From Bacteroidales bacterium UBA3388 (GTDB taxonomy: Bacteria; Bacteroidota; Bacteroidia; Bacteroidales; P3): a stretch of DNA of 64,000 bases. Shown piece after piece: positions 1 through 64,000 of this stretch; position 1 is the stretch's first letter, and every line of letters starts with the position of its first letter. Location of the stretch: contig DEPQ01000067.1 in assembly GCA_002358855.1 (NCBI GenBank), forward strand, positions 1,106 through 65,105, read 5' to 3'. The notes beneath the pieces were generated by a model. That model was not told where the DNA came from. It worked only from the letters and a program-made list of their open reading frames with translations, and searched no databases. A program made the position numbers and the translations under genes.

Positions 1-59
1 GAAAAAGTCTTTAAATTTGTATTCTCTAAGAGTTATTAAATTAAAACAAAGAAATATTT

Positions 60-2522
60 ATGCGAAACGCTGTTTTAAAAAATTTATTCTTTGCTTTATT
101 TTTCTCTTTCATTGCTTTGACAATGCAGGCTCAAATAAGGGGAGAATTAAAGGATAAGGAAACAAAAGAAAATATTCTTTTTGCCAATGTAGGCTTGTTA
201 AAAACATCGGATAGTACTTTTGTAAAGGGTGCAATCTCTAATGAAAAAGGTGCATTCGTTATTCGAGGGGTAAAAGACGGAGATTATATTTTGAGAATCT
301 CTTACATAGGCTATAAACCCTTTGAAAAACTAATCACATATAAAGATAAATTGGATTTAGGCACTGTTTTGCTTGAAAAATCGGTTGAAATCCTTGATGG
401 AGTTGAGATTGTGGCACAGCGTCCTTTGTATTCTATGGACGGAGACAAGACTGTGTATAGCGTAGAGGACGACCCTTCGATTCAAACCGGTACAACAACC
501 GATGCTCTTCAAAATGCACCGGGCGTACAAGTAGATGCAGAAGGAAATGTTACGCTTCAAGGTGTTAATTGCGTAGAGATATGGCTTAATGACAAGCCTT
601 CAAAGATAAAGGAAGATGGATTGAAAACTTTTTTGGAAAACTTGCCTGCAAATGCTCTTCAAAAAATCGAGGTAATGACTGACCCTCCTGCAAAATATGC
701 AAATGCTTCTGGTTGCGGAGTAATCAATATTATTACGAATACAAAGATTAAGAAAAACCATTTCATAAGTTTTGGTTCGGAAGTAAATACAAAAGGAGAT
801 ATAAGACCATTTCTTTCATACGTTTGGGCGAATGAGAAACTTAATATCGGATTTTATTCGAGTTTTAACATAGTAAATAATTATCATTCTGTAAGCGATA
901 GTTATGTTACTTCTTTTAATCCCGAAGGCGAACCAGGGGTTGATACTCTTTATCACGAGATAAATCACAACGAAAACGATTTAAAAAAATACGGAGGTTG
1001 GCTTTCGTTTAATGTAGATTACGAAATAGATTCTACAAGTTCGTTTGGTTTTTGGTCGGGCTTAGGTCCTAATTATTTTAATTCAAATGCGATTTCACAA
1101 AGAGAGCGTTCCGATTATCAAAATGGGGAAATAATCCATACTTCTTATAGAGGAGAGAGTCAAGATAAAACCTATGGTACTTGGGGCTATGTGAGTGCTA
1201 ATTATGATAAGAGGTTTGACAATAAAGGGCATAGAATGAATTTGTCTTTAGATGGAAATTTTGACCCTGGTAAAAGCTTAGAAAGAGCTATTAGAGTTTA
1301 TTCAGAACAAAATTCGCTTTTTGAAAACCTAAACAAAGAGTATGCCTCTTCTTCTGGAGCATATAGTTTTTCTTTAGATGGTAGATATTCTCGTCCTTTT
1401 GAAAACGGTGGAGAATTGGGCTGTGGAATGGGCTTTAGTGTGGATAATGATTACAATATCAAAGACGTTATGGCTTTTGATAGCGTAAGCGAGATTTATT
1501 CTTTGATGGATTCGTTACGTTCTCATAACAAACACAGCAATAACTATGAAATGTCAGCCTTTTTAGATTGGAGACAAAAATTAGGCGACTTTACATTTAC
1601 TCTTGGCTTGAATACAGATTTGGAATATAGAGATTTCATTGCTGAGAATACTTATTTTGCAGATGATACTACAATGATGTTTTTCACTCTTCGACCAAAC
1701 ATTAGACTTTCTTATAGAACAAAATCTATGCACGATATTTCAGCCTCTTATAGCTTTTCTTCTTCAACACCTTCTACTAATAATTTGAGTACTTTCCGCA
1801 ACTACGAGGAGGAAAGTTATAGTGTAGGAAACAGAGAACTTGGAAATGCTTTTACTCACAGAATGGGATTGCGTTGGAGTAAGTTCTTTAAACAAGCAGG
1901 TTATGTTTCTGCAAGTTTTAGTTCCTCTTGGAGCAACAATTCTATTAATTCGGTAACAGATATGGTTAATGATGAGTATTTAGGTAGATATATAAGTTTC
2001 TCAATGCCGTATAACCTTGGCTCTTCCAGCTCTCAAAGCCTTATGTTAATGGGAAATTTGCGTTTAGGTGCATTTACAAATCTTAATATCTATACTACCC
2101 TTTCTCATGATATGTATGCAATGGATTATATTGATGGAAATCATTACGAACAAGAAAACACAAGTTTGAGAGGTAATGTAAGACTTTGGTCAAGATTTTC
2201 AGAACAATTCCAAGTCTTTATTGGAGCTCATGCTTCTACGCCTACAAAAAGCATTTTCTCACAATCGGATTACTATTATAACTTAAACCTTGGTGCAACT
2301 GCCAATTTCTTTGATAAAAGACTTACTTTATCTTTAAGAGTGGAAGACCCATTTAATTGGAATAAGTCAGAAAACAGTAATTTTGCACCATATCTTCATT
2401 CTTCTTCAACAAGCGTAAGAGATAGTCGTTTCATTGCCTTTAATATTAGTTTGAAATTTGGTAAATTAGAATTGGAAAATCGTCAAACTCCTGCAGAAGG
2501 TGGTGGCGGTGGTGAAATGTAA
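60..2522 (+). CDS. Outer-membrane beta-barrel receptor with N-terminal carboxypeptidase-regulatory-like domain (TonB-dependent-receptor-like)
   Basis: Signal peptide ending ALTMQAQ. CarbopepD_reg-like segment ILFANVGLL...GDYILRISYIGYKP. Plug-like DALQNAPGVQVDAEGNVTLQG. About 600 aa of alternating aromatic/polar strand pattern follows. Confidence 0.7.
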   Translation: MRNAVLKNLFFALFFSFIALTMQAQIRGELKDKETKENILFANVGLLKTSDSTFVKGAISNEKGAFVIRGVKDGDYILRISYIGYKPFEKLITYKDKLDLGTVLLEKSVEILDGVEIVAQRPLYSMDGDKTVYSVEDDPSIQTGTTTDALQNAPGVQVDAEGNVTLQGVNCVEIWLNDKPSKIKEDGLKTFLENLPANALQKIEVMTDPPAKYANASGCGVINIITNTKIKKNHFISFGSEVNTKGDIRPFLSYVWANEKLNIGFYSSFNIVNNYHSVSDSYVTSFNPEGEPGVDTLYHEINHNENDLKKYGGWLSFNVDYEIDSTSSFGFWSGLGPNYFNSNAISQRERSDYQNGEIIHTSYRGESQDKTYGTWGYVSANYDKRFDNKGHRMNLSLDGNFDPGKSLERAIRVYSEQNSLFENLNKEYASSSGAYSFSLDGRYSRPFENGGELGCGMGFSVDNDYNIKDVMAFDSVSEIYSLMDSLRSHNKHSNNYEMSAFLDWRQKLGDFTFTLGLNTDLEYRDFIAENTYFADDTTMMFFTLRPNIRLSYRTKSMHDISASYSFSSSTPSTNNLSTFRNYEEESYSVGNRELGNAFTHRMGLRWSKFFKQAGYVSASFSSSWSNNSINSVTDMVNDEYLGRYISFSMPYNLGSSSSQSLMLMGNLRLGAFTNLNIYTTLSHDMYAMDYIDGNHYEQENTSLRGNVRLWSRFSEQFQVFIGAHASTPTKSIFSQSDYYYNLNLGATANFFDKRLTLSLRVEDPFNWNKSENSNFAPYLHSSSTSVRDSRFIAFNISLKFGKLELENRQTPAEGGGGGEM

Positions 2523-2546
2523 TTTATAATTTTATAGAAAAAGAAA

Positions 2547-3887
2547 ATGGATATAATAATTGCAGGCGATGGAGAAGTAGGTTTTCACCTTGCTCGTTCA
2601 CTTTCTAAGATTAAACACAACATTACTGTGGTTGATCCACACTCGGAATTACTCAATATGCTACAAGCCGATTCGGACTTATTGACAATTGCCGGTAATT
2701 CTACATCTATTGAAACTCTTAAAGAGGCTGGTGTCGCTTCTTGCGACCTTTTGATTTCGGTTTTGCACGAAGAGAGTATCAATCTAATGACTTGCATTCT
2801 TGGAAAGCGACTTGGTGCAAAGCGTTGTATTGCTCGTGTTAGTACTTTGGAGTATTTGAATGAGGAAAACAAGAGTATGTTCAAAGGATTAGGAGTTGAT
2901 GAAATGGTTTGTCCCGAAAGAATAGCTGCAAAGGAGATTACTAATCTTTTAACAATGAATACAGCAACTGAAATATTCGATTTTAGTAACGGACTCTTAC
3001 TTGTTTATATGATGCGTTTGGATAAAAACTCTCTTCTTTTGAATAAAACTATGGCAGAAATGGGTCAGCTTTATCCAAACTTGGAAGCGAGAGCGATTTG
3101 TATAATTCGCAAAGGTAAAACCATAATTCCTGCTGGTCCTGATATGTATTTGAAAGATGATTTGGTGTATTGGATTGCTAAGCCTGAGAGTATAGAAAAA
3201 ATAAAAGAACTTGGAGGCAAGCGAGACTATCAAATCAAAAACGCAATGATACTTGGCGGAGGACGAATCGGCAAAAGAGTTGCAATAAACCTTCAAAGAG
3301 ATATTGATTTGAAACTAATTGAAATGAATAAAGAACGTTGCTTTCAATTGGTTGATGATTTGAATCGTACAATGATTATAAATGGAAACGGAAACGATAT
3401 TTCGCTTCTTATGGATGAGGGTTTAGATGAAACAGATGCTTTTATCTCGCTAACCGATTCTTCGGAAACAAATATTCTTTCTTGCCTTCATGCTCACAAA
3501 CAAGGAGTGAAAAAGACTATTGCTTTGGTTGAGAATGTTAGTTACATAGATGTGAGTCAAGAAATAGGTATTGATACAATTATAAATAAGAAATTGATTA
3601 CTGCTTCTTACATTGCGAGATTTACTCTTAATGCTAATGTAACTTCAAGCAAGTGGCTATCGGGTATTGATGCGGAAGTGGTAGAGGTTTTGGTGAAAGA
3701 GGGTGCTCCTATAACGAAAAAACCGATTATGTATTTGGATTTACCTAAGGGAGTAAACATTGGAGGTGTGATAAGAAACAATGAGGCTCATATTGCAAGA
3801 GGAAATGTACAGATTTTGCCAGGAGATAAGGTCGTTGCCTTTACAATACCGGAGTCAGCCAATAAACTAATGAAACTTTTCAACTAA
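2547..3887 (+). CDS. trkA: Trk potassium uptake system NAD-binding subunit TrkA
   Basis: Two Rossmann GxGxxG motifs (IIIAGDGEVGFHLA, AMILGGGRIGKRVA), each followed by a TrkA_C-like segment. Directly upstream of trkH. Confidence 0.9.
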   Translation: MDIIIAGDGEVGFHLARSLSKIKHNITVVDPHSELLNMLQADSDLLTIAGNSTSIETLKEAGVASCDLLISVLHEESINLMTCILGKRLGAKRCIARVSTLEYLNEENKSMFKGLGVDEMVCPERIAAKEITNLLTMNTATEIFDFSNGLLLVYMMRLDKNSLLLNKTMAEMGQLYPNLEARAICIIRKGKTIIPAGPDMYLKDDLVYWIAKPESIEKIKELGGKRDYQIKNAMILGGGRIGKRVAINLQRDIDLKLIEMNKERCFQLVDDLNRTMIINGNGNDISLLMDEGLDETDAFISLTDSSETNILSCLHAHKQGVKKTIALVENVSYIDVSQEIGIDTIINKKLITASYIARFTLNANVTSSKWLSGIDAEVVEVLVKEGAPITKKPIMYLDLPKGVNIGGVIRNNEAHIARGNVQILPGDKVVAFTIPESANKLMKLFN

Positions 3888-3899
3888 GAAAAACACTAA

Positions 3900-5351
3900 A
3901 TGTTTGTAACGAGAAATTTAAACAAGAAGATATTTTTCTATATTTTCGGAATGAATATGTTATTCTTTTCCGTAGTGTTTTTTTTCTCGGGATTGTGTTC
4001 TTATTTCTTTGAAGACGATAATCTGCCATTTATTCTTTCTTTTGTTTTTACTTTTTTTATTGGCTCTTTCTTAGCATATAGAAACAGAAACTATACTTCG
4101 CTGATTTCAAAGAAAGATGGACGACTTTTAATTGGTCTTTTGTGGGTTGTAATGCCTATGTTTGGTGCCTTGCCTTACTTGATTTCTGGATTTTCTTTTA
4201 CAGATTCTTTATTTGAGTCTTATTCTGGTTTTACAACTACGGGTGCGAGTATAATAAAAGACTTATCCGTGATGCCAAAGGGCTTATTGCTTTACAGAAG
4301 TCTAACACAGTGGTTAGGTGGATTAGGCTTTGCGGTTTTTATTATAATGTTTTTGAAAACTCTACGTAATGGTGCGAATAATTTATTCAATGCGGAGTTT
4401 AACTCAATTGAAAAAGAAAAAGACTCTCCTCATATTTTAAATACGGTTTATAAGATTTTTACTATCTATTTTACTCTTACCTTGTTTTGTTTCTTGCTTT
4501 TGTTAAGGGGAGATATGACTTGGTTTGAAGCTCTCTGTCATTCACTTTCCACAATCTCTACGGGAGGTTTTTCGGTTTCTAATGGAAATATAGGAACATA
4601 CGATTCTTATTCGCAATTTATTATAATACTTTTTATGTTTTTGTCGGGAATAAGTTATTTCTTGTTCTTATTTATCTTTAAGGCTAAGTGGAAAAAGTTT
4701 TTTAAAGATGAGCAGTTACGATTCTATGTTTTAATAATTTTTTTCTTTGCTTTAATATTTTTTTTCTATCATTTATTTTTCCAAAACTTTGATTTATTTT
4801 CTGCAATTAAAGTTTCGCTTTTTTATGTTGTTTCAATAGTTTCTTCAACAGGTTTTGACTTGCAAGTAAACGGTCTTGGAATGTTGCCAACCATTATTTT
4901 TATTTTTCTAATGTTTATTGGCGGTTGCTCAGCCTCTTCTTCAACGGGTTTAAAGATTGTTAGAGTAATAGTTTTGTTGCGTTACATTCCTGTAAGTTTG
5001 AAAAGAATTTTTCATCCTCGTGCAATAATTCCTGTTCGCTACAACGGAAAAGCACTAAGAGACGAATCCGTTAGACTAATCTTTGGATTCTTTTTCTTGT
5101 TCTTGCTTTTATTTATTGCAGGTGCTTTTTTATTTTCGATTTTTGGTAATGGATTTATTGCTTCCTTGTCTTTGTCTGCCGCTGCTATTAGTAATATGGG
5201 GCCGATTATGGGTTCAATTGCACAAGGCTTTGAATATGCTGACTTAAACTTGGTTTCAAAATATGTTTTAATTGTTTTGATGCTCATAGGACGTTTGGAA
5301 ATATATGCTTTCTTTGCTTTGTTTTCAAAATCTGTTTGGAGTAGAAATTAA
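3900..5351 (+). CDS. trkH: Trk-type K+ transporter membrane subunit TrkH (copy 1, Phe-rich and divergent)
   Basis: Four pore-loop glycine motifs in order: GFTTTGASII, STISTGGFS, SSTGFD, SSSTGLKIVR. Polytopic membrane protein. Confidence 0.85.
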   Translation: MFVTRNLNKKIFFYIFGMNMLFFSVVFFFSGLCSYFFEDDNLPFILSFVFTFFIGSFLAYRNRNYTSLISKKDGRLLIGLLWVVMPMFGALPYLISGFSFTDSLFESYSGFTTTGASIIKDLSVMPKGLLLYRSLTQWLGGLGFAVFIIMFLKTLRNGANNLFNAEFNSIEKEKDSPHILNTVYKIFTIYFTLTLFCFLLLLRGDMTWFEALCHSLSTISTGGFSVSNGNIGTYDSYSQFIIILFMFLSGISYFLFLFIFKAKWKKFFKDEQLRFYVLIIFFFALIFFFYHLFFQNFDLFSAIKVSLFYVVSIVSSTGFDLQVNGLGMLPTIIFIFLMFIGGCSASSSTGLKIVRVIVLLRYIPVSLKRIFHPRAIIPVRYNGKALRDESVRLIFGFFFLFLLLFIAGAFLFSIFGNGFIASLSLSAAAISNMGPIMGSIAQGFEYADLNLVSKYVLIVLMLIGRLEIYAFFALFSKSVWSRN

Positions 5352-5359
5352 ATTAAAGT

Positions 5360-6817
5360 ATGGGATTTAGAAGTAAAGAACAAATAATAACAGGTGTTAG
5401 AGTTATAGGACTGCTTCTTATTTTGGAAGCAGGATTTATGTCGTTGAGTCTAATACCTGCTTTATATTACAAACAAGGAGACTTCTTTGCTTTGCTGATT
5501 TCGGCTTTGATAACTCTAAGTGCAGGTTTGCTTTGCAGAATCAAAAGGGTTGAAAAACAATTAAGCATAGATAAGAGATTGGGAATTTCTATTGTTGCTT
5601 TGATTTGGCTTTTGATTGGATTTTTTGGTTCATTGCCTTATCTGATTGGCGGATATATACCTAATATTGCAGACGCTGTGTTTGAAACAACTTCGGGTTT
5701 GACAACCACAGGTGCGACAATACTTAGCGATGTTGAGAGTTTGCCGAAAGGAATCTTATTTTGGAGAAGTTTAACTCATTGGATAGGGGGTGTAGGGATT
5801 GTTGTAATTGTAGTTTCCTTTGTGCCGTTTATTGGAGGAGGTGGAATGGCGTTGTTTTCTGCTGAAAGTGCAGGTCCAAGCAAAACAAAAATCTCTCCAC
5901 ACATAGCAACAACAGGAAAAATTATTTGCGGAATTTATGCTGTGCTTACTTTGGTTTGTTGTCTTGTATATTGGATTTGCGGAATGGGCTTTTTTGACGC
6001 TGTTTGCCATGCTTTCTCTACATTAGCATCAGGAGGATTTTCTACAAAGAATACTTCGGCAGCAGGATTCTCTCCTTTGATTCAATATATGATGATTTTG
6101 TTCATGGTGCCTGCGGGAATAAATTTCTTATTGATTTATCGACTTTTAAAAGGTCAGTTTTCGGCTTTGAAAAACAATGATGAATTTAAAGCATATATGT
6201 TTGGAATTTTGTTTTCGTGCGTTTTAATTTTTCTTTTTACTTATAACTCTTCGGCAGACTTTGAACTAACGCTAAGAAATGCTCTTTTCCAAACCGTAAG
6301 TTTTATTACAAGTACAGGATTCGTTTCGGCAGATTATACAAGTTGGGCTATGCCTGCGATTTGGGTTATTTTAGTTCTTATGTTCTCAGGAGCAATGAGC
6401 GGAAGTACGACAGGAGGTTTGAAATTGGTTCGTGTAATTCTGCTATTCAAAAATGCAAAAAGCATAACTAAAAGGGGAGTGCACTCACAGGCTTTTATAC
6501 CAATAAAAATGGACGGAAGAATTGTGCAAGATAGCGTAATCAACAATGTAATGGCAATATTTTTGATGTTTATCTTACTTTTGATATTGGTTTCTTTTTC
6601 TTTGGTGTGTATGGGTATTGGAATAGAAGAGGCAATAGGTGCGGGAATAAGTTGTGTGTTTAATATGGGACCGGGACTTAGAGAAAGCGGTGGATTTGGT
6701 TGCTTTTCTCATTTTCCAGATGCTGCAAAATTAGTCCTTTCCTTAGCAATGTATCTTGGACGTTTAGAAATAGCAACTGTGATTGTGTTGTTTATGCCAT
6801 CATTTTGGAAAAAGTAA
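5360..6817 (+). CDS. trkH: Trk-type K+ transporter membrane subunit TrkH (copy 2)
   Basis: Pore-loop motifs GLTTTGATIL, LASGGFST, TSTGFVS, STTGGLKLVR. Conserved LPKGILFWRSLTHWIGGVG. Confidence 0.9.
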   Translation: MGFRSKEQIITGVRVIGLLLILEAGFMSLSLIPALYYKQGDFFALLISALITLSAGLLCRIKRVEKQLSIDKRLGISIVALIWLLIGFFGSLPYLIGGYIPNIADAVFETTSGLTTTGATILSDVESLPKGILFWRSLTHWIGGVGIVVIVVSFVPFIGGGGMALFSAESAGPSKTKISPHIATTGKIICGIYAVLTLVCCLVYWICGMGFFDAVCHAFSTLASGGFSTKNTSAAGFSPLIQYMMILFMVPAGINFLLIYRLLKGQFSALKNNDEFKAYMFGILFSCVLIFLFTYNSSADFELTLRNALFQTVSFITSTGFVSADYTSWAMPAIWVILVLMFSGAMSGSTTGGLKLVRVILLFKNAKSITKRGVHSQAFIPIKMDGRIVQDSVINNVMAIFLMFILLLILVSFSLVCMGIGIEEAIGAGISCVFNMGPGLRESGGFGCFSHFPDAAKLVLSLAMYLGRLEIATVIVLFMPSFWKK

Positions 6818-6831
6818 AAATGAAGTGTTTT

Positions 6832-9231
6832 TTACTCGTGATAATACACTCTTTTTATGCGTTGAGAGACCGATGTAAATATTTCGTATGGTATTGTGTC
6901 TAAGGTTTTCGCCATTTTTTCTACTGGATTTTCTTCTCCAAAGATAACAACTCTATCACCTACTTTTGCTTCTATGTCGTTTAGGTTTATCATACACATA
7001 TCCATACAAATGTTTCCTATGATTGGGGCATATTTTCCGTTGATATATACGCAAAAGTCTTTGTTTGAAAGATGTCTGTTTAAGCCATCGGCATAGCCTA
7101 TGGGGATTACGCCAATTTTTGTTGTGTCTTTGGCAATGAAAGTTCTCATATAACTTACTGCTTCGCCTTTTTCTATTGTTCTTATTTCGCTTAGGTAACT
7201 TTTTAGTTTGTGTACGTAGCGTAAGTGTTTTTGTGTTTGTGGGTTTACGCCTATTCCGTACATTCCTATGCCTAAACGTATCATGTCATAGTGTGCTTGT
7301 GGAAAACGAATGCTTGCAGCAGAGTTGCAAATGTGTTTTAAAATTTTGTAATCGAAGGCTTGTGTGATTTCTTCGCTTATTTGCTCAAAGGTTTCTATTT
7401 GTTTTTGTGTGAAATCATCAAGGGTTTCATCGTCAGCACAGGCAAGATGAGAGAAAATTGAGGCTATTTTTAGGTTGTTGTGTTGTTTTAAGAATGTAAT
7501 TAGTGGTTTTATGTCTTTTTTCTCAAAGCCTAATCGGTGCATTCCGCTATCTATTTTTATATGTATGCGTAATGGTGTGTTTTTTACCATATCAAGTGTT
7601 GCGAAGTTGTGAACTACGACTTCTATGTCGTGTTTTATCATTTTTTCTAAGGCTTCTTTCTCTGGTGTGACAACGACTATTGGAGTTTTTATGCCGTTTT
7701 TTCTTAGCAAAATGCCTTCATCTGCAAAGGCAACGGTGAAATAGTCTGCTAAGGCAAAGTGTTCTAAGTCTTTTGCAATTTCATACGCTCCGCATCCGTA
7801 ACTTGCGGCTTTTACCATAGCCATTATTTTTGTGTTTTGTTTGAGTTGTGATTTGTAGTATTTGACATTGTCGTTTAAAGCAGAGAGATTGATTTCTAAT
7901 ATGGTTTGATGTGATTGTGCTTCTAAGAGATTGGAAATTCTTTCCATATTAAAACTTCTTGCTCCTTTGATTAGTATGGCTTTTGAGTAGAATTGTTCTA
8001 TGGAAAATTTGTCTGTAAATTCTTCTATGGTGTTGTAGAAGTGTGTTTTTATGGTAAAAATGTTTTTGTGTTTGATGTAGTCTTCTCCTATGGCGTAAAA
8101 TTCGTCTATTCCTTTGTTTGATAGTAGGGAGTTTATTTCTTGAAATGTGTTTTCTTTGTTTTGGTTTTCTGTCATTGAGGATAGTATGGCTATTTTGCTC
8201 AATGATTTGTGATGTTGATTCAAATAATCTAATGCGGCTTCTAATGAGGTTAAATCAAAGCAGTAACTGTCGTTTATTATAATGCCTTCGCCTAAGCCTT
8301 CTTTGAGTTGTAGTCGCATTTCTATGTTTGAAAGGTTATTTATTTGTTGTTTTAGTGTTTTTTCTTCAATGCCTAAGTGTAGTGCTGTGATGTAGGCTAA
8401 GCAAGCGTTCTCTATGCTTGCTTTGTCTTTGAATTTTATGTTTAATTCTTTGCTTAGTTCGGAGGTTTTAAAGGTTTTGAGTTCTATTTTGTGATTTTTG
8501 CACCATTGTTTTACTATATTGTATAGGAAAATATCATCTTTGGGGCAAATTAGTGTATGACAAGATGTGAAAAGTTTTAGTTTTTCTTCTATTTTTTCCT
8601 CTAATGAAGAAAAGTTTATTTGATGTGCCGAACCGATATTGGTAAATATTCCAATTGTCGGTTGGATTATTTCTTGTAAACGATTCATTTCGTTTGGTTT
8701 TGAAATGCCTGCTTCAAATAATCCTAAGTCGTAACTTGAATTTAGTTGCCATAAGGAAAGTGAAACGCCGATTTGTGAATTGTAACTGCGAGGTGAGTAG
8801 CATATTTTTTTGTCTTCTTGTGCTAATTGAATAACCCATTCTTTTATTATGGTCTTTCCGTTTGAGCCTGTAATGGCTACAACTTCTTTTTTGAAGTTTT
8901 CTCGTTTGTATTTGGCAATTTGTTGTAGGGCGTCTAAGGTGTTGTTTACTAAAAGAAAGACTGCGTTTGGAAATTTGTTTGAATCGGGTATTTGTTGGCA
9001 AATAAAAAATCTTATTCCTTTGTTATATAGTTCTTTTATGTATTTATGTCCGTCATTATCTGCGGTTTTAAAAGCGAAAAAGATTGTATTGTCTGTGAAA
9101 TTTAGACGTCTTGAATCGTAAAGCAAATGATGGATTTGTGTTTCTTTTAAATTGATGGTATTAACGAGGTTTTCGCCAATCACACTTTTTGCATTACATA
9201 TTTGAATTATTTGTTCTAAACTCAAAACCAT
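6832..9231 (-). CDS. murF/alr: Bifunctional UDP-N-acetylmuramoyl-tripeptide--D-alanyl-D-alanine ligase (MurF) / alanine racemase (Alr) fusion
   Basis: N-terminal half has the Mur ligase P-loop VAITGSNGKT. C-terminal half has the alanine racemase PLP-lysine motif AMVKAASYGCGA and the Alr C-terminal beta domain. A single uninterrupted 799-aa ORF. Confidence 0.9.
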   Translation of the reverse strand: MVLSLEQIIQICNAKSVIGENLVNTINLKETQIHHLLYDSRRLNFTDNTIFFAFKTADNDGHKYIKELYNKGIRFFICQQIPDSNKFPNAVFLLVNNTLDALQQIAKYKRENFKKEVVAITGSNGKTIIKEWVIQLAQEDKKICYSPRSYNSQIGVSLSLWQLNSSYDLGLFEAGISKPNEMNRLQEIIQPTIGIFTNIGSAHQINFSSLEEKIEEKLKLFTSCHTLICPKDDIFLYNIVKQWCKNHKIELKTFKTSELSKELNIKFKDKASIENACLAYITALHLGIEEKTLKQQINNLSNIEMRLQLKEGLGEGIIINDSYCFDLTSLEAALDYLNQHHKSLSKIAILSSMTENQNKENTFQEINSLLSNKGIDEFYAIGEDYIKHKNIFTIKTHFYNTIEEFTDKFSIEQFYSKAILIKGARSFNMERISNLLEAQSHQTILEINLSALNDNVKYYKSQLKQNTKIMAMVKAASYGCGAYEIAKDLEHFALADYFTVAFADEGILLRKNGIKTPIVVVTPEKEALEKMIKHDIEVVVHNFATLDMVKNTPLRIHIKIDSGMHRLGFEKKDIKPLITFLKQHNNLKIASIFSHLACADDETLDDFTQKQIETFEQISEEITQAFDYKILKHICNSAASIRFPQAHYDMIRLGIGMYGIGVNPQTQKHLRYVHKLKSYLSEIRTIEKGEAVSYMRTFIAKDTTKIGVIPIGYADGLNRHLSNKDFCVYINGKYAPIIGNICMDMCMINLNDIEAKVGDRVVIFGEENPVEKMAKTLDTIPYEIFTSVSQRIKRVYYHE

Positions 9232-9245
9232 AGATTTCTTTTTTG

Positions 9246-9253
9246 CAAAAATA
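9246..9253 (-). promoter_or_regulatory. Bacteroidota -7 box (TATTTTTG) for murF/alr
   Basis: Reverse complement of CAAAAATA. 14 nt upstream of the start at 9231. Confidence 0.4.
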
Positions 9254-9263
9254 AAAAAAAAAC

Positions 9264-9271
9264 TAATTTTG
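9264..9271 (+). promoter_or_regulatory. -7 box (TAATTTTG) for ybaN
   Basis: Matches TAnnTTTG, followed by CA. 10 nt before the ATG at 9282, which implies a very short leader. Confidence 0.35.
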
Positions 9272-9281
9272 CACTCGTTTT

Positions 9282-9641
9282 ATGAAGAAATACATACTTT
9301 TAATATCGGGATTGTTGAGTTTGTTTTTGGGAATATTGGGAATATTTTTACCAGTCTTGCCAACAACTCCTTTTTTGCTTTTGAGTGCGGCGTGTTTTCT
9401 TAAAAGTTCAAAATCTTTGTATGATTGGCTCTTGAATCACAAACGATTAGGAAATTATATTAAAGATTTTATGATTTACAAAGCAATAAGCAAAAAATTA
9501 AAAGTAGTAAGCATAACGACTCTTTGGCTAACTATTTTTCTGTCTGTTTGGGTTGTGAAAATAATTTGGCTGAAATTTTTTTTAATTCTAATAGCTATAG
9601 GGGTAAGTGTGCATATATTATGTTTGAAAACAAAGAAATAA
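9282..9641 (+). CDS. ybaN: DUF454 / YbaN-family small inner-membrane protein
   Basis: 119 aa with hydrophobic helices. N-terminal GILGIFLPVLPTTPFLLLSAACF is typical of the YbaN family. Confidence 0.7.
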   Translation: MKKYILLISGLLSLFLGILGIFLPVLPTTPFLLLSAACFLKSSKSLYDWLLNHKRLGNYIKDFMIYKAISKKLKVVSITTLWLTIFLSVWVVKIIWLKFFLILIAIGVSVHILCLKTKK

Positions 9642-9714
9642 TAAAATAAAACAAAGATTTAGAAAAATATTTTAGTGTAATATTTGTTTTATTCAAAGAA
9701 TAATATCTAACTTT
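9631..9714 (+). repeat. 21-bp phased CAAAG(A/G)A array (4 units, third degenerate)
   Basis: CAAAG at 9631, 9652 and 9694, with a degenerate TAGTG at 9673. The first unit overlaps the last codons of ybaN. Confidence 0.7.
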
Positions 9715-9715
9715 G
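9708..9715 (+). promoter_or_regulatory. -7 box (TAACTTTG) for gdhA
   Basis: TAnnTTTG followed by CA. 55 nt upstream of the ATG at 9771. Confidence 0.5.
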
Positions 9716-9770
9716 CAACACAAAACAAATTTAGTGTTTAAAATAACGTTTTAATTAAAATAGAAAAGAC

Positions 9771-11108
9771 ATGGACGTAAAAAAACTTTTAGCAGAAGTA
9801 GAAGCTAAGAACCCTGGACAACCATTGTTCTTGCAAGCAGTAACAGAAGTATTGGAAACAATCGAAGAATATGTTGCTGAACACCCTAAATACGATAACT
9901 ATAAGATTATCGAAAGAATGGTAGAACCTGATAGAATTTTCCAATTCAAAGTAGAATGGGTAGATGATAAAGGAGAAATCCACGTAAACAGAGGATTCAG
10001 AGTACAATTCAACAACGCAATTGGACCTTACAAAGGAGGATTACGTTTCCACCCTGCTGTAACATTAGATACTTTGAAATTCTTAGGATTTGAACAAACT
10101 TTCAAAAACTCTTTAACTACATTACCTATGGGTGGTGGTAAAGGAGGTTCTGATTTCGATCCAATGGGAAAATCAGATAACGAAATAATGAGATTCTGCC
10201 AAGCATTCATGACAGAATTGTACAAATACATAGGACCAGACACTGACGTTCCTGCTGGAGACATAGGAGTAGGTGGAAGAGAAATAGGATTCTTATATGG
10301 AATGTACAAAAAATTAGCTCGTGAAAACACAGGAGTGTTAACAGGAAAAGGAGCTGGTTGGGGAGGATCAATCCTTCGTCCAGAAGCAACAGGATTTGGT
10401 GGAGTTTATTTTGTAAACAACATGTTACAAAAACACGGATTAGAATTAGCAGGTAAAAGAGTTGCTATTTCAGGATTCGGTAACGTTGCATGGGGAGCAG
10501 CTAAAAAAGCTACTGAACTTGGAGCAAAAGTTGTTTGTATCTCAGGTCCTGATGGATATATATTAGATGAAGAAGGAATGAATGATGAAAAAATAGCTTA
10601 CATGTTAGAACTTAGATCTTCTAATAATGGAGTTGTTAAACCATTTGCAGATAAATTCCCTTCAGCTACATTCATCGCGGGTAAAAAACCTTGGGAAGCA
10701 AAAGTTGATATCGCAATGCCATGTGCTATCCAAAACGAATTAAACGGAGAAGACGCAAAACAATTGATAGCTAACGGAGTTACTTTGGTTTGTGAAGTTT
10801 CTAATATGGGTTGTACAGCTGATGCTATCCACGAATTACAAAAAGCAAAAGTTATCTTCGCTCCTGGTAAAGCAGCAAACGCTGGTGGAGTTGGGGTATC
10901 AGGTTTAGAAATGAGCCAAAACGCTGGACACATTGGTTGGACAGGAGCAGAAGTTGATGAAAGATTACACTTTATGATGGATTCAATCCACGACAACTGC
11001 GTAAAATATGGTACAGAAAAAGACGGATATATCAACTATGTTAAAGGAGCTAACATCGCTGGCTTCATAAAAGTAGCTGATTCAATGATAGAATTAGGAG
11101 TTTGCTAA
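9771..11108 (+). CDS. gdhA: NADP-specific glutamate dehydrogenase
   Basis: Glu/Leu/Phe/Val dehydrogenase active-site signature LPMGGGKGGSDFDP. GFGNVAWG dinucleotide fold. 445 aa. Codon usage looks strongly biased by eye. Confidence 0.95.
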   Translation: MDVKKLLAEVEAKNPGQPLFLQAVTEVLETIEEYVAEHPKYDNYKIIERMVEPDRIFQFKVEWVDDKGEIHVNRGFRVQFNNAIGPYKGGLRFHPAVTLDTLKFLGFEQTFKNSLTTLPMGGGKGGSDFDPMGKSDNEIMRFCQAFMTELYKYIGPDTDVPAGDIGVGGREIGFLYGMYKKLARENTGVLTGKGAGWGGSILRPEATGFGGVYFVNNMLQKHGLELAGKRVAISGFGNVAWGAAKKATELGAKVVCISGPDGYILDEEGMNDEKIAYMLELRSSNNGVVKPFADKFPSATFIAGKKPWEAKVDIAMPCAIQNELNGEDAKQLIANGVTLVCEVSNMGCTADAIHELQKAKVIFAPGKAANAGGVGVSGLEMSQNAGHIGWTGAEVDERLHFMMDSIHDNCVKYGTEKDGYINYVKGANIAGFIKVADSMIELGVC

Positions 11109-11130
11109 TCTATTAGTCTTATAAAACTAA

Positions 11131-11167
11131 AAAGGGAAGTTATTTAATTAACTTCCCTTTATTTTTT
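11131..11167. terminator. Bidirectional intrinsic terminator between gdhA and the acyltransferase gene
   Basis: 12-bp perfect stem AAAGGGAAGTTA / TAACTTCCCTTT (11131-11142, 11149-11160). A-run upstream and T-run downstream. Confidence 0.8.
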
Positions 11168-12266
11168 ATTTCTTTATTCCAAATATACACCATCTCACAA
11201 AAGGAATACGGCGTAAAACTTCGTAAATCAAAGGAGATAAAACAAAAACTGCAAGAGTTAATATCGCATAAATAGCAAATACAGGTAGCGAAGTATGAAC
11301 TTTTAACATATATCCAAAGGATGCGATTACTACATAGTGAACAACGTATAATCCAAAGATTGATTTAGTCATATAAGTTGCAAAAGCGTTAGTTTTATTG
11401 CAGAAACGCTGAAAAATTCCCAAAAGTCCCAACATCATAAACCAAGCATAAATAATATTAAGAGGGCTTTGAAGATATCGAGGAGAAGTGTTGTCTTGTC
11501 CAAAAGTTGTTATTGTAAGAATAGTTCCACAAATAATAGCAATAGAAATAAGAATAGGAGAGTACTTTCCTAAAATCTCTTGCACCTTATTGTGAGAGAA
11601 AATAAAATAACCCATCAAGAAAGGAATTAAATAGTTCAATGGCTTATATAAATTCAAAAGTCCGTCAAAAGATTCTGCTCTTGGATATAAAATAAGCGTA
11701 AACGAACCTACGTAAAGCAAAACTCCCAAAAGTATTATCGGAATAATTTGAATTTTTTCGCACGCTTTCCACAATATATCTTTTTTATCAATCTTGCGAA
11801 TTAAAACAATAACAATAGAAAACAACCATAAATCTTGAATAAACCAAAGGGGGCCGATTCCACTCACACTCCAAATGAAATATTTTATAAACACAGGCAT
11901 TTCTTCTGGTAACATAGGATTTCCCATCGTTAAAGAAGCACCTTGCGTATTGAAAAATCCTGTAATCCAATGAAGAATAAACAATCCTAATGTTGCAGGA
12001 ACTAACAATTTTCTTGTTCTTGACTTCATGAATTGTTTAGAAGAAAGTTTCTCTAAACTATATCTCGCACTTATTCCTGCGATTAAAAACATCAACATCA
12101 TAAACCACGGATACAAAACATACATTACAATGTCTTGATATTGATTTCCGCCAAAACCTCCAATGCCTCCGAAAACTCCTTTATTATTATAGAAGTATAT
12201 AACGTGATAAAACAAAACCGAAAGCACTATAACCCAACGTAAATTGTCTAACCAATACTTTCTCAT
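11166..12266 (-). CDS. Acyltransferase family 3 (OafA/YrhL-like) polytopic membrane protein
   Basis: N-terminal LDNLRWVIVLSVLFYHV motif (conserved R..H of the AT3 family). About 10 predicted TM helices. Confidence 0.8.
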   Translation of the reverse strand: MRKYWLDNLRWVIVLSVLFYHVIYFYNNKGVFGGIGGFGGNQYQDIVMYVLYPWFMMLMFLIAGISARYSLEKLSSKQFMKSRTRKLLVPATLGLFILHWITGFFNTQGASLTMGNPMLPEEMPVFIKYFIWSVSGIGPLWFIQDLWLFSIVIVLIRKIDKKDILWKACEKIQIIPIILLGVLLYVGSFTLILYPRAESFDGLLNLYKPLNYLIPFLMGYFIFSHNKVQEILGKYSPILISIAIICGTILTITTFGQDNTSPRYLQSPLNIIYAWFMMLGLLGIFQRFCNKTNAFATYMTKSIFGLYVVHYVVIASFGYMLKVHTSLPVFAIYAILTLAVFVLSPLIYEVLRRIPFVRWCIFGIKK

Positions 12267-12472
12267 TTTGTGATTCCTCCCATTATATCATCAATTGCAC
12301 TTTGGAATATCTCGGTTTTTATCAACGCCATTCCGTTTTTATCACCTACAAGCAAGAGTGCATCACCCGATTTAATGTCATACACTTTTCTTGCTTCCTT
12401 TGGGATTACGATTTGTCCCTTATCTCCGACCTTTACAACGCCAAAGATATATTTACCGTCTTTTTCTTGCAT
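12263..12472 (-). CDS. AbrB/MazE/SpoVT-family DNA-binding protein (69 aa)
   Basis: Swapped-hairpin motif VKVGDKGQIVIPKEARKVYDIKSGDALLL. Its stop overlaps the acyltransferase start (ATGA at 12263-12266). Confidence 0.8.
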   Translation of the reverse strand: MQEKDGKYIFGVVKVGDKGQIVIPKEARKVYDIKSGDALLLVGDKNGMALIKTEIFQSAIDDIMGGITK

Positions 12473-12498
12473 AAGTATGAAAAGTTAGAAATTTCCCA

Positions 12499-12506
12499 CA
12501 AAATTA
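12499..12506 (-). promoter_or_regulatory. -7 box (TAATTTTG) for the AbrB-acyltransferase operon
   Basis: Reverse complement of CAAAATTA. 26 nt upstream of the start at 12472. Confidence 0.45.
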
Positions 12507-12525
12507 TAATAAATTTTTTGATTGA

Positions 12526-12624
12526 CAAAGAAAAATAATTCAAAGAAATAATTTTTTAATTCAAAGGAATAATTTTCTGAAACAAAGAAATATTTTTTGT
12601 TTTCAAAGAAAAAAAGAGATGTAA
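12526..12624 (+). repeat. 21-bp phased CAAAGAAA array (5 units) between divergent promoters
   Basis: CAAAG at 12526, 12541, 12562, 12583 and 12604. The last four are exactly 21 bp apart. Confidence 0.9.
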
Positions 12625-12650
12625 CTAAGCGTTAAGTATCTTTTTTTGTG

Positions 12651-12658
12651 TATATTTG
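12651..12658 (+). promoter_or_regulatory. -7 box (TATATTTG) for the BadF-type ATPase gene
   Basis: TAnnTTTG followed by CA. 18 nt upstream of the ATG at 12677. Confidence 0.5.
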
Positions 12659-12676
12659 CAAGAAAAATAAAGAAAA

Positions 12677-13516
12677 ATGATTTTAATAGCAGATGGAGGC
12701 TCTACTAAGACAGATTGGGCTTTGGTAGATGGCAAAAATATAAAGACAACTTTTTCTACAAGAGGAATGAATCCTTATAATGTTTCTGTTCAAACAATGA
12801 AACAAGAAATAGAAAAAAAGATTTTACCAAATGTTTGTGTAAAAGAAGTTGATGAAATCTTTATATACGCATCGGGTTGTTCTGCAAAAGTTAAGCAAGG
12901 TGAAGTTATAGAGTGGTTTAGACCTTACTTTCAAAGTGCAAAGATATGTGTTGAAGGAGATTTACTTGGAGCGGCAAGAGCAACATGTGGACACGAGCCT
13001 GCAATTGCTGCAATTCTTGGAACAGGTTCTAATTCTTGTCTTTACGATGGAGAGAATATTGTGGAAAATGTAGCATCGCTTGGATACGTTCTTTGTGATG
13101 AGGGAGCAGGAACAAATATTGGACGATTGGTCCTTAGAGATTATTTAAGAGGACGTATGCCTGAGGATTTAATGCAAAAGTTTGCAGAACAATATCCGGG
13201 AGAAGAATCAGATTTTCTAAATAAATTATACAAAGAAGAAGCTCCAAATTATTACGTTGCTTCATTTGCACGCTTTGCAATAGAAAATAAATCAATGCCT
13301 TACTGCAAGGGTGTGATAATGCAAGCGTTTGATTCATTTTTTAAAGAACAAATAACTTATTATACCTCATATAATAAATACGTTATAAATGTCGTTGGAA
13401 GTATAGCTTGTTTGGCAACAGAGGAACTAAAAGAAGTTGCAAAAAAATATAATATGGAGATTAACAATGTTGTGAAAGCACCGCTTAAAGCACTTGTTGA
13501 ATATCACATACAATAA
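12677..13516 (+). CDS. BadF/BadG/BcrA/BcrD-type ATPase (N-acetylglucosamine kinase-like)
   Basis: ASKHA-fold phosphate motifs ILIADGGSTKTDWAL and AILGTGSNSC. Confidence 0.75.
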   Translation: MILIADGGSTKTDWALVDGKNIKTTFSTRGMNPYNVSVQTMKQEIEKKILPNVCVKEVDEIFIYASGCSAKVKQGEVIEWFRPYFQSAKICVEGDLLGAARATCGHEPAIAAILGTGSNSCLYDGENIVENVASLGYVLCDEGAGTNIGRLVLRDYLRGRMPEDLMQKFAEQYPGEESDFLNKLYKEEAPNYYVASFARFAIENKSMPYCKGVIMQAFDSFFKEQITYYTSYNKYVINVVGSIACLATEELKEVAKKYNMEINNVVKAPLKALVEYHIQ

Positions 13517-13565
13517 GAATACATACAAAAAACGCTCAATTTATAGTTTAATCGAGTTTTTTGCG

Positions 13566-13573
13566 TATATTTG
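13566..13573 (+). promoter_or_regulatory. -7 box (TATATTTG) for purA
   Basis: TAnnTTTG followed by CA. 39 nt upstream of the ATG at 13613. Confidence 0.5.
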
Positions 13574-13612
13574 CAGAGGATTTATAAGAATAAAATAAAA
13601 TATATATCAAAG

Positions 13613-14911
13613 ATGAGTAAGATAGACGTGCTTCTCGGTTTACAATGGGGAGATGAAGGAAAGGGAAAAGTAGTTGATGTTTTAACACCAAAATATGATA
13701 TAGTAGCAAGATTTCAGGGAGGACCTAATGCAGGACACACACTTGAGTTTGACGGAATAAAACACGTATTACATATAATTCCATCAGGTATTTGTCATAA
13801 AGAAAAGATAAATATAATTGGAAATGGTGTGCTTATAGAACCATTGATTTTTGAAAAAGAAATAGCAACCTTAGAAAACATTGGTTTTGATCCTACAAAA
13901 AACTTATATATATCTAAAAAAGCACATTTAATATTACCAAGCCATCGTTTATTGGACGCTGCGAATGAAGCATCAAAAGGAGAAAGAAAAATAGGCTCTA
14001 CTTTAAAAGGTATAGGACCTGCATACACTGATAAAGTCGCACGTACAGGATTGAGAGTAGGTGATATTCTTTCTAAAAACTTTGCTTCTAATTACGAAAA
14101 AGCAAAACAAGGTCATTTAAGAACTATAAAGTCATTAGGATTTGACCAAAACTCTTTTCAAATTGAAGGCTTAACTTTGGCAGAGTATGAAGAAAAATGG
14201 CTAAAGTCTTTAGAAAATTTAAAAAGATTTAATATCATAAACAGTGAATACTATATAAATCAAGCATTAGACGAAGGTAAAAAAATATTAGCAGAAGGTG
14301 CACAAGGATCTATGTTAGATATTGATTTCGGATCTTATCCTTTTGTGACATCTTCTAATACTATTACCGCAGGTGTTTGTTCTGGTTTAGGAATTGCACC
14401 ATCGAGAATAGGAAAAGTATTCGGTATTTGTAAAGCTTATTGTACTAGAGTTGGTAGTGGACCATTCCCAACAGAATTGTTTGATGAAGACGGAGAACAA
14501 TTAAGACAAAAAGGAAGAGAATTTGGCTCTACAACAGGAAGACCAAGACGTTGTGGTTGGTTTGATATTCCTGCTTTGAAATATGCTTGCATGCTAAACG
14601 GCGTTACACATCTTATGTTAATGAAGATAGATGTGATGAACGAATTTGAAACAATAAAATATTGCGAAGAATATATAATAGATGGTGAACGTACAATGGA
14701 GTTGCCTTTTGATATGGAACAAACAATGGAGCCAGTATATTCTTCTTGTAAAGGTTGGCAAAAAAACATTGAAGGTATAGATAAATATGAAGATTTACCA
14801 GAAAATATGCGTCAATATATATCTAAATTAGAAGAAAAAACAGGATTGCCGATAGTTTTAGTATCTACAAGTCCAAATCGTAAGGATACTATTATTAGAA
14901 CAGAAATTTAA
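13613..14911 (+). CDS. purA: Adenylosuccinate synthase
   Basis: GLQWGDEGKGKVVD P-loop and GGPNAGHT. ATG at 13613 is chosen because the longer ORF-track start (TTG at 13571) lies inside a TATATTTG promoter box. Confidence 0.95.
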   Translation: MSKIDVLLGLQWGDEGKGKVVDVLTPKYDIVARFQGGPNAGHTLEFDGIKHVLHIIPSGICHKEKINIIGNGVLIEPLIFEKEIATLENIGFDPTKNLYISKKAHLILPSHRLLDAANEASKGERKIGSTLKGIGPAYTDKVARTGLRVGDILSKNFASNYEKAKQGHLRTIKSLGFDQNSFQIEGLTLAEYEEKWLKSLENLKRFNIINSEYYINQALDEGKKILAEGAQGSMLDIDFGSYPFVTSSNTITAGVCSGLGIAPSRIGKVFGICKAYCTRVGSGPFPTELFDEDGEQLRQKGREFGSTTGRPRRCGWFDIPALKYACMLNGVTHLMLMKIDVMNEFETIKYCEEYIIDGERTMELPFDMEQTMEPVYSSCKGWQKNIEGIDKYEDLPENMRQYISKLEEKTGLPIVLVSTSPNRKDTIIRTEI

Positions 14912-14931
14912 ATAAATAAAATAAATAATTT

Positions 14932-16008
14932 ATGAGACGAATCATATTAGCAACGTTATTATTGACTATTTCATTAGGACTTAACGCTCAAAAGTTGCGT
15001 AATTCTGATATTCCGCAAGAAGTTAGATTAGGATTAGAAAACACCTATTCTGATTACAAACTTCAAGGCTGGTATTTTGAAACAGGACAATATGTTGCAG
15101 AAATAAGTATAGATGAACAAATAGGACGAGTGTTTTTAACCGCAACAGGAAATTGGCAATTCACTATCTTTAATGTAGCAGAGCAAGAATTACCTACATT
15201 GGTTGCAAATTATTTTCTAAATAATTATCCAGGATATCGCATAAAAAAATCAGAATATATTGAAGATTTTTCAGGAGATAATTACTATCGTTTGATAATT
15301 GCAATGAAAGGTATTGGTCAAACAGAGTATGAAATGATTTTTGATCCAAGAGGAAAATTAACAAAGACTAATGCACCGGATCCTGATTTTGTAAAAAAAG
15401 ATTATATCTCTCGTTTAAATCCAGAAGCCATTGAATACAGACAAAAAAAGATGGCAGAAAGAGCAGAAATGGACGGAAGTGGATTGGAAATTAGAATAGA
15501 AGATGATGTAAAGAGTGCAGGAAAGAAAAAATCTAAAGACGTAGAGATAGATGTACCAGAATCGCTAAATGCTTCCGTTACTCCAAAAGAAGTGTTAGAT
15601 GCTTTCAAAAAGAAATTTGCAAGAATGGAAGATGTGAAATGGAGACAAGACGGAGAAAACTTTATAGCTTCTTTTGAAAATAGAGGAATACCAACAGAGT
15701 TGTGTTACAAACCAGATGGTATGTTGATGACAACAACTAAGGAAGTGCAAAAAGAACGTTATCCAAGACTGATTACGCAAGATTTGAACCAACGTTATCC
15801 AGATGCAAAAATAGAAAAATTCCAAAAAGTAGAGTATGATATAAAATATAGAAAGACTGTAACAGACAGAAAACTTGATGCGTATTTCTATATAGAGTTA
15901 TCTGAAAAAATAAAGGGCAAAAAAGATAAGAAATACATAAAGCTGACCTACGATAAATCATTTAAATATCAGGGATTAGCGGGTTCTACTGATGAATATG
16001 AAGATTAG
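14932..16008 (+). CDS. Secreted protein with duplicated PepSY-like (beta-lactamase-inhibitor-like) modules and a K/E-rich linker
   Basis: Signal peptide ending LGLNAQ. Two similar modules (IPQEVRLGLENTYSDYKLQGWYFE... and TPKEVLDAFKKKFARMEDVKWRQDG...). Family assignment is by pattern only. Confidence 0.45.
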   Translation: MRRIILATLLLTISLGLNAQKLRNSDIPQEVRLGLENTYSDYKLQGWYFETGQYVAEISIDEQIGRVFLTATGNWQFTIFNVAEQELPTLVANYFLNNYPGYRIKKSEYIEDFSGDNYYRLIIAMKGIGQTEYEMIFDPRGKLTKTNAPDPDFVKKDYISRLNPEAIEYRQKKMAERAEMDGSGLEIRIEDDVKSAGKKKSKDVEIDVPESLNASVTPKEVLDAFKKKFARMEDVKWRQDGENFIASFENRGIPTELCYKPDGMLMTTTKEVQKERYPRLITQDLNQRYPDAKIEKFQKVEYDIKYRKTVTDRKLDAYFYIELSEKIKGKKDKKYIKLTYDKSFKYQGLAGSTDEYED

Positions 16009-17539
16009 ATTGATAAAGTATGTAATCGTTGTTTTATTTTTTTCGATTGCATCTTTATTTCATACAGTTTCAGCACAGAAACAAATATATTATAGTTCAG
16101 ATTGGGGAGAGAAATTACCATCTTTCCCCAATCACTTAATATTAAAGTCAAATGTCGTTTTTGTTCACGAAAATATGACAATGACTTGTGATTCGGCAGT
16201 CTTTAATACCCAAGAAAATTTAATAAACGCCTATAACAATATTCATATATACCAAGATACTCTCCATTTGTATGGAGATGAATTTTTTTATGATGCAAAT
16301 ATTAAAGTCGCAGAGGTGTTTGGTGATACGGTGAACTTATACGATGGAAAGATAAACCTGCAAACAGATTATATGGTAATGGATAGAGTTGCTCAAACGG
16401 TGCGTTATACAACTCATGCAGATATTTGGGACGATGAAAATACGCTTGAAAGTCAATTTGGAACGTATTTGATGAACACAAAAGTATTTGAATTTACCGA
16501 TCAAGTGATTTTAGAAAATAATTCACTCAATATGATTTCTGATTCTTTGTTTTATGACACTAAATCAAAGAATGCGTATTTTTTTTCAAAGACTTATATA
16601 ACTACAAAAGATAGTGTGAAAATTCATACTTCGTTAGGCTCTTATGATACAAAGACAGACGATGCTATTCTTTACAAAGACAATTTGATTATAAACGATA
16701 ATAAACAGTTAATTGCCGATAGTATATTTTATAACACCAAAACAGAAAAATCAAAAGCATATCGCAACATTTATCTTAAAGACAGCCTAAATCAAGTTAT
16801 AGCATATTCGCAGTATTTAGAAAAAGATGAAATAGAAACTACTCCTTACTTATTTTTAACCGAAGAAATCCTGCTTCAACAGATTGAAGAACAAGATACA
16901 CTTCACTTACATTGCGACAGCATTTGGATATATTTTGATACAACTCTTAATGCTGAAGAAATGTATGCTTATAATCATGTGAAATTTTATAGAACAGATA
17001 TGCAAGGTGTGGCAGATACACTTTTTTATGATGTAAAAGATTCGTTGGTTTATTTTCTTGGAGAACCAATTCTTTGGAATGAAAACAACCAATTTACAGC
17101 AGATACAATAAGTCTTAAAGTTATTGAAAAATCTGTTAGAGAAATGTATATGTATCCTAATGTTATTATAGCACAAAACTCAGATACAACTACAAAACAA
17201 TATTTTAATCAAATAAGTGGAAGACAATTTAAAGCGAGTTTCTCAAAAAATAGAATAAAATATGCGGAGATAGAACAACAAGTAAAAAGCATTTTTTATT
17301 TTTGGGAAGAAGGGAAAAAAACAAAGAGACTTACAGGCGTAAACATAGGAGAAAGTAGCAAATTAAACTTGTATTTTGAAAGAGGAAAATTAAAAAAAAT
17401 GACGGCTGTTGATTTGCCCAAATTTTATTTAGATGATAACGAACGAATAGACGAAAAAGAAAAAACTTTAAAAGGTTTTGTTTGGTTAGAAGATTATCGT
17501 CCTATGTCAAAGCAAGATATTTTTATACATAGAGATTGA
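15992..17539 (+). CDS. OstA/LptA-like (organic solvent tolerance N-terminal-like) repeat protein
   Basis: Signal peptide ending HTVSAQ. Repeated beta-jellyroll-like pattern (CDSAVFNTQENLINAYNNIHIY..., LQTDYMVMDRVAQTVRYT...). Overlaps the upstream gene by 17 nt. Confidence 0.5.
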   Translation: MNMKIRLIKYVIVVLFFSIASLFHTVSAQKQIYYSSDWGEKLPSFPNHLILKSNVVFVHENMTMTCDSAVFNTQENLINAYNNIHIYQDTLHLYGDEFFYDANIKVAEVFGDTVNLYDGKINLQTDYMVMDRVAQTVRYTTHADIWDDENTLESQFGTYLMNTKVFEFTDQVILENNSLNMISDSLFYDTKSKNAYFFSKTYITTKDSVKIHTSLGSYDTKTDDAILYKDNLIINDNKQLIADSIFYNTKTEKSKAYRNIYLKDSLNQVIAYSQYLEKDEIETTPYLFLTEEILLQQIEEQDTLHLHCDSIWIYFDTTLNAEEMYAYNHVKFYRTDMQGVADTLFYDVKDSLVYFLGEPILWNENNQFTADTISLKVIEKSVREMYMYPNVIIAQNSDTTTKQYFNQISGRQFKASFSKNRIKYAEIEQQVKSIFYFWEEGKKTKRLTGVNIGESSKLNLYFERGKLKKMTAVDLPKFYLDDNERIDEKEKTLKGFVWLEDYRPMSKQDIFIHRD

Positions 17540-17599
17540 CAAAATGTCATAAAAGTAAAGAAAGGAACAAAAATTACATACTAATACCACAAGAAAATT

Positions 17600-18166
17600 A
17601 TGTTTAACAAGAAAAAACGTAAAAAAGATATGGAAGAAAATCAAACAAATGTTGAACAAGAAGAGGTTTCAACAGAGCAAACACAAGAAACATCAGAAGA
17701 AACTACAAAAACAAAAGAAGAAGAGTTAGAAGAAAAGTTGGAAGAATTAAATAAAAAATACCTTTTGTTGTATTCGGATTTTGAAAATTTCAGAAAAAGA
17801 ACTTCAAAAGAAAAGATAGAACTTATTCAAAACGCTGCAGAAAATACAATCAAAGACCTATTGCCTGTTGTAGATGATTACGAAAGAGCATTGGCTAATT
17901 TTGAAAAATTTGAAGATGAAAAATTTATAAAAGCCAAAGAAGGAATAGAATTGATTTATAATAAATTGATGTCAATCCTTACACAAAAAGGTTTAAAGCC
18001 CATGAATGCAAAAGGAGGCAAGTTTGATGAAAATCTACATGAAGCAATAGCACAAATGCCTGCTGAAAACGAGGAGCAAAAAGGTATAGTATTAGACGAA
18101 ACAACTAAGGGGTATTATTTACACGATAAAGTGATAAGATATGCCAAAGTAGTTGTAGCGATGTAA
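17600..18166 (+). CDS. grpE: Nucleotide exchange factor GrpE
   Basis: Acidic N-terminus, coiled coil, and C-terminal HEAIAQMP...KGYYLHDKVIRYAKVVV. Adjacent to dnaJ. Confidence 0.9.
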   Translation: MFNKKKRKKDMEENQTNVEQEEVSTEQTQETSEETTKTKEEELEEKLEELNKKYLLLYSDFENFRKRTSKEKIELIQNAAENTIKDLLPVVDDYERALANFEKFEDEKFIKAKEGIELIYNKLMSILTQKGLKPMNAKGGKFDENLHEAIAQMPAENEEQKGIVLDETTKGYYLHDKVIRYAKVVVAM

Positions 18167-18190
18167 TTTTAAATTAGAGAAATTAAAGTA

Positions 18191-19342
18191 ATGGCTAAAA
18201 GAGATTATTATGAAGTCCTTGGCGTTTCAAAAGACGCAACCGATGACGAATTAAAAAAAGCATATAGAAAACTTGCGATAAAATATCACCCAGATAAGAA
18301 TCCGGGAGACAAAGAAGCTGAAGAAAAATTTAAAGAAGCCGCAGAAGCATACGATGTATTAAGAGATAAGGATAAAAGAGCAAGATACGATCAATTTGGA
18401 CACGCCGGAGTAGATGGACAAGGCGGATTTGGTGGCGGAGCAGGAATGAATATGGACGATATCTTCTCTATGTTTGGCGATATCTTCGGTGGTGGATTCG
18501 GTGGATTTGGAGGATTCGGTTCAAGAAGCAATGGACGTGGTAAAAGAGTGAATAAAGGTGGAAATTTAAGAATTAGAGTCAAATTAACCTTAGAAGAAAT
18601 TGAGCAAGGCGTAGAAAAGAAAATTAAAGTAAAGAAATACGTAGAATGTTCTTCTTGTAAAGGAAGTGGAGCAAAGGCTGGTTCGGAAAAAATCACTTGT
18701 TCTCACTGTGGAGGTTCGGGTGTGATTATTCAAGTCCAAAGAACAATTCTTGGAAATATGCAAACTCAAACTACTTGTCCACATTGCAACGGTGAAGGAA
18801 CAATAATAAAAGATAAGTGTCCAGATTGTAGAGGTGAGGGAATCGTTCAAAGTGAAGAAATTGTAGAAATAAAAATTCCAGCAGGAGTTCAAGACGGAAT
18901 GCAACTTGCTATGCGAGGTTTAGGCAACGCTGGTGCAAGAAATGGAATCAATGGAGATTTGATTGTAGTGATAGAAGAAGTTAAACACGAAATATTTGAG
19001 CGTGATGGAAACAATCTTTGTATGCAAACCTACATTACTTTCTCCGAAGCGGTACAAGGTTCAACAATAGAAGTACCTACTTTGAACGGAAAGGTAAAAT
19101 TCAAAATCGAACAAGGAATGCCATCGGGTAAAGTATTCCGTCTGAAAGGTAAAGGACTTCCTGATGTAAACGGATATTCAAGAGGCGATTTGCTTGTAAG
19201 AGTTGATGTTTGGGTGCCAAAGAGTTTTACAAAAGAAGAAAAGAAACTCTTAGACGAACTATCAAAATTAGATAGTTTTAAGCCAAAACCAAATGCAAAA
19301 GAAAAGAGTTTCTTTGAGAAAATGAAGAATATGTTCTCTTAA
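18191..19342 (+). CDS. dnaJ: Molecular chaperone DnaJ
   Basis: J domain ([18 protein letters not shown]), G/F-rich region, and four CxxCxGxG repeats ([32 protein letters not shown]). Confidence 0.95.
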
Positions 19343-19353
19343 CCACTTGAAAA

Positions 19354-20376
19354 ATGACTTTAAACAAAGAAGATATCAGGCGATTTTCCAAAATGATTGA
19401 AGAAAGTGATAATATAGTATTATTATCACACTTTAATCCCGATGGAGATGCGATGGGCTCAACCGTAGCACTATATAGATTTTTACAAAACCTTGGAAAG
19501 AAAAATTTAACGATTATTTACCCAAACGAATATCCACATAATTTTTCATTTTTATTTGAAGGTATAAATCATATCATATCAAGCAATGGTTTACTTGTAG
19601 CAAAGCAAATCGTAAAACAGGCCGACTTGCTTATTTATATGGATTTAAATAAAATCTCTCGCACTTGTGAAGAATTAGAATCAACATTAAATTCTCTTTC
19701 AACACCAAAAGTTTTAATAGATCACCACATCGACCCAGAGCAATTCGACATATCTTTCTCTGATTCTAAGGCTTCTGCAACGGCCGAATTGACTTACAAA
19801 ATTATAAAGCAGATTGACGCTACAAAATTAGATATAAAAATTGCACAAGCTATATATACAGGAATTTGTACTGATACAGGCTCATTTTCTTACTCTTGTT
19901 CAAGACGCGATTGCTTTGATGTAGTAGCAGAATTAGTAGAATTTGGATTAGAAATCGCACCATTAAAACGTCAAGTCTTTGATTTATCTTCCGAAAATCG
20001 TCTAAAACTTTTAGGATACTTACTAAGCGAAAAACTAAGAGTATTTCCACAACACAAAGCAGCCTATATTTCAGTTTCAAAACAAGAATTAAGACAGTTC
20101 AATTTTCAAAAAGGAGACTTAGAAGGCGTTGTAAATTATTGCTTAAAGATAGAAGGAATAGAATTTGCAGCTTTATTATCAGAACGTCAAGATATGATTC
20201 GACTATCCTTTCGCTCAACAAATCCAAACATAGATGTTAATAAATTTGCCAATAAATATTGGAGTGGAGGTGGGCATATATTAGCCGCAGGAGGTAATTC
20301 ACCTCTTTTGCTCAAAGAAGTAGAAGATAAATTGGAAGAACAAATAAAAAATAACTTACATGAAAATAATCAATAA
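19354..20376 (+). CDS. nrnA: DHH/DHHA1 phosphoesterase (NrnA-like oligoribonuclease/pAp phosphatase)
   Basis: Motifs HFNPDGDAMGS, LIDHHI and GGGHILAAGG. Confidence 0.8.
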   Translation: MTLNKEDIRRFSKMIEESDNIVLLSHFNPDGDAMGSTVALYRFLQNLGKKNLTIIYPNEYPHNFSFLFEGINHIISSNGLLVAKQIVKQADLLIYMDLNKISRTCEELESTLNSLSTPKVLIDHHIDPEQFDISFSDSKASATAELTYKIIKQIDATKLDIKIAQAIYTGICTDTGSFSYSCSRRDCFDVVAELVEFGLEIAPLKRQVFDLSSENRLKLLGYLLSEKLRVFPQHKAAYISVSKQELRQFNFQKGDLEGVVNYCLKIEGIEFAALLSERQDMIRLSFRSTNPNIDVNKFANKYWSGGGHILAAGGNSPLLLKEVEDKLEEQIKNNLHENNQ

Positions 20377-20911
20377 ACTCTTTCCAATTATTATCTTAAT
20401 ATTTGCAGTTTCTTGTTCTCGTTCTTATCGCGAAGAAGATCTTACGCAAAAGGTTTTAAGTAAAGAAGACTCTCTAAGAATCAAAGAAGAAAAAATAGAA
20501 GATAGGTTAGAAAAAAATAATCAAATAGTAATCAAGAAAGAATTAGAGAGAATAAAATCCTATGTTAAGAGAAACTCTTGGCAAGTCAAAGAAATAGACG
20601 GAGTTTTCTTTGAAATAATTTCTCAAAGCAAAGGGAAAAAAATACAAAACGCTGAAATAATTTCTTTAAACTATCAATGCTTTTTGCTAAATGGAGAAAA
20701 AGTTTATGATAGCAAAAAAGACGGAAAATTAAATATTAAAATAGGTAGCGAATCTGCTTGTCCGTTGGGCTTACAGATTGCTTTAACACATCTTTATCAC
20801 GATTGCAAAGCACGAATCATTATTCCCTCTTCTTTAGCATACGGATTGAGTGGCGATAATGACCGAATACCACCTGCTGCAACGCTTATTTATGAAGTAG
20901 AAATAGAATAA
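20360..20911 (+). CDS. FKBP-type peptidyl-prolyl isomerase lipoprotein (GldI-like architecture)
   Basis: Lipobox FAVSC. C-terminal FKBP motif LAYGLSGDNDRIPPAATLIYEVEI. Confidence 0.75.
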   Translation: MKIINKLFPIIILIFAVSCSRSYREEDLTQKVLSKEDSLRIKEEKIEDRLEKNNQIVIKKELERIKSYVKRNSWQVKEIDGVFFEIISQSKGKKIQNAEIISLNYQCFLLNGEKVYDSKKDGKLNIKIGSESACPLGLQIALTHLYHDCKARIIIPSSLAYGLSGDNDRIPPAATLIYEVEIE

Positions 20912-20926
20912 CGAAACAATAAATCA

Positions 20927-21772
20927 ATGAAAATAAAATCAATACTAATACTTAGTCTTGTTGCATTAGGTCTTTTTTCATGTAAAGAACGAGAAAAAAA
21001 CACCGACTTTGCATCTACCGAAAAGGGATTTAAGTTTAAACACTGCATAGAAAACAAAACTTCTCCAAAAGTGAAGGTCGGCGACATTATATTAGGAGAA
21101 ATAGAAATTCGTCAAAACGATAGCGTGCTTTATTCAAACTTTGGAAGCCCTAATCGTTTGTTTAAAGTCAATGCAGATACGGTTAGCGATTTTGATAAAC
21201 TGCTTTTAAATGTTCACATAGGAGATTCAATCATTATAGAACCACCTGTGGATACTATTGTACCGTTTGTAGAAAATATAGTGCCACTTCCAAACGATAA
21301 AATACGCTTTTACATAAAGGTTCATCAGATAATTTCGCAAAAAGAATTGACAGATCATGATAAACAAGTGATTGAAAATCAAAGAATAGAAGATTCAACA
21401 CTTGCACTCTTTGTTTCAAGGCACTATCCTGGTGCAGAAAAAAAACAAAGTGGTTTATACATTTTAAAACACACTCAAACACAAGGCGTAAAAGCCGAAT
21501 ATGGAGACACAATTGCTGTTTACTATTCTGTAAGTGACACTTTGAATAACGTTCTTGATAAAAACACAAATGGAAAGCCTTTTGAATTTATCTTAGGCGA
21601 TGATGGACTAATTGCAGGTTGGACAGAAGGACTCTCATATATGCGAAAAGGAGAGCGAATGAGGATTTTAATTCCTTCAAAGATAGCTTACGGAGAAGCG
21701 GGCTACGGAGCAATAGCACCATACACTCCTTTAATATTTGATTTGAATTTAGTAGAAGTAAAAAAACAATAA
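20927..21772 (+). CDS. FKBP-type peptidyl-prolyl isomerase lipoprotein
   Basis: Lipobox GLFSC. C-terminal FKBP domain (GWTEGLSYMRKGERMRILIPSKIAYGEAGYGAIAPYTPLIFDLNLVEV). Confidence 0.8.
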   Translation: MKIKSILILSLVALGLFSCKEREKNTDFASTEKGFKFKHCIENKTSPKVKVGDIILGEIEIRQNDSVLYSNFGSPNRLFKVNADTVSDFDKLLLNVHIGDSIIIEPPVDTIVPFVENIVPLPNDKIRFYIKVHQIISQKELTDHDKQVIENQRIEDSTLALFVSRHYPGAEKKQSGLYILKHTQTQGVKAEYGDTIAVYYSVSDTLNNVLDKNTNGKPFEFILGDDGLIAGWTEGLSYMRKGERMRILIPSKIAYGEAGYGAIAPYTPLIFDLNLVEVKKQ

Positions 21773-21791
21773 AAACAAAACCGAAAAGAAT

Positions 21792-22673
21792 ATGAAAAAA
21801 TTATCTATTATTATTTTAGCACTTGTTTTCACAAGTTTAGCATTCGCACAAGCACCAAAAGGATTCGAAACCGACAAATCAGGCGTGATATACAAAGTAG
21901 ATGTTGCAAATCCGCAAGGAAAACCAATCTCAGAAGGTACAATAGTTCACGGACACTATACTGTACATTTTGGAGACTCTCTTATATTTTCAAATTTTGA
22001 TAAACCAGCCGCTCCAATGTTTGGTGCAATGTCGCAAAATCGTGCATTCAAAGGAGATTTGATAGATGGACTATTCTTAATGAAAGAAGGAGAAATATTT
22101 ACCTTTGCTTTTGTTTACGATTCTATTAAAAAAGTACAACAAGTTCCTCCTTTCTTTAAAGAAGGAGACTATGCGTATTATTCAGTTCAAATAACAAAAG
22201 CACAAAGCCTTGAAGATTTTCAAAGAGAGCAAGATTCTATTCGTAAAGAGCAAATGAGAATAAATGATAGTCTGCAATTAGTAGAATTAGATAGAGTAAT
22301 GGAATATTTATCTAATAATCAGATTTCAAATATTCCTTTTGATGATATTTATTACAAAAAATTATCTTCTGGAAGTGGAGAAAAACCAAAGGCAAATGAC
22401 CAAGTAAAAGTACATTACACAGGAAAATTTCTTGATGGTAAAGTGTTCGATTCCTCAATTCCAAGAAACGAACCTTTAAGCTTTACAATAGGAAAAGGAC
22501 AAATGATAAAAGGATTTGAAATTGGTGTAAAACTAATGCAAAAAGGTGAAAAGGCTGTTATTGTCATACCTTCTGCCTTAGCATACGGTGCAAGACAAAG
22601 GGGAGAGATACCTCCATTTTCTCCACTCGTTTTTGAATTGGAATTAGTCGATATAATATCTCCAAATAAGTAA
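21792..22673 (+). CDS. FKBP-type peptidyl-prolyl isomerase (periplasmic, Mip/FklB-like)
   Basis: Signal peptide ending LAFAQ. VHYTGKFLDGKVFDSS and GFEIGVKLMQKGEKAVIVIPSALAYG. Confidence 0.85.
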   Translation: MKKLSIIILALVFTSLAFAQAPKGFETDKSGVIYKVDVANPQGKPISEGTIVHGHYTVHFGDSLIFSNFDKPAAPMFGAMSQNRAFKGDLIDGLFLMKEGEIFTFAFVYDSIKKVQQVPPFFKEGDYAYYSVQITKAQSLEDFQREQDSIRKEQMRINDSLQLVELDRVMEYLSNNQISNIPFDDIYYKKLSSGSGEKPKANDQVKVHYTGKFLDGKVFDSSIPRNEPLSFTIGKGQMIKGFEIGVKLMQKGEKAVIVIPSALAYGARQRGEIPPFSPLVFELELVDIISPNK

Positions 22674-22679
22674 GATATA

Positions 22680-23492
22680 ATGAATTTAAAACTCTCAAAA
22701 CCTCTCATTGTTTTTGATATAGAATCAACAGGCTTAGTTGTAGGCAAAGATAAAATAATAGAACTTTGTTTAATTAAAGTGATGCCTGATGGAAACGAAA
22801 TAGAAAAATTATATAAAATAAATCCAGGACAACATATTCCTGAAGAAACAACAGAAATTCATGGAATATCGGATAAAGATGTTGAAAATTGTCCGACATT
22901 TGCTCAATTAGCACCAGAATTGATGAATTTCATTGGTAATTCAGACCTTTGCGGATACAATTCCAATAAATTTGATGTCCCTCTCTTAGTAGAAGAGTTT
23001 TTAAGAGCAGGAGTAGATTTTTCTTTGCATAATCGCCGAATCATAGACGTTCAAAACATCTTTCATAAGATGGAACCAAGAAATTTAAAAGGTGCTTACA
23101 AGTTTTATTGCAATAAAGAATTGACAGATGCTCACACTGCAAATGCAGATACGAGAGCAACGCTTGAAGTTTTTAAAGCACAACTTGATAAATATGAAGG
23201 AGTGGAGTATGAAGACAATGACGGAAAAATTTCAATTCCTATTGTAAATGATATGAACAAACTTTCGGTTTTCACAAAGACAGGAAATTGGGCAGATTTA
23301 GTTGGACACATTTATTATAATAAAGAACACAAGGAGTGTTTCAATTTTGGAAAGCATAAAGGCAGTGAAGTAGAGAAAGTTTTTGAAATAGAACCTGCAT
23401 ATTATGCTTGGATGATGAACTCAGACTTTCCTTTATCAACAAAAAGACTAATTACAGAAATCAGAACTCGCAAATTGTTAAAAAATAACTAA
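22680..23492 (+). CDS. DEDDh 3'-5' exonuclease (DnaQ/epsilon-like) with C-terminal extension
   Basis: Exo I VFDIESTGL, Exo II GYNSNKFDVPLL, Exo III HTANADTRAT. Confidence 0.8.
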   Translation: MNLKLSKPLIVFDIESTGLVVGKDKIIELCLIKVMPDGNEIEKLYKINPGQHIPEETTEIHGISDKDVENCPTFAQLAPELMNFIGNSDLCGYNSNKFDVPLLVEEFLRAGVDFSLHNRRIIDVQNIFHKMEPRNLKGAYKFYCNKELTDAHTANADTRATLEVFKAQLDKYEGVEYEDNDGKISIPIVNDMNKLSVFTKTGNWADLVGHIYYNKEHKECFNFGKHKGSEVEKVFEIEPAYYAWMMNSDFPLSTKRLITEIRTRKLLKNN

Positions 23493-23494
23493 GA

Positions 23495-24109
23495 ATGAAA
23501 ATTATTTGTGTAGGAAGAAATTATGAGCAACATATAAAAGAATTGTCTAATTCAAAACCTGAGGAACCTGTTCTTTTTCTTAAACCGGATACGGCTTTGG
23601 TTAAGGGGGGAGAGGCTTTTTATTATCCTGATTTTTCTCAGCAAATTGATTATGAATGTGAGATTGTAGTAAAGATTTCAAAGATTGGTAAGAGTATTCC
23701 TGTATCTTGTGCAAAGAATTATTATGAAGAAGTTGCTTTGGGTTTAGATTTGACGTGTAGAGATTTACAATCAAAAGAAAAAGCTAATGCTTTGCCTTGG
23801 ACACTATCAAAAGCATTTGATTATTCTGCTCCAATTAGCGATTTTTTCTCTCTAAAAGAATTGGGAAACGATGTACAAAATCTTGATTTCTCTCTTTTGA
23901 AAAATGGAGAACTTGTTCAATCTGCTAATAGCTCTCAAATGATTTTTTCTGTTGATGAAATAATTTCTTATATCTCTCAGTTCATTTCTTTAAAGGTTGG
24001 AGACTTAATTTTTACTGGTACACCTGCTGGTGTAGGCTCTGTAAAAATTGGAGATAAGCTTGTTGGAGTTTTGGAAGGTAAAGAAATCTTGAAGTGTGAA
24101 ATAAAATAA
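23495..24109 (+). CDS. Fumarylacetoacetate hydrolase (FAH) family protein
   Basis: KIICVGRNYEQH and GDLIFTGTPAGVG motifs. 204 aa. Confidence 0.85.
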   Translation: MKIICVGRNYEQHIKELSNSKPEEPVLFLKPDTALVKGGEAFYYPDFSQQIDYECEIVVKISKIGKSIPVSCAKNYYEEVALGLDLTCRDLQSKEKANALPWTLSKAFDYSAPISDFFSLKELGNDVQNLDFSLLKNGELVQSANSSQMIFSVDEIISYISQFISLKVGDLIFTGTPAGVGSVKIGDKLVGVLEGKEILKCEIK

Positions 24110-24122
24110 AAAAAATAAAACT

Positions 24123-25778
24123 ATGTTATTGTCTTTGCAAATAGAGAATTACGCATTGATTCGCTCTACAAACATAAATTTTTCACAAGGATTCACCTCT
24201 ATTTGTGGAGAAACAGGGGCAGGAAAGTCCATTTTACTTGGAGCATTAGCCTTAGTGCTTGGTCAAAGAGCCGATAGCGAAGTCTTGCTTGATAAAGAAA
24301 AAAAATGTTTCATTGAAGCAGTCTTTTCTATTAGCAATCAATTGCAACCCTTTTTTGAAGACAATGACTTAGACTTTGATTTAGAATCAACTTTTCGTAG
24401 AGAAATTTTGCCAAATGGTAAATCACGTGCTTTTATCAATGATACACCTGTCAGTCTCAGTGTTATGAAGCAGATAGGAGACTGTTTGGTAGATATACAT
24501 TCTCAACACAATACAATCAATTTAAATGATAAAAGTTTTCAACTTTCAATTCTTGATTCGCATCTTGATGATAAGCAGATTTTAAAGGATTATGCTGCAA
24601 AATACAAAAGATTTAACTCACTTTCTTCTCAAACAGCAGATTTGCAAAAGCAACTTTGCGAATTTGAAAAAGAGAGTTCTTATATTAGTTTTTTGTATGA
24701 GGAGTTAGAAAATGCTAAGTTGAAAGAAGGAGAGCAAGAAGAATTGCAAGAAAGCGTAGATTTGATGTCAAATAGTGAAAATATTAAAACTCAAATCGTA
24801 AATTCACTTTCACTTTTTGAAACAGAGGATTATCCAAGCGTAATACCAAATCTATATGAGATTAAAAATAATATTTCAAAGATAGAAAACTTAAACAAAA
24901 ACACACGAGAACTTTATTCACGCATAGAATCCTCATTCATAGAGTTAAAAGATATTTTTTCAGAACTTCAATCCTTTAATGATTCCATTGTTTTTGATGC
25001 TCAACTTTTAGAAGAAAATACTCAACGATTAGATTTAATCTTTAAATTACAATCGAAACACAATGTGGAAACGGTTGAAGAATTATTGAAAATTAAAGAA
25101 GAACTTGCCAATAAAATCAATCAAAATTCCGACTTAGAGTTTGAAATTTCTAAATTAAAGGAAGAGGAAAATAAATCAAAGAAAGAATTAAATAATTTAG
25201 TCAATAAAATTTTTGAAGCAAGGAAAAAATCTGCTAAACGAGTGGAAGAATCTCTATTGCCTTTATTTGAGGCTATGGGAATGAAAAATGCAGTTTTGAA
25301 AATAGAGATAGAAAAGCCTCAAACACTCAATCAATCGGCAGGAGAGGTGGAATTTCTTTTCAATGCAAACAAAACTCTTACCAATCAATTTAGAGGTTTA
25401 AATAAAGTCGCATCTGGTGGAGAGTTGTCAAGACTAATGCTTGCCCTAAAAGCGATTCATCTTGAAAAAGACAATATGCCAACTCTTATTTTTGATGAAA
25501 TAGATAGCGGAATCTCAGGAGAAATTGCATCAAAGGTTGCTTTGATAATGAAAAATATGGCAAAAAATCGTCAAATCATTGCAATAACACACCTACCTCA
25601 AATTGCAGCAAAAGCAGAAAATCAATTCAAAGTTTATAAAAGTGATATTGAGAATCAAACAGAATCAAAAATCACTCTCCTTTCCAAAGAAGAGAGAGTG
25701 ATTGAAATAGCTAAAATGCTATCTGATGAAAATCCGAGTGAGGCTGCTTTGACTAATTCTCGCGAATTACTCTCTTAG
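24123..25778 (+). CDS. recN: DNA repair protein RecN
   Basis: Walker A GETGAGKSILLGAL, long coiled coil, signature ASGGELSRLMLALK, Walker B LIFDEIDSGISG. Confidence 0.95.
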   Translation: MLLSLQIENYALIRSTNINFSQGFTSICGETGAGKSILLGALALVLGQRADSEVLLDKEKKCFIEAVFSISNQLQPFFEDNDLDFDLESTFRREILPNGKSRAFINDTPVSLSVMKQIGDCLVDIHSQHNTINLNDKSFQLSILDSHLDDKQILKDYAAKYKRFNSLSSQTADLQKQLCEFEKESSYISFLYEELENAKLKEGEQEELQESVDLMSNSENIKTQIVNSLSLFETEDYPSVIPNLYEIKNNISKIENLNKNTRELYSRIESSFIELKDIFSELQSFNDSIVFDAQLLEENTQRLDLIFKLQSKHNVETVEELLKIKEELANKINQNSDLEFEISKLKEEENKSKKELNNLVNKIFEARKKSAKRVEESLLPLFEAMGMKNAVLKIEIEKPQTLNQSAGEVEFLFNANKTLTNQFRGLNKVASGGELSRLMLALKAIHLEKDNMPTLIFDEIDSGISGEIASKVALIMKNMAKNRQIIAITHLPQIAAKAENQFKVYKSDIENQTESKITLLSKEERVIEIAKMLSDENPSEAALTNSRELLS

Positions 25779-26736
25779 TATCAGCATCCTTTAAATCTTC
25801 GTACCAATATTCTTTATCCAAATACTCAATCTTGCGTATTTCGGTATATTTCTCTGTCCAAGAATCAAAAGTGATACGTTTGGTCCAGTTAAAGTATTTA
25901 TCCTTTTCGTATTGATAATAATACTCAATTGTTTTCACTCCTCTGCCATCTACTGCTATTTCTGAAATCATATAATTGTGTACATCATATTCATATGTGT
26001 AGGTTAGGAGTTTTTTATCCTTAGCATTAAATACTTCTTTCTTTACAACCAACCCCTTATCGTTTCTTTCAAATGTTTCTCTTCGTGTTTGCTTGTCGTT
26101 TCTTACTGAAATCTTTTCAATTACGTCGTGTTTATAATCGCGTTTTAAAGTAACCTTATCCACATTCTTAGTGAAATCAAAAGTAGTGATAGTATGAATC
26201 AAACTATCTTGCGGACCATAGAAATATTCTACTGTTTTGTTTTCTCTTTCGTTATCAGAAACAATAGTGTATTTGCTTAAAAATCCTTTCTTATTGTAGA
26301 AAAATTCTTCTGTTCTTTCAATCGTGTTAGCACCTCCGCGACTTTGAGGGTATTCTACCTCAACAGCTTTCGCTAAACGACCAAGATAATTATATTCGTA
26401 TGTAGTTACAGCAACGATTTTATTGTTTGCTTCCATTAAAGTTTTCTTTACCAACTGTTTATTGTTGTCATACTTATACTCGATGAATCTATCCTTGTTG
26501 CCATTTATATAATTAACTCTCTCAGTTATTTGTCTAAGATTATTAAACGTTAATTGATAATCATCAATAAAGCTTGTCCTTTGAGATTTTAAAGTAGAAT
26601 CTGACTCAAACTTCATATATCTCATAGAAGAAGGGTAACCTGCTAAATCATAATCTTTAGCCATATTAGGAATGTCCTGAGATTTTGCAGTTAAAACTGC
26701 AAATAAAGCAACTAAACAAACGAAAAATTTCTTCAT
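25753..26736 (-). CDS. Secreted hypothetical protein with YD/Rhs-like beta-hairpin repeats
   Basis: Start moved to the ATG at 26736 (MKKFFVCLVALFAVLTAKSQ signal peptide), 19 nt downstream of a TATATTTG box. Repeats such as EYKYDNNKQLVKK, TYEYNYLGRLAKA, FFYNKKGFLSKY, TYTYEYDVHNYMISE. Confidence 0.5.
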   Translation of the reverse strand: MKKFFVCLVALFAVLTAKSQDIPNMAKDYDLAGYPSSMRYMKFESDSTLKSQRTSFIDDYQLTFNNLRQITERVNYINGNKDRFIEYKYDNNKQLVKKTLMEANNKIVAVTTYEYNYLGRLAKAVEVEYPQSRGGANTIERTEEFFYNKKGFLSKYTIVSDNERENKTVEYFYGPQDSLIHTITTFDFTKNVDKVTLKRDYKHDVIEKISVRNDKQTRRETFERNDKGLVVKKEVFNAKDKKLLTYTYEYDVHNYMISEIAVDGRGVKTIEYYYQYEKDKYFNWTKRITFDSWTEKYTEIRKIEYLDKEYWYEDLKDADTKRVIREN

Positions 26737-26754
26737 ATAATCAATAAATTTTTG

Positions 26755-26762
26755 CAAATATA
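26755..26762 (-). promoter_or_regulatory. -7 box (TATATTTG) for the YD-repeat protein gene
   Basis: Reverse complement of CAAATATA. Lies in the 43-nt gap between the tamB stop and the start at 26736. Confidence 0.45.
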
Positions 26763-26779
26763 GTGTTTTTTTTGATTTT

Positions 26780-29700
26780 TTAAGATTTCTCTTTCTTTTT
26801 TCTATGGAATATTTCGTTAAAACTATCAAATTGTTTACGATAGAAAAGACCTATGCCTTGTGTGAAAGGAGATATGTTGTATTTTGTGAAGTCGTTGGCA
26901 TTTGAACGATTGAATACTCTTACTCGAAAGGCGTCTGTCATTTTGTATTCCACGTATGCGTCTCCTATTATAGCGTTTGTTTCTTGTGTAGCAGTTGAAA
27001 CGTTATCACCTGTTCCAAAACTAGAATTTACATTGACTACTAAGCGTCCGTAATCTCTTGAAAGGTTTAGGTCAAATTGGTCAGATGTTGTTTCTGTTCC
27101 GCGAGAGTAGTTCATATTTACGTCAACTACTTTAATAACATCGGTAAGCATTCCGCTGATTTGCCCAAAGGCTGCCTCAAAAGCCGAAGATATTCCTGTT
27201 TCCATTACAGTGTTTTCGTAATTTCCTTCTGCTGAATAGAATTGATGAAGAAATAAAAGGGAAACTGTTTGTTCTAACATTGCTTTTTCATCGTTTCGGT
27301 CAATATTCATAAAGAGTCGCTCAACTGTATTGTCATCTGTATTTGGTAAACGAATGTCAAATTTTGGTTGAGGGTTCATCATACTTCCTGTAAGTTTAAT
27401 AATGGAGTGTACATCAACTGCTTTGGAATATTCCGATCCAAGTATTGGCATAAGTGAGGCTTTGGTTTTATAAACTGCTTGTACGTCTAAATTTCCTCCT
27501 GCTGGTTCTCCTGTCCAGGTGAGAGTTCCTCCTTGTTCTATTTCAAAGGTTTTTGCCATCATATCCATAACAGACATTTTGAATTGTCCGTTATCAATTT
27601 CTATTCCTCCAATTAGAGATAATTCTCCTTGACTATCTAAAATTATTTTTAAGTCTCCGTTTCCTTTTGCAGATAAATCTCCTTTTAATTGATTGAAATC
27701 CATTGGTAGAATAAGTTGTGCATCAGGTGTAACATTCAAATCTACAGATATATCATAAGTTAAACCTTGTGTTTCTTCTTGTTTGATTTTTTCTTCTAAG
27801 GAAACATTAGTTGTGTCTTGAATTGTTACAAATTTTATAAAGGAATTTTGTGTGGCGGAAGTCTTGCTTGATACAGGAACGGTCAAAACAGTTCCTCTTT
27901 CTGTACGTGCAGCAACGTCAATGTCTAAGTGATTTAAGTCTCCTCTAACATCGGCTGTAGCAGAAGCAAAGGCAGTTCCGTAATACATTTGATCGGAGTA
28001 TTCATCAGTATCTAATATTTTTAGTTTGTCAGCCACTGCATTTATGTTTAGTTTAAAATCTGTGAAATTATAGTGCGTAATATCTCCGTTAAGTATTATT
28101 TTATTTTTTTGTTTGTCTAAAAGAATAAAATTATTCAAAGAAAAAATATTATCATTCAAATAAATCTTGTCGTTAAAGTCGTATGTAATGTTTAAAATAT
28201 CTATTTTTAAATGAGCATTCTTTGTTTCTAAAACACCAGAGATGTTTGGTTGGGTGAAAGGTCCTTTGATTTTTAAATCTTTTGTGTAAAGTGTTCCGCC
28301 AATATCAGAAGACAAGGAGGCAAGATAGGGTTCTATTATTTTTAAATTAAGATTATCCATAGAAAGTTTTAGATCTAAATTATTGTCTTTGCTTTTTGTG
28401 TTAATGAAACCTTTGATAGATAGGGGAACTATAGCCTTCTTATCTTGGCTTTTATATTGCATTTTTATATTAGTAGCAAATACTTCTTTGGTTAAAGCAT
28501 TGTTTATATTGAAACTTGCTTTGCCAAGATTGATTCCATTGACAAATAAATCATCTATTACTAAATTTGAGGTAAGATTAAAGTTACTTAAAATATTTCT
28601 TAAAACTACTTTTTGATTTATTTGACCTTTAAGATTTAATCCAAAGGAATTAAGAATTGGATTAAAAGTGGAAATATCTAAGTCTTTAAAAATTACGTCT
28701 AATTTATTGTTTGGTTTATCTGAAATATTACCATTGAGAGTTATTGAGCCTTTGTTTTGTTTTAAACTAAAATTTAGTAAAGATAAAGCATTGTCAAAAT
28801 AACTTATTGTATGATTATCGTTTAATTTTACGGTGGACTTGGCTATGTTTATATAAGAATTATTGAAATATCCTTGCAAACCATTTGGTGTAAGGAAGCC
28901 TTTGAAATCCAAAACAGCGGAAAGCTCATCTTTTTCGCTCATTCCTGCTTGTAAATTCAGTAATATTTCCCCGTTATTGTGCGAAATATTTAAATCATTA
29001 GCACTTATATTTAAACTATCTCCAAGTTTGATATTGCTAACCTTTAAATGATTGTCAAATAATCCATTATTAGCGTTAGAATTTAATGAAATGTTTTGGA
29101 AAATATAGGTGTCATAAATAAAATAATCAGATTTTAAGTCAAGAATTAAGTCTTGTTGAGGATTTATATTTGCAGTTAAAAGAGTTTGTGGAGCAACATT
29201 CATATTAAGAGCAAATAAATCTGTTATCATATCCAGATTTTTTAACTCCACTTTTAAGTTTATGTTATTATTTGTGTTAAAAGGAATAATATTCGTTTGA
29301 GTGGAATGAGTTTGTGTTGGTTTTGGAGAAAGAAGTGAAAAATCTGGAATGTAAGTTGCAACAAATCCGTTAATGTATTCAACTAAGGATTCAATAGTGT
29401 ACTTGCCTTCTGCAACAAGTGAAAAAATGTTAGAATTAAGTGTAAGAATATTTGCTATACTATCGTTTCTTGTTCTAATATTTAAGTAATCTATATCGTA
29501 ATTTTTTGATTGTGTAGAAATAATTGCGTTTCTGAAATCAATAAATGCTCGTAAACTATCTAAATTAAAGCCGTTTGCTCTTGCAACAATGTCAGTTGAA
29601 ATTACGGCTGTTGTATCTGGAAAATTAAAGAAATTCATTTTTTGAAGATTTACTTCATTTAAATCTCCTCTTAAAATAGTTGAAAAATTATTTAGAAGGT

Positions 29701-31252
29701 CCATTTCGCAATTTAAATTGATTATTGCAGCTTGATCAAAAATGTCGCATTGAGCATTAACAATACCTTCGCTCATTTCTCCTTCTATTTCAATGGAGTT
29801 GTATCTGTTGCCGTTAATGTTAAAGTTTTGTAAATTGGCTAAAAGATTGCACTCCATATTTTTTAATTCGCCAACTTTCGCTTTTGCATCTACGTTTAGT
29901 GCTCCGTCTCCTAATATTTCAACTCCTAAGAATTTTCCAATATTGAATTGATTTGAATTAATTTTTGCTTGATAGGTTATGTTGTCTTGTGGATTTTCAC
30001 GAGTAGATTTACCTGTTAAATCAACAACTCCAATAGCTGTGGAAATTTTTGCATTCGCTTCAAAATTATGTAAAAGTCCCTTGAAGTCAGCAGTCATAGA
30101 TATTTCTCCTAAGCTATTCAATAATTCTGGGAGTTTTACATCTGAAAGCATTTCTCCAAATTGTATTTGATTAAAGTCTTGTGAAGAACTTTTTAATTCG
30201 GATAATTCTACATCAAAAACGGTTTCTTCAATATTTGGTAAGCCTTTGACGCTTCCTTTTCCTTTTATATATGTATCGCCAGTCTTTATTTCAAGAAAAG
30301 AACACTTGGCATCGGCAACTGTTCCTTTGATTATAGCTCCAATTTCGCACTTTTGATCAAATCCTTTTAACATAGGAGCCCAATAGGTTGCATCTTTCAT
30401 TCCTACTTTACTGCCTCTTTGTAGGAAAAGAAAGCAATCTGCTGAGTCTATAAAGTAAGAATATGTTTTCCAACTATCTGTTTTTATGCTAGCATAAAGT
30501 CTTAAATCGGATTCTTCGGTTTCAACTCGCATACTTCTGCAAATAATTCCCTTTGGACTAACAGTAAATTTTCCTTTTAGGTTTTTTAGTGTAACGCCTG
30601 AGCGTTCTTTGGCGGAAAAACGTTTGATGTTTACGTTTATTGAGTCGTTTATTACAACAATATCATCAAACACTCCGTTGATTTGGTTATATTGCATGTG
30701 ATTTACTGCAACGCCAAATTCAGGTATTGGACTTGGGCTATCGTTTAGGTTAAGAGAAAAATTAACATTATTTAATTTACACCTATCTACTTTAATTACG
30801 TATGGGGCTTTTTCTTTTTCTTCTTTTGGTTTATCACTTTTGAAATAATCTATTATAAAGGAAAGGTTGAGTTTGTGATTTTCTATCGTTAGATCGTAAT
30901 TAACATCATCAAGTCTTACGTATGAAAATTCTAATCCTTTGATAAATTCAAAATTTTTAAGACTTGCTTCTAAATATCCAACTGTCGCAATTGTGTCTTT
31001 TTGAGGGTTTTCAAGATATACGTCTTTTAATCCAACGGTTAGTAGAGGGCGTATTTCCAAACCTCCAATAGATACTTTGGCTTTCCATTCTTTTGAAAAA
31101 TAATCAGAAACTTTTGCTGCTAAAAAGGATTGTACTATTGTACTATTAAGAATTGCAATTAAAAGATAAAGGAATATAAAAATGCCTAAAAGTGTTTTTC
31201 CTAACACTTTTAGAGTGCAAAGAGTGATTCTTTTTGTTTTATTATTTTTCAT
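26780..31252 (-). CDS. tamB: Translocation and assembly module TamB-like (AsmA-family) giant envelope protein
   Basis: 1490 aa. Single N-terminal TM anchor (LLGIFIFLYLLIAILN), long beta-rich body, C-terminal DUF490-like region. Confidence 0.75.
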   Translation of the reverse strand: MKNNKTKRITLCTLKVLGKTLLGIFIFLYLLIAILNSTIVQSFLAAKVSDYFSKEWKAKVSIGGLEIRPLLTVGLKDVYLENPQKDTIATVGYLEASLKNFEFIKGLEFSYVRLDDVNYDLTIENHKLNLSFIIDYFKSDKPKEEKEKAPYVIKVDRCKLNNVNFSLNLNDSPSPIPEFGVAVNHMQYNQINGVFDDIVVINDSINVNIKRFSAKERSGVTLKNLKGKFTVSPKGIICRSMRVETEESDLRLYASIKTDSWKTYSYFIDSADCFLFLQRGSKVGMKDATYWAPMLKGFDQKCEIGAIIKGTVADAKCSFLEIKTGDTYIKGKGSVKGLPNIEETVFDVELSELKSSSQDFNQIQFGEMLSDVKLPELLNSLGEISMTADFKGLLHNFEANAKISTAIGVVDLTGKSTRENPQDNITYQAKINSNQFNIGKFLGVEILGDGALNVDAKAKVGELKNMECNLLANLQNFNINGNRYNSIEIEGEMSEGIVNAQCDIFDQAAIINLNCEMDLLNNFSTILRGDLNEVNLQKMNFFNFPDTTAVISTDIVARANGFNLDSLRAFIDFRNAIISTQSKNYDIDYLNIRTRNDSIANILTLNSNIFSLVAEGKYTIESLVEYINGFVATYIPDFSLLSPKPTQTHSTQTNIIPFNTNNNINLKVELKNLDMITDLFALNMNVAPQTLLTANINPQQDLILDLKSDYFIYDTYIFQNISLNSNANNGLFDNHLKVSNIKLGDSLNISANDLNISHNNGEILLNLQAGMSEKDELSAVLDFKGFLTPNGLQGYFNNSYINIAKSTVKLNDNHTISYFDNALSLLNFSLKQNKGSITLNGNISDKPNNKLDVIFKDLDISTFNPILNSFGLNLKGQINQKVVLRNILSNFNLTSNLVIDDLFVNGINLGKASFNINNALTKEVFATNIKMQYKSQDKKAIVPLSIKGFINTKSKDNNLDLKLSMDNLNLKIIEPYLASLSSDIGGTLYTKDLKIKGPFTQPNISGVLETKNAHLKIDILNITYDFNDKIYLNDNIFSLNNFILLDKQKNKIILNGDITHYNFTDFKLNINAVADKLKILDTDEYSDQMYYGTAFASATADVRGDLNHLDIDVAARTERGTVLTVPVSSKTSATQNSFIKFVTIQDTTNVSLEEKIKQEETQGLTYDISVDLNVTPDAQLILPMDFNQLKGDLSAKGNGDLKIILDSQGELSLIGGIEIDNGQFKMSVMDMMAKTFEIEQGGTLTWTGEPAGGNLDVQAVYKTKASLMPILGSEYSKAVDVHSIIKLTGSMMNPQPKFDIRLPNTDDNTVERLFMNIDRNDEKAMLEQTVSLLFLHQFYSAEGNYENTVMETGISSAFEAAFGQISGMLTDVIKVVDVNMNYSRGTETTSDQFDLNLSRDYGRLVVNVNSSFGTGDNVSTATQETNAIIGDAYVEYKMTDAFRVRVFNRSNANDFTKYNISPFTQGIGLFYRKQFDSFNEIFHRKKKEKS

Positions 31253-31268
31253 TTAAAAAACTTCGTTG

Positions 31269-31276
31269 CAAATATA
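31269..31276 (-). promoter_or_regulatory. -7 box (TATATTTG) for tamB-like gene
   Basis: Reverse complement of CAAATATA. 16 nt upstream of the start at 31252. Confidence 0.45.
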
Positions 31277-31289
31277 CATCTTTTTTTAC

Positions 31290-31297
31290 TACCTTTG
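31290..31297 (+). promoter_or_regulatory. -7 box (TACCTTTG) for tsaD
   Basis: TAnnTTTG followed by CA. 18 nt upstream of the ATG at 31316. Back-to-back with the tamB box. Confidence 0.5.
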
Positions 31298-31315
31298 CAA
31301 TATAAAAATAATATT

Positions 31316-32320
31316 ATGAAATATATTTTAGCAATAGAGTCTTCTTGCGATGATACTTCGTGTGCAATTATTGATAGTAACTTTTGTGTTTTATCAAACG
31401 TTATTGCTTCGCAAGAAGTTCATAAATCATACGGTGGAGTTGTACCAGAGCTTGCTTCAAGAGCTCATCAACAAAATATTATTCCTGTTGTGGATAAGGC
31501 TTTGAAGGATGCAAAAATCTCAAAGAAAGAATTATCAGCAGTAGCCTTTACAAGAGGTCCAGGACTTATGGGATCGCTTTTAGTAGGAGTGAGTTTTGCA
31601 AAAAGTTTTGCAAGAGCGTTAAATATTCCTCTTATAGATGTTAATCATTTAGAGGCTCATGTTTTGGCTCATTTTATAAAAGATACGCCTGAACAAAAGG
31701 TTCCGCAGTTTCCTTTTTTATGTTTGCTTGTTTCTGGTGGAAATACTCAAATTATTTTGCTTGAAAGTCCAAGAAAAATGAAAGTAATAGGACAGACAAT
31801 TGACGATGCGGCAGGAGAAACGATAGATAAAGCAGCAAAAATTCTTTCTTTACCATATCCAGGAGGACCACATATTGATAGATTAGCAAAGGAGGGAAAG
31901 CCTGTTTTGGCATTTTCTCAAAGTAATATAAAGGATTATGATTATAGTTTCTCTGGTTTGAAGACGAGTATCCTTTATACGCTTAGAGATAAGTTGAAAG
32001 AAAATCCAAATTACATAGAAGAAAATATTAAAGATATTGCATGTTCGGTTCAAAAGGCGGTTGTGGATTCTCTTCTTAAAAAATTTGAAAAGGCAATTAA
32101 GGATTTAAAAATAAAAACTATCGCTGTAGCAGGAGGAGTGAGTGCAAATTCAGAATTAAGAGCGAGATTACAACAATTAGGTGATAAGTATGGTTGTGAA
32201 GTCTTTATTCCAAAATTTTCTTATACCACAGACAATGCAGCAATGGTTGCAGTAGCAGGATTATTCAAATATATGGATAATGATTTTGCTGATTTATCTT
32301 TAACAGCTTACGCAAGATAA
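31316..32320 (+). CDS. tsaD: tRNA N6-adenosine threonylcarbamoyltransferase TsaD
   Basis: ILAIESSCDDTS and VNHLEAHV metal-binding motifs. ATG at 31316 is chosen because the track start (TTG at 31295) lies inside the TACCTTTG promoter box. Confidence 0.95.
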   Translation: MKYILAIESSCDDTSCAIIDSNFCVLSNVIASQEVHKSYGGVVPELASRAHQQNIIPVVDKALKDAKISKKELSAVAFTRGPGLMGSLLVGVSFAKSFARALNIPLIDVNHLEAHVLAHFIKDTPEQKVPQFPFLCLLVSGGNTQIILLESPRKMKVIGQTIDDAAGETIDKAAKILSLPYPGGPHIDRLAKEGKPVLAFSQSNIKDYDYSFSGLKTSILYTLRDKLKENPNYIEENIKDIACSVQKAVVDSLLKKFEKAIKDLKIKTIAVAGGVSANSELRARLQQLGDKYGCEVFIPKFSYTTDNAAMVAVAGLFKYMDNDFADLSLTAYAR

Positions 32321-32325
32321 AAGTT

Positions 32326-32823
32326 ATGAGGCTTTTTATTGTAGGTTATATGCTGAGTGGTAAAAGTACTTTCGGCAAAAAATTAGCAAAACTTTTGAAT
32401 TATACCTTTGTTGATACTGATAAATATATAGAAAACCTATATAAATTGAGTGTAGAGGATATATTTAATAAATATGGTGAAAAAGTATTTAGGGTTTTAG
32501 AGAAAAAAATTATAGAAGACTTGAAACAAATGGATAATATTGTGGTTTCAACAGGTGGAGGCTTCGTTTGTTTTAATGATAATATGAAATGGATAAAAGA
32601 AAATGGTGTTTCTATCTATCTAAAACTCACACCGGAAGCAATAATTTCAAGACATAAAGTTGCTAAACGCCCACGCCCTTTACTACAAAATAAAAATGAT
32701 GAAGAATTGCTTGAATTTATCAGACAAACTCTTAGAGAAAGGGAGTTTTATTACCAACAATCTGATTTTATATTTGATGCTTTGAGTCTAAAACCCGAAG
32801 AAATAATCAAAATAATTTTATAA
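32326..32823 (+). CDS. aroK: Shikimate kinase
   Basis: P-loop GYMLSGKST and STGGG motif. 165 aa. Confidence 0.9.
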   Translation: MRLFIVGYMLSGKSTFGKKLAKLLNYTFVDTDKYIENLYKLSVEDIFNKYGEKVFRVLEKKIIEDLKQMDNIVVSTGGGFVCFNDNMKWIKENGVSIYLKLTPEAIISRHKVAKRPRPLLQNKNDEELLEFIRQTLREREFYYQQSDFIFDALSLKPEEIIKIIL

Positions 32824-32839
32824 AGAGATTTTTTTTCTT

Positions 32840-32847
32840 TACTTTTG
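32840..32847 (+). promoter_or_regulatory. -7 box (TACTTTTG) for pyrG
   Basis: TAnnTTTG followed by CA. 38 nt upstream of the ATG at 32886. Confidence 0.5.
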
Positions 32848-32876
32848 CAGTTTATTATTTAGAATTAACAAAATAA

Positions 32877-34496
<1,620 letters not shown>

Positions 34497-34498
34497 AA

Positions 34499-34561
34499 CA
34501 AAGAAATAATTTATTAAAACAAAGAAATAAAAAAATAAAACAAAGACTTATTTCTATAAAA
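34499..34561 (+). repeat. 21-bp phased CAAAGAAA array (3 units) between convergent gene ends
   Basis: CAAAG at 34499, 34520 and 34541. Units: CAAAGAAATAATTTATTAAAA / CAAAGAAATAAAAAAATAAAA / CAAAGACTTATTTCTATAAAA. Confidence 0.9.
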
Positions 34562-35780
34562 CTAAGAGTAACGATACTGATACTACAAAAGTCAGTATCG
34601 TTATTATTATTCCCGATTTGAAAAACTCCCAAAAACCAATTTTTACGCCGAAATTATCAGCCGATTCAATGACAATGATATTTGCCATTGCACCTATGAT
34701 TGTTGCATTACCAGCTAAGGTTGATGCAGCAGCCAATGCGAGCCATAAAGTCTCACTATCCACAACGTTCATCAAAGGTAACATCAGCACAGTATAGGGA
34801 ACATTACTTAAAACTTGACTTAAAACCAAGCTAATTGAGTGAATGGAAATCAAACCTGCGAAATTTTCTTCTAAACCAATATTTAAAATTCCATCTAATA
34901 AGCCTACCTTTTGTACAGCACCGACAACGATAAACAAAGAGGCGAAAAACAAAAGCAAAACCCAATCTACATCTTTTATAAGCTTTTCTGGTTTATGTTT
35001 TCCAAAGAGAATGATAAGGCTTGCACCCGCAAGAGCAATTACAGCAATAGATAAACCGAGCAATTTGCCAAAAAAGAAAGCTAAAACCACCAAAACAAAA
35101 ACAATTATTGAAGAATACATATCTCTAACATTGTATTTGTCCGAGGCAACATAACTTAATTTTGATTTATCCCTAAATTCCTTTCTGTAAATAAGTCTTA
35201 CAACAAAAATACAAAGCACTAAACCAACCAAAGATATAGGAAAAAGTTTCAAAAGGAAATCTACATAACTTATTCCACTGTTTAGTCCAATCAACATATT
35301 TTGTGGATTACCCGTAATTGTCATTACACTACCAATATTAGAAGAAAGGATTTCTGCAATCAAGTAAGGCAAAGGATTTATCTTCACTCTTTGACATATA
35401 CTAATAATAATAGGGGTGAAAATCAAAACAACAGCATCGTTTACAAGGAAAGCCGAAGCAATTCCTGTGATAAAAACTACTCCAATCAAGAGTTTTAGTC
35501 GTGAATTAGCGAATTGCAGAGTTTTTTCGGTAATCAAACCAAAAAAACCATCAAATTTCAAAGCTGCAACCACAATCATCATACCCAAAAGCAAGAAAAT
35601 AGTATTGAAATCAATAAAACTCACCGCTTCCTCAAAACTTACAACAGAAAAAGCAAGCATTGCCACAGCTCCAATAAAGGCTGCCGAAGGTCTATCAATA
35701 TTTACCTTTGGCAGACGAGTAAAAATAATACCTATATAAGTAATTACAAAAATAATAAGTGCGATTGTCTCAATATTCAT
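34554..35780 (-). CDS. ArsB/NhaD (SLC13/CitMHS-like) family anion permease
   Basis: ITGNPQNMLIG motif and polytopic membrane topology. Start moved to the ATG at 35780 (MNIETIALII), 16 nt downstream of a TAATTTTG box. The longer track ORF would overlap dnaX. Confidence 0.8.
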   Translation of the reverse strand: MNIETIALIIFVITYIGIIFTRLPKVNIDRPSAAFIGAVAMLAFSVVSFEEAVSFIDFNTIFLLLGMMIVVAALKFDGFFGLITEKTLQFANSRLKLLIGVVFITGIASAFLVNDAVVLIFTPIIISICQRVKINPLPYLIAEILSSNIGSVMTITGNPQNMLIGLNSGISYVDFLLKLFPISLVGLVLCIFVVRLIYRKEFRDKSKLSYVASDKYNVRDMYSSIIVFVLVVLAFFFGKLLGLSIAVIALAGASLIILFGKHKPEKLIKDVDWVLLLFFASLFIVVGAVQKVGLLDGILNIGLEENFAGLISIHSISLVLSQVLSNVPYTVLMLPLMNVVDSETLWLALAAASTLAGNATIIGAMANIIVIESADNFGVKIGFWEFFKSGIIITILTFVVSVSLLLVL

Positions 35781-35795
35781 ATTAAAAAATTTTCG

Positions 35796-35803
35796 CAAAA
35801 TTA
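35796..35803 (-). promoter_or_regulatory. -7 box (TAATTTTG) for the ArsB/NhaD permease gene
   Basis: Reverse complement of CAAAATTA. 15 nt upstream of the start at 35780. Confidence 0.45.
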
Positions 35804-35834
35804 CAGCTTTTTTGTTTGTTTTAAAAAAAAATAG

Positions 35835-35842
35835 TAATTTTG
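35835..35842 (+). promoter_or_regulatory. -7 box (TAATTTTG) for dnaX
   Basis: 22 nt upstream of the ATG at 35865. Confidence 0.45.
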
Positions 35843-35864
35843 AAAACTCAATTAGGTGATAAAT

Positions 35865-37028
35865 ATGAATAATTTTGTAGTATCTGCAAGAAAATATAGA
35901 CCAAGCGACTTTCATTCTGTCGTAGGTCAAAGTCATATAACAACAACACTTCAAAATGCTATAAAGAATAACCAATTAGCACAAGCCTTTCTTTTTTGTG
36001 GACCACGCGGAGTTGGAAAAACAACTTGTGCTCGTATACTTGCAAAAACTATTAACTGCACAAACCTAACTGAACAATACGAAGCCTGCAACGAATGTGA
36101 GAGTTGCAAATCATTTAACTCATCTGCATCATTTAATATAGTAGAATTAGACGCTGCTTCAAACAATTCGGTAGATGATATAAGAAATCTTACAGATCAA
36201 GTAAAGATTCCTCCACAAAATGGTAAATATAAAGTATATATAATTGATGAGGTACATATGTTAAGCACCTCTGCGTTCAACGCATTCTTAAAAACACTCG
36301 AAGAACCACCTGCTTACGCAAAATTTATCTTGGCAACAACTGAAAAACACAAAATTCCAGCAACAATAATCTCTCGTTGTCAGATTTTTGACTTTAAAAG
36401 AATTAACACAGACGATATTGCAAAACATTTAGAGTATATTGCTCAAAAAGAAAACATTACCTACGATATAGAAGCCTTACACCTAATCGCACAAAAAGCA
36501 GACGGAGGACTAAGAGACGCCTTATCAATGTTTGATCAACTTGTTTCTTTTACATCAGCCAATCTTTCTTACAAAAATATCATAGATAACCTTAATATAT
36601 TAGACTATGATTATTATTTTAAACTAACAGATTATTTCTTAAATGGCAGATTAACCGAAAGCCTGCTTCTTTTTGACACAGTATTAAAGCAAGGTTTTGA
36701 AGGCAGTAGCTTTATTAACGGGTTGTCTGCACACTTGCGTAACTTATTAGTATGTAAAGACGCACAATCTGTTCAACTCTTAGAGGCAAGTCCAAGTTTG
36801 CAATCAAGATACCTTGCACAAGCTTCACAATCTCCGCAAAATTTCATACTCAAAGCCTTAGATTACGCAAATAGTTGTGCATTAGAATACAAAGAATCCT
36901 ATAATAAAAGGTTATGTGTTGAACTTTGTTTGATGAAACTCTCCTATATCACAAATAAAGTAAATACAAATTCTCAACAAACAGCAATTCAAGTTGAGGA
37001 TATTAAAAAAAAAATGACCAACCAATAG
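35865..37028 (+). CDS. dnaX: DNA polymerase III subunit gamma/tau, zero-frame product (clamp-loader core; gamma-like)
   Basis: Walker A CGPRGVGKTTCA, zinc module CNECESC, Walker B IIDEVHMLS, sensor SRCQIFDF. The frame ends at TAG 37026-37028, 12 nt after an A10 run. Confidence 0.9.
   Translation: MNNFVVSARKYRPSDFHSVVGQSHITTTLQNAIKNNQLAQAFLFCGPRGVGKTTCARILAKTINCTNLTEQYEACNECESCKSFNSSASFNIVELDAASNNSVDDIRNLTDQVKIPPQNGKYKVYIIDEVHMLSTSAFNAFLKTLEEPPAYAKFILATTEKHKIPATIISRCQIFDFKRINTDDIAKHLEYIAQKENITYDIEALHLIAQKADGGLRDALSMFDQLVSFTSANLSYKNIIDNLNILDYDYYFKLTDYFLNGRLTESLLLFDTVLKQGFEGSSFINGLSAHLRNLLVCKDAQSVQLLEASPSLQSRYLAQASQSPQNFILKALDYANSCALEYKESYNKRLCVELCLMKLSYITNKVNTNSQQTAIQVEDIKKKMTNQ
37005..37014 (+). 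other. A10 homopolymer inside dnaX: candidate -1 frameshift / transcriptional slippage site, or an assembly indel
   Basis: Ten consecutive A read as AAA AAA AAA A in frame 0. The -1 frame is closed by TAA at 37004-37006 and open from 37007 to 37525. Confidence 0.6.
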
Positions 37029-37528
37029 AAAAACCTAAGGTAGAAACCAATTTAAATGTATATAGTCCCTATTCAATCAAGGCAAACATAGGACTGATAG
37101 AAAAATTCAAACAACAAAACGCCTTAGAAGATCAAAAACAAAAAGAATACAATGTAACCTCGTTTTTAGAGGCTATAAAAATCTATGCAGAAGAATTAAA
37201 AAATTTGGATTCCACCGCATTTCCCGATGCTCACAATCTTTCTTTTATTTTAAATACAGCAGAATTTGCTGTAAAAAGTGATGAATGGGTAGATATTATT
37301 TTATTAAATCATCAAGAAGAAAAAATATTACTTAGCAACAAACAAGCAATTTTGTCGTTTATAGAGAATAGAACACAATGTAAGAAAATAAACTTGAATG
37401 TCAAAGTAAAAGAATACGAACACAAACCAAAACTTTACGAACCGCGAGAAGTATTCAACTATATGAAAGAAAAAAATCCGAATTTAGCAGAATTGGTAAA
37501 AGTTTTGGGCGGAGAAATAAGCTATTAA
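37007..37528 (+). CDS. dnaX: dnaX -1-frame continuation (putative tau-specific C-terminal region; includes track ORF 37205..37528)
   Basis: I translated the -1 frame by hand and found no stop from 37007 to TAA at 37526-37528 (171 codons from 37013). There is no promoter box or credible ATG for an independent gene; the track ORF starts at a TTG. Confidence 0.6.
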   Translation, partial: KKNDQPIEKPKVETNLNVYSPYSIKANIGLIEKFKQQNALEDQKQKEYNVTSFLEAIKIYAEELKNLDSTAFPDAHNLSFILNTAEFAVKSDEWVDIILLNHQEEKILLSNKQAILSFIENRTQCKKINLNVKVKEYEHKPKLYEPREVFNYMKEKNPNLAELVKVLGGEISY

Positions 37529-37546
37529 TATAAAAACAAATAAACT

Positions 37547-38821
37547 ATGGGTGCAACTTTAATATTTTTAGGGATTTTGGTGTTTTCAGCCCACCTTTTT
37601 GCAATGATTTTTAGTAAGAAAAAAATTCCAGACGTATTATTGTTGTTAGGAATAGGCGTTTTGATTGGCCCAGTTTTGAAATTAGTTTCTCCCTCAGACT
37701 TTGGAGCAGTTGGAGGCGTGTTTACAAGCATCACTTTGATAGTAATACTTTTTGAAGGTGGCACAGGAATAAGCATAAACGACCTTAAAAGCTCTTGGAA
37801 ATCAACAGCTATGCTTGCTTTTACAGGATTTGTCGTATCGGCCTTTGTAGTTGCAGGAGTATGTATGAGTTTTGGAATGAGTTTTCTTGATAGCATAACA
37901 CTTGGAGCAATACTTGGAGGTACTTCCTCAGCAGTTGTAATTCCACTTGCACAACATCTTCAATTATCTAATACAACAAAGACCTCTTTAATCCTCGAAT
38001 CTGCAATTACAGATGTGCTTTGTATCGTTTTTGCTTTGGCTTTTATAGACGCAGCACGAATGGGAGCAAATCTTAACGTAGGAAAAATTGCAGGAAACGT
38101 CATTGCATCATTCGTTTTAGCGACTGTACTTGGTTTTGTATCGGCTATGATTTGGGCTTCATTGCTTCAAAAAATCCGTTCTTTAAGAAATTCAATGTTT
38201 CTAACGCCTGCATATCTTTTTATAATCTATGGCTTAGCAGAAGTATTAGGATATAGCGGTGCGATAGCCTCTTTGGCCTTTGGAATCACGATTGCAAATA
38301 TGGAATACTTCAATTTTAAATTTTTAGAGAAGTATCAAAAAGACAAAAACTTAAAACTAAATGACAGTGAAACATCTTTCGTAGGCGAAATAAGTTTTGT
38401 GTTAAAAACATTCTTTTTTGTCTATATCGGAATAAGCATTCCTTTCTCAGATTCAAAGTCTATTCTTATCGGAGGACTGATTACTATCGGATTGTTATTG
38501 AGTAGAATTATAATTGCAAAATATTGCTCACCAAAAGGAGCAAATGTTTTTGATAAAAGCACAATAGGGCTAATGATACCAAAAGGATTAGCAGCCGCAG
38601 TCTTAGCATCTGTTCCCGAACAATTAGGAATGCCATCAGGAAGCGAAATAAAATACATTACTTTCTCGGTAGTATTATTTTCAATCTTGATTTGCTCAAT
38701 AATGATTCTACTCATAGAAAAACAACCTAAGATGAACGTATTTTTTAGATTTGTTTTTCGTTCTCATTTCAAAAGAAAGCCTAAGGATTCTAAACCATTG
38801 GAAACCAATCTGGAAGAATAA
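37547..38821 (+). CDS. Cation:proton antiporter (Na+/H+ exchanger family)
   Basis: About 12 TM helices with CPA-type segments (LLLGIGVLIGP, ILFEGGTGI, ITDVLCIVFALAF). Confidence 0.85.
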   Translation: MGATLIFLGILVFSAHLFAMIFSKKKIPDVLLLLGIGVLIGPVLKLVSPSDFGAVGGVFTSITLIVILFEGGTGISINDLKSSWKSTAMLAFTGFVVSAFVVAGVCMSFGMSFLDSITLGAILGGTSSAVVIPLAQHLQLSNTTKTSLILESAITDVLCIVFALAFIDAARMGANLNVGKIAGNVIASFVLATVLGFVSAMIWASLLQKIRSLRNSMFLTPAYLFIIYGLAEVLGYSGAIASLAFGITIANMEYFNFKFLEKYQKDKNLKLNDSETSFVGEISFVLKTFFFVYIGISIPFSDSKSILIGGLITIGLLLSRIIIAKYCSPKGANVFDKSTIGLMIPKGLAAAVLASVPEQLGMPSGSEIKYITFSVVLFSILICSIMILLIEKQPKMNVFFRFVFRSHFKRKPKDSKPLETNLEE

Positions 38822-38832
38822 GTCAAAAAAAT

Positions 38833-38916
38833 CAAAGAAAAATTGAGAAAAAACAAAGAAAAAATTAAAAAAATCAAAGAAAAAAAATAAAAAATCAAAG
38901 GATAATTCGGTTGAAA
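38833..38916 (+). repeat. 21-bp phased CAAAGAAA array (4 units) abutting the fcl remnant
   Basis: CAAAG at 38833, 38854, 38875 and 38896, all exactly 21 bp apart. Confidence 0.9.
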
Positions 38917-39284
38917 TAGAGCTTTGGGGTAGTGGAAAGCCGTTAAGAGAATTTCTTTGGAGTGAAGATATGGCTGATGCTTGTGTTTTCTTGATGGAAA
39001 AGGTGGATTTTAAAGATACTTATTCAAAAACAGATAAAGAAATAAAGAATTGCCATATTAATATAGGAACTCAAACTGAAATTAGTATAAAAGATTTGTT
39101 TGCAATGGTTTGTGAAACTGTTGGATATTCGTTAGAGATTGTTTATAACAGTGAAAAACCCGATGGAACAATGAGAAAACTTACCGATTGCACGAAATTG
39201 CATTCTCTTGGCTGGAAACACAAAATAGAGTTGTCGCAAGGTGTGCAACAACTCTATGAATGGTATTTAGAAAGTCTTAAATAG
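38907..39284 (+). pseudogene. fcl: 3' remnant of GDP-L-fucose synthase (fcl/wcaG); about the last 120 codons only
   Basis: VEIELWGSGKPLREFLWSEDMADACVFLMEK...NIGTQTEISIKDL...YNSEKPDGTMRKLTDCTKLHSLGWKHKIEL is colinear with the C-terminal third of Fcl. The Rossmann N-terminal two thirds are absent. The frame is closed by TAA at 38889. Confidence 0.8.
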
Positions 39285-40086
39285 CAACATTAAAGTCTCT
39301 TAACGCATCGTTGAGAGACGTTTTTTTATCTGTGGATTCTTTGCGTTTGCCTATTATTAAAGCACAATTTACGTTGTATTCGCCTGCTGGGAATTTTTTT
39401 GTGTAGCTTCCTGGTATTACTACCGAGTTTTCTGGAACTATTCCTTTGTATTCTATTGGTTCTTCGCCCGATACGTCTATTATTTTGGTGGATTGTGTGA
39501 TTACTGTATTGGCTCCAAGTACGGCTCCTTGTTTTATTATTGCTCCTTCTACAACTATGCAACGTGAACCTATGAAACAATTATCTTCTATAATAACAGG
39601 ATTTGCTCCAACAGGCTCTAACACTCCGCCAATGCCGACTCCTCCTGCAAGGTGTACGTTTTTGCCAATTTGTGCACAGCTTCCAACTGTCGCCCAAGTA
39701 TCTACCATTGTTCCTTCATCAACATACGCTCCAATATTTACGAAACTTGGCATCATTATACAGCCTTTTGCAAGAAAACTGCCATATCGTGCAACTGCGG
39801 GAGGGACACATCTTATTTGAAGCTCGTTATAATTTTGTTTTGTTGGTATTTTGTCCCAGAATTTTAAGTCTTCGGCTTGCATATCTTTTGTTTCGCAAAG
39901 TGGAAAGTACATTATAATTGCTTTTTTTACCCATTGGTTTACTTTCCATTCGTTTTCTGTTTTTTCAGCTACACGAATTTCACCTTTATCAAGCAATTCT
40001 ATAATCTCAAATATTGCTTTTTTTGTGTTTTCTTCTTTTAATAACTCACGATTGAGCCAAGCATTTTCTATTATCTCTTTATACAT
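39277..40086 (-). CDS. dapD: 2,3,4,5-tetrahydropyridine-2,6-dicarboxylate N-succinyltransferase
   Basis: Left-handed beta-helix hexapeptide repeats (IGKNVHLAGGVGIGGVLEP, IIEDNCFIGSRCIVVEG). DapD-type N-terminal helical domain. Confidence 0.9.
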   Translation of the reverse strand: MYKEIIENAWLNRELLKEENTKKAIFEIIELLDKGEIRVAEKTENEWKVNQWVKKAIIMYFPLCETKDMQAEDLKFWDKIPTKQNYNELQIRCVPPAVARYGSFLAKGCIMMPSFVNIGAYVDEGTMVDTWATVGSCAQIGKNVHLAGGVGIGGVLEPVGANPVIIEDNCFIGSRCIVVEGAIIKQGAVLGANTVITQSTKIIDVSGEEPIEYKGIVPENSVVIPGSYTKKFPAGEYNVNCALIIGKRKESTDKKTSLNDALRDFNVAI

Positions 40087-40268
40087 ATTTATATGTCTTT
40101 GTTATTTGTTGGCAAAATTATGAAAAAAAATCCTATTTTAGTTTTAAACAGTTTTGTAATGTTGTTTTAGTTTGATTTTCAGAATGTAAAATATTTTTTT
40201 AACAATGAAATGTTTTGATTTTTATTCTTTTTTTTATAGAAAATGTTTGTTGTTTTGTTGAATGTTAC

Positions 40269-40276
40269 TATATTTG
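40269..40276 (+). promoter_or_regulatory. -7 box (TATATTTG) for the T9SS cargo genes
   Basis: TAnnTTTG followed by CAAA. 50 nt upstream of the ATG at 40327. Confidence 0.5.
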
Positions 40277-40326
40277 CAAAACAATGTTAAGAAAAGGAAA
40301 TTAATTATTAACAAAAATTTAAGAAA

Positions 40327-41259
40327 ATGAAAAAAATTATTCTTTCAGTCCTTGCATTAGGACTATCAATGGGCTTAATGGCTCAAAAAGCAATGGTTTC
40401 TTCTGCTAATTTAGATGGAACTCAAACTTTAACTGCTGTTAAAGCTACAGCAACTCAAGCTCCAAAAGCAACAAGCACTTATTATCCAGAAGCTTTTAAT
40501 GATTGTGCATCTTTAGAAGAGCCTCTTTGGTACACTTTCGATTATGAAGGATACACACTGTATGTAACAGGTTCTGGTATGTTCGGTGGTGTTGCTCAAG
40601 GATACGCATTATCATCAGCTGTTCAAGTAAAAGGAGCAGAAATATTCATGATGAACGGTTGGCCTGAGGGAGACGAAGCTGAACCAGATGTAGTTTTAAT
40701 GAATGCTGATTTATCAGAAGAATTAGCTTTAACAACTTATTCTACAGCTGACGCAGGTCTTGAAGGATTTGTTCCTGTAACAGTAAACTTCGCTAACCCA
40801 CAAACTGTTTCTTCTTTTGCTATAGCAGTATATTTCCCAGAATATACTCAAACTTCAACAGATATTATAGTTGCTACAACTGAAGCTGGATGTAGCTCAG
40901 GAAACGATAACTATTTATTATACAATGGAGAATGGACTTCACCTGCAGACTTATTCGACGGTTTTGATGTTGACATGTTTATTTTCCCTATAATAGAAGG
41001 ATCAGTTGGTTTAACAGAAGCTGATGTTGAAACATTATCTTACATTTTCCCTAACCCTGCAAAAGATGAAGTTATGGTTGCTTCTTCTTTAACAATGGAA
41101 AGAGTTGAAATCGTTAATATGTTAGGTCAAGTTGTTTTCGTAGCTGACGTAAACGCTAACTCAGTAAAAGTAAACACTGCTGAAATGGGTGCTGGTAACT
41201 ACTTAGTTAAAATGTACACAGAAGCAGGAATGGCAACTAAAAAATTAGTAGTTGAATAA
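40327..41259 (+). CDS. Secreted protein with T9SS C-terminal sorting domain
   Basis: Signal peptide ending GLMAQ. C-terminal about 75 aa Por-secretion-tail pattern (IFPNPAKDEVMV...GNYLVKMYTEAGMATKKLVVE). Confidence 0.8.
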   Translation: MKKIILSVLALGLSMGLMAQKAMVSSANLDGTQTLTAVKATATQAPKATSTYYPEAFNDCASLEEPLWYTFDYEGYTLYVTGSGMFGGVAQGYALSSAVQVKGAEIFMMNGWPEGDEAEPDVVLMNADLSEELALTTYSTADAGLEGFVPVTVNFANPQTVSSFAIAVYFPEYTQTSTDIIVATTEAGCSSGNDNYLLYNGEWTSPADLFDGFDVDMFIFPIIEGSVGLTEADVETLSYIFPNPAKDEVMVASSLTMERVEIVNMLGQVVFVADVNANSVKVNTAEMGAGNYLVKMYTEAGMATKKLVVE

Positions 41260-41282
41260 TAACGAAATAATTTAGTTAATTG

Positions 41283-41318
41283 CAGAACTAAACCTCAAAG
41301 GGTTTAGTTCTGTTTTTT
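41283..41318 (+). terminator. Intrinsic terminator after the first T9SS cargo gene
   Basis: 12-bp perfect stem CAGAACTAAACC / GGTTTAGTTCTG followed by TTTTTT. Confidence 0.85.
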
Positions 41319-41345
41319 GTTTAATAAAAATTTTTAAAAAATCAA

Positions 41346-43061
41346 ATGAAGAAATTATCAGTTTTAATGCTTTCGTTAGTGATGACTTTCGGAGCAATGG
41401 CTCAAAACTTCACTTTCCAAAAAGGAGAAAAGACTTTTGAGCAAAAAGCAATTGAGTACGCAAAGCAAAAAAGAAGTGGCGTACATCACCAAACACCAAA
41501 AACAAACCCTGCTGTTGCAATTACAATCAACGATATTCAAGCAGGAACTGTAAATGCAACATTTACTCCTGCTGAAAATGTAACTAAATATTATTTCTGT
41601 GGTACAGAAACAGGAATGATTGAAGAGTTAGTAGAATTTTATGAAATGTTTGGATTGTCAATGACAGTTGCAGAATACATAACTTACGTTGCACAAGATT
41701 CTGCTACTGCTGAATTAACAGTAGATGTAGTAGATTTTACACCAAACACAGCTTCTTCAATTTATGTTGCAGCTTTGTTAAACGATGGTACATACGAAGT
41801 AATCACTTCTGACTTTACAACACTTTCTCTTGGTGGTTCAGGAGATGCTACTTTGACAATAAATGTATATGATGTAGCACAAACTTCTGCTTTCATTTCA
41901 ATAACTCCAAATGATCAATCAGCACACTACGGATTAGTACTTACAACACAAGAAGAGTTAGATGAAATTGGTTTTACTACAGATTCGTTAATAGCATACT
42001 TTAACGGAACAGAATATCAAAAATACTATTATGAATTAGATGAAGAAATGCCAGGCTTAGATCCTTCAACTGAATATTTAGTTTATGCAATGGCATTCAA
42101 CGCTGACGGAGTTGCAAGTGAACTTTATGAAGTTAGCTTCACAACTACTTACTATGGAGGAGAAGGTCTTGCAGAAGTTGCAATGACTGCTACAAATCCA
42201 ACTGCTAATAGTTTTGATATTTCGTTTGTTCCTAACGATCAAACAAATTATTACTACTATCTAATTGCAGATCAATCATTCTACACTGAATTAGGCTTAG
42301 AAACAACAGCTGATATCGCTGCTTGGGCTCAAGCTAATCAACAAAAAAATTACGGAGAATTAGCAGGAACAGTTGGCGATTTAGTAATGGGAACAGAATA
42401 TATTTGTTATGCTATTCCTTTCAATGCAAACAACGAATTAGGAACAGTAGCTCAAACAACAATAACTACACTTTCTCTTGGTGGAACAGGTGTTGCAGAA
42501 GTTGAAATAGTAGTTGAAAATGTTGAAGCTACAACTTTTGACGTTACATTCACAATGAACGAAGAAACAGCTTACTATTACTACCTAATAGCAGAAGAAT
42601 CAGTATTAGAAGAGTATGGTTTAACAACACAAGATGCTATTTTAGATTATTTTGCACAATACGGAGAAGCATCATACGAAGATTTAGGTGGTACAATTGC
42701 TGATTGTGTTGAAGGAACTATAATGAAAGTTTACACATTCCCTTACAATGCAAACAATACATTAGGAACAGTAAATACAGTTGATATTTTAATGGGCGAA
42801 GGAGTTGTAGGATTAAACGATGTTATGACAAACGTAGAAGCAAACCTTTATCCAAACCCTGCAAACAGTCATATCAATGTTTCATCACTTTCAATCATAG
42901 ACAGAGTTCAAATAACAAACGTATTAGGACAAGTAGTTATGACAAAAGAAATAGGAGCTAACGGAGCAAACATCAATATTGAATCTCTTGAAGCAGGAAA
43001 TTATTTCGTAACTATTTACACTAATCAAGGAGTTGCAACAAAGAAATTATTAGTAAAATAG
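41346..43061 (+). CDS. Secreted repeat protein (4 x about 108 aa) with T9SS C-terminal sorting domain
   Basis: Signal peptide ending GAMAQ. Four tandem modules at aa 54-159, 160-267, 268-375 and 376-483. C-terminal LYPNPANSHINV...GNYFVTIYTNQGVATKKLLVK. Confidence 0.85.
   Translation: MKKLSVLMLSLVMTFGAMAQNFTFQKGEKTFEQKAIEYAKQKRSGVHHQTPKTNPAVAITINDIQAGTVNATFTPAENVTKYYFCGTETGMIEELVEFYEMFGLSMTVAEYITYVAQDSATAELTVDVVDFTPNTASSIYVAALLNDGTYEVITSDFTTLSLGGSGDATLTINVYDVAQTSAFISITPNDQSAHYGLVLTTQEELDEIGFTTDSLIAYFNGTEYQKYYYELDEEMPGLDPSTEYLVYAMAFNADGVASELYEVSFTTTYYGGEGLAEVAMTATNPTANSFDISFVPNDQTNYYYYLIADQSFYTELGLETTADIAAWAQANQQKNYGELAGTVGDLVMGTEYICYAIPFNANNELGTVAQTTITTLSLGGTGVAEVEIVVENVEATTFDVTFTMNEETAYYYYLIAEESVLEEYGLTTQDAILDYFAQYGEASYEDLGGTIADCVEGTIMKVYTFPYNANNTLGTVNTVDILMGEGVVGLNDVMTNVEANLYPNPANSHINVSSLSIIDRVQITNVLGQVVMTKEIGANGANINIESLEAGNYFVTIYTNQGVATKKLLVK
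41505..42794 (+). repeat. Coding tandem repeat: four about 324-nt (108-aa) modules within the T9SS cargo gene
   Basis: Module boundaries are marked by TT(L/Y)(S/Y)(L)GG(S/E/T)G. Each has the core N(D/E)(Q/E)(S/T)..Y(Y)YL(I/V) and ends F(N)ANN.LGTV/FNADGVASE. Confidence 0.8.
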
Positions 43062-43089
43062 TTTCAGAAAAAAACTCTTTACTTTTTTT

Positions 43090-43164
43090 AAATAAATCAA
43101 AGAAAAATTTAATTTTTTCTTTGATTTATTTTTTTATTTCTTTGATTTATTTTTCCTATCTTTG
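43090..43164. repeat. 42-nt perfect palindromic element (18-bp arms, 6-nt loop) plus inverted 21-bp units; copy 1
   Basis: AAATAAATCAAAGAAAAA-TTTAAT-TTTTTCTTTGATTTATTT at 43090-43131. CTTTG at 43119, 43140 and 43160. Confidence 0.9.
43157..43164 (+). promoter_or_regulatory. -7 box (TATCTTTG) for argS
   Basis: TAnnTTTG followed by CAAA. 32 nt upstream of the ATG at 43197. In phase with the preceding repeat units. Confidence 0.5.
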
Positions 43165-43196
43165 CAAAGTAATAATTTAACATAAGTAAGCAAAGA

Positions 43197-44972
43197 ATGG
43201 AAACTAAATTACAATCACTTATATCAAAAGCTTTTCAAGATTTATTTAATTGTGAAGTAGAAGAAAGCACAATTTCATTGACAGCAACCAAAAAAGAGTT
43301 TAAAGGAGACTTTACTTTGGTTGTTTTTCCTTTTTTACAAAAATGCGGAGAAAAGAATCCCGTAGCCTTAGCTCAAAAAATAGGCGAATATGTTGTAGAA
43401 AAATCGGAAGAAATAGAAGGATTTAACGTAATAAAAGGCTTTTTGAACTTTGAAATATCACCAAAATATTGGTTGAAATTCTTAAATGATAACTATCAAA
43501 ACACAAATTATGGTTATCAACCAAAGAAAGACGATAAGACAATAGTAATAGAATACTCTTCACCAAACACAAATAAACCTCTTCACTTAGGTCATATAAG
43601 AAATAACTTACTTGGCTGGTCTGTTGCTCAAATTTTGAAAGCAAATGGATACGATGTGAAAAAAGTAAACTTGGTTAATGACCGTGGAATACACATTTGT
43701 AAATCTATGCTTGCGTGGCAAAAATTTTCTGCGGGAGAAACACCAGAAAAAAGCGGAATGAAGGGCGATCACTTAGTAGGAAAATATTATGTTGAATTTG
43801 ATAAAGCCTATAAAGCAGAGATTGCCGATTTGGTTGCAAAGGGAATTGAAAAGGAAGAGGCAGAAAAAACTGCTCCAATTTTGCTTGAAGCACAAGCAAT
43901 GTTGAAAAAATGGGAGGAAAAGGACGAAGAAGTATTGAATCTTTGGAAAACGATGAACGGTTGGGTGTATGAAGGATTTGATGCTACATATAAACAACTT
44001 GGAGTGGACTTTGACAAAGTTTATTACGAATCAGAAACATTTCTTTTAGGAAAAGATTTAGTTCAACAAGGCTTAGAAAAGGGTGTTTTCTATAAAAGAG
44101 AAGACGGATCGGTTTGGATAGACCTTACAGCAGATGGATTAGACGAAAAACTCTTATTAAGAAAAGATGGAACCTCAGTTTATATGACACAAGACTTAGG
44201 AACAGCATGTTTACGTCATAAAGACTTTGATTCAGATAGACTTATATATGTGGTAGGTAATGAACAAAACTATCACTTTGCAGTTTTGAAACTTGTTTTG
44301 CAAAAATTAGGAATGCAATGGTCAGACAATCTATATCATCTCTCATACGGAATGGTAGAATTGCCTAACGGAAAAATGAAATCAAGAGAAGGAACGGTTG
44401 TAGATGCCGATGATTTGATGCAACAAATGGTAGAAACTGCAAAAAATCAAACATTAGAACACGGAAAGACAGAAGGCTTTACCGAAGAACAAGCAATAGA
44501 ACTTTATAATCAATTATCCTTAGGAGCATTGAAATATTTTATTTTGAAAGTTGACCCAAAAAAGAATATGTTGTTTAATCCTGAGGAATCAATTGACTTT
44601 AATGGAAACACAGGTCCATTTATTCAATACACTCACGCAAGAGCTTGTTCAATTATTCGTAAGAGTGGAAACAGTGAATTGAAATTAGAAGGAGATATAA
44701 CCTTTAATGAAAAAGAATTAGAGGTAATAAAAACCTTACATTCATTCTCAGCCGTTGTTCAACAAGCAGGAAAAACCTATTCTCCTGCACTAATTGCGAA
44801 CTATGTTTACGAATTAGCAAAGAACTTCAACACATTCTATCAAGATACGCCAATTTTGAAAGAAGAAGACGAAAAATTGAAAAATATGCGTTTGTGTCTA
44901 ACTTATTTCACTGCAAATACAATAAAAATTGCAATGAGTTTGTTAGGAATACAAGTACCGGAAAGAATGTAA
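43197..44972 (+). CDS. argS: Arginine--tRNA ligase
   Basis: HIGH-type motif SSPNTNKPLHLGHIRN, KMSKS-like GKMKSREG, anticodon-binding C-terminus. Confidence 0.95.
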   Translation: METKLQSLISKAFQDLFNCEVEESTISLTATKKEFKGDFTLVVFPFLQKCGEKNPVALAQKIGEYVVEKSEEIEGFNVIKGFLNFEISPKYWLKFLNDNYQNTNYGYQPKKDDKTIVIEYSSPNTNKPLHLGHIRNNLLGWSVAQILKANGYDVKKVNLVNDRGIHICKSMLAWQKFSAGETPEKSGMKGDHLVGKYYVEFDKAYKAEIADLVAKGIEKEEAEKTAPILLEAQAMLKKWEEKDEEVLNLWKTMNGWVYEGFDATYKQLGVDFDKVYYESETFLLGKDLVQQGLEKGVFYKREDGSVWIDLTADGLDEKLLLRKDGTSVYMTQDLGTACLRHKDFDSDRLIYVVGNEQNYHFAVLKLVLQKLGMQWSDNLYHLSYGMVELPNGKMKSREGTVVDADDLMQQMVETAKNQTLEHGKTEGFTEEQAIELYNQLSLGALKYFILKVDPKKNMLFNPEESIDFNGNTGPFIQYTHARACSIIRKSGNSELKLEGDITFNEKELEVIKTLHSFSAVVQQAGKTYSPALIANYVYELAKNFNTFYQDTPILKEEDEKLKNMRLCLTYFTANTIKIAMSLLGIQVPERM

Positions 44973-44992
44973 TAAAGAAAAAATTTTTTGCA

Positions 44993-45271
44993 ATGGAAGA
45001 AATCTTAACACAAACAATAGAAAAAACATCTCTTGAAGACACAATGGAGGGAGGAAATGAACTTCTTGTTTTTAACGATGACGTACATACTTTTGATTAT
45101 GTAATAGATTGTTTGCAGAAAATCTGTAAATTAAGCAAAGAACAAGCCGTTACTTGTACTAATATCATACATTACAAAGGTCTTTGTGTGGTTAAACACG
45201 GCACATACGATACTTTGAAAATTATGTGTGTGGAATTGGAAAAAAAAGGATTGAGTTGCGAGGTTAGATAA
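44993..45271 (+). CDS. clpS: ATP-dependent Clp protease adaptor ClpS
   Basis: LLVFNDDVHTFDYVIDCLQKICKLSKEQA core. ATG at 44993 is chosen because the longer track ORF overlaps the argS 3' end. Confidence 0.85.
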   Translation: MEEILTQTIEKTSLEDTMEGGNELLVFNDDVHTFDYVIDCLQKICKLSKEQAVTCTNIIHYKGLCVVKHGTYDTLKIMCVELEKKGLSCEVR

Positions 45272-45292
45272 TAATATAAAAATAAAAAAGAT

Positions 45293-45760
45293 ATGAGTTT
45301 ATTTGTGATTTTATTGATTTTATTAGGAGGATTAGCCCTTGTAGTGCTTGAATTCTTAGCCGTACCGGGTACAACTATTGTAGGACTTAGCGGATTAGGA
45401 CTTTTGATATACGGAAACTATGAAATTTTTCAAGCCTACGATGATTCTTGGGGATATATCTCAATTTTGATTTGCTCTATTATTTGCTTGGGATTATTAT
45501 TCTATTCTTTGAGAGCAAAAACTTGGAAAAGATTTTCTCTAAACGCATCAATAGACTCAAAAGTCAATGTGATAGATGAGAAAATCAAAGTAGGAGATAA
45601 GGGAGTTGCTATTACACGCTTAGCACCTGTTGGAATGGCAGAATTTAATGGAGAAAGAATGGAAGTTTACACCTCTACATCTTACATAGAGGCTAAAACA
45701 GCTTTGGAAGTAGAAGCAATAGAGGGAAATAAAGTAAGAGTAAAAGTAATAAATAATTAA
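45293..45760 (+). CDS. NfeD-family membrane protein (OB-fold C-terminus)
   Basis: Three N-terminal TM helices plus GDKGVAITRLAPVGMAEFNGERMEV. Immediately upstream of the SPFH gene. Confidence 0.8.
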   Translation: MSLFVILLILLGGLALVVLEFLAVPGTTIVGLSGLGLLIYGNYEIFQAYDDSWGYISILICSIICLGLLFYSLRAKTWKRFSLNASIDSKVNVIDEKIKVGDKGVAITRLAPVGMAEFNGERMEVYTSTSYIEAKTALEVEAIEGNKVRVKVINN

Positions 45761-45772
45761 AAATAAAAAGTT

Positions 45773-46753
45773 ATGAATGCATCTATCTTTGGAATTATAC
45801 TCATTGTAGTATTCCTAATTGTATTTCTTTATTTGGTTCCAATCAATCAATGGTTCCAATGTGTGCTTAATGGAGTTAGAATATCGATTGTGCAATTGAT
45901 ATTTATGCGTTGGAGAAAAGTTCCACCAGCAGTTATTGTTAATGCAATGATTAACTCAAAGAAAGCAGGATTAAATTTGAGTGCAGACTTATTAGAAGCC
46001 CACTATTTAGCAGGAGGACACGTTAGAAGTGTGGTTAATGCTTTGATTTCTGCTGATAAGGCTAATATGTCTTTGGATTTCAAAACAGCAACAGCAATTG
46101 ACCTTGCAGGAAGAGATGTTTTAGAAGCTGTACAAATGTCTGTAAATCCAAAAGTCTTAGACACACCAGCTGTAACTGCTGTTGCAAGTAATGGTATTCA
46201 ATTGATTGTTAAAGCGAGAGTTACAGTTAGAGCAAATATTCGTCAATTAGTAGGAGGTGCAGGAGAAGAAACTGTTCTTGCACGTGTTGGAGAAGGTATT
46301 GTAACTGCAATTGGTTCAGCAAAAAATCATGCAGAAGTGTTAGAAAACCCTGATTCAATTTCTAAACTTGTGCTTTCAAAAGGTTTAGACACAGGAACAG
46401 CGTTTGAAATTCTTTCAATCGATATAGCAGATATTGATGTGGGAAAAAATATCGGTGCACAATTGCAAATGGATCAAGCATACGCTGATAAAAATATTGC
46501 ACAAGCAAGAGCAGAAGAAAGACGTGCAATGGCGATTGCGGTAGAACAAGAAATGAAAGCAAAAGCCCAAGAAATGAGAGCTAAGGTTATTGAAGCAGAA
46601 GCAGAGGTTCCTTTGGCAATGTCGGAAGCCTTTAAAAAAGGTAACTTAGGTATTATGGATTATTACAGAATGCAAAACATAAAAGCAGATACTGAAATGC
46701 GTGAAAGCATAGCAAAACCTGTAATTGATGCACCGACAAAAGAAAGTAAATGA
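45773..46753 (+). CDS. floA: Flotillin-like protein FloA (SPFH domain, UPF0365/YqfA family)
   Basis: N-terminal [27 protein letters not shown], and an Ala/Glu-rich coiled coil ([36 protein letters not shown]). Confidence 0.85.
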
Positions 46754-49515
46754 TTGTCGCAAAAGGAATAAAGGTTAATAATCTTAAAAATATTGATGTA
46801 AATATACCAACAAATAAGTTGGTAGTTATAATAGGCGTATCGGGAAGCGGAAAGACATCTTTAGCTTTCGATACGCTTTTTGCAGAAGGACAAAGACGTT
46901 ATGTGGAAAGTCTTTCTTCTTATGCAAGAGGATTTTTAGGTAGAATGAATAAACCCGAAGTTGAAAAGATTTCGGGTTTGTCACCTGCTATTGCAGTAGA
47001 GCAAAGAGTGATGAATAGAAATCCTCGTTCTACTGTTGGAACTACAACAGAAATTTACGAATATATTAAATTGCTTTTTGCACGCATAGGAAAAACTTAT
47101 TCTCCTATTTCAAATAAGGAAGTAAAGCGTCATAGCGTGCAAAATGTTGTAGATGAAGTTTTAGAAACTTTTGAAAATAAAAGTAAAATACTTGTTGTTT
47201 CTCCTTTGAAACTAAAAGCAGAGGAAAATTTAAGGGAGAAATTAGAACTTCTAATACAATTAGGATATGTAAGAATAATAATAGAGGGAAAAATTCATAG
47301 AATAGAAGATGTATTAGAAGAAAAGAAATTAAAGCTTAAAGAAATAGATTTGTTAATCGATAGATTGACAATAGAAAAAAATAACGATGAAATTTATATG
47401 CGACTATCCGATTCGGTGCATACGGCATTTAACGAATCAGATGGTTTTTGCGATATTATAAATGTAGAAGACGAAGAGGTGTTTCATTATTCTAATCGTT
47501 TTGAGGCCGATGGAATAACTTTTGTAAAGCCTTCTGCAAACTTTTTTTCTTTTAATAATCCTTACGGAGCCTGCAAAACTTGTTCTGGTTCTGGTCAAAT
47601 TGAGGGAATATCTGAAGACTTAGTAATCACACGTCCAGATTTATCTGTTTATGATGGTGTGGTAAATTGTTGGAAAGGGGAGATTATGAAAAAATTTCAA
47701 AAGGATTTCATCAATCAAGCCTTTGAAAAATTCCCTATACACAAGCCTTATAATCAATTAACTGAACAACAAAAGGATTTTCTTTGGAATGCAAAAGGAA
47801 AAGTGACAGGAATAAATCAGTTTTTTGAGTATGTAAAATCAGAAAGTTATAAAATACAATATAGAGTCTTGCTTTCTCGCTATACAGGTCGCACAACTTG
47901 TCCTGATTGCAAAGGAACAAGACTTAGAAAAGATGCTTCGTATGTGAAAATAGCAGGAAAGTCGATCATAGACTTGATGTTATTGCCGGTAGATGAACTC
48001 TTAGAATTTTTTGTTAATCTAAAACTCACCGAATACGAAGAAAAAGTTTCGCAACGTCTTCTTATAGAAATTAAAACCCGCTTAAACTATCTTATAGAAG
48101 TAGGTTTGGGTTATTTAACCCTTAATAGACAAAGTTCAACCCTTTCGGGAGGCGAGAGTCAGCGTATTTCGCTCGCAACTTCCTTAGGAAGTCCGCTTGT
48201 AGGCAGTATGTATATTTTAGATGAGCCTACAATAGGTTTGCATACTTGCGATACGCAAAGATTGATTGGTGTTTTGCTGAAATTAAGAGACTTAGGTAAT
48301 ACAGTAATTGTTGTAGAACACGATGAGGAAGTAATAAAAGCAGCGGATTATATAGTAGATATTGGTCCGTTTGCAGGACAAAAGGGAGGAGAAGTGGTGT
48401 TTAGTGGGGAGTATAGCAAGATGTTAGAAAGTGCTTCTACACTTACTTCTCAATTTATAAAAGGAGAGCGTACAATTCCTTTACCTGAGTCGGTTAGAAA
48501 ATGGAAAGAGTTTATTCAAATTGATAATATAACTGAAAATAATCTTAAAGGAGTTAGTTTAAAACTTCCTTTGAAAGTAAAAACCGTTATTTGCGGAGTT
48601 TCAGGCTCTGGAAAAACAACGCTTGTTCGCAAAGCCTTATTGCCAAACATTCAAGGTCATCTTGGATTGTCTATGGATTGTGTGCCAAAGAGTTCTCCGA
48701 TTACAGGTTCTTTGAATTTACTTGAAGCAGTTGAGATGGTAGATCAAAATCCTATTGGTCGCTCTTCGCGATCTAATCCCGCAACTTATCTTGGTGCTTT
48801 TGACGAAATCCGAACCTTATTTTCGGAACAACCTCTTGCAAAAAAACGTGGATTAAAGCCTGGTTATTTTTCTTTTAACACCGAAGGCGGTCGCTGTGAG
48901 GCGTGTAAAGGAGAGGGAAGTGTTACAATCTCAATGCAATTTATGGCAGACGTTGTCTTAGAGTGCGAACACTGTAAAGGAAAACGTTATAAAGAAGAAG
49001 CACTTGAAGTAAAATATCGTGAAAAAAGCATTTTTGATGTTTTAGATATGACAATAGATGAGGCTTACGAGTTTTTCTCAGAAGATAGTAATAATTTGTG
49101 CAAACGAATTTCTCAAAAAATCTATTCACTCATAAAGGTAGGGTTAGGATACTTAAAATTAGGACAAAGTTCCGCTACTTTATCGGGTGGAGAGGCTCAA
49201 AGAATAAAATTAGCTTACTTTTTATCAAAAGGAAATACTGAAAAAAAGACTGTTTTCATTTTTGACGAACCTTCAACAGGCTTACATTTTTATGATATTC
49301 TAAAACTTAATCAATCCTTTGATGAATTGGTTAATTTAGGGCATAGTGTTGTGATTATAGAACATAATTTAGATATAATAAAAACAGCAGATTGGCTGAT
49401 AGAATTAGGTCCAGAAGGTGGAAAAAAAGGAGGGAATATCATCTTTGAAGGAAAACCGCAATCCTTAATCAAAGAAGATACCCCTACTTCTAAGTATTTG
49501 AAAGATAAATTTTAG
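46750..49515 (+). CDS. uvrA: Excinuclease ABC subunit A (UvrA-family; zinc-module-1 ligands absent)
   Basis: Two ABC modules ([14 protein letters not shown] / [12 protein letters not shown]; [10 protein letters not shown] / [12 protein letters not shown]). CxxC pairs ACKTCSGSG...CPDCKG and [11 protein letters not shown]...CEHCKG. Confidence 0.9.
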
Positions 49516-49517
49516 AC

Positions 49518-50354
49518 TTAGTATTTTTGAATATCGATTAACCTAACGCCATCTAACCACACAGCAACACAACCTACCATTTTATTTTCGCCTTTTACCT
49601 TTACAGGTTGCAAAGTTACTGCATCAACAATCTCAAAATACTCCAAAGTAAATTCTTTCCTCATTTTAAATTCTCCTTCTACATATCCTTTTACTTGCGA
49701 AACAGAAAGAGTTTTCATCAATGAAGCAGATTTTAAAAGAATTTCATGAATTTTTGGTGCAATTAGGCGAGCCTCAGGCGATAAACGTCTGTTTCGAGAA
49801 CTTGTTGCTAAGCCATCTTCATCTCTATAAATAGAACATTCCACTATTTCAATAGGAATAGAAAATTGTTTAACTAAATCTTTTACTATTGCAACTTGTT
49901 GATAGTCTTTTTCACCGAAATATGCTCTGTCTGCTTTTGACCAATTGAATAATTTATGAACAATAGTTGCTACTCCGTTGAAATGTCCAGGGCGTTGTGG
50001 ACCTTCCAAAACGCTTTCTAAACTTCCAAAATTGTAAGTAAATTCTGGCGTTTCTTTATAAACTTCTTCTGCACTTGGAGCAAAGACAAAATCACAATTT
50101 ACACTCTCTAACGAAGCCAAATCGCCCTCTAAGTCTCTTGGATAAGTCTCTAAATCTTCTTTGTTGTTAAATTGAATAGGGTTTACAAACACACTGCAAA
50201 TCAAAACATCATTTTCATTTTTTGCTCTTTTGGCTAAGGATAAGTGTCCTTGATGTAAAGCCCCCATTGTTGGCAAAAGGCCAATTGTTTTCTTTTCTTG
50301 CTTTAATTTATCTACACAAGATAATAATTCATCTATTGTATAACAAACTTGCAT
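49518..50354 (-). CDS. panC: Pantoate--beta-alanine ligase
   Basis: PTMGALHQGHLSL (HxGH) and the SSRN motif (ATSSRNRRL). Confidence 0.95.
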   Translation of the reverse strand: MQVCYTIDELLSCVDKLKQEKKTIGLLPTMGALHQGHLSLAKRAKNENDVLICSVFVNPIQFNNKEDLETYPRDLEGDLASLESVNCDFVFAPSAEEVYKETPEFTYNFGSLESVLEGPQRPGHFNGVATIVHKLFNWSKADRAYFGEKDYQQVAIVKDLVKQFSIPIEIVECSIYRDEDGLATSSRNRRLSPEARLIAPKIHEILLKSASLMKTLSVSQVKGYVEGEFKMRKEFTLEYFEIVDAVTLQPVKVKGENKMVGCVAVWLDGVRLIDIQKY

Positions 50355-50366
50355 AACTGATATATA

Positions 50367-50870
50367 TTATTTATTGATTATTTCTTCATCATTTTCTTCT
50401 TCAACCTCTTCGTAAGATGTAAATTCTTCATTTTCTTCTATTTGATTCTCATTTTGAGGTGTGAGATTCTTTTTAATTCTCTGTATTTTATTTGGTAATT
50501 CCAATAAGAAATTGATTATAGTGATTACAATGCTAAACCAAAATGCGTCAGAAAAACTCTCAACCCTAAAATCGCTTACCAAACGTGAAGTTAAAAGAAT
50601 GATAAACGCATTTATAAAAAGTTGAAACAATCCAAAACTCATAAGAATCAAAGGAGCAGATAAAAGTTTTAAAATAGGTTTCAAAAAAGAGTTGAGTAAA
50701 CTAATCACAAGAGCTGAAATAATAGCAGTAGTAAAAGAACTGATTTGCACAAAGTTAAATAGATAACTCGCAATCAAAACAGAAATAGACATAATTAAAA
50801 CCTTAATCCAAAATCTGCCTTTGATTGGAGAAGGAGAATCATCATTCAAGTTAATTTTATAAGCTTTCAT
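50367..50870 (-). CDS. Four-TM membrane protein of the phage-holin-4 (YvlD/DUF360-like) family with acidic C-terminal tail
   Basis: Four hydrophobic helices (PLILMSFGLFQLFINAFIILLTSRLV). C-terminal NENQIEENEEFTSYEEVEEENDEEIINK. Confidence 0.6.
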   Translation of the reverse strand: MKAYKINLNDDSPSPIKGRFWIKVLIMSISVLIASYLFNFVQISSFTTAIISALVISLLNSFLKPILKLLSAPLILMSFGLFQLFINAFIILLTSRLVSDFRVESFSDAFWFSIVITIINFLLELPNKIQRIKKNLTPQNENQIEENEEFTSYEEVEEENDEEIINK

Positions 50871-50890
50871 TTTTATCTTTATTTAAATTG

Positions 50891-50898
50891 CAAATATA
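50891..50898 (-). promoter_or_regulatory. -7 box (TATATTTG) for the holin-4-family gene / panC
   Basis: Reverse complement of CAAATATA. 20 nt upstream of the start at 50870. Confidence 0.45.
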
Positions 50899-50945
50899 CA
50901 ATCCTTTTTTCAAAGAAAAAAACTTAGTTTTTTGAAAAATGTTCG

Positions 50946-50953
50946 TACATTTG
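50946..50953 (+). promoter_or_regulatory. -7 box (TACATTTG) for fabG
   Basis: TAnnTTTG followed by CAAA. 30 nt upstream of the ATG at 50984. Confidence 0.5.
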
Positions 50954-50983
50954 CAAAAAAACTAAACAAAAAATAAATTAGAA

Positions 50984-51730
50984 ATGAAATTACTTGAAGA
51001 AAAAGTTGCCCTAATTACAGGAGCATCTCGTGGAATTGGAAAAGCAATAGCTTTGGAATTTGCAAAACAAGGCTGTAATATAGCGTTCACTGATGTAAGA
51101 GAAGATGAAAATATGAAGGCTTGTGAAGCTGAATTAATAGCATTGGGTGTTAAAGCAAAAGGATACGCTTCTAATGCAGCATCATTTGAAGATAGTGCTT
51201 TACTTGTAGAAAACATAGTAAAGGAATTTGGTAGAATAGACGTATTAGTAAACAACGCAGGTATTACAAGAGACAATTTGTTGATGAGAATGACAGAACA
51301 AGATTGGGACTTAGTAATAAATGTGAACTTAAAAAGTATATTTAACCTTACACACGCTTGTCAAAAGATAATGTTGAAACAAAGAAGCGGTTCAATAATC
51401 AATATGAGTAGCGTTGTAGGAGTTAGCGGTAATGCAGGACAAAGCAATTACTCAGCATCAAAGGCAGGAATCATAGGATTCACTAAGAGTATCGCCAAAG
51501 AATTAGGCTCACGCAACATTCGTTGTAACGCAATCGCACCAGGATTTATCATAACCGATATGACAGCTCAACTTTCAGAAGAAGTAAGAAAAGGTTGGGA
51601 AGAAAAAATTCCATTAAGAAGAGGAGGAAAACCAGAAGAAGTAGCAAAAGCATGTGTTTTCTTAGCATCTGATTTAAGCTCTTATGTAAGTGGACAAGTA
51701 ATCCACGTTTGCGGAGCGATGAATTGTTAA
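50984..51730 (+). CDS. fabG: 3-oxoacyl-[acyl-carrier-protein] reductase
   Basis: TGASRGIGKAIA, NNAG, and catalytic YSASKAG. Confidence 0.9.
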   Translation: MKLLEEKVALITGASRGIGKAIALEFAKQGCNIAFTDVREDENMKACEAELIALGVKAKGYASNAASFEDSALLVENIVKEFGRIDVLVNNAGITRDNLLMRMTEQDWDLVINVNLKSIFNLTHACQKIMLKQRSGSIINMSSVVGVSGNAGQSNYSASKAGIIGFTKSIAKELGSRNIRCNAIAPGFIITDMTAQLSEEVRKGWEEKIPLRRGGKPEEVAKACVFLASDLSSYVSGQVIHVCGAMNC

Positions 51731-51757
51731 TAAATATAAACAAAAAAATAAATATAT

Positions 51758-52960
51758 ATGAAAAAATTTGATCCAGCAACAGCAATCAGCGCTGTTCAAA
51801 GCATTTCAACAGAAAGAGGAGTGAATCCTAATATAAACGATTCAGCAACCTTTACATTCCCTTACGGACAAACAATGACAGATACTTTCCACGGAGAAAC
51901 AGAAGGATATTACCTATATTCACGTCATTGGAATCCATCAAACTTCGCATTATGTCAAGCATTGGCAGCAATGGAAGGTACAGAAGCAGCTTGGGTTACA
52001 GGCTCTGGAATGGCTGCAATCACATGTTCTTTAATGCACTTCTTGAAAGCAGGAGATCACTGCGTAGCTTCTCAAACAGTTTATGGAGGAACATTTGCAT
52101 TTTTAAAGAATTATATCGTAAAATACGGAGTTGAAGTAACTTTTGTAGACACAACAAACCTTGAAGAAGTAAAAGCAGCAATGCGTCCTAATACAAAAGT
52201 TGTTTATACAGAGTTAATGTCAAATCCTTTGTTAAGAATAGCAAACATAGCTGGCTTAAAAGAAATAGCATCTAACGGAGGAGCAAAATTATTAGTAGAT
52301 AATACATTTACACCAATGATATTCTCTCCATATAAATTAGGAGCAGACGTTGTAATCTACTCAATGACAAAATTTGTTAATGGAAAGAATGACTGTGTAG
52401 CAGGAGCAATCTGTGCAGACGCTGCAACAATCAACGCAATGATAGATGTAAATGACGGAACAGCAATGTTATTAGGACCAGTGTTAGATTCTTTCCGTTC
52501 AACTTCTATTTTGAAAAATCTTTACACATTACACATTCGTATGCAACAACACTCTAAGAATGCAGCATACCTTTCTAAGAGATTTAACGAAATAGGAATA
52601 AAAGCAAACTATCCAGGAAATGAAGATCATATAGATCACGCTTTAATGACTGCTCAAATGAACGAAGGATATGGCTACGGTGGAATGATAGCTATTGACC
52701 TTGGAACAGCAGAACGTGCAAATCAATTCATGGAAGCAATGCAAAACAAAGGAGTTGGTTACTTAGCAGTATCATTAGGCTACTTCCGTACATTATTCTC
52801 TTGCTCAGGAAAATCAACATCATCAGAAGTACCAGAAGAAGTACAAAAGAAAATGGGTATGAGCGAAGGTTTAGTTCGTTACTCAGTAGGTTTGGATAAC
52901 GATATGGAACATACATTCCAACTAATTCAAGAAGCATTAAAAGAAATTAACTTTATCTAA
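51758..52960 (+). CDS. Cys/Met-metabolism PLP-dependent enzyme (methionine gamma-lyase / sulfhydrylase-like)
   Basis: YSRHWNPS and the PLP-lysine segment SMTKFVNGKND. Fold-type I length of 400 aa. Confidence 0.8.
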   Translation: MKKFDPATAISAVQSISTERGVNPNINDSATFTFPYGQTMTDTFHGETEGYYLYSRHWNPSNFALCQALAAMEGTEAAWVTGSGMAAITCSLMHFLKAGDHCVASQTVYGGTFAFLKNYIVKYGVEVTFVDTTNLEEVKAAMRPNTKVVYTELMSNPLLRIANIAGLKEIASNGGAKLLVDNTFTPMIFSPYKLGADVVIYSMTKFVNGKNDCVAGAICADAATINAMIDVNDGTAMLLGPVLDSFRSTSILKNLYTLHIRMQQHSKNAAYLSKRFNEIGIKANYPGNEDHIDHALMTAQMNEGYGYGGMIAIDLGTAERANQFMEAMQNKGVGYLAVSLGYFRTLFSCSGKSTSSEVPEEVQKKMGMSEGLVRYSVGLDNDMEHTFQLIQEALKEINFI

Positions 52961-52981
52961 AAATAAAACGCTGATTCAAAA

Positions 52982-53037
52982 AAATAAATCAAAGAAAAAT
53001 TTAATTTTTTCTTTGATTTATTTTTTTTATTTCTTTC
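52982..53037. repeat. 42-nt perfect palindromic element plus inverted unit; copy 2 (identical 42 nt)
   Basis: Positions 52982-53023 are identical to 43090-43131. Similarity continues for about 20 nt with one indel. Lies between convergent gene ends. Confidence 0.9.
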
Positions 53038-53047
53038 ATTTTTTTCC

Positions 53048-55120
53048 TTATATCTTTCCCCAATATTTTCTTAAAAACCATTCTGTTGAGAAACAAAGGA
53101 TAATTATAAACCAATACCAAAATGTGTTGATTAACTTGTGGTTTGATTCTATTTTATGAATGATTGGTTTGGCGTCTTCTTGGTTATCTAATATTTTTTC
53201 TAAGTCTTGCATTTGTGAAGGGTAGAGTAGTTTTCCGTTTGTTTTGACTGAAAGGGTGTAAAGTAAATCGTGTTTCGCTACAAGGTCGATTGATTCTAAT
53301 TCGTTTGCGGAAATTATAAAGCTTCCTTCGGTTTTGTAGTCTAATCCTCCAAAATTTGTAGTTGCAGTAAAGTTATATTTTCCTGGATCAAGTTCTGAAA
53401 TTTCTAAGGCGTAGGCGTTAGACGTTTTTGTGAAGATATAGTCGTATTTATCACCGTTTTCATTCTTTAAGTTTATCTTTACTTCTGGTGTGTTAATCAA
53501 TTGATATGATTGGTTGTAGAGTTCTGCTTCTAATCTTATTTTTTGATTTTGATTATAGATGTTTTCGTGTTTTATTTTAAAGGTACTTTTGTCCTTATCG
53601 CTAACAAGATATTGAATTGTCTTGCTAATGATTTCATCAACCTGCTCTGTTGTGTTTTTATGTAAATAATTTCTTAAACGCCATTTCCAAATATCTTCTC
53701 CACAGATTGTTGCTGATTTGTTTTCTGCATTATTGTTAAAACAAATCAAAGGATAATCTGTTTTAAGAGTGTTTTGTGTTTGGTAAAACAATGTTTGAAC
53801 GCCTTGTGATAGGTCAAATTTAGCCAAAGGTGAAGAAAGGGGTGGAAGTTGCGAGAGAATATCTATTGATTCTTGGCTAAGAGAAAATAAAGAAAAGTCT
53901 TTGTTGAATTGAGGTAAAGCAGGAGTTTGAGATGTTTTGTTATAAGCATTTATTTTTACTCCATTATTAAGTTTATTCAGTAGGTTAAAGTCTGTTCTCT
54001 TTCCAATAATGTAGAGGATAGGTGTAGAGTTTTCTTGAAATCTTCTAATGATTTCATAACTCTCTTTATCGTATGGTAATTGGTGAGCAATCAAAAGATT
54101 AACCTCATTTTGTTGTGGTAATTCTTTAAAGTTAGAAATGTTAATGAGGTTATAGTTTTTATTTTTGTTTATACTCTGTCTTAAAGATGAGATATCAGGG
54201 TGAGGGCCTGCAGAAATAAAAACTATATTCTTACGAGAGTCTAATATTTTTACAAAAAATTCTCTTTTATTGTTTTCAATATTTATTTCATCTTTTAGTT
54301 TCGTTACGTTGATTGTAAAAGATTGTACACCAGTTTCAAGAGATGTGAATGTTGTAGCAAAATCTAAGAAAAAATCTTCTTGGTTTATGGTGATTTCTTT
54401 GCTGAAAATGTTTTTCCCTTTATGAATTAAATCAATTCTTACTTTCTCATTTTTTGCTTTTTTTGCTTTTATGCTGATTTCTAATGGGCAAATATCTTCG
54501 GTATATGATATATCGTTGTAACGAATTGAAGAAATGCTTACGTCTTTTTGTGTGTTTGTGTCTCCGAGTGCTATTGTGTAGATAGGACAAGGGTTTCTGT
54601 CAAGCATATTCAAAGGATTTTTTCCATAGTTGTTTATTCCGTCAGAAGCAATTATTATTGCAGAAAGATTTTGATTAAAATACTCGTCTTGAATTGTGTT
54701 TAATAAATCTGAAAAATCAGTTTGGTAATCCTTGAAATCAAAGGAAGAATTTTCTTTTGTTTCGCTTCCGAATGAGTAAAGTTTTACTTCAAAGTTTTTA
54801 TTTAAAGACTTTGATAATGAATTTAATGATTTGAGATATTCATTTGAATAAAATAGTGAATCTTTTGTCTTGATTATTGAAGCGGAATTATCTTGTGCAA
54901 TTACAATTATTGGTTTTTCTATTTTGTTTTTAGAGGTTTTAACAATAGGATTAAGCAGTAAAAAAAGTAATAAAGAGATTGCTAATCCTCTTAATGAAAA
55001 AAGAATAATGGATTGTTGTTTTGAGAAAGATTCTTGCTTGTATAGATATACAAACCATGATATTGCAAATGCAAAAACAAGAATTGGAATTAACCACCAA
55101 AGAGAATAATCTGTGAACAT
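53048..55120 (-). CDS. Membrane-anchored vWA-like protein with BatA-type N-terminal double-TM domain
   Basis: N-terminus MFTDYSLWWLIPILVFAFAISWFVY...LLLFLLLNPI. MIDAS-like IAQDNSASI. C-terminal TM FWYWFIIILCF. Confidence 0.6.
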   Translation of the reverse strand: MFTDYSLWWLIPILVFAFAISWFVYLYKQESFSKQQSIILFSLRGLAISLLLFLLLNPIVKTSKNKIEKPIIVIAQDNSASIIKTKDSLFYSNEYLKSLNSLSKSLNKNFEVKLYSFGSETKENSSFDFKDYQTDFSDLLNTIQDEYFNQNLSAIIIASDGINNYGKNPLNMLDRNPCPIYTIALGDTNTQKDVSISSIRYNDISYTEDICPLEISIKAKKAKNEKVRIDLIHKGKNIFSKEITINQEDFFLDFATTFTSLETGVQSFTINVTKLKDEINIENNKREFFVKILDSRKNIVFISAGPHPDISSLRQSINKNKNYNLINISNFKELPQQNEVNLLIAHQLPYDKESYEIIRRFQENSTPILYIIGKRTDFNLLNKLNNGVKINAYNKTSQTPALPQFNKDFSLFSLSQESIDILSQLPPLSSPLAKFDLSQGVQTLFYQTQNTLKTDYPLICFNNNAENKSATICGEDIWKWRLRNYLHKNTTEQVDEIISKTIQYLVSDKDKSTFKIKHENIYNQNQKIRLEAELYNQSYQLINTPEVKINLKNENGDKYDYIFTKTSNAYALEISELDPGKYNFTATTNFGGLDYKTEGSFIISANELESIDLVAKHDLLYTLSVKTNGKLLYPSQMQDLEKILDNQEDAKPIIHKIESNHKLINTFWYWFIIILCFSTEWFLRKYWGKI

Positions 55121-55124
55121 ATTG

Positions 55125-55838
55125 TTATGCTATTCCTCTTTCTTTTTTAATTTTTTCGTAAGCGTTAGTTATTTCTTGGAATTTCTCTTTTGCGGCTTGT
55201 TGTGCTTGCTCTCCTAAACTTGCAACTTTGTCAGGGTGATATTTTATGCACATTTTTTTATAGGCTTTTTTAACTTCTTCATCAGAGGCTTCTTTTGAAA
55301 TTTGCAAAATAACGTAAGCAGAATCTGTTTGTTCAAAATACATTGCCTCAATTGTCTTATAATCAGCGATAGAAAGACCTATTAAATTAGCAATTCTTGA
55401 AATTAAATTTTTTTCTACTTCAGAACATAAACTATCTGCACAAGCTATTCCAAAAAGATAATGTACTAATTGAAGTTTTGATGAATAAGGAATTGAAAGT
55501 CTTATTTTTTCGCAAGCTTGATAAAGATCGATTTCTTTGTCTAATAGTTGTCTGAGAATATCTAATTTGTTTCTTGCGCTATCTTCTCCAAAATTTTTAA
55601 TCAAAAAGCTTTTTACAAATGAAAGTTCTGATTTCATTATTTTTCCATCAGCTTTCATTATAGCGGCAGAAAGAATTAACAAAGCCATTGTAAAATCGCC
55701 TCGTTCTTCTCCTTGATTGTATTCTTTTTTTACAAGTTTTTCAAGTAGTGAACCTACACCGTATCCAATTATACCGCCAAATATTCCTCCTCCCATTATG
55801 AATCCGAATATACTGGCAACCCATTTTATAATACCCAT
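55125..55838 (-). CDS. DjlA-like co-chaperone (TM anchor + TerB-like domain + C-terminal J domain)
   Basis: Gly-rich N-terminal TM, TerB-like middle region, and a J domain with AYKKMCIKYHPDKV. Confidence 0.75.
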   Translation of the reverse strand: MGIIKWVASIFGFIMGGGIFGGIIGYGVGSLLEKLVKKEYNQGEERGDFTMALLILSAAIMKADGKIMKSELSFVKSFLIKNFGEDSARNKLDILRQLLDKEIDLYQACEKIRLSIPYSSKLQLVHYLFGIACADSLCSEVEKNLISRIANLIGLSIADYKTIEAMYFEQTDSAYVILQISKEASDEEVKKAYKKMCIKYHPDKVASLGEQAQQAAKEKFQEITNAYEKIKKERGIA

Positions 55839-55864
55839 ACTTACTTTTGCGTTATAAATTCGTG

Positions 55865-55872
55865 CAAAGATA
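55865..55872 (-). promoter_or_regulatory. -7 box (TATCTTTG) for the DjlA-like gene
   Basis: Reverse complement of CAAAGATA. 26 nt upstream of the start at 55838. Confidence 0.4.
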
Positions 55873-55894
55873 CAAATTAACTCTTAAAATGTTT

Positions 55895-55902
55895 TATCTT
55901 TG
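55895..55902 (+). promoter_or_regulatory. -7 box (TATCTTTG) for the ZIP transporter gene
   Basis: TAnnTTTG followed by CAAA. 25 nt upstream of the ATG at 55928. Confidence 0.5.
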
Positions 55903-55927
55903 CAAAATAAATAGAGTTTTTTTTGAT

Positions 55928-56695
55928 ATGAATACTATTATCATTTCTTATTTAGTACTATTTTTTGCCTGTATTTTGAGCGGGTGTTTTGTCTTTGTCT
56001 TAAAAAAGCATGAGAAGATTTTATCGTATATAGGAATTTTTGGAGGGGCTTTCTTGTTGGCTGTGTGTTTTGTACATTTGCTTCCTGAGGCTATTGGTTT
56101 GCAAGGTGAAATTCATAGTTGTGCTCATCATTCTCACGAGCATAATCATTCGCATTCTTTTTTGAGTGTTGGATTGTTCGTGTTGATTGGATTTATATTG
56201 CAATTGGTTTTGGAATTGCTTTCAAATGGGGCAGAGCATGGTCATTTGCACGATGAAAATCATTGTTGTGAAAAAAAATCTCTTGTTTCTGCATTGATGA
56301 TTCTTTTAGGTGTCTCAATACATGCTTTTTTGGAAGGATTTGCTCTTGTAGTTAATGGAGAAATCAATCATTCTTTGCTAATAGGTGTAGTGTTGCATAA
56401 TATTCCTATTTCAATGCTCGTTGTAAATGCGTTTATGCTTGCTGGTGTTGCTAAGATAAAATCTTTTGGATATTTGTCTGTGTTTGCAATAATGGGCGTT
56501 TTAGGTTCGGTATTAAGTATTTATTTTGATTTTTTGCATCATTATATGGGTTATGTAATAGGTTTTGTTGTCGGTATTTTACTTCACGTTTCTATTAGTA
56601 CATTATTTGACTCAAAGGAAAGTCATAAATATAATTTTGTCCGTTTTGTAGTTGTGATAATCGCATTTGCCTTAGCGATTGTTTTGTCTCACTAA
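55928..56695 (+). CDS. ZIP-family divalent metal transporter
   Basis: His-rich loop HSCAHHSHEHNHSH plus HAFLEGFAL and HNIPISM. ATG at 55928 is chosen because the track ORF starts at a TTG inside a promoter-like box. Confidence 0.8.
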   Translation: MNTIIISYLVLFFACILSGCFVFVLKKHEKILSYIGIFGGAFLLAVCFVHLLPEAIGLQGEIHSCAHHSHEHNHSHSFLSVGLFVLIGFILQLVLELLSNGAEHGHLHDENHCCEKKSLVSALMILLGVSIHAFLEGFALVVNGEINHSLLIGVVLHNIPISMLVVNAFMLAGVAKIKSFGYLSVFAIMGVLGSVLSIYFDFLHHYMGYVIGFVVGILLHVSISTLFDSKESHKYNFVRFVVVIIAFALAIVLSH

Positions 56696-56715
56696 ATTCA
56701 GAAAAAAGATAGTAA

Positions 56716-58677
56716 ATGAAACTCTCAATAGTAATAGTAAATTATAATGTAGAATATTTTTTGGAGCATTGTTTGTATTCTGTACAAAAGGCTATTAAGA
56801 ATATAGATGCAGAAGTGTTAATTGTAGATAATAACTCGGTTGATGCTTCTGTTAAAATGCTTAAAGAAAAATTTGCTCAATTTTGTTTAATTGAGAACAA
56901 AGAGAATGTAGGCTTTGCAAAGGCAAACAATCAGGCTATGAGAATAGCAAAAGGTGAATATATTCTTTTGTTAAACCCTGATACTGTTGTGGAAGAAGAT
57001 ACTTTTGAAAAATGTATTTCTTTTATGGATTCTCATAAAGACTGTGGCGGTTTAGGAATAAAGATGATTGATGGGCAGGGAAACATACTTAAAGAAAGTA
57101 AAAGAGGGTTTCCTACGCCTTGGGCTAGCTTTTGCAAGATGAGTGGTTTGACTTCGCTGTTTCCTAATTCTAAAAAATATGCTCAATATTACATGGGACA
57201 TCTTTCTTACGAAGAAACAAATCAGGTAGATATACTTGCAGGTGCTTATATGATGATGAGAAAAGAATGTCTTGATAAAGTAGGATTGCTTGATGAAGAT
57301 TATTTCATGTATGGTGAAGATATTGATTTGTCATATAGAATAACACTCGGCGGATACAAGAATTATTATTTCCCAGAGGCTACAATAATTCACTATAAAG
57401 GCGAATCAACAAAAAAATCAAGTCTTAATTATGTCTATACCTTTTATAATGCAATGGCAATATTTGCCAAAAAACATTTAGATGCTAAACAAAATAAGTT
57501 ATATAGTTTTATAATTAAATTAGCTATTTGGATAAAGGCGTTTTTTGGCTTTTTTTTAAGAATTTTCAAAAACTTTGCGTTGCCGTTCTTTGATTTTGTT
57601 CTAATTTATGCTGGTTTTTATTTCTTGGAAAAGGCTTGGGCAATTTATTATTGGGGTTGGGAGGATTATTACCCTCCTCATTATATGCTAATTGCTGTTC
57701 CAAGTTATATTCTTATTCTTTTGACTTCGGTTTACGTTGCAGGAGGTTATTCAAAAAAGATAAGAATACCAAAAATCATTTCTGGAATTTTTTCGGGTAT
57801 GCTTGTGTTATTGGTTTTTTATTCCTTGTTGCCTTCGGAACTTAGATATTCGCGAGCATTAGTTGTAATGGGTTCGGTAATGAGCCTTGGAATTTTGCTT
57901 TTTGTTAGATTGATAATCAGATTTCTTCGTTCAGGAAAATTATCTTTTAATAATGAAGATTTTTTACGTTGTGCAATAATTGCAGATGAACAAGAGGCTG
58001 AAAGAATTGCTAATTTAATTCATTCCACAAGTCTTAAACCAGAATTTATTGCACTTGTTAGCGTAGGAGAGAAGCCTGATAAGGAAAGTTTTGTAGGAAA
58101 TATTTCACAAATTGATGATATTATTAGAATTTATTCTATAAATGAGGTGATATTTTCTGCAAAAAGTCTTTCGCAATCAAGCATAAATAGTTTGATGAAC
58201 CGTTTGGCAAAAACAAATGTTAAGTTTACGATAGCACCTCCAACAGCTGATTTTATAATCGGTAGTAACACTATAAATTCTCCAACAGATCTTTATGTGG
58301 TTAGTTTGAATAGTATTACAAATGAAGATAATAAGAGAAAGAAACGACTCTTTGATTTTATTTCTTCTTTGTTTTTGTTAATTTTTTCTTTGATTTTGAT
58401 GTGGTTTACAAAGAATCCTTTTGGTTATTTAAAGAATTGCTTTATGGTTCTTTTTAATTTTAGAACTTGGATAGGTTTTGGAAATGATAAAGACAAAAAT
58501 GCAAATGGTCTTCCTAATTTAAAAAAATCAATTCTTTCACCTTTGGATATTATGAAAAAAGAAAATTTGAACAAACTTGATAAACAAAAACTTAAATTAT
58601 TGTACGCAAGAAATTATAGTGTGTATAATGATATAAATATTTTATTTAAATGTTTTAGAAACTTAGGACAAAAATAG
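56716..58677 (+). CDS. Family-2 glycosyltransferase fused to a TM block, a Rossmann-like linker domain and a short degenerate bacterial-sugar-transferase-like tail
   Basis: GT2: SIVIVNYNVEYFLEHCL, LLLNPDT, YGEDIDLSYR. TM helices at aa about 265-400. Tail from aa about 541: KRLFDFISSLFLLIFSLILMW...NFRTW...LLYARNYSVYNDINILFKCF. Confidence 0.8.
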   Translation: MKLSIVIVNYNVEYFLEHCLYSVQKAIKNIDAEVLIVDNNSVDASVKMLKEKFAQFCLIENKENVGFAKANNQAMRIAKGEYILLLNPDTVVEEDTFEKCISFMDSHKDCGGLGIKMIDGQGNILKESKRGFPTPWASFCKMSGLTSLFPNSKKYAQYYMGHLSYEETNQVDILAGAYMMMRKECLDKVGLLDEDYFMYGEDIDLSYRITLGGYKNYYFPEATIIHYKGESTKKSSLNYVYTFYNAMAIFAKKHLDAKQNKLYSFIIKLAIWIKAFFGFFLRIFKNFALPFFDFVLIYAGFYFLEKAWAIYYWGWEDYYPPHYMLIAVPSYILILLTSVYVAGGYSKKIRIPKIISGIFSGMLVLLVFYSLLPSELRYSRALVVMGSVMSLGILLFVRLIIRFLRSGKLSFNNEDFLRCAIIADEQEAERIANLIHSTSLKPEFIALVSVGEKPDKESFVGNISQIDDIIRIYSINEVIFSAKSLSQSSINSLMNRLAKTNVKFTIAPPTADFIIGSNTINSPTDLYVVSLNSITNEDNKRKKRLFDFISSLFLLIFSLILMWFTKNPFGYLKNCFMVLFNFRTWIGFGNDKDKNANGLPNLKKSILSPLDIMKKENLNKLDKQKLKLLYARNYSVYNDINILFKCFRNLGQK

Positions 58678-58727
58678 AAAATGTTGATTTTTTTCTTTGA
58701 AATATTTGTTAGAATTAAAATATTTTC

Positions 58728-58735
58728 TATTTTTG
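58728..58735 (+). promoter_or_regulatory. -7 box (TATTTTTG) far upstream of the ECF sigma gene
   Basis: TAnnTTTG followed by CA. 151 nt upstream of the ATG at 58887. It is the only such box in the 209-nt spacer. Confidence 0.4.
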
Positions 58736-58886
58736 CACCGAAATAGTAGATTTACAAACGAAAATAGTACGCTTATAGATAGGATTATTACTTTTTTTAA
58801 AATTTAAACAAAAATAAATTAGTATTGTATTTAAAGAATATGTAATGCCTTTTTAGGTATTATAATTATAAAAAAAGTTTAATCTT

Positions 58887-59474
58887 ATGAAAAGAATAGA
58901 TGAAAGAAGCGACTATGAGTTAGTCCAAGCCTATATCAACGGTGAGCAAGATGTGTTCAACATTCTTGTGAGTAGACATCAGCAAAAGCTTTATAATTAT
59001 ATACATTCTGTTGTTAAAGATAAAGATGCGTCAGACGATATCTTCCAAGATACTTTTATAAAAGTTGTTAATGTGCTTAGGAGTGGCACTTACAGAGAAG
59101 AAGGTAAGTTTGTGCAATGGATTATGCGAATAGCTCACAACCTTATTATCGATTATTTTAGAAAAGAGCAGAAAATAAAATGTATCCGTTCAAATGATGA
59201 AGTTAATGTATTTGATGTGATTGGTAATTTTGAGGATTCTATTGAGACTGTAATAATAAAAAAACAGATTAGTAGAGATGTTAGACGCCTTATAAAGCTT
59301 TTGCCAGAGGAACAACGCAGAGTGTTAATTATGAGACACTATGCAGATATGTCTTTTAAGGAAATAGCAGAGAAAACAGGCGTTAGCATAAATACAGCAC
59401 TCGGAAGAATGAGATACGCTTTGCTTAATATGAGAAAAATGGCAGAAGAAAAATCTATGCTTTTGACTGTTTAA
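58887..59474 (+). CDS. ECF-type sigma-70 family RNA polymerase sigma factor
   Basis: Region 2 (DIFQDTFIKV, WIMRIAHNLIIDYFR) and region 4 HTH (MSFKEIAEKTGVSINTALGRMRYA). Confidence 0.9.
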   Translation: MKRIDERSDYELVQAYINGEQDVFNILVSRHQQKLYNYIHSVVKDKDASDDIFQDTFIKVVNVLRSGTYREEGKFVQWIMRIAHNLIIDYFRKEQKIKCIRSNDEVNVFDVIGNFEDSIETVIIKKQISRDVRRLIKLLPEEQRRVLIMRHYADMSFKEIAEKTGVSINTALGRMRYALLNMRKMAEEKSMLLTV

Positions 59475-59551
59475 ATTTTCTCTTCAAAACAATATCATAT
59501 AATCATCTTACGTTTAGACTAAAACGATTGTTAAACAAAAAAGGTGATTAT

Positions 59552-59749
59552 ATGATAGATTTTTACCACGTTTATGAACAAATCGAGCTTTGGGAAGAGG
59601 ATTTAAAACGTCAAGAAGAGATATTATTTGGCAGTAATTGTGAAAATATTCCCTCAGAAGATTTGATAAAAAAGATAGTTTCTTATTCAACATCGCAATC
59701 CGTTTATAGCAAAACATTAGATGAAAACATCAACCTTTGCCTTAACTAA
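59552..59749 (+). CDS. Small acidic hypothetical protein (65 aa) between the sigma factor gene and the DAHP synthase gene
   Basis: ORF only. ATG at 59552; the stop lies 4 nt before the next start. No recognisable motif and no TM helix. Confidence 0.3.
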   Translation: MIDFYHVYEQIELWEEDLKRQEEILFGSNCENIPSEDLIKKIVSYSTSQSVYSKTLDENINLCLN

Positions 59750-59753
59750 TAAA

Positions 59754-60776
59754 ATGTTGATTGCAGGACCTTGTTCGGCAGAAGATTATTCTCAAATAAG
59801 GAGTATAGCAGAAGGGATTGCAGAATTTAAAGTAGATTATTTTAGAGCAGGAGTTTGGAAACCAAGAACAAGGCCTTCCGAATTTGAGGGTGTTGGCGTT
59901 GAGGCTTTGAGTTGGCTGAAAGAAATCCAAAAAGAATTTTCCTTAAAAGTGTGCACAGAGGTTGCAACCCCTAATCACGTTGAACAATGCTTGTCTTACG
60001 GAATAGATGCCTTATGGATAGGAGCGAGAACGACAACAAATCCTTTTTCTGTTCAAGATATTGCTGAGGCTTTGAGAGGAGAAAAAATTCCAATCTTTGT
60101 TAAAAATCCACTAAATCCTGATTTAAAGTTATGGATAGGGGCAATAGAAAGATTAAAAAGAGTTGGAATAGAAAATGTCTATGCAGTACATAGAGGATTC
60201 TCTTTAGCAGACAATGGAAACTATCGTCAAACTCCGTTATGGCAAATTCCAATAGAATTAAAAAGAATATTTCCCGACTTAAACATTATTTGCGATCCAA
60301 GTCATATAGCAGGAAAAAGAGAATTAGTAGAATCGCTTTCACAAACTGCAATGAATTTAGGATTAGATGGCTTAATGATAGAGGTACATCATAATCCTGA
60401 AATAGCAAAAACGGATTCTAAGCAACAATTATCAATTAAAGATTTTGAAAATTTAGTTAAAAACCTAATTATTTCAAAAACTGAGGAAAATATTCTACCA
60501 GAAAAAATAAATATTTTAAGGAAAGAAATAGATGATATAGATAATAAATTGATAGAGCTTCTTTCAGAAAGAATGGAAGTTTCAGATAAAATTGCACAAA
60601 TTAAGAAAGAATCAAATCTCTCTGTTTTGCAGATGAATAGATGGAATAAATTGCTTTCTGATAGAATGGAATATTCTAAAACAAAAGGACTTTCGGAAGT
60701 TTTTACAAAAGAAATTTTTGAACTTATTCACGAAGAATCAATCAGGTTGCAAGATGAAATTATCAAGACTATCTAA
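59754..60776 (+). CDS. Bifunctional 3-deoxy-7-phosphoheptulonate (DAHP) synthase / chorismate mutase
   Basis: Type I-beta DAHPS/KDO8PS-like barrel (LIAGPCSAE, ICDPSHIAG). C-terminal AroQ chorismate mutase helix LRKEIDDIDNKLIELLSERMEVSDKIAQIK. Confidence 0.9.
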   Translation: MLIAGPCSAEDYSQIRSIAEGIAEFKVDYFRAGVWKPRTRPSEFEGVGVEALSWLKEIQKEFSLKVCTEVATPNHVEQCLSYGIDALWIGARTTTNPFSVQDIAEALRGEKIPIFVKNPLNPDLKLWIGAIERLKRVGIENVYAVHRGFSLADNGNYRQTPLWQIPIELKRIFPDLNIICDPSHIAGKRELVESLSQTAMNLGLDGLMIEVHHNPEIAKTDSKQQLSIKDFENLVKNLIISKTEENILPEKINILRKEIDDIDNKLIELLSERMEVSDKIAQIKKESNLSVLQMNRWNKLLSDRMEYSKTKGLSEVFTKEIFELIHEESIRLQDEIIKTI

Positions 60777-60817
60777 AAATTTTTTAAAAAAAGACTTGCT
60801 ATAAATAAAAAAATACG

Positions 60818-60825
60818 TACATTTG
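60818..60825 (+). promoter_or_regulatory. -7 box (TACATTTG) for the small lipoprotein gene
   Basis: TAnnTTTG followed by CA. 48 nt upstream of the ATG at 60874. Confidence 0.5.
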
Positions 60826-60873
60826 CACAAACTAAGGAATTGTAAGAAATCATTAACCAAAAAAATAAAAAAG

Positions 60874-61287
60874 ATGAAATTAAGAAGATTATTTTTAAGC
60901 GTAGCTGTTGTAGCATTGATGGCAGCTTGCGGTGGAAAAGCAACAGAAACTGCAACAGAAACAGTAGCAGAAGAAACAGTAGCAACAGAAGCAGTAGTTG
61001 AAGAAACAACAGAAGCTCCAGCAGAAGAAGCTGCACCAGTTGTTGAACAAAAGAAAGCAGATCCATGTGAAGCAAAAGTAAAAGCATTCGAAAAATGGGT
61101 TGACGAATTCAAAGCTGCTCAAAAGAACAAAGCTAATGGAGCAAAAGAATTAAAAGCTTTCTCTGAAATGTTGAAACAAGCTGCTGACCAAGAAGCTACA
61201 GTAAAAGAATGTGTTGAAAACGCAGATTACAAAACTCGCGTTCAAAATGCAATCATGCAATGCAAACAAATCAGATCTCAAAAATAA
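60874..61287 (+). CDS. Small lipoprotein with T/E/A-rich linker, function unknown
   Basis: Lipobox LMAAC after MKLRRLFLSVAVVA. ATG at 60874 lies 49 nt downstream of a TACATTTG box. Followed by a strong terminator hairpin. Confidence 0.6.
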   Translation: MKLRRLFLSVAVVALMAACGGKATETATETVAEETVATEAVVEETTEAPAEEAAPVVEQKKADPCEAKVKAFEKWVDEFKAAQKNKANGAKELKAFSEMLKQAADQEATVKECVENADYKTRVQNAIMQCKQIRSQK

Positions 61288-61311
61288 TTTTTAGAATTTG
61301 ATTAAAAAAAT

Positions 61312-61350
61312 AAAAGGGTTCGGTTAAATGCCGAACCCTTTTTATTTTTT
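61312..61350. terminator. Bidirectional intrinsic terminator between the lipoprotein gene and elbB
   Basis: 12-bp perfect stem AAAAGGGTTCGG / CCGAACCCTTTT with flanking A and T runs. Confidence 0.85.
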
Positions 61351-61356
61351 CATAAA

Positions 61357-62007
61357 CTAAATCATATTATAAAGGGCTTGTATCAAATTATCTGAGCCCT
61401 CAAATATTTGACTAATTCTTGTAGCCACCATATAAGCAGGAGCAGTCAAAAGTTTATTTTTCTCATCAATTGCAACCTCAGTCGCATTGCAAATTTTATG
61501 ATTACAACCCAAAGCAATAGCATCCTTTGCTGCTTGACAATCACCGCCAAGTGTTAATGTAGGATTTTTATCTCCTAAAACCTTTGCTAAAATCATAGGA
61601 GCAATACACAAAGCTGCAATAGGCTTATTTGCAGAGTTAGTTTGCTTTACAGCATTTTCTATTTCCTTGTTTACATTCATTTTTTCTCCACAAAAAGCGT
61701 AATCACTCCAATTTTGAGCCGCTCCCATACCGCCAGGTAACACCAAAGCATCATAATCATTCACGCAATACTCACTCAAAGGCTTGATATTACCTCTGCA
61801 AAGTCTTGAAGCCTCAGTCATTAAATTACGTTTTTCTCCAGTAGGCTCACCTTTAATGTGGTTAAAAACTGAAAAATCGCCTTCAGGAGCAAAACATTGA
61901 TATTCCATTCCTCGTTTATCAATAGCCAAAAGCACAGACAATGTTTCGTGAGTTTCGCTTCCGTCTCTGTTTCCGCAACCTGCTAAAATAACTGCAATCT
62001 TTTTCAT
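61357..62007 (-). CDS. elbB: DJ-1/PfpI-family protein ElbB (isoprenoid biosynthesis glyoxalase-like)
   Basis: N-terminus KIAVILAGCGNRDGSETHE. Conserved Cys in AALCIAP. Confidence 0.85.
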   Translation of the reverse strand: MKKIAVILAGCGNRDGSETHETLSVLLAIDKRGMEYQCFAPEGDFSVFNHIKGEPTGEKRNLMTEASRLCRGNIKPLSEYCVNDYDALVLPGGMGAAQNWSDYAFCGEKMNVNKEIENAVKQTNSANKPIAALCIAPMILAKVLGDKNPTLTLGGDCQAAKDAIALGCNHKICNATEVAIDEKNKLLTAPAYMVATRISQIFEGSDNLIQALYNMI

Positions 62008-62010
62008 AAT

Positions 62011-62505
62011 TTATTTTGAATTTAAAATACGTTTTTCAATCAAAGTAGTGGAGTAACCTTCAATAAATTCAATTGTTTGAACGCTTCCACCTCTTGAAAC
62101 AACAATATCATATCCCACAATGTTTTCAATCTTGTAATCAGCACCCTTCACAAGAATATCAGGCTCTATTTCCTTAATCAATTCATAAGGAGTATCCTCA
62201 TCAAACAAAACAACTGCATCAACACTCTGCAAAGCAGCTAAAATATGTAAACGAGAATTTTTATCTTGCAAAGGACGATGTTCACCTTTCAAGCGTTTAA
62301 CAGAAGAATCCGTATTTACGCCAATAATCAAACGCTCACCTAAATCCTTAGCCTTTGCAAGATAATCCACATGCCCTAAATGCAATAAATCAAAACAACC
62401 ATTAGTAAAAACAATTCTTTCGTTTGCGTTTCTCCATTTAAGAATCAATTCCTTTAAATCCTTTCTGCAAACGATTTTTCTTTCAATTTGTTCTATTTGT
62501 GTCAT
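62011..62505 (-). CDS. Cytidylyltransferase-fold nucleotidyltransferase (RfaE domain II-like, heptose-1-phosphate adenylyltransferase-type)
   Basis: FTNGCFDLLHLGHVDYL (HxGH). 164 aa. Confidence 0.8.
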   Translation of the reverse strand: MTQIEQIERKIVCRKDLKELILKWRNANERIVFTNGCFDLLHLGHVDYLAKAKDLGERLIIGVNTDSSVKRLKGEHRPLQDKNSRLHILAALQSVDAVVLFDEDTPYELIKEIEPDILVKGADYKIENIVGYDIVVSRGGSVQTIEFIEGYSTTLIEKRILNSK

Positions 62506-63488
62506 ATTTGTTTTTTCTTTTTAAAGGAAAAATATATAAAAGCAATCAATCCAACGACTATTGTGCCAATTTGTGAACTTATCCAACTCAACCAACCGCA
62601 TACGTATGCAATTGGTCGTGAAATTGTGTAGGTTTCTAATACTTCTGCAAAGATTGCAGGTTGCAAGCCTATGCCTCCCGGAGTTATCATAGGGCCAAAG
62701 GCTCCTAAAACAGTAGTTACTAAGGCTTGAATAGGGGTTAGAATCTCAGTTTGACTCAAACACTTAAAGCAAACAAAGGTTCCAAAAATCCATAACGCCC
62801 AAATCAATAGAGAATAGAAAATGAAAAGCAAAGGATTTTTTAATTTGAATATGCTTTTTATTCCTTCTAAAAATCCTTTTACTAATTCTTTGGTCTTATT
62901 TAAGGTTTTATTGTTTTTAATCTTGCGTTTGAATGCAAAAAACAATGCAACTACAACAATAATTACCACCATTCCTATTATAAATAGTTGTAAAAGATTA
63001 TTGAAATCAAGGTTAAGGTTTTTTTCTATGTAATCTAATAATAAATCTTTTTGAATTACGATAGTGGTTAATAGGAGTAGGGCAAAAATAACCATATCTA
63101 TAATTCTTTCTGTAATGATTGTGCCGAGAGATTTTTCAATTGGAATATTATCACTTTGTTTTAGCATTGTACAACGCACAACTTCGCCAAGTCTTGGCAC
63201 AGCTAAATTAGTCAAATAGCCACTCATTACTGCTAAAAAGCTGTTTGTGCGAGATACTTTACAACCAAACGTCTCGCTCATCAATCTCCAACGTAATGCT
63301 CTTACATAATGCGAGAGCAAACTAACTATTATAGCAAATCCAAACCAAAGATAATTGGTCTTAGATAATGAATCCCAAATTTGTGTCCTTTCTTCTGCTC
63401 CGAGTTTTGTCCAAAACCACCAAATAAAAGCAAATCCTAATGCAGTAAAGAAAAGGGTTTGGAGAATGTTTTTTAGTTTTGACTTCAA
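62502..63488 (-). CDS. UPF0104 / lysylphosphatidylglycerol-synthase-TM-region-like (flippase-like) membrane protein
   Basis: About 8 TM helices. Conserved RWRLM and PRLGEVVRC segments. Confidence 0.75.
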   Translation of the reverse strand: MKSKLKNILQTLFFTALGFAFIWWFWTKLGAEERTQIWDSLSKTNYLWFGFAIIVSLLSHYVRALRWRLMSETFGCKVSRTNSFLAVMSGYLTNLAVPRLGEVVRCTMLKQSDNIPIEKSLGTIITERIIDMVIFALLLLTTIVIQKDLLLDYIEKNLNLDFNNLLQLFIIGMVVIIVVVALFFAFKRKIKNNKTLNKTKELVKGFLEGIKSIFKLKNPLLFIFYSLLIWALWIFGTFVCFKCLSQTEILTPIQALVTTVLGAFGPMITPGGIGLQPAIFAEVLETYTISRPIAYVCGWLSWISSQIGTIVVGLIAFIYFSFKKKKQI

Positions 63489-63491
63489 GAG

Positions 63492-63836
63492 TTACTCAAC
63501 TTTATTATTTTTTGGGAAGATAACAGTTGGTTTATGATTTTTTGCTTCTTCAAAGTCCATAGAAGCAAACGATACAATAATGACTACATCTCCCACTTGA
63601 ACTAATCGAGCTGCTGCTCCGTTCAAACAAATCTTCCCAGAGCCTCTTTCACCTTTTATTACGTAGGTATCAAATCTTTCTCCGTTGTTTATGTTGTATA
63701 TATGAACTCTTTCGTTTTCTATTATATTGGCTGCGTCCATCAAGTCCTCATCTATTGTGATTGAGCCTATGTAATTCAAATCTGCCTCAGTAATAGTAAC
63801 TCTATGTATTTTTGATTTTACAACTTCTATTTGCAT
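63492..63836 (-). CDS. panD: Aspartate 1-decarboxylase
   Basis: Self-processing site context [10 protein letters not shown] (Gly-Ser). 114 aa. Confidence 0.95.
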
Positions 63837-63861
63837 TCTATTTTAGTTTTTTTTCGGTTTG

Positions 63862-63869
63862 CAAAGTTA
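63862..63869 (-). promoter_or_regulatory. -7 box (TAACTTTG) for the panD operon
   Basis: Reverse complement of CAAAGTTA. 25 nt upstream of the start at 63836. Confidence 0.5.
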
Positions 63870-63914
63870 TGAATTTATATTGAAAATTTATTCTTAGACT
63901 TATTATTTTTTTTT

Positions 63915-63940
63915 CTTTATTTTAGAAAAATATTTCTTTG
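63915..63940 (-). repeat. 21-bp phased units (2, one degenerate), minus orientation
   Basis: CTTTA at 63915 and CTTTG at 63936. The reverse complement of 63920-63940 is CAAAGAAATATTTTTCTAAAA, which matches the first 15 nt of the unit at 12583. Confidence 0.6.
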
Positions 63941-64000
63941 TTTTATTTTGGCAAGAAGCAGAGAACAAAAAATCTATAAATAACCCACCAGTTTACCGCA

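Follow-up and report, generated by a model that had tools for sequence, protein, structure and literature searches.

Array loci in the window

The window analysed here, a 64-kb stretch of contig DEPQ01000067.1 of Bacteroidales bacterium UBA3388, contains six arrays of an imperfect direct repeat whose units begin with the pentamer CAAAG, together with two identical copies of a head-to-head hairpin (Table 1). Intergenic DNA makes up 2.8 kb of the window (4.4% of its length), and the arrays and hairpin copies occupy 17% of it. All of these arrays are intergenic or reach at most 11 nt into the end of a gene, and the box octamer that opens each unit, CAAAGAAA (or TTTCTTTG on the other strand), has 20 of its 41 window copies in intergenic DNA, an enrichment there of approximately 20-fold.

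Table 1. Repeat arrays in the window, with the unit pair, hairpin and -7 boxes associated with them
Feature	Coordinates	Strand	Units or sequence	Setting
Array A1	9631..9714	+	units 9631, 9652, (9673 degenerate), 9694	overlaps last 11 nt of DUF454 gene; gdhA downstream
-7 box beside A1	9708-9715		TAACTTTG	
Array A2 (locus of the preliminary description)	12526..12624	+	truncated unit 12526; full units 12541, 12562, 12583, 12604	divergent MazE/AbrB-like-acyltransferase operon (-) and BadF-like gene at 12677 (+)
-7 box beside A2	12651-12658		TATATTTG	
Array A3	34499..34561	+	three units: 34499, 34520, 34541	convergent pyrG (+) and CitMHS transporter gene (-)
Strong hairpin downstream of A3	34567-34605		-18.5 kcal/mol, z -6.2	
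Array A4	38833..38916	+	four units: 38833, 38854, 38875, 38896	starts 11 nt past stop codon of Na+/H+ exchanger
Array A5	43091..43164	-	units 43144 and 43123, plus inverted unit (CAAAG on + at 43098)	
-7 box of argS	43157-43164		TATCTTTG; includes an extra CTTTG at 43160, 20 bp on from the A5 units	
Second head-to-head unit pair	52983..53022	n/a	CAAAG 52990, CTTTG 53011; hairpin, A/T-run flanks	gap of convergent genes 51758-52960 (+) and 53048-55120 (-)
Array A6	63899..63940	-	good unit 63940 to 63920; degenerate TAAAG unit 63919 to 63899	upstream of panD
-7 box beside A6	63869-63862	-	TAACTTTG	

A preliminary description of this DNA had placed CAAAG starts at A1 to A4 and CTTTG at 43119, 43140 and 63936, and the letters read as it gave them; the further box it placed at 63915 did not hold, since 63915-63919 reads CTTTA (TAAAG on the minus strand) and belongs to a degenerate unit. 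Its two comparisons between loci were borne out, the unit at 34520 differing by one base from the reverse complement of 43124-43144 and the unit at 12583 sharing its first 15 nt with that of 63920-63940. The members it had not included are the in-phase inverted unit at 43098, the pair copy at 52983-53022, and lone boxes at 47, 38952, 50911 and 58692.

Several other features of the window lie near boxes or carry repeats of their own. An ECF-type sigma factor gene (58887-59474) is preceded by a 209-bp gap with one box (TTTCTTTG at 58692) and no array. Divergent from the largest array is a minus-strand gene (12264-12473) for a 69-residue MazE/AbrB-like DNA-binding protein of the SpoVT/AbrB fold, which overlaps the start of the acyltransferase gene. 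Some oligomers of this fold bind direct-repeat arrays (MraZ), and we take the position of this gene beside the largest array to be probably a coincidence. A predicted lipoprotein gene (60823-61287) contains an in-frame 15/30-bp tandem repeat (60935-61008) rich in Glu, Thr, Ala and Val, and its product varies from 136 to 138 residues across strains.

Phasing of the repeat

Self-distances between CAAAG copies across the whole window peaked at 21 bp (13 pairs), 42 bp (9) and 63 bp (5) over a background of 0-3. The pattern CAAAGRWW-N13-CAAAGRWW had 9 matches where dinucleotide shuffles predict 0.04, and intergenic DNA held 10 same-orientation and 12 any-orientation CAAAG pairs at 21 bp, compared with means of 0.00 and 0.01 (maximum 1) in 1000 dinucleotide-preserving shuffles of the intergenic sequence. 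Tandem Repeats Finder (TRF) made independent period-21 calls at 9627, 12536, 34490, 38814 and 43107. The self-distance peaks and both shuffle tests rule out an artefact of chance or composition, and the counts and shuffles agree with the central claim of the preliminary description, that of a dispersed intergenic family phased at exactly 21 bp in both orientations and in every type of gap: with 10-12 pairs against approximately 0.01, the phasing lies far above a shuffled-intergenic null.

Unit anatomy and spacing

Profiling 172 units gave CAAAGAAA-n-A-w-T-T-T-n-n-T-R-A-A-w, that is, an 8-bp box and a 13-bp spacer, repeated in arrays of 3-6 units. Positions outside the search pattern are still informative (A10 80%, T17 58%, R18 89%, A19 75%), and because the sequence leading up to the first box already closes with ...TRAAA, we draw the conserved core across the unit junction as TRAAnCAAAGAAA (about 13 bp), followed by about 8 variable A/T-rich bases. 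The 21-nt profiles before the first and after the last unit of 45 arrays revealed no conserved array ends; they show A-richness and one half of the core, ...TRAAA, and nothing else.

Between adjacent boxes of the same orientation, the distance was 21 bp in 171 cases, 20 bp in 2 and 22 bp in 2, counts that are somewhat inflated because array detection demanded exact 21-bp chains, with flanks of ±70 bp scanned as well. The spacing is exact even though the spacers abound in A/T runs prone to indels. Around one-third of the arrays include one inverted unit, the pentamer of which mostly keeps the 21-bp phase, and inverted neighbours at 21 bp comprised 11 head-to-head and 15 tail-to-tail cases.

Gene context, promoters and curvature

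Gene context was evaluated for 67 intergenic arrays, with both neighbouring genes called for 50 of them. Array orientation relative to these neighbours was random (<A< 16, >A> 13, <A> 11, >A< 10), so that arrays turn up in convergent gaps, which lack a promoter, as well as in divergent gaps, which lack a gene end, and this lack of relation to the flanking genes points to a target in double-stranded DNA and away from an element acting as RNA. Arrays frequently start a few bases past a stop codon, equally in the A-rich and T-rich sense (14 versus 15), and the room left for a promoter between array and next gene is roughly 30-60 bp. The neighbours share no functional theme (gdhA, a BadF-like ATPase, pyrG/CitMHS, a Na+/H+ exchanger, argS, panD).

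The -7 boxes of the form TAnnTTTG(C) ahead of window genes (12651, 9708, 43157 and, on the minus strand, 63869) mark the window as Bacteroidota DNA. Genuine TAnnTTTG boxes lie 14-127 bp downstream of arrays without a 10.5-bp register, the distance from last box to -7 box giving Rayleigh n*R^2 values of 1.7 and 0.6; with neither this register nor a theme among the neighbours, gene-specific regulation is unlikely. Known motifs were considered and rejected as explanations of the unit. The two-TTTG Bacteroidota promoter needs TTTG-N19-21-TAnnTTTG (-33/-7), whereas the arrays give TTTG-N13-TTTCTTTG with no TA; a role of the box as the -33 element of the next promoter has few fits (a spacer of 19 in L051/L096), the spacers otherwise being 9-16 or far longer; and the IHF and ARG-box consensus sequences, compared by eye, do not fit.

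The preliminary description had also predicted that the A-tracts of the units would make the arrays intrinsically curved, and this prediction failed for most of them in a wedge-model test. In that test A2 and A4 showed modest curvature, near the 5th percentile of the window, whereas the remaining four arrays were indistinguishable from shuffles and no array fell among the 25 most curved segments, while phased A-tract DNA, as a control, bent strongly; the wedge parameters are those attributed to Bolshoy et al. 1991, and the curvature result is indicative only. These observations bear on the proposal that the arrays are curved DNA or UP-element-like activators, in which phased A-tracts would bend DNA or bind the C-terminal domain of the RNA polymerase alpha subunit and so boost promoters. 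The unit does resemble the E. coli UP element, reportedly an A-tract, T-tract, A-tract consensus according to Estrem et al., TAnnTTTG -7 boxes follow shortly after many arrays, and the modest model curvature of A2 and A4 points the same way. We nevertheless judge such activators highly unlikely, given that 10 of the 50 arrays sit in convergent gaps that have no promoter, that the last box stands at such variable distances from the -7 box with no helical register, that most window arrays curve no more than shuffles do, and that curvature has no need of a conserved C...G box.

Folding, hairpins and terminators

Direct arrays fold like shuffles, with z-scores of -0.65 to +0.08 for 12541-12624 on both strands and 38833-38916 on one strand. 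The segments 43091-43130 (within A5) and 52983-53022, in contrast, are the same perfect palindrome with a 17-bp stem and a 6-nt loop (MFE -15 to -16 kcal/mol, z -5.2 to -6.6), and their A/T-run flanks and gene-end position make them resemble bidirectional terminators. The combination of a stable hairpin, a T run and a gene end was found for inverted unit pairs only, not for direct arrays. An MFE scan within 70 nt of the arrays placed a strong hairpin 3' of the A-rich strand for 14 arrays and 5' of it for 3, with none nearby for 43 of 63. Arrays beside terminators are oriented to give an A tract before the hairpin or a T tract after it.

Such associations raise the possibility that the family consists of transcription-punctuation modules, whose units build or extend bidirectional intrinsic terminators by placing an A tract 5' and a U tract 3' of a hairpin, with direct arrays reinforcing or backing up termination between operons. 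The two head-to-head pairs at gene ends, the 14-to-3 bias in hairpin side, the frequent adjacency to stop codons, and the terminator hairpins into which both arrays of a putative viral contig lead (see below) would all fit this idea. It leaves unaccounted for, however, the majority of arrays that have no hairpin nearby, the direct arrays that remain unstructured (z about 0), the 11 arrays in divergent gaps where there is no gene end, and a stop-codon adjacency that is equal in the A-rich and T-rich sense; neither the conserved C and G nor the exact 21-bp period is accounted for by A and U tracts. We therefore regard termination as an unlikely account of the family.

An element acting at the RNA level, whether as a small RNA or as an array bound by an RNA-binding protein, is still harder to credit and in our judgement very improbable indeed. 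Unstructured A- or U-rich repeats could bind single-strand RNA-binding proteins, and a small promoter-plus-terminator unit adjoins the array of locus L110, but the orientation of arrays relative to flanking transcription is random, no structure was found in them, neither known RNA families (Rfam) nor tRNAs matched anywhere in the window, and many arrays lie between a terminator and the -7 box of the next gene, where they are perhaps never transcribed.

Distribution among genomes

Relatives of the window are readily found: metagenome contigs at 96-100% nucleotide identity to it are common, and its TrkA/TrkH proteins show 80-94% identity and synteny with a Candidatus Onthomorpha MAG (L110). We take the host of the window to be an uncultured, low-GC, Ca. 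Onthomorpha-like member of the gut Bacteroidales. A three-unit pattern scan with one genome per species returned at least 117 loci, and 81 among the matches listed were Bacteroidota by record title. Imperfect AT-rich arrays of the window type were found repeatedly in several Ca. Onthomorpha MAGs and in other low-GC (28-40%) Bacteroidales MAGs, whose sources include animal guts and digesters, at least 10 array loci coming from a single MAG, such that the family is not confined to the window. Since the proteins of some array-bearing MAGs are just 40-65% identical to those of the window (approximately), the family spans more than one genus, and the retention of the box over that distance implies a conserved trans-acting reader.

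The array family is nonetheless limited to one lineage. No arrays were present in an unbiased sample of 603 kb of diverse Bacteroidales sequence around 80 gdhA loci, where small peaks at 21 and 63 bp are conserved gdhA codons. A phylum-wide family was rejected, as in Flavobacteriales, Saprospiraceae, Chitinophagaceae, Cytophagales and Prevotellamassilia the matches are either 7-residue repeats within coding sequence or perfect 21-bp tandems of higher GC that contain CAAAGAAA by happenstance. Near-perfect 21-bp tandems starting with CAAAGAAA(C) occur at L086 5743-5910, L101 7019-7102, L118 7357-7566 and L106 6243-6326, in Saprospiraceae, Chitinophagaceae and Flavobacteriaceae MAGs; the remainders of their units are GC-richer and often palindromic (e.g., AGAAACA-N4-TGTTTCT), and they may be distant relatives of the family or unrelated repeats that happen to match the pattern.

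A phage origin was likewise rejected, as the 98 viral matches are almost all coding or perfect repeats and window-type arrays were found on one 27.5-kb contig only. This contig, IMGVR_UViG_3300011988_000242, which is viral by its membership of the collection (putatively so), has two three-unit arrays (L146 9572-9660 and L158 10907-11000), each leading directly into an A-tract/hairpin/T-tract terminator.

Evolution, turnover and breakpoints

Within the species the arrays are stable. On contigs 96-100% identical to the window the regions of A1, A2 and A6 are nearly invariant, A1 being nearly unchanged in strains that have diverged by about 2%, A2 varying by an 8-bp indel at its truncated unit 12526 only, and A6 showing an A9/A8 run-length polymorphism; no variation in unit number was seen among these strains.

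Comparisons beyond the species revealed both conservation inside arrays and turnover of the arrays themselves. In the two pairs of orthologous arrays with both flanks homologous (L087/L124 and L051/L096, 85-90% identical), differences numbered 0 of 48 positions in boxes, 13 of 52 in spacers and 197 of 1594 in flanks, so that, on these two pairs only, boxes differ from spacers (Fisher p = 1e-4) and spacers evolve faster than flanks (p = 0.02). The pooled box-versus-spacer test across all seven similar pairs was not significant, the likely reason being that five pairs are homologous on one side or paralogous and that alignment past the breakpoint adds differences. Taken with the spacing counts, the comparison shows that both the 8-bp box and the 21-bp spacing are under selection, whereas the spacer sequence is not.

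At the same time, arrays are gained or lost between species. The gap between trkH and murF-alr, 14 bp long in the window (6818-6831), holds a five-unit array and about 220 bp more at locus L110, the whole 300-bp block being missing from the window, and L041 has arrays at sites where the window gaps are 27 and 54 bp. The filled site of L110 against the empty site of the window, the sole comparison of this kind, shows no clear target duplication and may reflect either an insertion or a deletion. Beside the five-unit array of L110, a TAATTTTG -7 box is followed by a hairpin-terminated segment of about 70 nt that resembles a small RNA gene (L110 7560-7650).

Homology between loci also breaks at some arrays. 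It stops within the array in L020/L119 and L048/L093, while L058 and L089, in different gene contexts, have only a terminator-plus-array module of about 160 bp in common, and arrays of unrelated loci are alike over 97-147 nt at 88-90% identity. In the window, 38908-39284 encodes residues 229-347 or so (the C-terminal third) of GDP-L-fucose synthase (fcl; E = 1e-42 to PDB 7anh) in a frame that runs on from the last A4 unit, the 5' two-thirds of the gene being missing, which leaves a gene remnant at the array edge; an exact-product look-up of the ORF at 38970 gave no match. Metagenome and MAG contigs often end at arrays or within about 100 bp of them, five at A2 (L003, L005, L007, L009 and L010, window ~12509-12537) and others near further arrays (L016, L027, L042, L055, L058, L119 and L123). 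In this lineage short-read assembly is evidently interrupted by the repeats, and because so many MAG contigs end at arrays, some array breakpoints may be assembly artefacts or chimeras. Strain variation elsewhere in the region includes an EcoRV-like endonuclease and D12-class methyltransferase pair between the LPG_synthase_TM and CTP_transf_like genes of two same-species strains (L310 4337-6179, L311 4337-6180), which is missing in the window (junction ~62505-62513) and in eight other strains.

Much of this turnover would be expected of a selfish or neutral dispersed minisatellite, expanding by slippage, spread and homogenised by recombination, read by no protein, and having rearrangements and deletions as its main effect. 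Array positions that are not conserved across species and genera, homology ending inside arrays, the module common to L058 and L089, the similarity of arrays at unrelated loci, the cut of fcl exactly at the edge of A4, and the MAG contigs that stop at arrays all speak for it. Against it stand the invariance of the box while spacers outpace flanks in orthologous arrays, the exact spacing despite A/T runs, a constant unit number among strains 96-100% identical, and the fact that no conserved termini or TIRs were seen, nor a clear target duplication at the one site compared, while certain of the breakpoints in its favour could be MAG assembly chimeras. On this balance we consider a selfish or neutral origin improbable, at about the same level as the terminator modules.

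Comparison with known repeat systems

No published description emerged when the full-text literature was searched for the motif, the host genus and Bacteroidetes repeats of 21 bp, in keeping with the preliminary view that this is not a described element; the repeat family is real and apparently undescribed. The closest described element within the order Bacteroidales is BrickBuilt, a minisatellite/MITE of Porphyromonas gingivalis, which consists of 23-nt imperfect tandem direct repeats at 19 intergenic copies in 2.3 Mb, combines a leader and a tail with IS5-like terminal inverted repeats, holds up to 22.8 repeats, and is found in one species or genus (PMC4596501). BrickBuilt (PMC4596501) and the arrays described here share their occurrence in Bacteroidales, imperfect repeats close to two helical turns long in which some positions are conserved and others vary, consistently intergenic placement at many loci, and neighbours without a theme. 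Unlike BrickBuilt, the present arrays have no leader, tail or TIR, hold 3-6 units of exactly 21 bp, and are spread over several genera, with a density in the window of about one per 10 kb.

The TAACTGA heptamers of Beggiatoaceae, Cyanobacteria and some Bacteroidetes are contiguous 7-nt units located mostly just before start codons and oriented with the gene, a position that suggests an RNA-level role (PMC4679880). They resemble the present family as abundant intergenic direct repeats with no neighbour theme and no known binder (PMC4679880). Their differences are as clear, since our arrays have a 21-bp period, random orientation and a position outside the leader.

Among better-known systems, the REP/BIME elements of enterobacteria and pseudomonads, to which the preliminary description had likened the arrays, have units that are each an imperfect palindrome or hairpin, are linked to RAYT transposases, and are recombinogenic binding sites for host proteins (IHF, gyrase). 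The likeness holds loosely, in that both are abundant extragenic repeats found in every gap type, in both orientations and often at operon ends; it ends at structure, for single units and direct arrays here do not fold (inverted pairs alone do) and have no conserved ends. STAR elements of Staphylococcus aureus and MIRU of mycobacteria have a period of about 40-77 bp and a variable copy number. Like the present arrays they combine a short conserved box with less-conserved intervals at many intergenic loci and have no known function, but box, GC content and period differ, and unit number does not vary among strains here. Iterons of plasmids and phages (P1, F, R6K, pPS10) are contiguous direct repeats with a 19-22-bp period on which initiator monomers bind one helical face, and they occupy one or a few loci beside a rep gene and an AT-rich unwinding region. 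Our arrays share with them the exact direct repetition (21 bp), a conserved core of 8-13 bp and a variable remainder; unlike iterons, they occupy seven loci per 64 kb beside housekeeping genes, with no rep gene among the neighbours.

A CRISPR array combines repeats of 23-47 bp with unique spacers of about the same length and lies close to cas genes. This identity was rejected for arrays of 3-6 units with 8-bp boxes, 13-bp AT-rich low-complexity spacers and no cas gene among the Pfam-annotated flanking genes. Within dispersed intergenic repeat families, the novelty of the present one is the exact two-turn phasing of a short conserved box.

A protein docking interpretation

The reading we prefer, and hold tentatively, is that the arrays are same-face clusters of binding sites for a putative, lineage-specific, sequence-specific DNA-binding protein. 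An invariant short box, free spacers, a two-turn period that resists indels and independence of orientation are together what recognition of double-stranded DNA by a protein on one face would leave in a sequence. The recognised element would be the CAAAG pentamer inside a core of approximately T-R-A-A-n-C-A-A-A-G-A-A-A, and sites exactly two helical turns apart would bring the bound copies onto one DNA face and into mutual contact, forming short nucleoprotein blocks of 3-6 units in the gaps between operons. Such blocks may serve as chromosomal punctuation, either as an insulator or roadblock between transcription units or in the organisation of the nucleoid. Inverted neighbours would keep the pentamer phase and double as AT-rich bidirectional terminator hairpins. 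The binding itself is something we infer, and the same-face cooperative binding put forward in the preliminary description is consistent with the rigid spacing (171 of 175 at 21 bp) and with box differences of 0/48 against 13/52 in spacers.

Some points count against the docking reading. Gain and loss of arrays between species is unusual for essential regulatory sites, the presence of arrays at synteny breaks and beside a truncated gene is as expected of recombinogenic or selfish repeats, and concerted evolution could mimic the conservation of the box.

Going further, it is possible, although doubtful, that a candidate oligomerising protein with a two-turn period marks at least 100 inter-operon gaps per genome and would thereby constitute a new form of bacterial chromatin punctuation or insulator, the sites of which would also seed terminators and rearrangements.

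The family has practical consequences as well. Because arrays break short-read assemblies and sit at synteny breakpoints, they probably split up the MAGs of a lineage that is abundant in animal guts and may lead to mis-joins; they also mark places where genes have been lost, the truncated fcl being an example. Even if the family were merely a selfish minisatellite, it would still document the build-up of intergenic DNA in a streamlined AT-rich genome. To our knowledge, Bacteroidales have no characterised counterpart of the proteobacterial sequence-reading nucleoid proteins or REP-type elements, and this family, with its invariant box, two-turn phasing and hundreds of natural variants across genera, offers a handle on that gap in our view of how Bacteroidales chromosomes are organised.

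Follow-up and report, generated by a model that had tools for sequence, protein, structure and literature searches.

The dnaX gene of the gut organism Bacteroidales bacterium UBA3388 is split at a run of exactly ten A, and the conservation of this run points, with a probability that we put at about 70%, to a programmed recoding site that most likely operates by slippage of RNA polymerase. The zero frame ends shortly after the run with a gamma-like product, and the long (tau) form of DnaX would have to come from a programmed one-base slip into the -1 frame. The gene lies within the window analyzed here, by which we mean the whole stretch of 64,000 nt (assembly GCA_002358855.1, contig DEPQ01000067.1, positions 1,106-65,105, forward strand). 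The two-ORF A10 arrangement of dnaX was already described for related bacteria (Antonov et al., 2013), and the gene in the window is a further member of that type.

The split gene and its C-terminal frame

The run stands in the context GAT ATT AAA AAA AAA ATG ACC AAC CAA TAG (Table 1). The zero-frame ORF comprises clamp-loader domains I-III and a short linker, and its product matches TIGR02397 dnaX_nterm at E=7e-134 as well as PF13177, PF22608 and PF12169. A sequence-only reading of this DNA had described a short zero-frame product of about 387 aa, a -1 frame that stays open from one TAA to the next, and a joined product of about 555 aa. The re-read sequence gives exactly 387 aa and the same two TAA codons, and one A inserted in silico does produce a single fusion ORF, with the junction ...EDIKKKNDQPIEKPK..., although its length is 554 aa. 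Since the upstream TAA, built of the T and the first two A of the run, closes the -1 frame, the tau frame can be entered only within the run. The +1-frame TGA right behind the run is absent from the earlier description. The run is followed by T, without an AAG, and the only heptamer present is A_AAA_AAA, in phase at run positions 3-9.

Table 1. Features of the dnaX locus, in coordinates of the window.
Feature	Position	Strand	Remarks
Candidate dnaX promoter TAATTTTG	35835..35842	+	fits TAnnTTTG; the dnaX ATG lies 23 nt downstream
dnaX zero-frame ORF	35865..37028	+	begins with ATG; 387 aa with the C-terminus KKKMTNQ*; gamma-like product if A10 mRNA is unslipped
Predicted nascent-RNA hairpin, candidate slippage modulator	36970..37001	+	9-bp stem 36970-36978 / 36993-37001, 14-nt loop
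-1-frame TAA	37004..37006	+	T plus first two A of the run
A10 slippery run, candidate recoding site	37005..37014	+	at codon 381 of dnaX
-1-frame ORF, tau-specific C-terminal region	37007..37528	+	171 codons; TAA at 37526-37528
+1-frame TGA	37015..37017	+	directly adjoins the 3' end of the run; read from sequence
'Intergenic' bridge	37016..37204	+	63 codons without ATG/GTG/TTG in the -1 frame; coding constraint
Zero-frame stop TAG	37026..37028	+	12 nt (4 codons) past the run

A second A10 in the window (9253-9262) is intergenic, and the dnaX run is the only coding run of ten or more A within the 64 kb. At a GC content of 32.6% an A10 alone is not improbable; its significance derives from its conservation at the same gene boundary. 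The sequence TAnnTTTG is the Bacteroidetes -7 promoter consensus. Apart from the candidate dnaX promoter, which lies farther upstream, no plus-strand match to it occurs in 36580-38746, so that the downstream ORF has no such box, as had been noted. A scan for the tRNA-Lys repertoire detected no tRNA genes within the window.

The product of the -1 frame matches NCBIfam NF011531 (PRK14971) over positions 493-613 of 614 (E=8e-11), which bears out the proposed resemblance of the downstream segment to DnaX C-terminal regions, and contiguous DnaX proteins (P0033, P0024, P0048 and others) can be aligned with it over its full length. It contains a linker, an SP[YF]SI motif and a C-terminal domain that is DUF8439-type in relatives, whose downstream ORFs carry PF28557. 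When the 171-aa C-terminal part was used alone, Pfam returned no match at E<=1 and a PDB sequence search returned none. Substitutions in the bridge between the window and one relative (L083) are distributed 14/7/26 over the three codon positions of the -1 frame (chi-square 11.8, df 2, p ~0.003), and the conserved SP[YF]SI motif sits in the bridge, before any start codon. Taken together, these comparisons indicate that the -1 frame encodes the true DnaX C-terminus and that substitutions in the bridge follow the pattern of protein-coding DNA read in the same frame.

Conservation of the run and RNA structure around it

The identical 387-aa product recurs across 69 collection blocks. A10 is present in all six strain variants, 2-23 nt apart (6/6), and the seven farther relatives (72-89% identical), which stem from independent metagenomes, all have T-A10-TGA, a context common to 8/8 clade members though the linker just upstream is hypervariable. 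Alignment of the orthologues, proposed earlier as a check, shows that both the A-run and the split are kept: the -1 ORF boundary falls at the run in all relatives, and their zero-frame stop ends 11-20 nt past it. In the window's own 90% cluster, the listed members have a length of 387 aa, with three shorter exceptions (two named or evidently partial). Exactly A10 is found in L081-L090 and L093-L098; some assemblies from related lineages contain contiguous A11 versions of dnaX (L091, L092; P0131, P0192), and two related clusters at species level include low-frequency A11 alleles (P0131 with 17 contigs vs. P0135 with 349; P0192 with 11). Logan runs that yielded A11 contigs include ERR5729304 and SRR24653728. 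Either run length varies at the DNA level or these alleles reflect assembly noise.

We surveyed 80 species-level Bacteroidota loci, the best 80 of at least 600 tblastn matches, which come mostly from other families and do not include the window's own clade. They are a non-random sample of phylogenetically related loci; their counts serve as description, and the p-values overstate significance. An A9-A13 run stands at the dnaX boundary in 65 of these best 80 of at least 600 matches, and its length is exactly ten in 56 of the 80. Among the 65 run-bearing loci the tau frame is 0 in 48, -1 in 14 and +1 in three, these last being single MAG assemblies; exactly one frame is open for more than 120 codons past the run, and it is always the tau frame. 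The other two frames stop at a median of 2 codons, compared with 10 at control positions (p ~1e-37, an overstated value for this sample). Within the same best 80 of at least 600, the stops in the non-tau frames are conserved 0-5 codons from the run, and the run is found in all three codon phases. The same type also appears in records named for the described species of Sunxiuqinia, Chryseobacterium, Marinoscillum and Roseivirga, all four labelled MAGs. Collectively, the comparative data indicate that the dnaX run is an ancient cassette, conserved phylum-wide.

A different sequence occupies this position in one large Bacteroidales clade, where an in-frame TAG with an invariant 3' context stands at the same dnaX codon boundary in place of the run. 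A 14-mer scan of metagenome contigs for the context of this variant gave chance matches only, none of them in dnaX.

The stem of the predicted upstream hairpin ends 3 nt 5' of the A-run. Its folding energy is -8.7 kcal/mol (z=-4.56, with 0/200 shuffles as stable), and its position ranks at 0.019 among within-gene control positions. The stem is kept in L090, with one compensatory pair (C-G to U-A), and is missing in L083. Across loci, the region upstream of the run falls in the top 10% of within-gene controls in 29/73 and lacks a hairpin in 15/73, and neither register nor consensus is fixed. RNAalifold found no consensus in 14 Flavobacteriia sequences upstream of the run, where hairpins in differing registers are visible by eye. 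What we report for the upstream hairpins is positional enrichment; no covarying structure is claimed. A GAGGA lies 5 nt upstream of the run and GAG-rich codons are conserved there; these bases also make up the 3' arm of the hairpin and code for a conserved Glu.

On the 3' side, the earlier impression that there is no convincing stem-loop agrees with the folds. The 80 nt downstream of the run, folded as a single sequence, are no more stable than shuffles (z=+1.0), RNAalifold gave no consensus structure for -40..+100 around the run in 8 clade members, and a 3' stimulatory stem-loop was rejected. Similarly, an Rfam scan of 36700-37400 at E<=10 returned only chance-level matches to unrelated families and no DnaX frameshift element.

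Proposed polymerase slippage and its alternatives

Under the mechanism that we propose, the nascent RNA would re-anneal out of register while the polymerase transcribes the ten-T template run, giving a mixed mRNA pool of A10 plus A11, A12, A9 and so on. The A10 and A13 mRNAs would specify a gamma-like clamp-loader subunit of 387 or 388 aa ending in KKKMTNQ, and A9 and A12 mRNAs would terminate at the adjoining TGA, with the ends ...DIKKK* or ...KKKK*. From A11, A8 and A14 mRNAs, translation would pass from domains I-III into the -1 frame of 171 codons and yield the tau-type subunit (554 aa for A11) with its C-terminal domain; A14 would leave a four-lysine junction, DIKKKKNDQPIE, and such extra-lysine forms would arise by RNA-level insertion only. 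One gene would in this way supply both isoforms, the short form being the template-encoded default.

Transcriptional slippage is favored because the run is held at a length of ten, approximately that of the RNA-DNA hybrid and not the seven that a ribosome needs, because it lies in any codon phase and serves both shift directions with the same A10, and because it has neither a conserved 3' stem-loop nor an Rfam DnaX element. Opposite shift directions within one gene family are the criterion of Antonov et al. for transcriptional realignment (PMC3711429), and slippage on nine A/T is efficient in vivo and yields Thermus gamma (Atkins, 2016, PMC5009743). The sequence-only reading had offered a high-efficiency recoding or slippage site as its first option and had preferred transcriptional slippage over classical ribosomal frameshifting; both preferences gain support from the retained run and split, the DnaX profile match downstream, and the occurrence of A10 in any phase and both directions.

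Less probable, but still deserving of weight, is -1 ribosomal frameshifting on A_AAA_AAA, in which ribosomes on unslipped A10 mRNA would step back one base into the tau frame. The heptamer is in the correct phase (codons AAA AAA), the shift would yield the same ...KKKNDQ... junction and an identical tau, and both mechanisms may contribute. All clade members have a purine-rich GAG/GGAG stretch ahead of the run; however, Bacteroidota ribosomes use Shine-Dalgarno pairing little, which makes an SD-like stimulator doubtful. Moreover, ribosomal frameshifting needs only 7 nt, yet a length of ten is kept in 56/80 loci across all three phases, and three loci call for a +1 change with the same A10 (both for the best 80 of at least 600); the negative folding and Rfam results tell against it as well. 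While E. coli dnaX shifts -1 at A_AAA_AAG and the reversed arrangement in some bacteria has been treated as ribosomal frameshifting, in E. coli A_AAA_AAA gave much less shifting than A_AAA_AAG (Atkins, 2016, PMC5009743).

We consider it very unlikely that the locus makes two separate polypeptides, that is, an ORF1 core and a C-terminal protein started independently (e.g., at TTG 37205) and acting in trans, or that the downstream part is a decaying remnant. Gene callers do annotate a separate downstream ORF, named 'hypothetical protein' in NCBI MAG records, but the start that they choose changes from one relative to the next, and 36580-38746 contains no plus-strand promoter box of the TAnnTTTG type. 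The -1 frame opens within the run, where its boundary lies in all relatives, and the 63 bridge codons ahead of the first possible start are constrained and hold the SP[YF]SI motif. In E. coli Pol III, tau tethers the polymerase to the clamp loader, a role that calls for covalent linkage of the two DnaX parts and so argues against separate polypeptides.

A homopolymer sequencing or assembly error, with a true A11 or A8 and dnaX as one ordinary ORF, was the second option of the sequence-only reading and is scarcely credible. Homopolymers are error-prone and contiguous A11 versions exist in some related-lineage assemblies (L091, L092, P0131, P0192), but dozens of independent assemblies show the same A10 and the same relations between frames, and the identical split product is found in 69 blocks. 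All strain variants (6/6) have A10, as do seven further lineages whose protein identity goes down to 72%. For a plain ORF, conserved stops 0-5 codons away in both remaining frames (best 80 of at least 600 matches) would be senseless, and the same type occurs in the finished genomes that Antonov et al. analyzed (2013, PMC3711429).

An endosymbiont-like rescue of a decayed gene, a likeness that had been drawn for this site, was rejected, since the site is a conserved phylum-wide cassette and the window has no second coding run of this kind. Per-cell production of tau through DNA-level phase variation was likewise rejected: tau is needed in every cell, and A11 alleles are a small minority.

More tentatively, the A10, the flanking stops and the 5' hairpin might form one tunable slippage module that sets the tau:gamma ratio across Bacteroidota at an efficiency near one half, with the default isoform flipped repeatedly and A10 restored, and the UAG clade might represent a third interchangeable recoding solution; we regard this wider proposal as possible but doubtful.

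The tau subunit, essential in model bacteria, connects the replicative polymerases with the clamp loader. If polymerase slippage is the mechanism, tau synthesis would rest wholly on a programmed polymerase "error" in a common gut Bacteroidales group and many other Bacteroidota. Annotation pipelines yield a truncated dnaX and a "hypothetical protein" from such loci, a mis-annotation that raises the apparent numbers of pseudogenes and unknown proteins and conceals a product that is essential. With the same A10 in three polarities and low-frequency A11 alleles within species clusters, Bacteroidota would offer a natural series for how slippage efficiency is set and how default and slipped roles are exchanged.

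Relation to known recoding systems

The closest counterpart is the two-ORF A10 dnaX of GeneTack cluster COF_239165634 (Antonov et al., 2013, NAR 41:6514, PMC3711429), a poly-A arrangement that Sharma (2014, PMC4066793) and Atkins (2016, PMC5009743) mention too. Antonov et al. proposed transcriptional realignment for these genes and found them unannotated in RefSeq in 2013; their examples include the Bacteroidota Flavobacterium johnsoniae, F. psychrophilum, Cytophaga hutchinsonii and Capnocytophaga ochracea. The window shares with this type domains I-III in ORF1, an end just past A10, a tau C-terminus in the -1 frame, and conservation of frameshift position and motif among orthologues. It differs in being from Bacteroidales, which are not among the nine A10-type species (of 17 genes from 12 genera) aligned in their Figure S3, and in its T-A10-TGA context in phase 0. 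The in-frame A10 majority and the +1 polarity are likewise unreported in the accessible part of PMC3711429, and we found the hairpin, the three-polarity pattern and the UAG variant in none of the accessible parts of the two-ORF dnaX literature (PMC3711429, PMC4066793, PMC5009743).

In Thermus thermophilus, dnaX undergoes transcriptional slippage (Larsen et al., 2000, as summarized in PMC5009743 and PMC3711429). The two genes share a homopolymeric A run (A9 there, A10 here) at the domain III/IV boundary and nearby stops in both non-tau frames (in the window, TAG 4 codons on and TGA directly after the run), and Thermus obtains two isoforms from one gene via heterogeneous mRNA, as we propose for the window. 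Thermus tau, however, is template-encoded and slippage makes gamma, whereas in the window the template gives the short form and slippage would make tau. The tau frame is the template frame in 48/80 other Bacteroidota loci (best 80 of at least 600), but not in the window.

Compared with E. coli dnaX, the window has the same gene, the same boundary and, as proposed, the same outcome, tau and gamma with a common N-terminus. The E. coli site combines A_AAA_AAG with an upstream SD and a 3' stem-loop; the window is without the AAG heptamer, a conserved 3' stem-loop or an Rfam match. The inverted polarity relative to E. coli, with the short form in the zero frame and tau in the -1 frame, had been recognized from the sequence and holds relative to Thermus too; the level of recoding is likely RNA polymerase and not the ribosome.

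Roseiflexus IS630 provides a case of hairpin-stimulated transcriptional slippage (Penno et al., 2015, as summarized in PMC5009743), with a nascent-RNA stem-loop directly 5' of the slippage motif, much like the stem 3 nt before the run in the window. The T5C5 motif of IS630 does not slip without its hairpin, whereas A10 should slip unaided, and the window-type hairpin, unlike the one on which IS630 depends, is not universal and has a candidate role only.

Finally, Buchnera and Blochmannia rescue frameshifted genes by poly(A) transcriptional slippage (cited in PMC5009743). Similarly to the proposal made here, a run of ~10 A lies in a template-broken gene whose function is restored by polymerase infidelity. 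Those cases reflect lineage-specific decay in reduced genomes, whereas the dnaX site is ancient, fixed in length and bounded by conserved flanking stops.

A dnaX gene split between two frames

The dnaX junction reads GAT ATT AAA AAA AAA ATG ACC AAC CAA TAG and holds exactly ten A (37005-37014). As the sequence-only reading described, the zero frame stops shortly past this run, with a product of 387 aa, and the -1 frame, closed at the 5' edge of the run, then stays open up to TAA 37526-37528. The same reading gave about 555 aa for the slipped product; one A inserted in the run does yield a single fused protein, with the junction ...EDIKKKNDQPIEKPK..., but of 554 aa. Because a +1-frame TGA, a detail absent from that reading, lies directly 3' of the run, each of the three frames has a defined fate here. 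The dnaX ATG matches the start of all homologues, with N-termini MNNF or MENF.

Profile searches assign the N-terminal part to TIGR02397 (E=7e-134) and to Pfam clamp-loader domains. The downstream segment, for which the earlier reading had proposed such a search, does resemble the DnaX C-terminal region: the 171-aa -1-frame part, taken by itself, hits positions 493-613 of NF011531/PRK14971, a 614-position Bacteroidota DnaX model (E=8e-11), and the fused protein scores 733.7 bits on this model, above its curated cut-off of 685. Contiguous DnaX proteins of 552-586 aa align with the fused protein along its whole length, and the motif SP[YF]SI, conserved in the DnaX alignment, falls inside the apparently intergenic 176 nt. 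Between the window and L083, a relative with 89% identity, substitutions in the bridge (37016-37204) number 14, 7 and 26 at -1-frame codon positions 1, 2 and 3 (chi-square 11.8, p ~0.003), and this third-position excess indicates that the bridge is translated in the -1 frame. That frame has no ATG, GTG or TTG before 37205, the downstream start that gene callers choose is different in each relative, and NCBI MAG records today label ORF1 gamma/tau and the downstream ORF a hypothetical protein.

The likely promoter/leader region, ahead of the dnaX ATG, contains a TAATTTTG box and an A9 run. The downstream ORF had been said to lack a promoter box, and our scan of 36580-38746 indeed found no plus-strand TAnnTTTG, the Bacteroidetes promoter consensus (-7 box). 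A Na+/H+ exchanger gene (PF00999; 37547-38821) lies directly 3' of dnaX, and this pair is kept in every Bacteroidales relative examined (L081-L090, L219-L224), while upstream neighbours vary. Elsewhere in the window, a second A10 run lies between a minus-strand gene (6832..9231) and a plus-strand gene (9282..9641), presumably, from translations read by eye, a murF/alr-like fusion and a small membrane protein.

Features of dnaX in the window and in related loci (L numbers)
Feature	Coordinates	Strand	Remark
Second A10 run	9253-9262		intergenic, 50-nt spacer of divergent gene pair, non-coding frame
A9 run	35823-35831	+	34 nt upstream of dnaX ATG
TAATTTTG, Bacteroidetes -7-like box	35835-35842	+	23 nt upstream of dnaX ATG
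dnaX zero-frame ORF	ATG 35865 to TAG 37026-37028	+	387 aa
9-bp stem	36970-36978 / 36993-37001	+	3' end 3 nt 5' of run
-1-frame TAA	37004-37006	+	T preceding run plus its first two A's
+1-frame TGA	37015-37017	+	abuts 3' end of run
A11 runs	L091:1380-1390, L092:1686-1696		contiguous DnaX of 564 and 585 aa
In-frame runs, examples	L001:4156-4165, L013:4159-4168, L038:4134-4143		tau in frame 0
+1-group A10, example	L033:~4101-4110		tau in frame +1
In-frame TAG	L011:2788-2790, L030:4099-4101, L040:4102-4104, L219-L221:3599-3601, L222-L224:3629-3631		

The A-run in Bacteroidota dnaX

An alignment of dnaX from related genomes, also suggested earlier, finds the run and the split kept in six strain-level variants and seven lineages. 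The closest protein clusters (72-99% identity) are all of 386-441 aa with the C-terminus ...KKKM[T/I]x1-6, and neither the length nor the sequence of the linker directly before KKK is constant. Seven such lineages, drawn from gut metagenomes (pig, human and others) and from NCBI MAGs that in some cases bear the name Candidatus Onthomorpha, have exactly A10 at the DNA level in the context NNT-A10-TGA-Y, each with a zero-frame stop 11-20 nt past the run and a -1 ORF of 166-175 codons closing in the DnaX C-terminus.

The fused protein also retrieved 80 species-level Bacteroidota loci, which are best matches, interrelated and non-random, with counts that are descriptive; 65 carry a run of at least 9 A at the end of domain III (codons ~353-389; one at 456), exactly A10 in 56 and A9, A11, A12 and A13 in 5, 2, 1 and 1. 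Exactly one frame at each locus with a run continues for >120 codons to the tau C-terminus, namely frame 0 (Thermus-like) at 48 loci, frame -1, as in the window, at 14 (including Chryseobacterium, Sunxiuqinia, Marinoscillum, Roseivirga and Chryseolinea), and frame +1 at three, and all three codon phases are represented among the runs. In the non-tau frames a stop follows after a median of 2 codons, and in 90% of cases within 5, whereas control positions taken from the same genes give a median of 10 (Mann-Whitney p ~1e-37; related loci). The in-frame A9-A11 of 48/80 seemingly contiguous dnaX genes (41 exactly A10), with other-frame stops 0-14 codons off, are likely Thermus-type slippage sites yielding gamma. 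For the +1 group (L033, L044 and L077; a Paludibacter, a Bacteroidaceae and a Flavobacteriales MAG), with A10 at dnaX codon ~357-367, tau would need an A9 or A12 transcript. L023 (4100-4900), a Bacteroidales MAG, has a dnaX whose zero frame closes at 4152 and whose tau C-terminus is encoded in the +1 frame; its junction contains no homopolymer, and the break may reflect either faulty assembly or a shift site of another kind.

A large Bacteroidales clade, to which at least 95 of the 120 best-ranked protein clusters belong, has dnaX without the A-run and products of 365-426 aa, most with the C-terminus ...LMKLAxxxxNP. At the boundary in question, between domain III and the linker, five lineages have an in-frame TAG at the DNA level, within an invariant CATAGATTGCWAG, and the same frame runs on for 189-254 codons to the tau C-terminus. 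Programmed UAG readthrough or other TAG decoding may thus offer a third route to tau; our literature search found no paper on in-frame TAG in dnaX as such a route.

Probable slippage versus frameshifting, and run length

We put at about 0.7 the probability that tau at this locus arises mainly by RNA-polymerase slippage. The run keeps a length of 10 nt, close to that of the RNA-DNA hybrid, where a ribosomal shift would need only 7 nt, its codon phase is irrelevant, and the same A10 serves both shift directions, all of which favor slippage, as does the lack of a conserved 3' stem-loop: the window's 80 nt 3' of the run are no more stable when folded than shuffled sequences (z=+1.0), no consensus structure was found among eight relatives, and Rfam at E<=10 matched no family, the E. 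coli DnaX frameshift element included. These features argue against -1 ribosomal frameshifting on A_AAA_AAA as the main route, which we consider improbable even though this heptamer is in the correct phase and a shift on it would give the identical tau protein. RNA-polymerase slippage is further favored by the efficient slippage of 9 A/T runs in vivo, the source of Thermus gamma (Atkins et al., 2016, PMC5009743), and shifts in both directions are the criterion of Antonov et al. for transcriptional realignment (PMC3711429). The recoding or slippage interpretation of the sequence-only reading, its preference for the transcriptional form and its failure to see a convincing downstream stem-loop therefore hold up, whereas its hint of endosymbiont-like rescue does not, the cassette being phylum-wide.

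Upstream of the run, where that reading, having looked downstream only, had no view, lies a hairpin (36970-37001; -8.7 kcal/mol, z=-4.56) that 0/200 shuffles equal in stability. L090 retains the stem with one compensatory pair, and L083 lacks it. At 29 of 73 loci (~7 expected), the best hairpin ending 0-4 nt 5' of the run is in the top 10% when compared with within-gene control positions, and the median rank is 0.15; 15 of the 73 have no hairpin ending there, the register varies among relatives, and RNAalifold found no consensus upstream hairpin. A hairpin modulating slippage from the 5' side is only a lead. It resembles the case of Roseiflexus IS630, where a 5'-adjacent stem-loop makes slippage possible (PMC5009743).

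The homopolymer miscall or assembly error that had been kept as an option was rejected, since the exact 387-aa product is present in 69 indexed blocks of the assembly collection and A10 recurs in 6/6 strain-level variants (2-23 nt differences across 1664 nt) and in the seven lineages. Run-length variant proteins (P0131, P0192, P0016) do occur, and contiguous A11 alleles are rare members of two of the related species-level clusters: P0131 has 17 contigs against 349 for P0135, and P0192 has 11 against hundreds with A10. A single A13 allele was also found. Either the run length fluctuates or mis-assembly is occasional, and A10 is the modal state; the A11 and A13 variants may reflect true polymorphism, noise in assembly or contigs built from RNA libraries. 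Sources of A11 contigs include runs ERR5729304 and SRR24653728.

Relation to described dnaX genes

Antonov et al. (2013, PMC3711429) reported 17 two-ORF dnaX genes with a -1 frameshift in 12 genera, nine of them with A10, with carriers in Chlorobium, Pelodictyon, Prosthecochloris, Coraliomargarita, Flavobacterium johnsoniae, F. psychrophilum, Cytophaga hutchinsonii and Capnocytophaga ochracea, and, pointing to Thermus as the analogue, proposed transcriptional realignment. Tau as the recoded product has been noted in a limited number of bacteria (Sharma et al., 2014, PMC4066793; Atkins et al., 2016, PMC5009743), and in these three papers we found neither an example from Bacteroidales nor an experiment that tests this type. 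The dnaX site of the window is real, conserved and mechanistically interesting, and is a member of this already described class.
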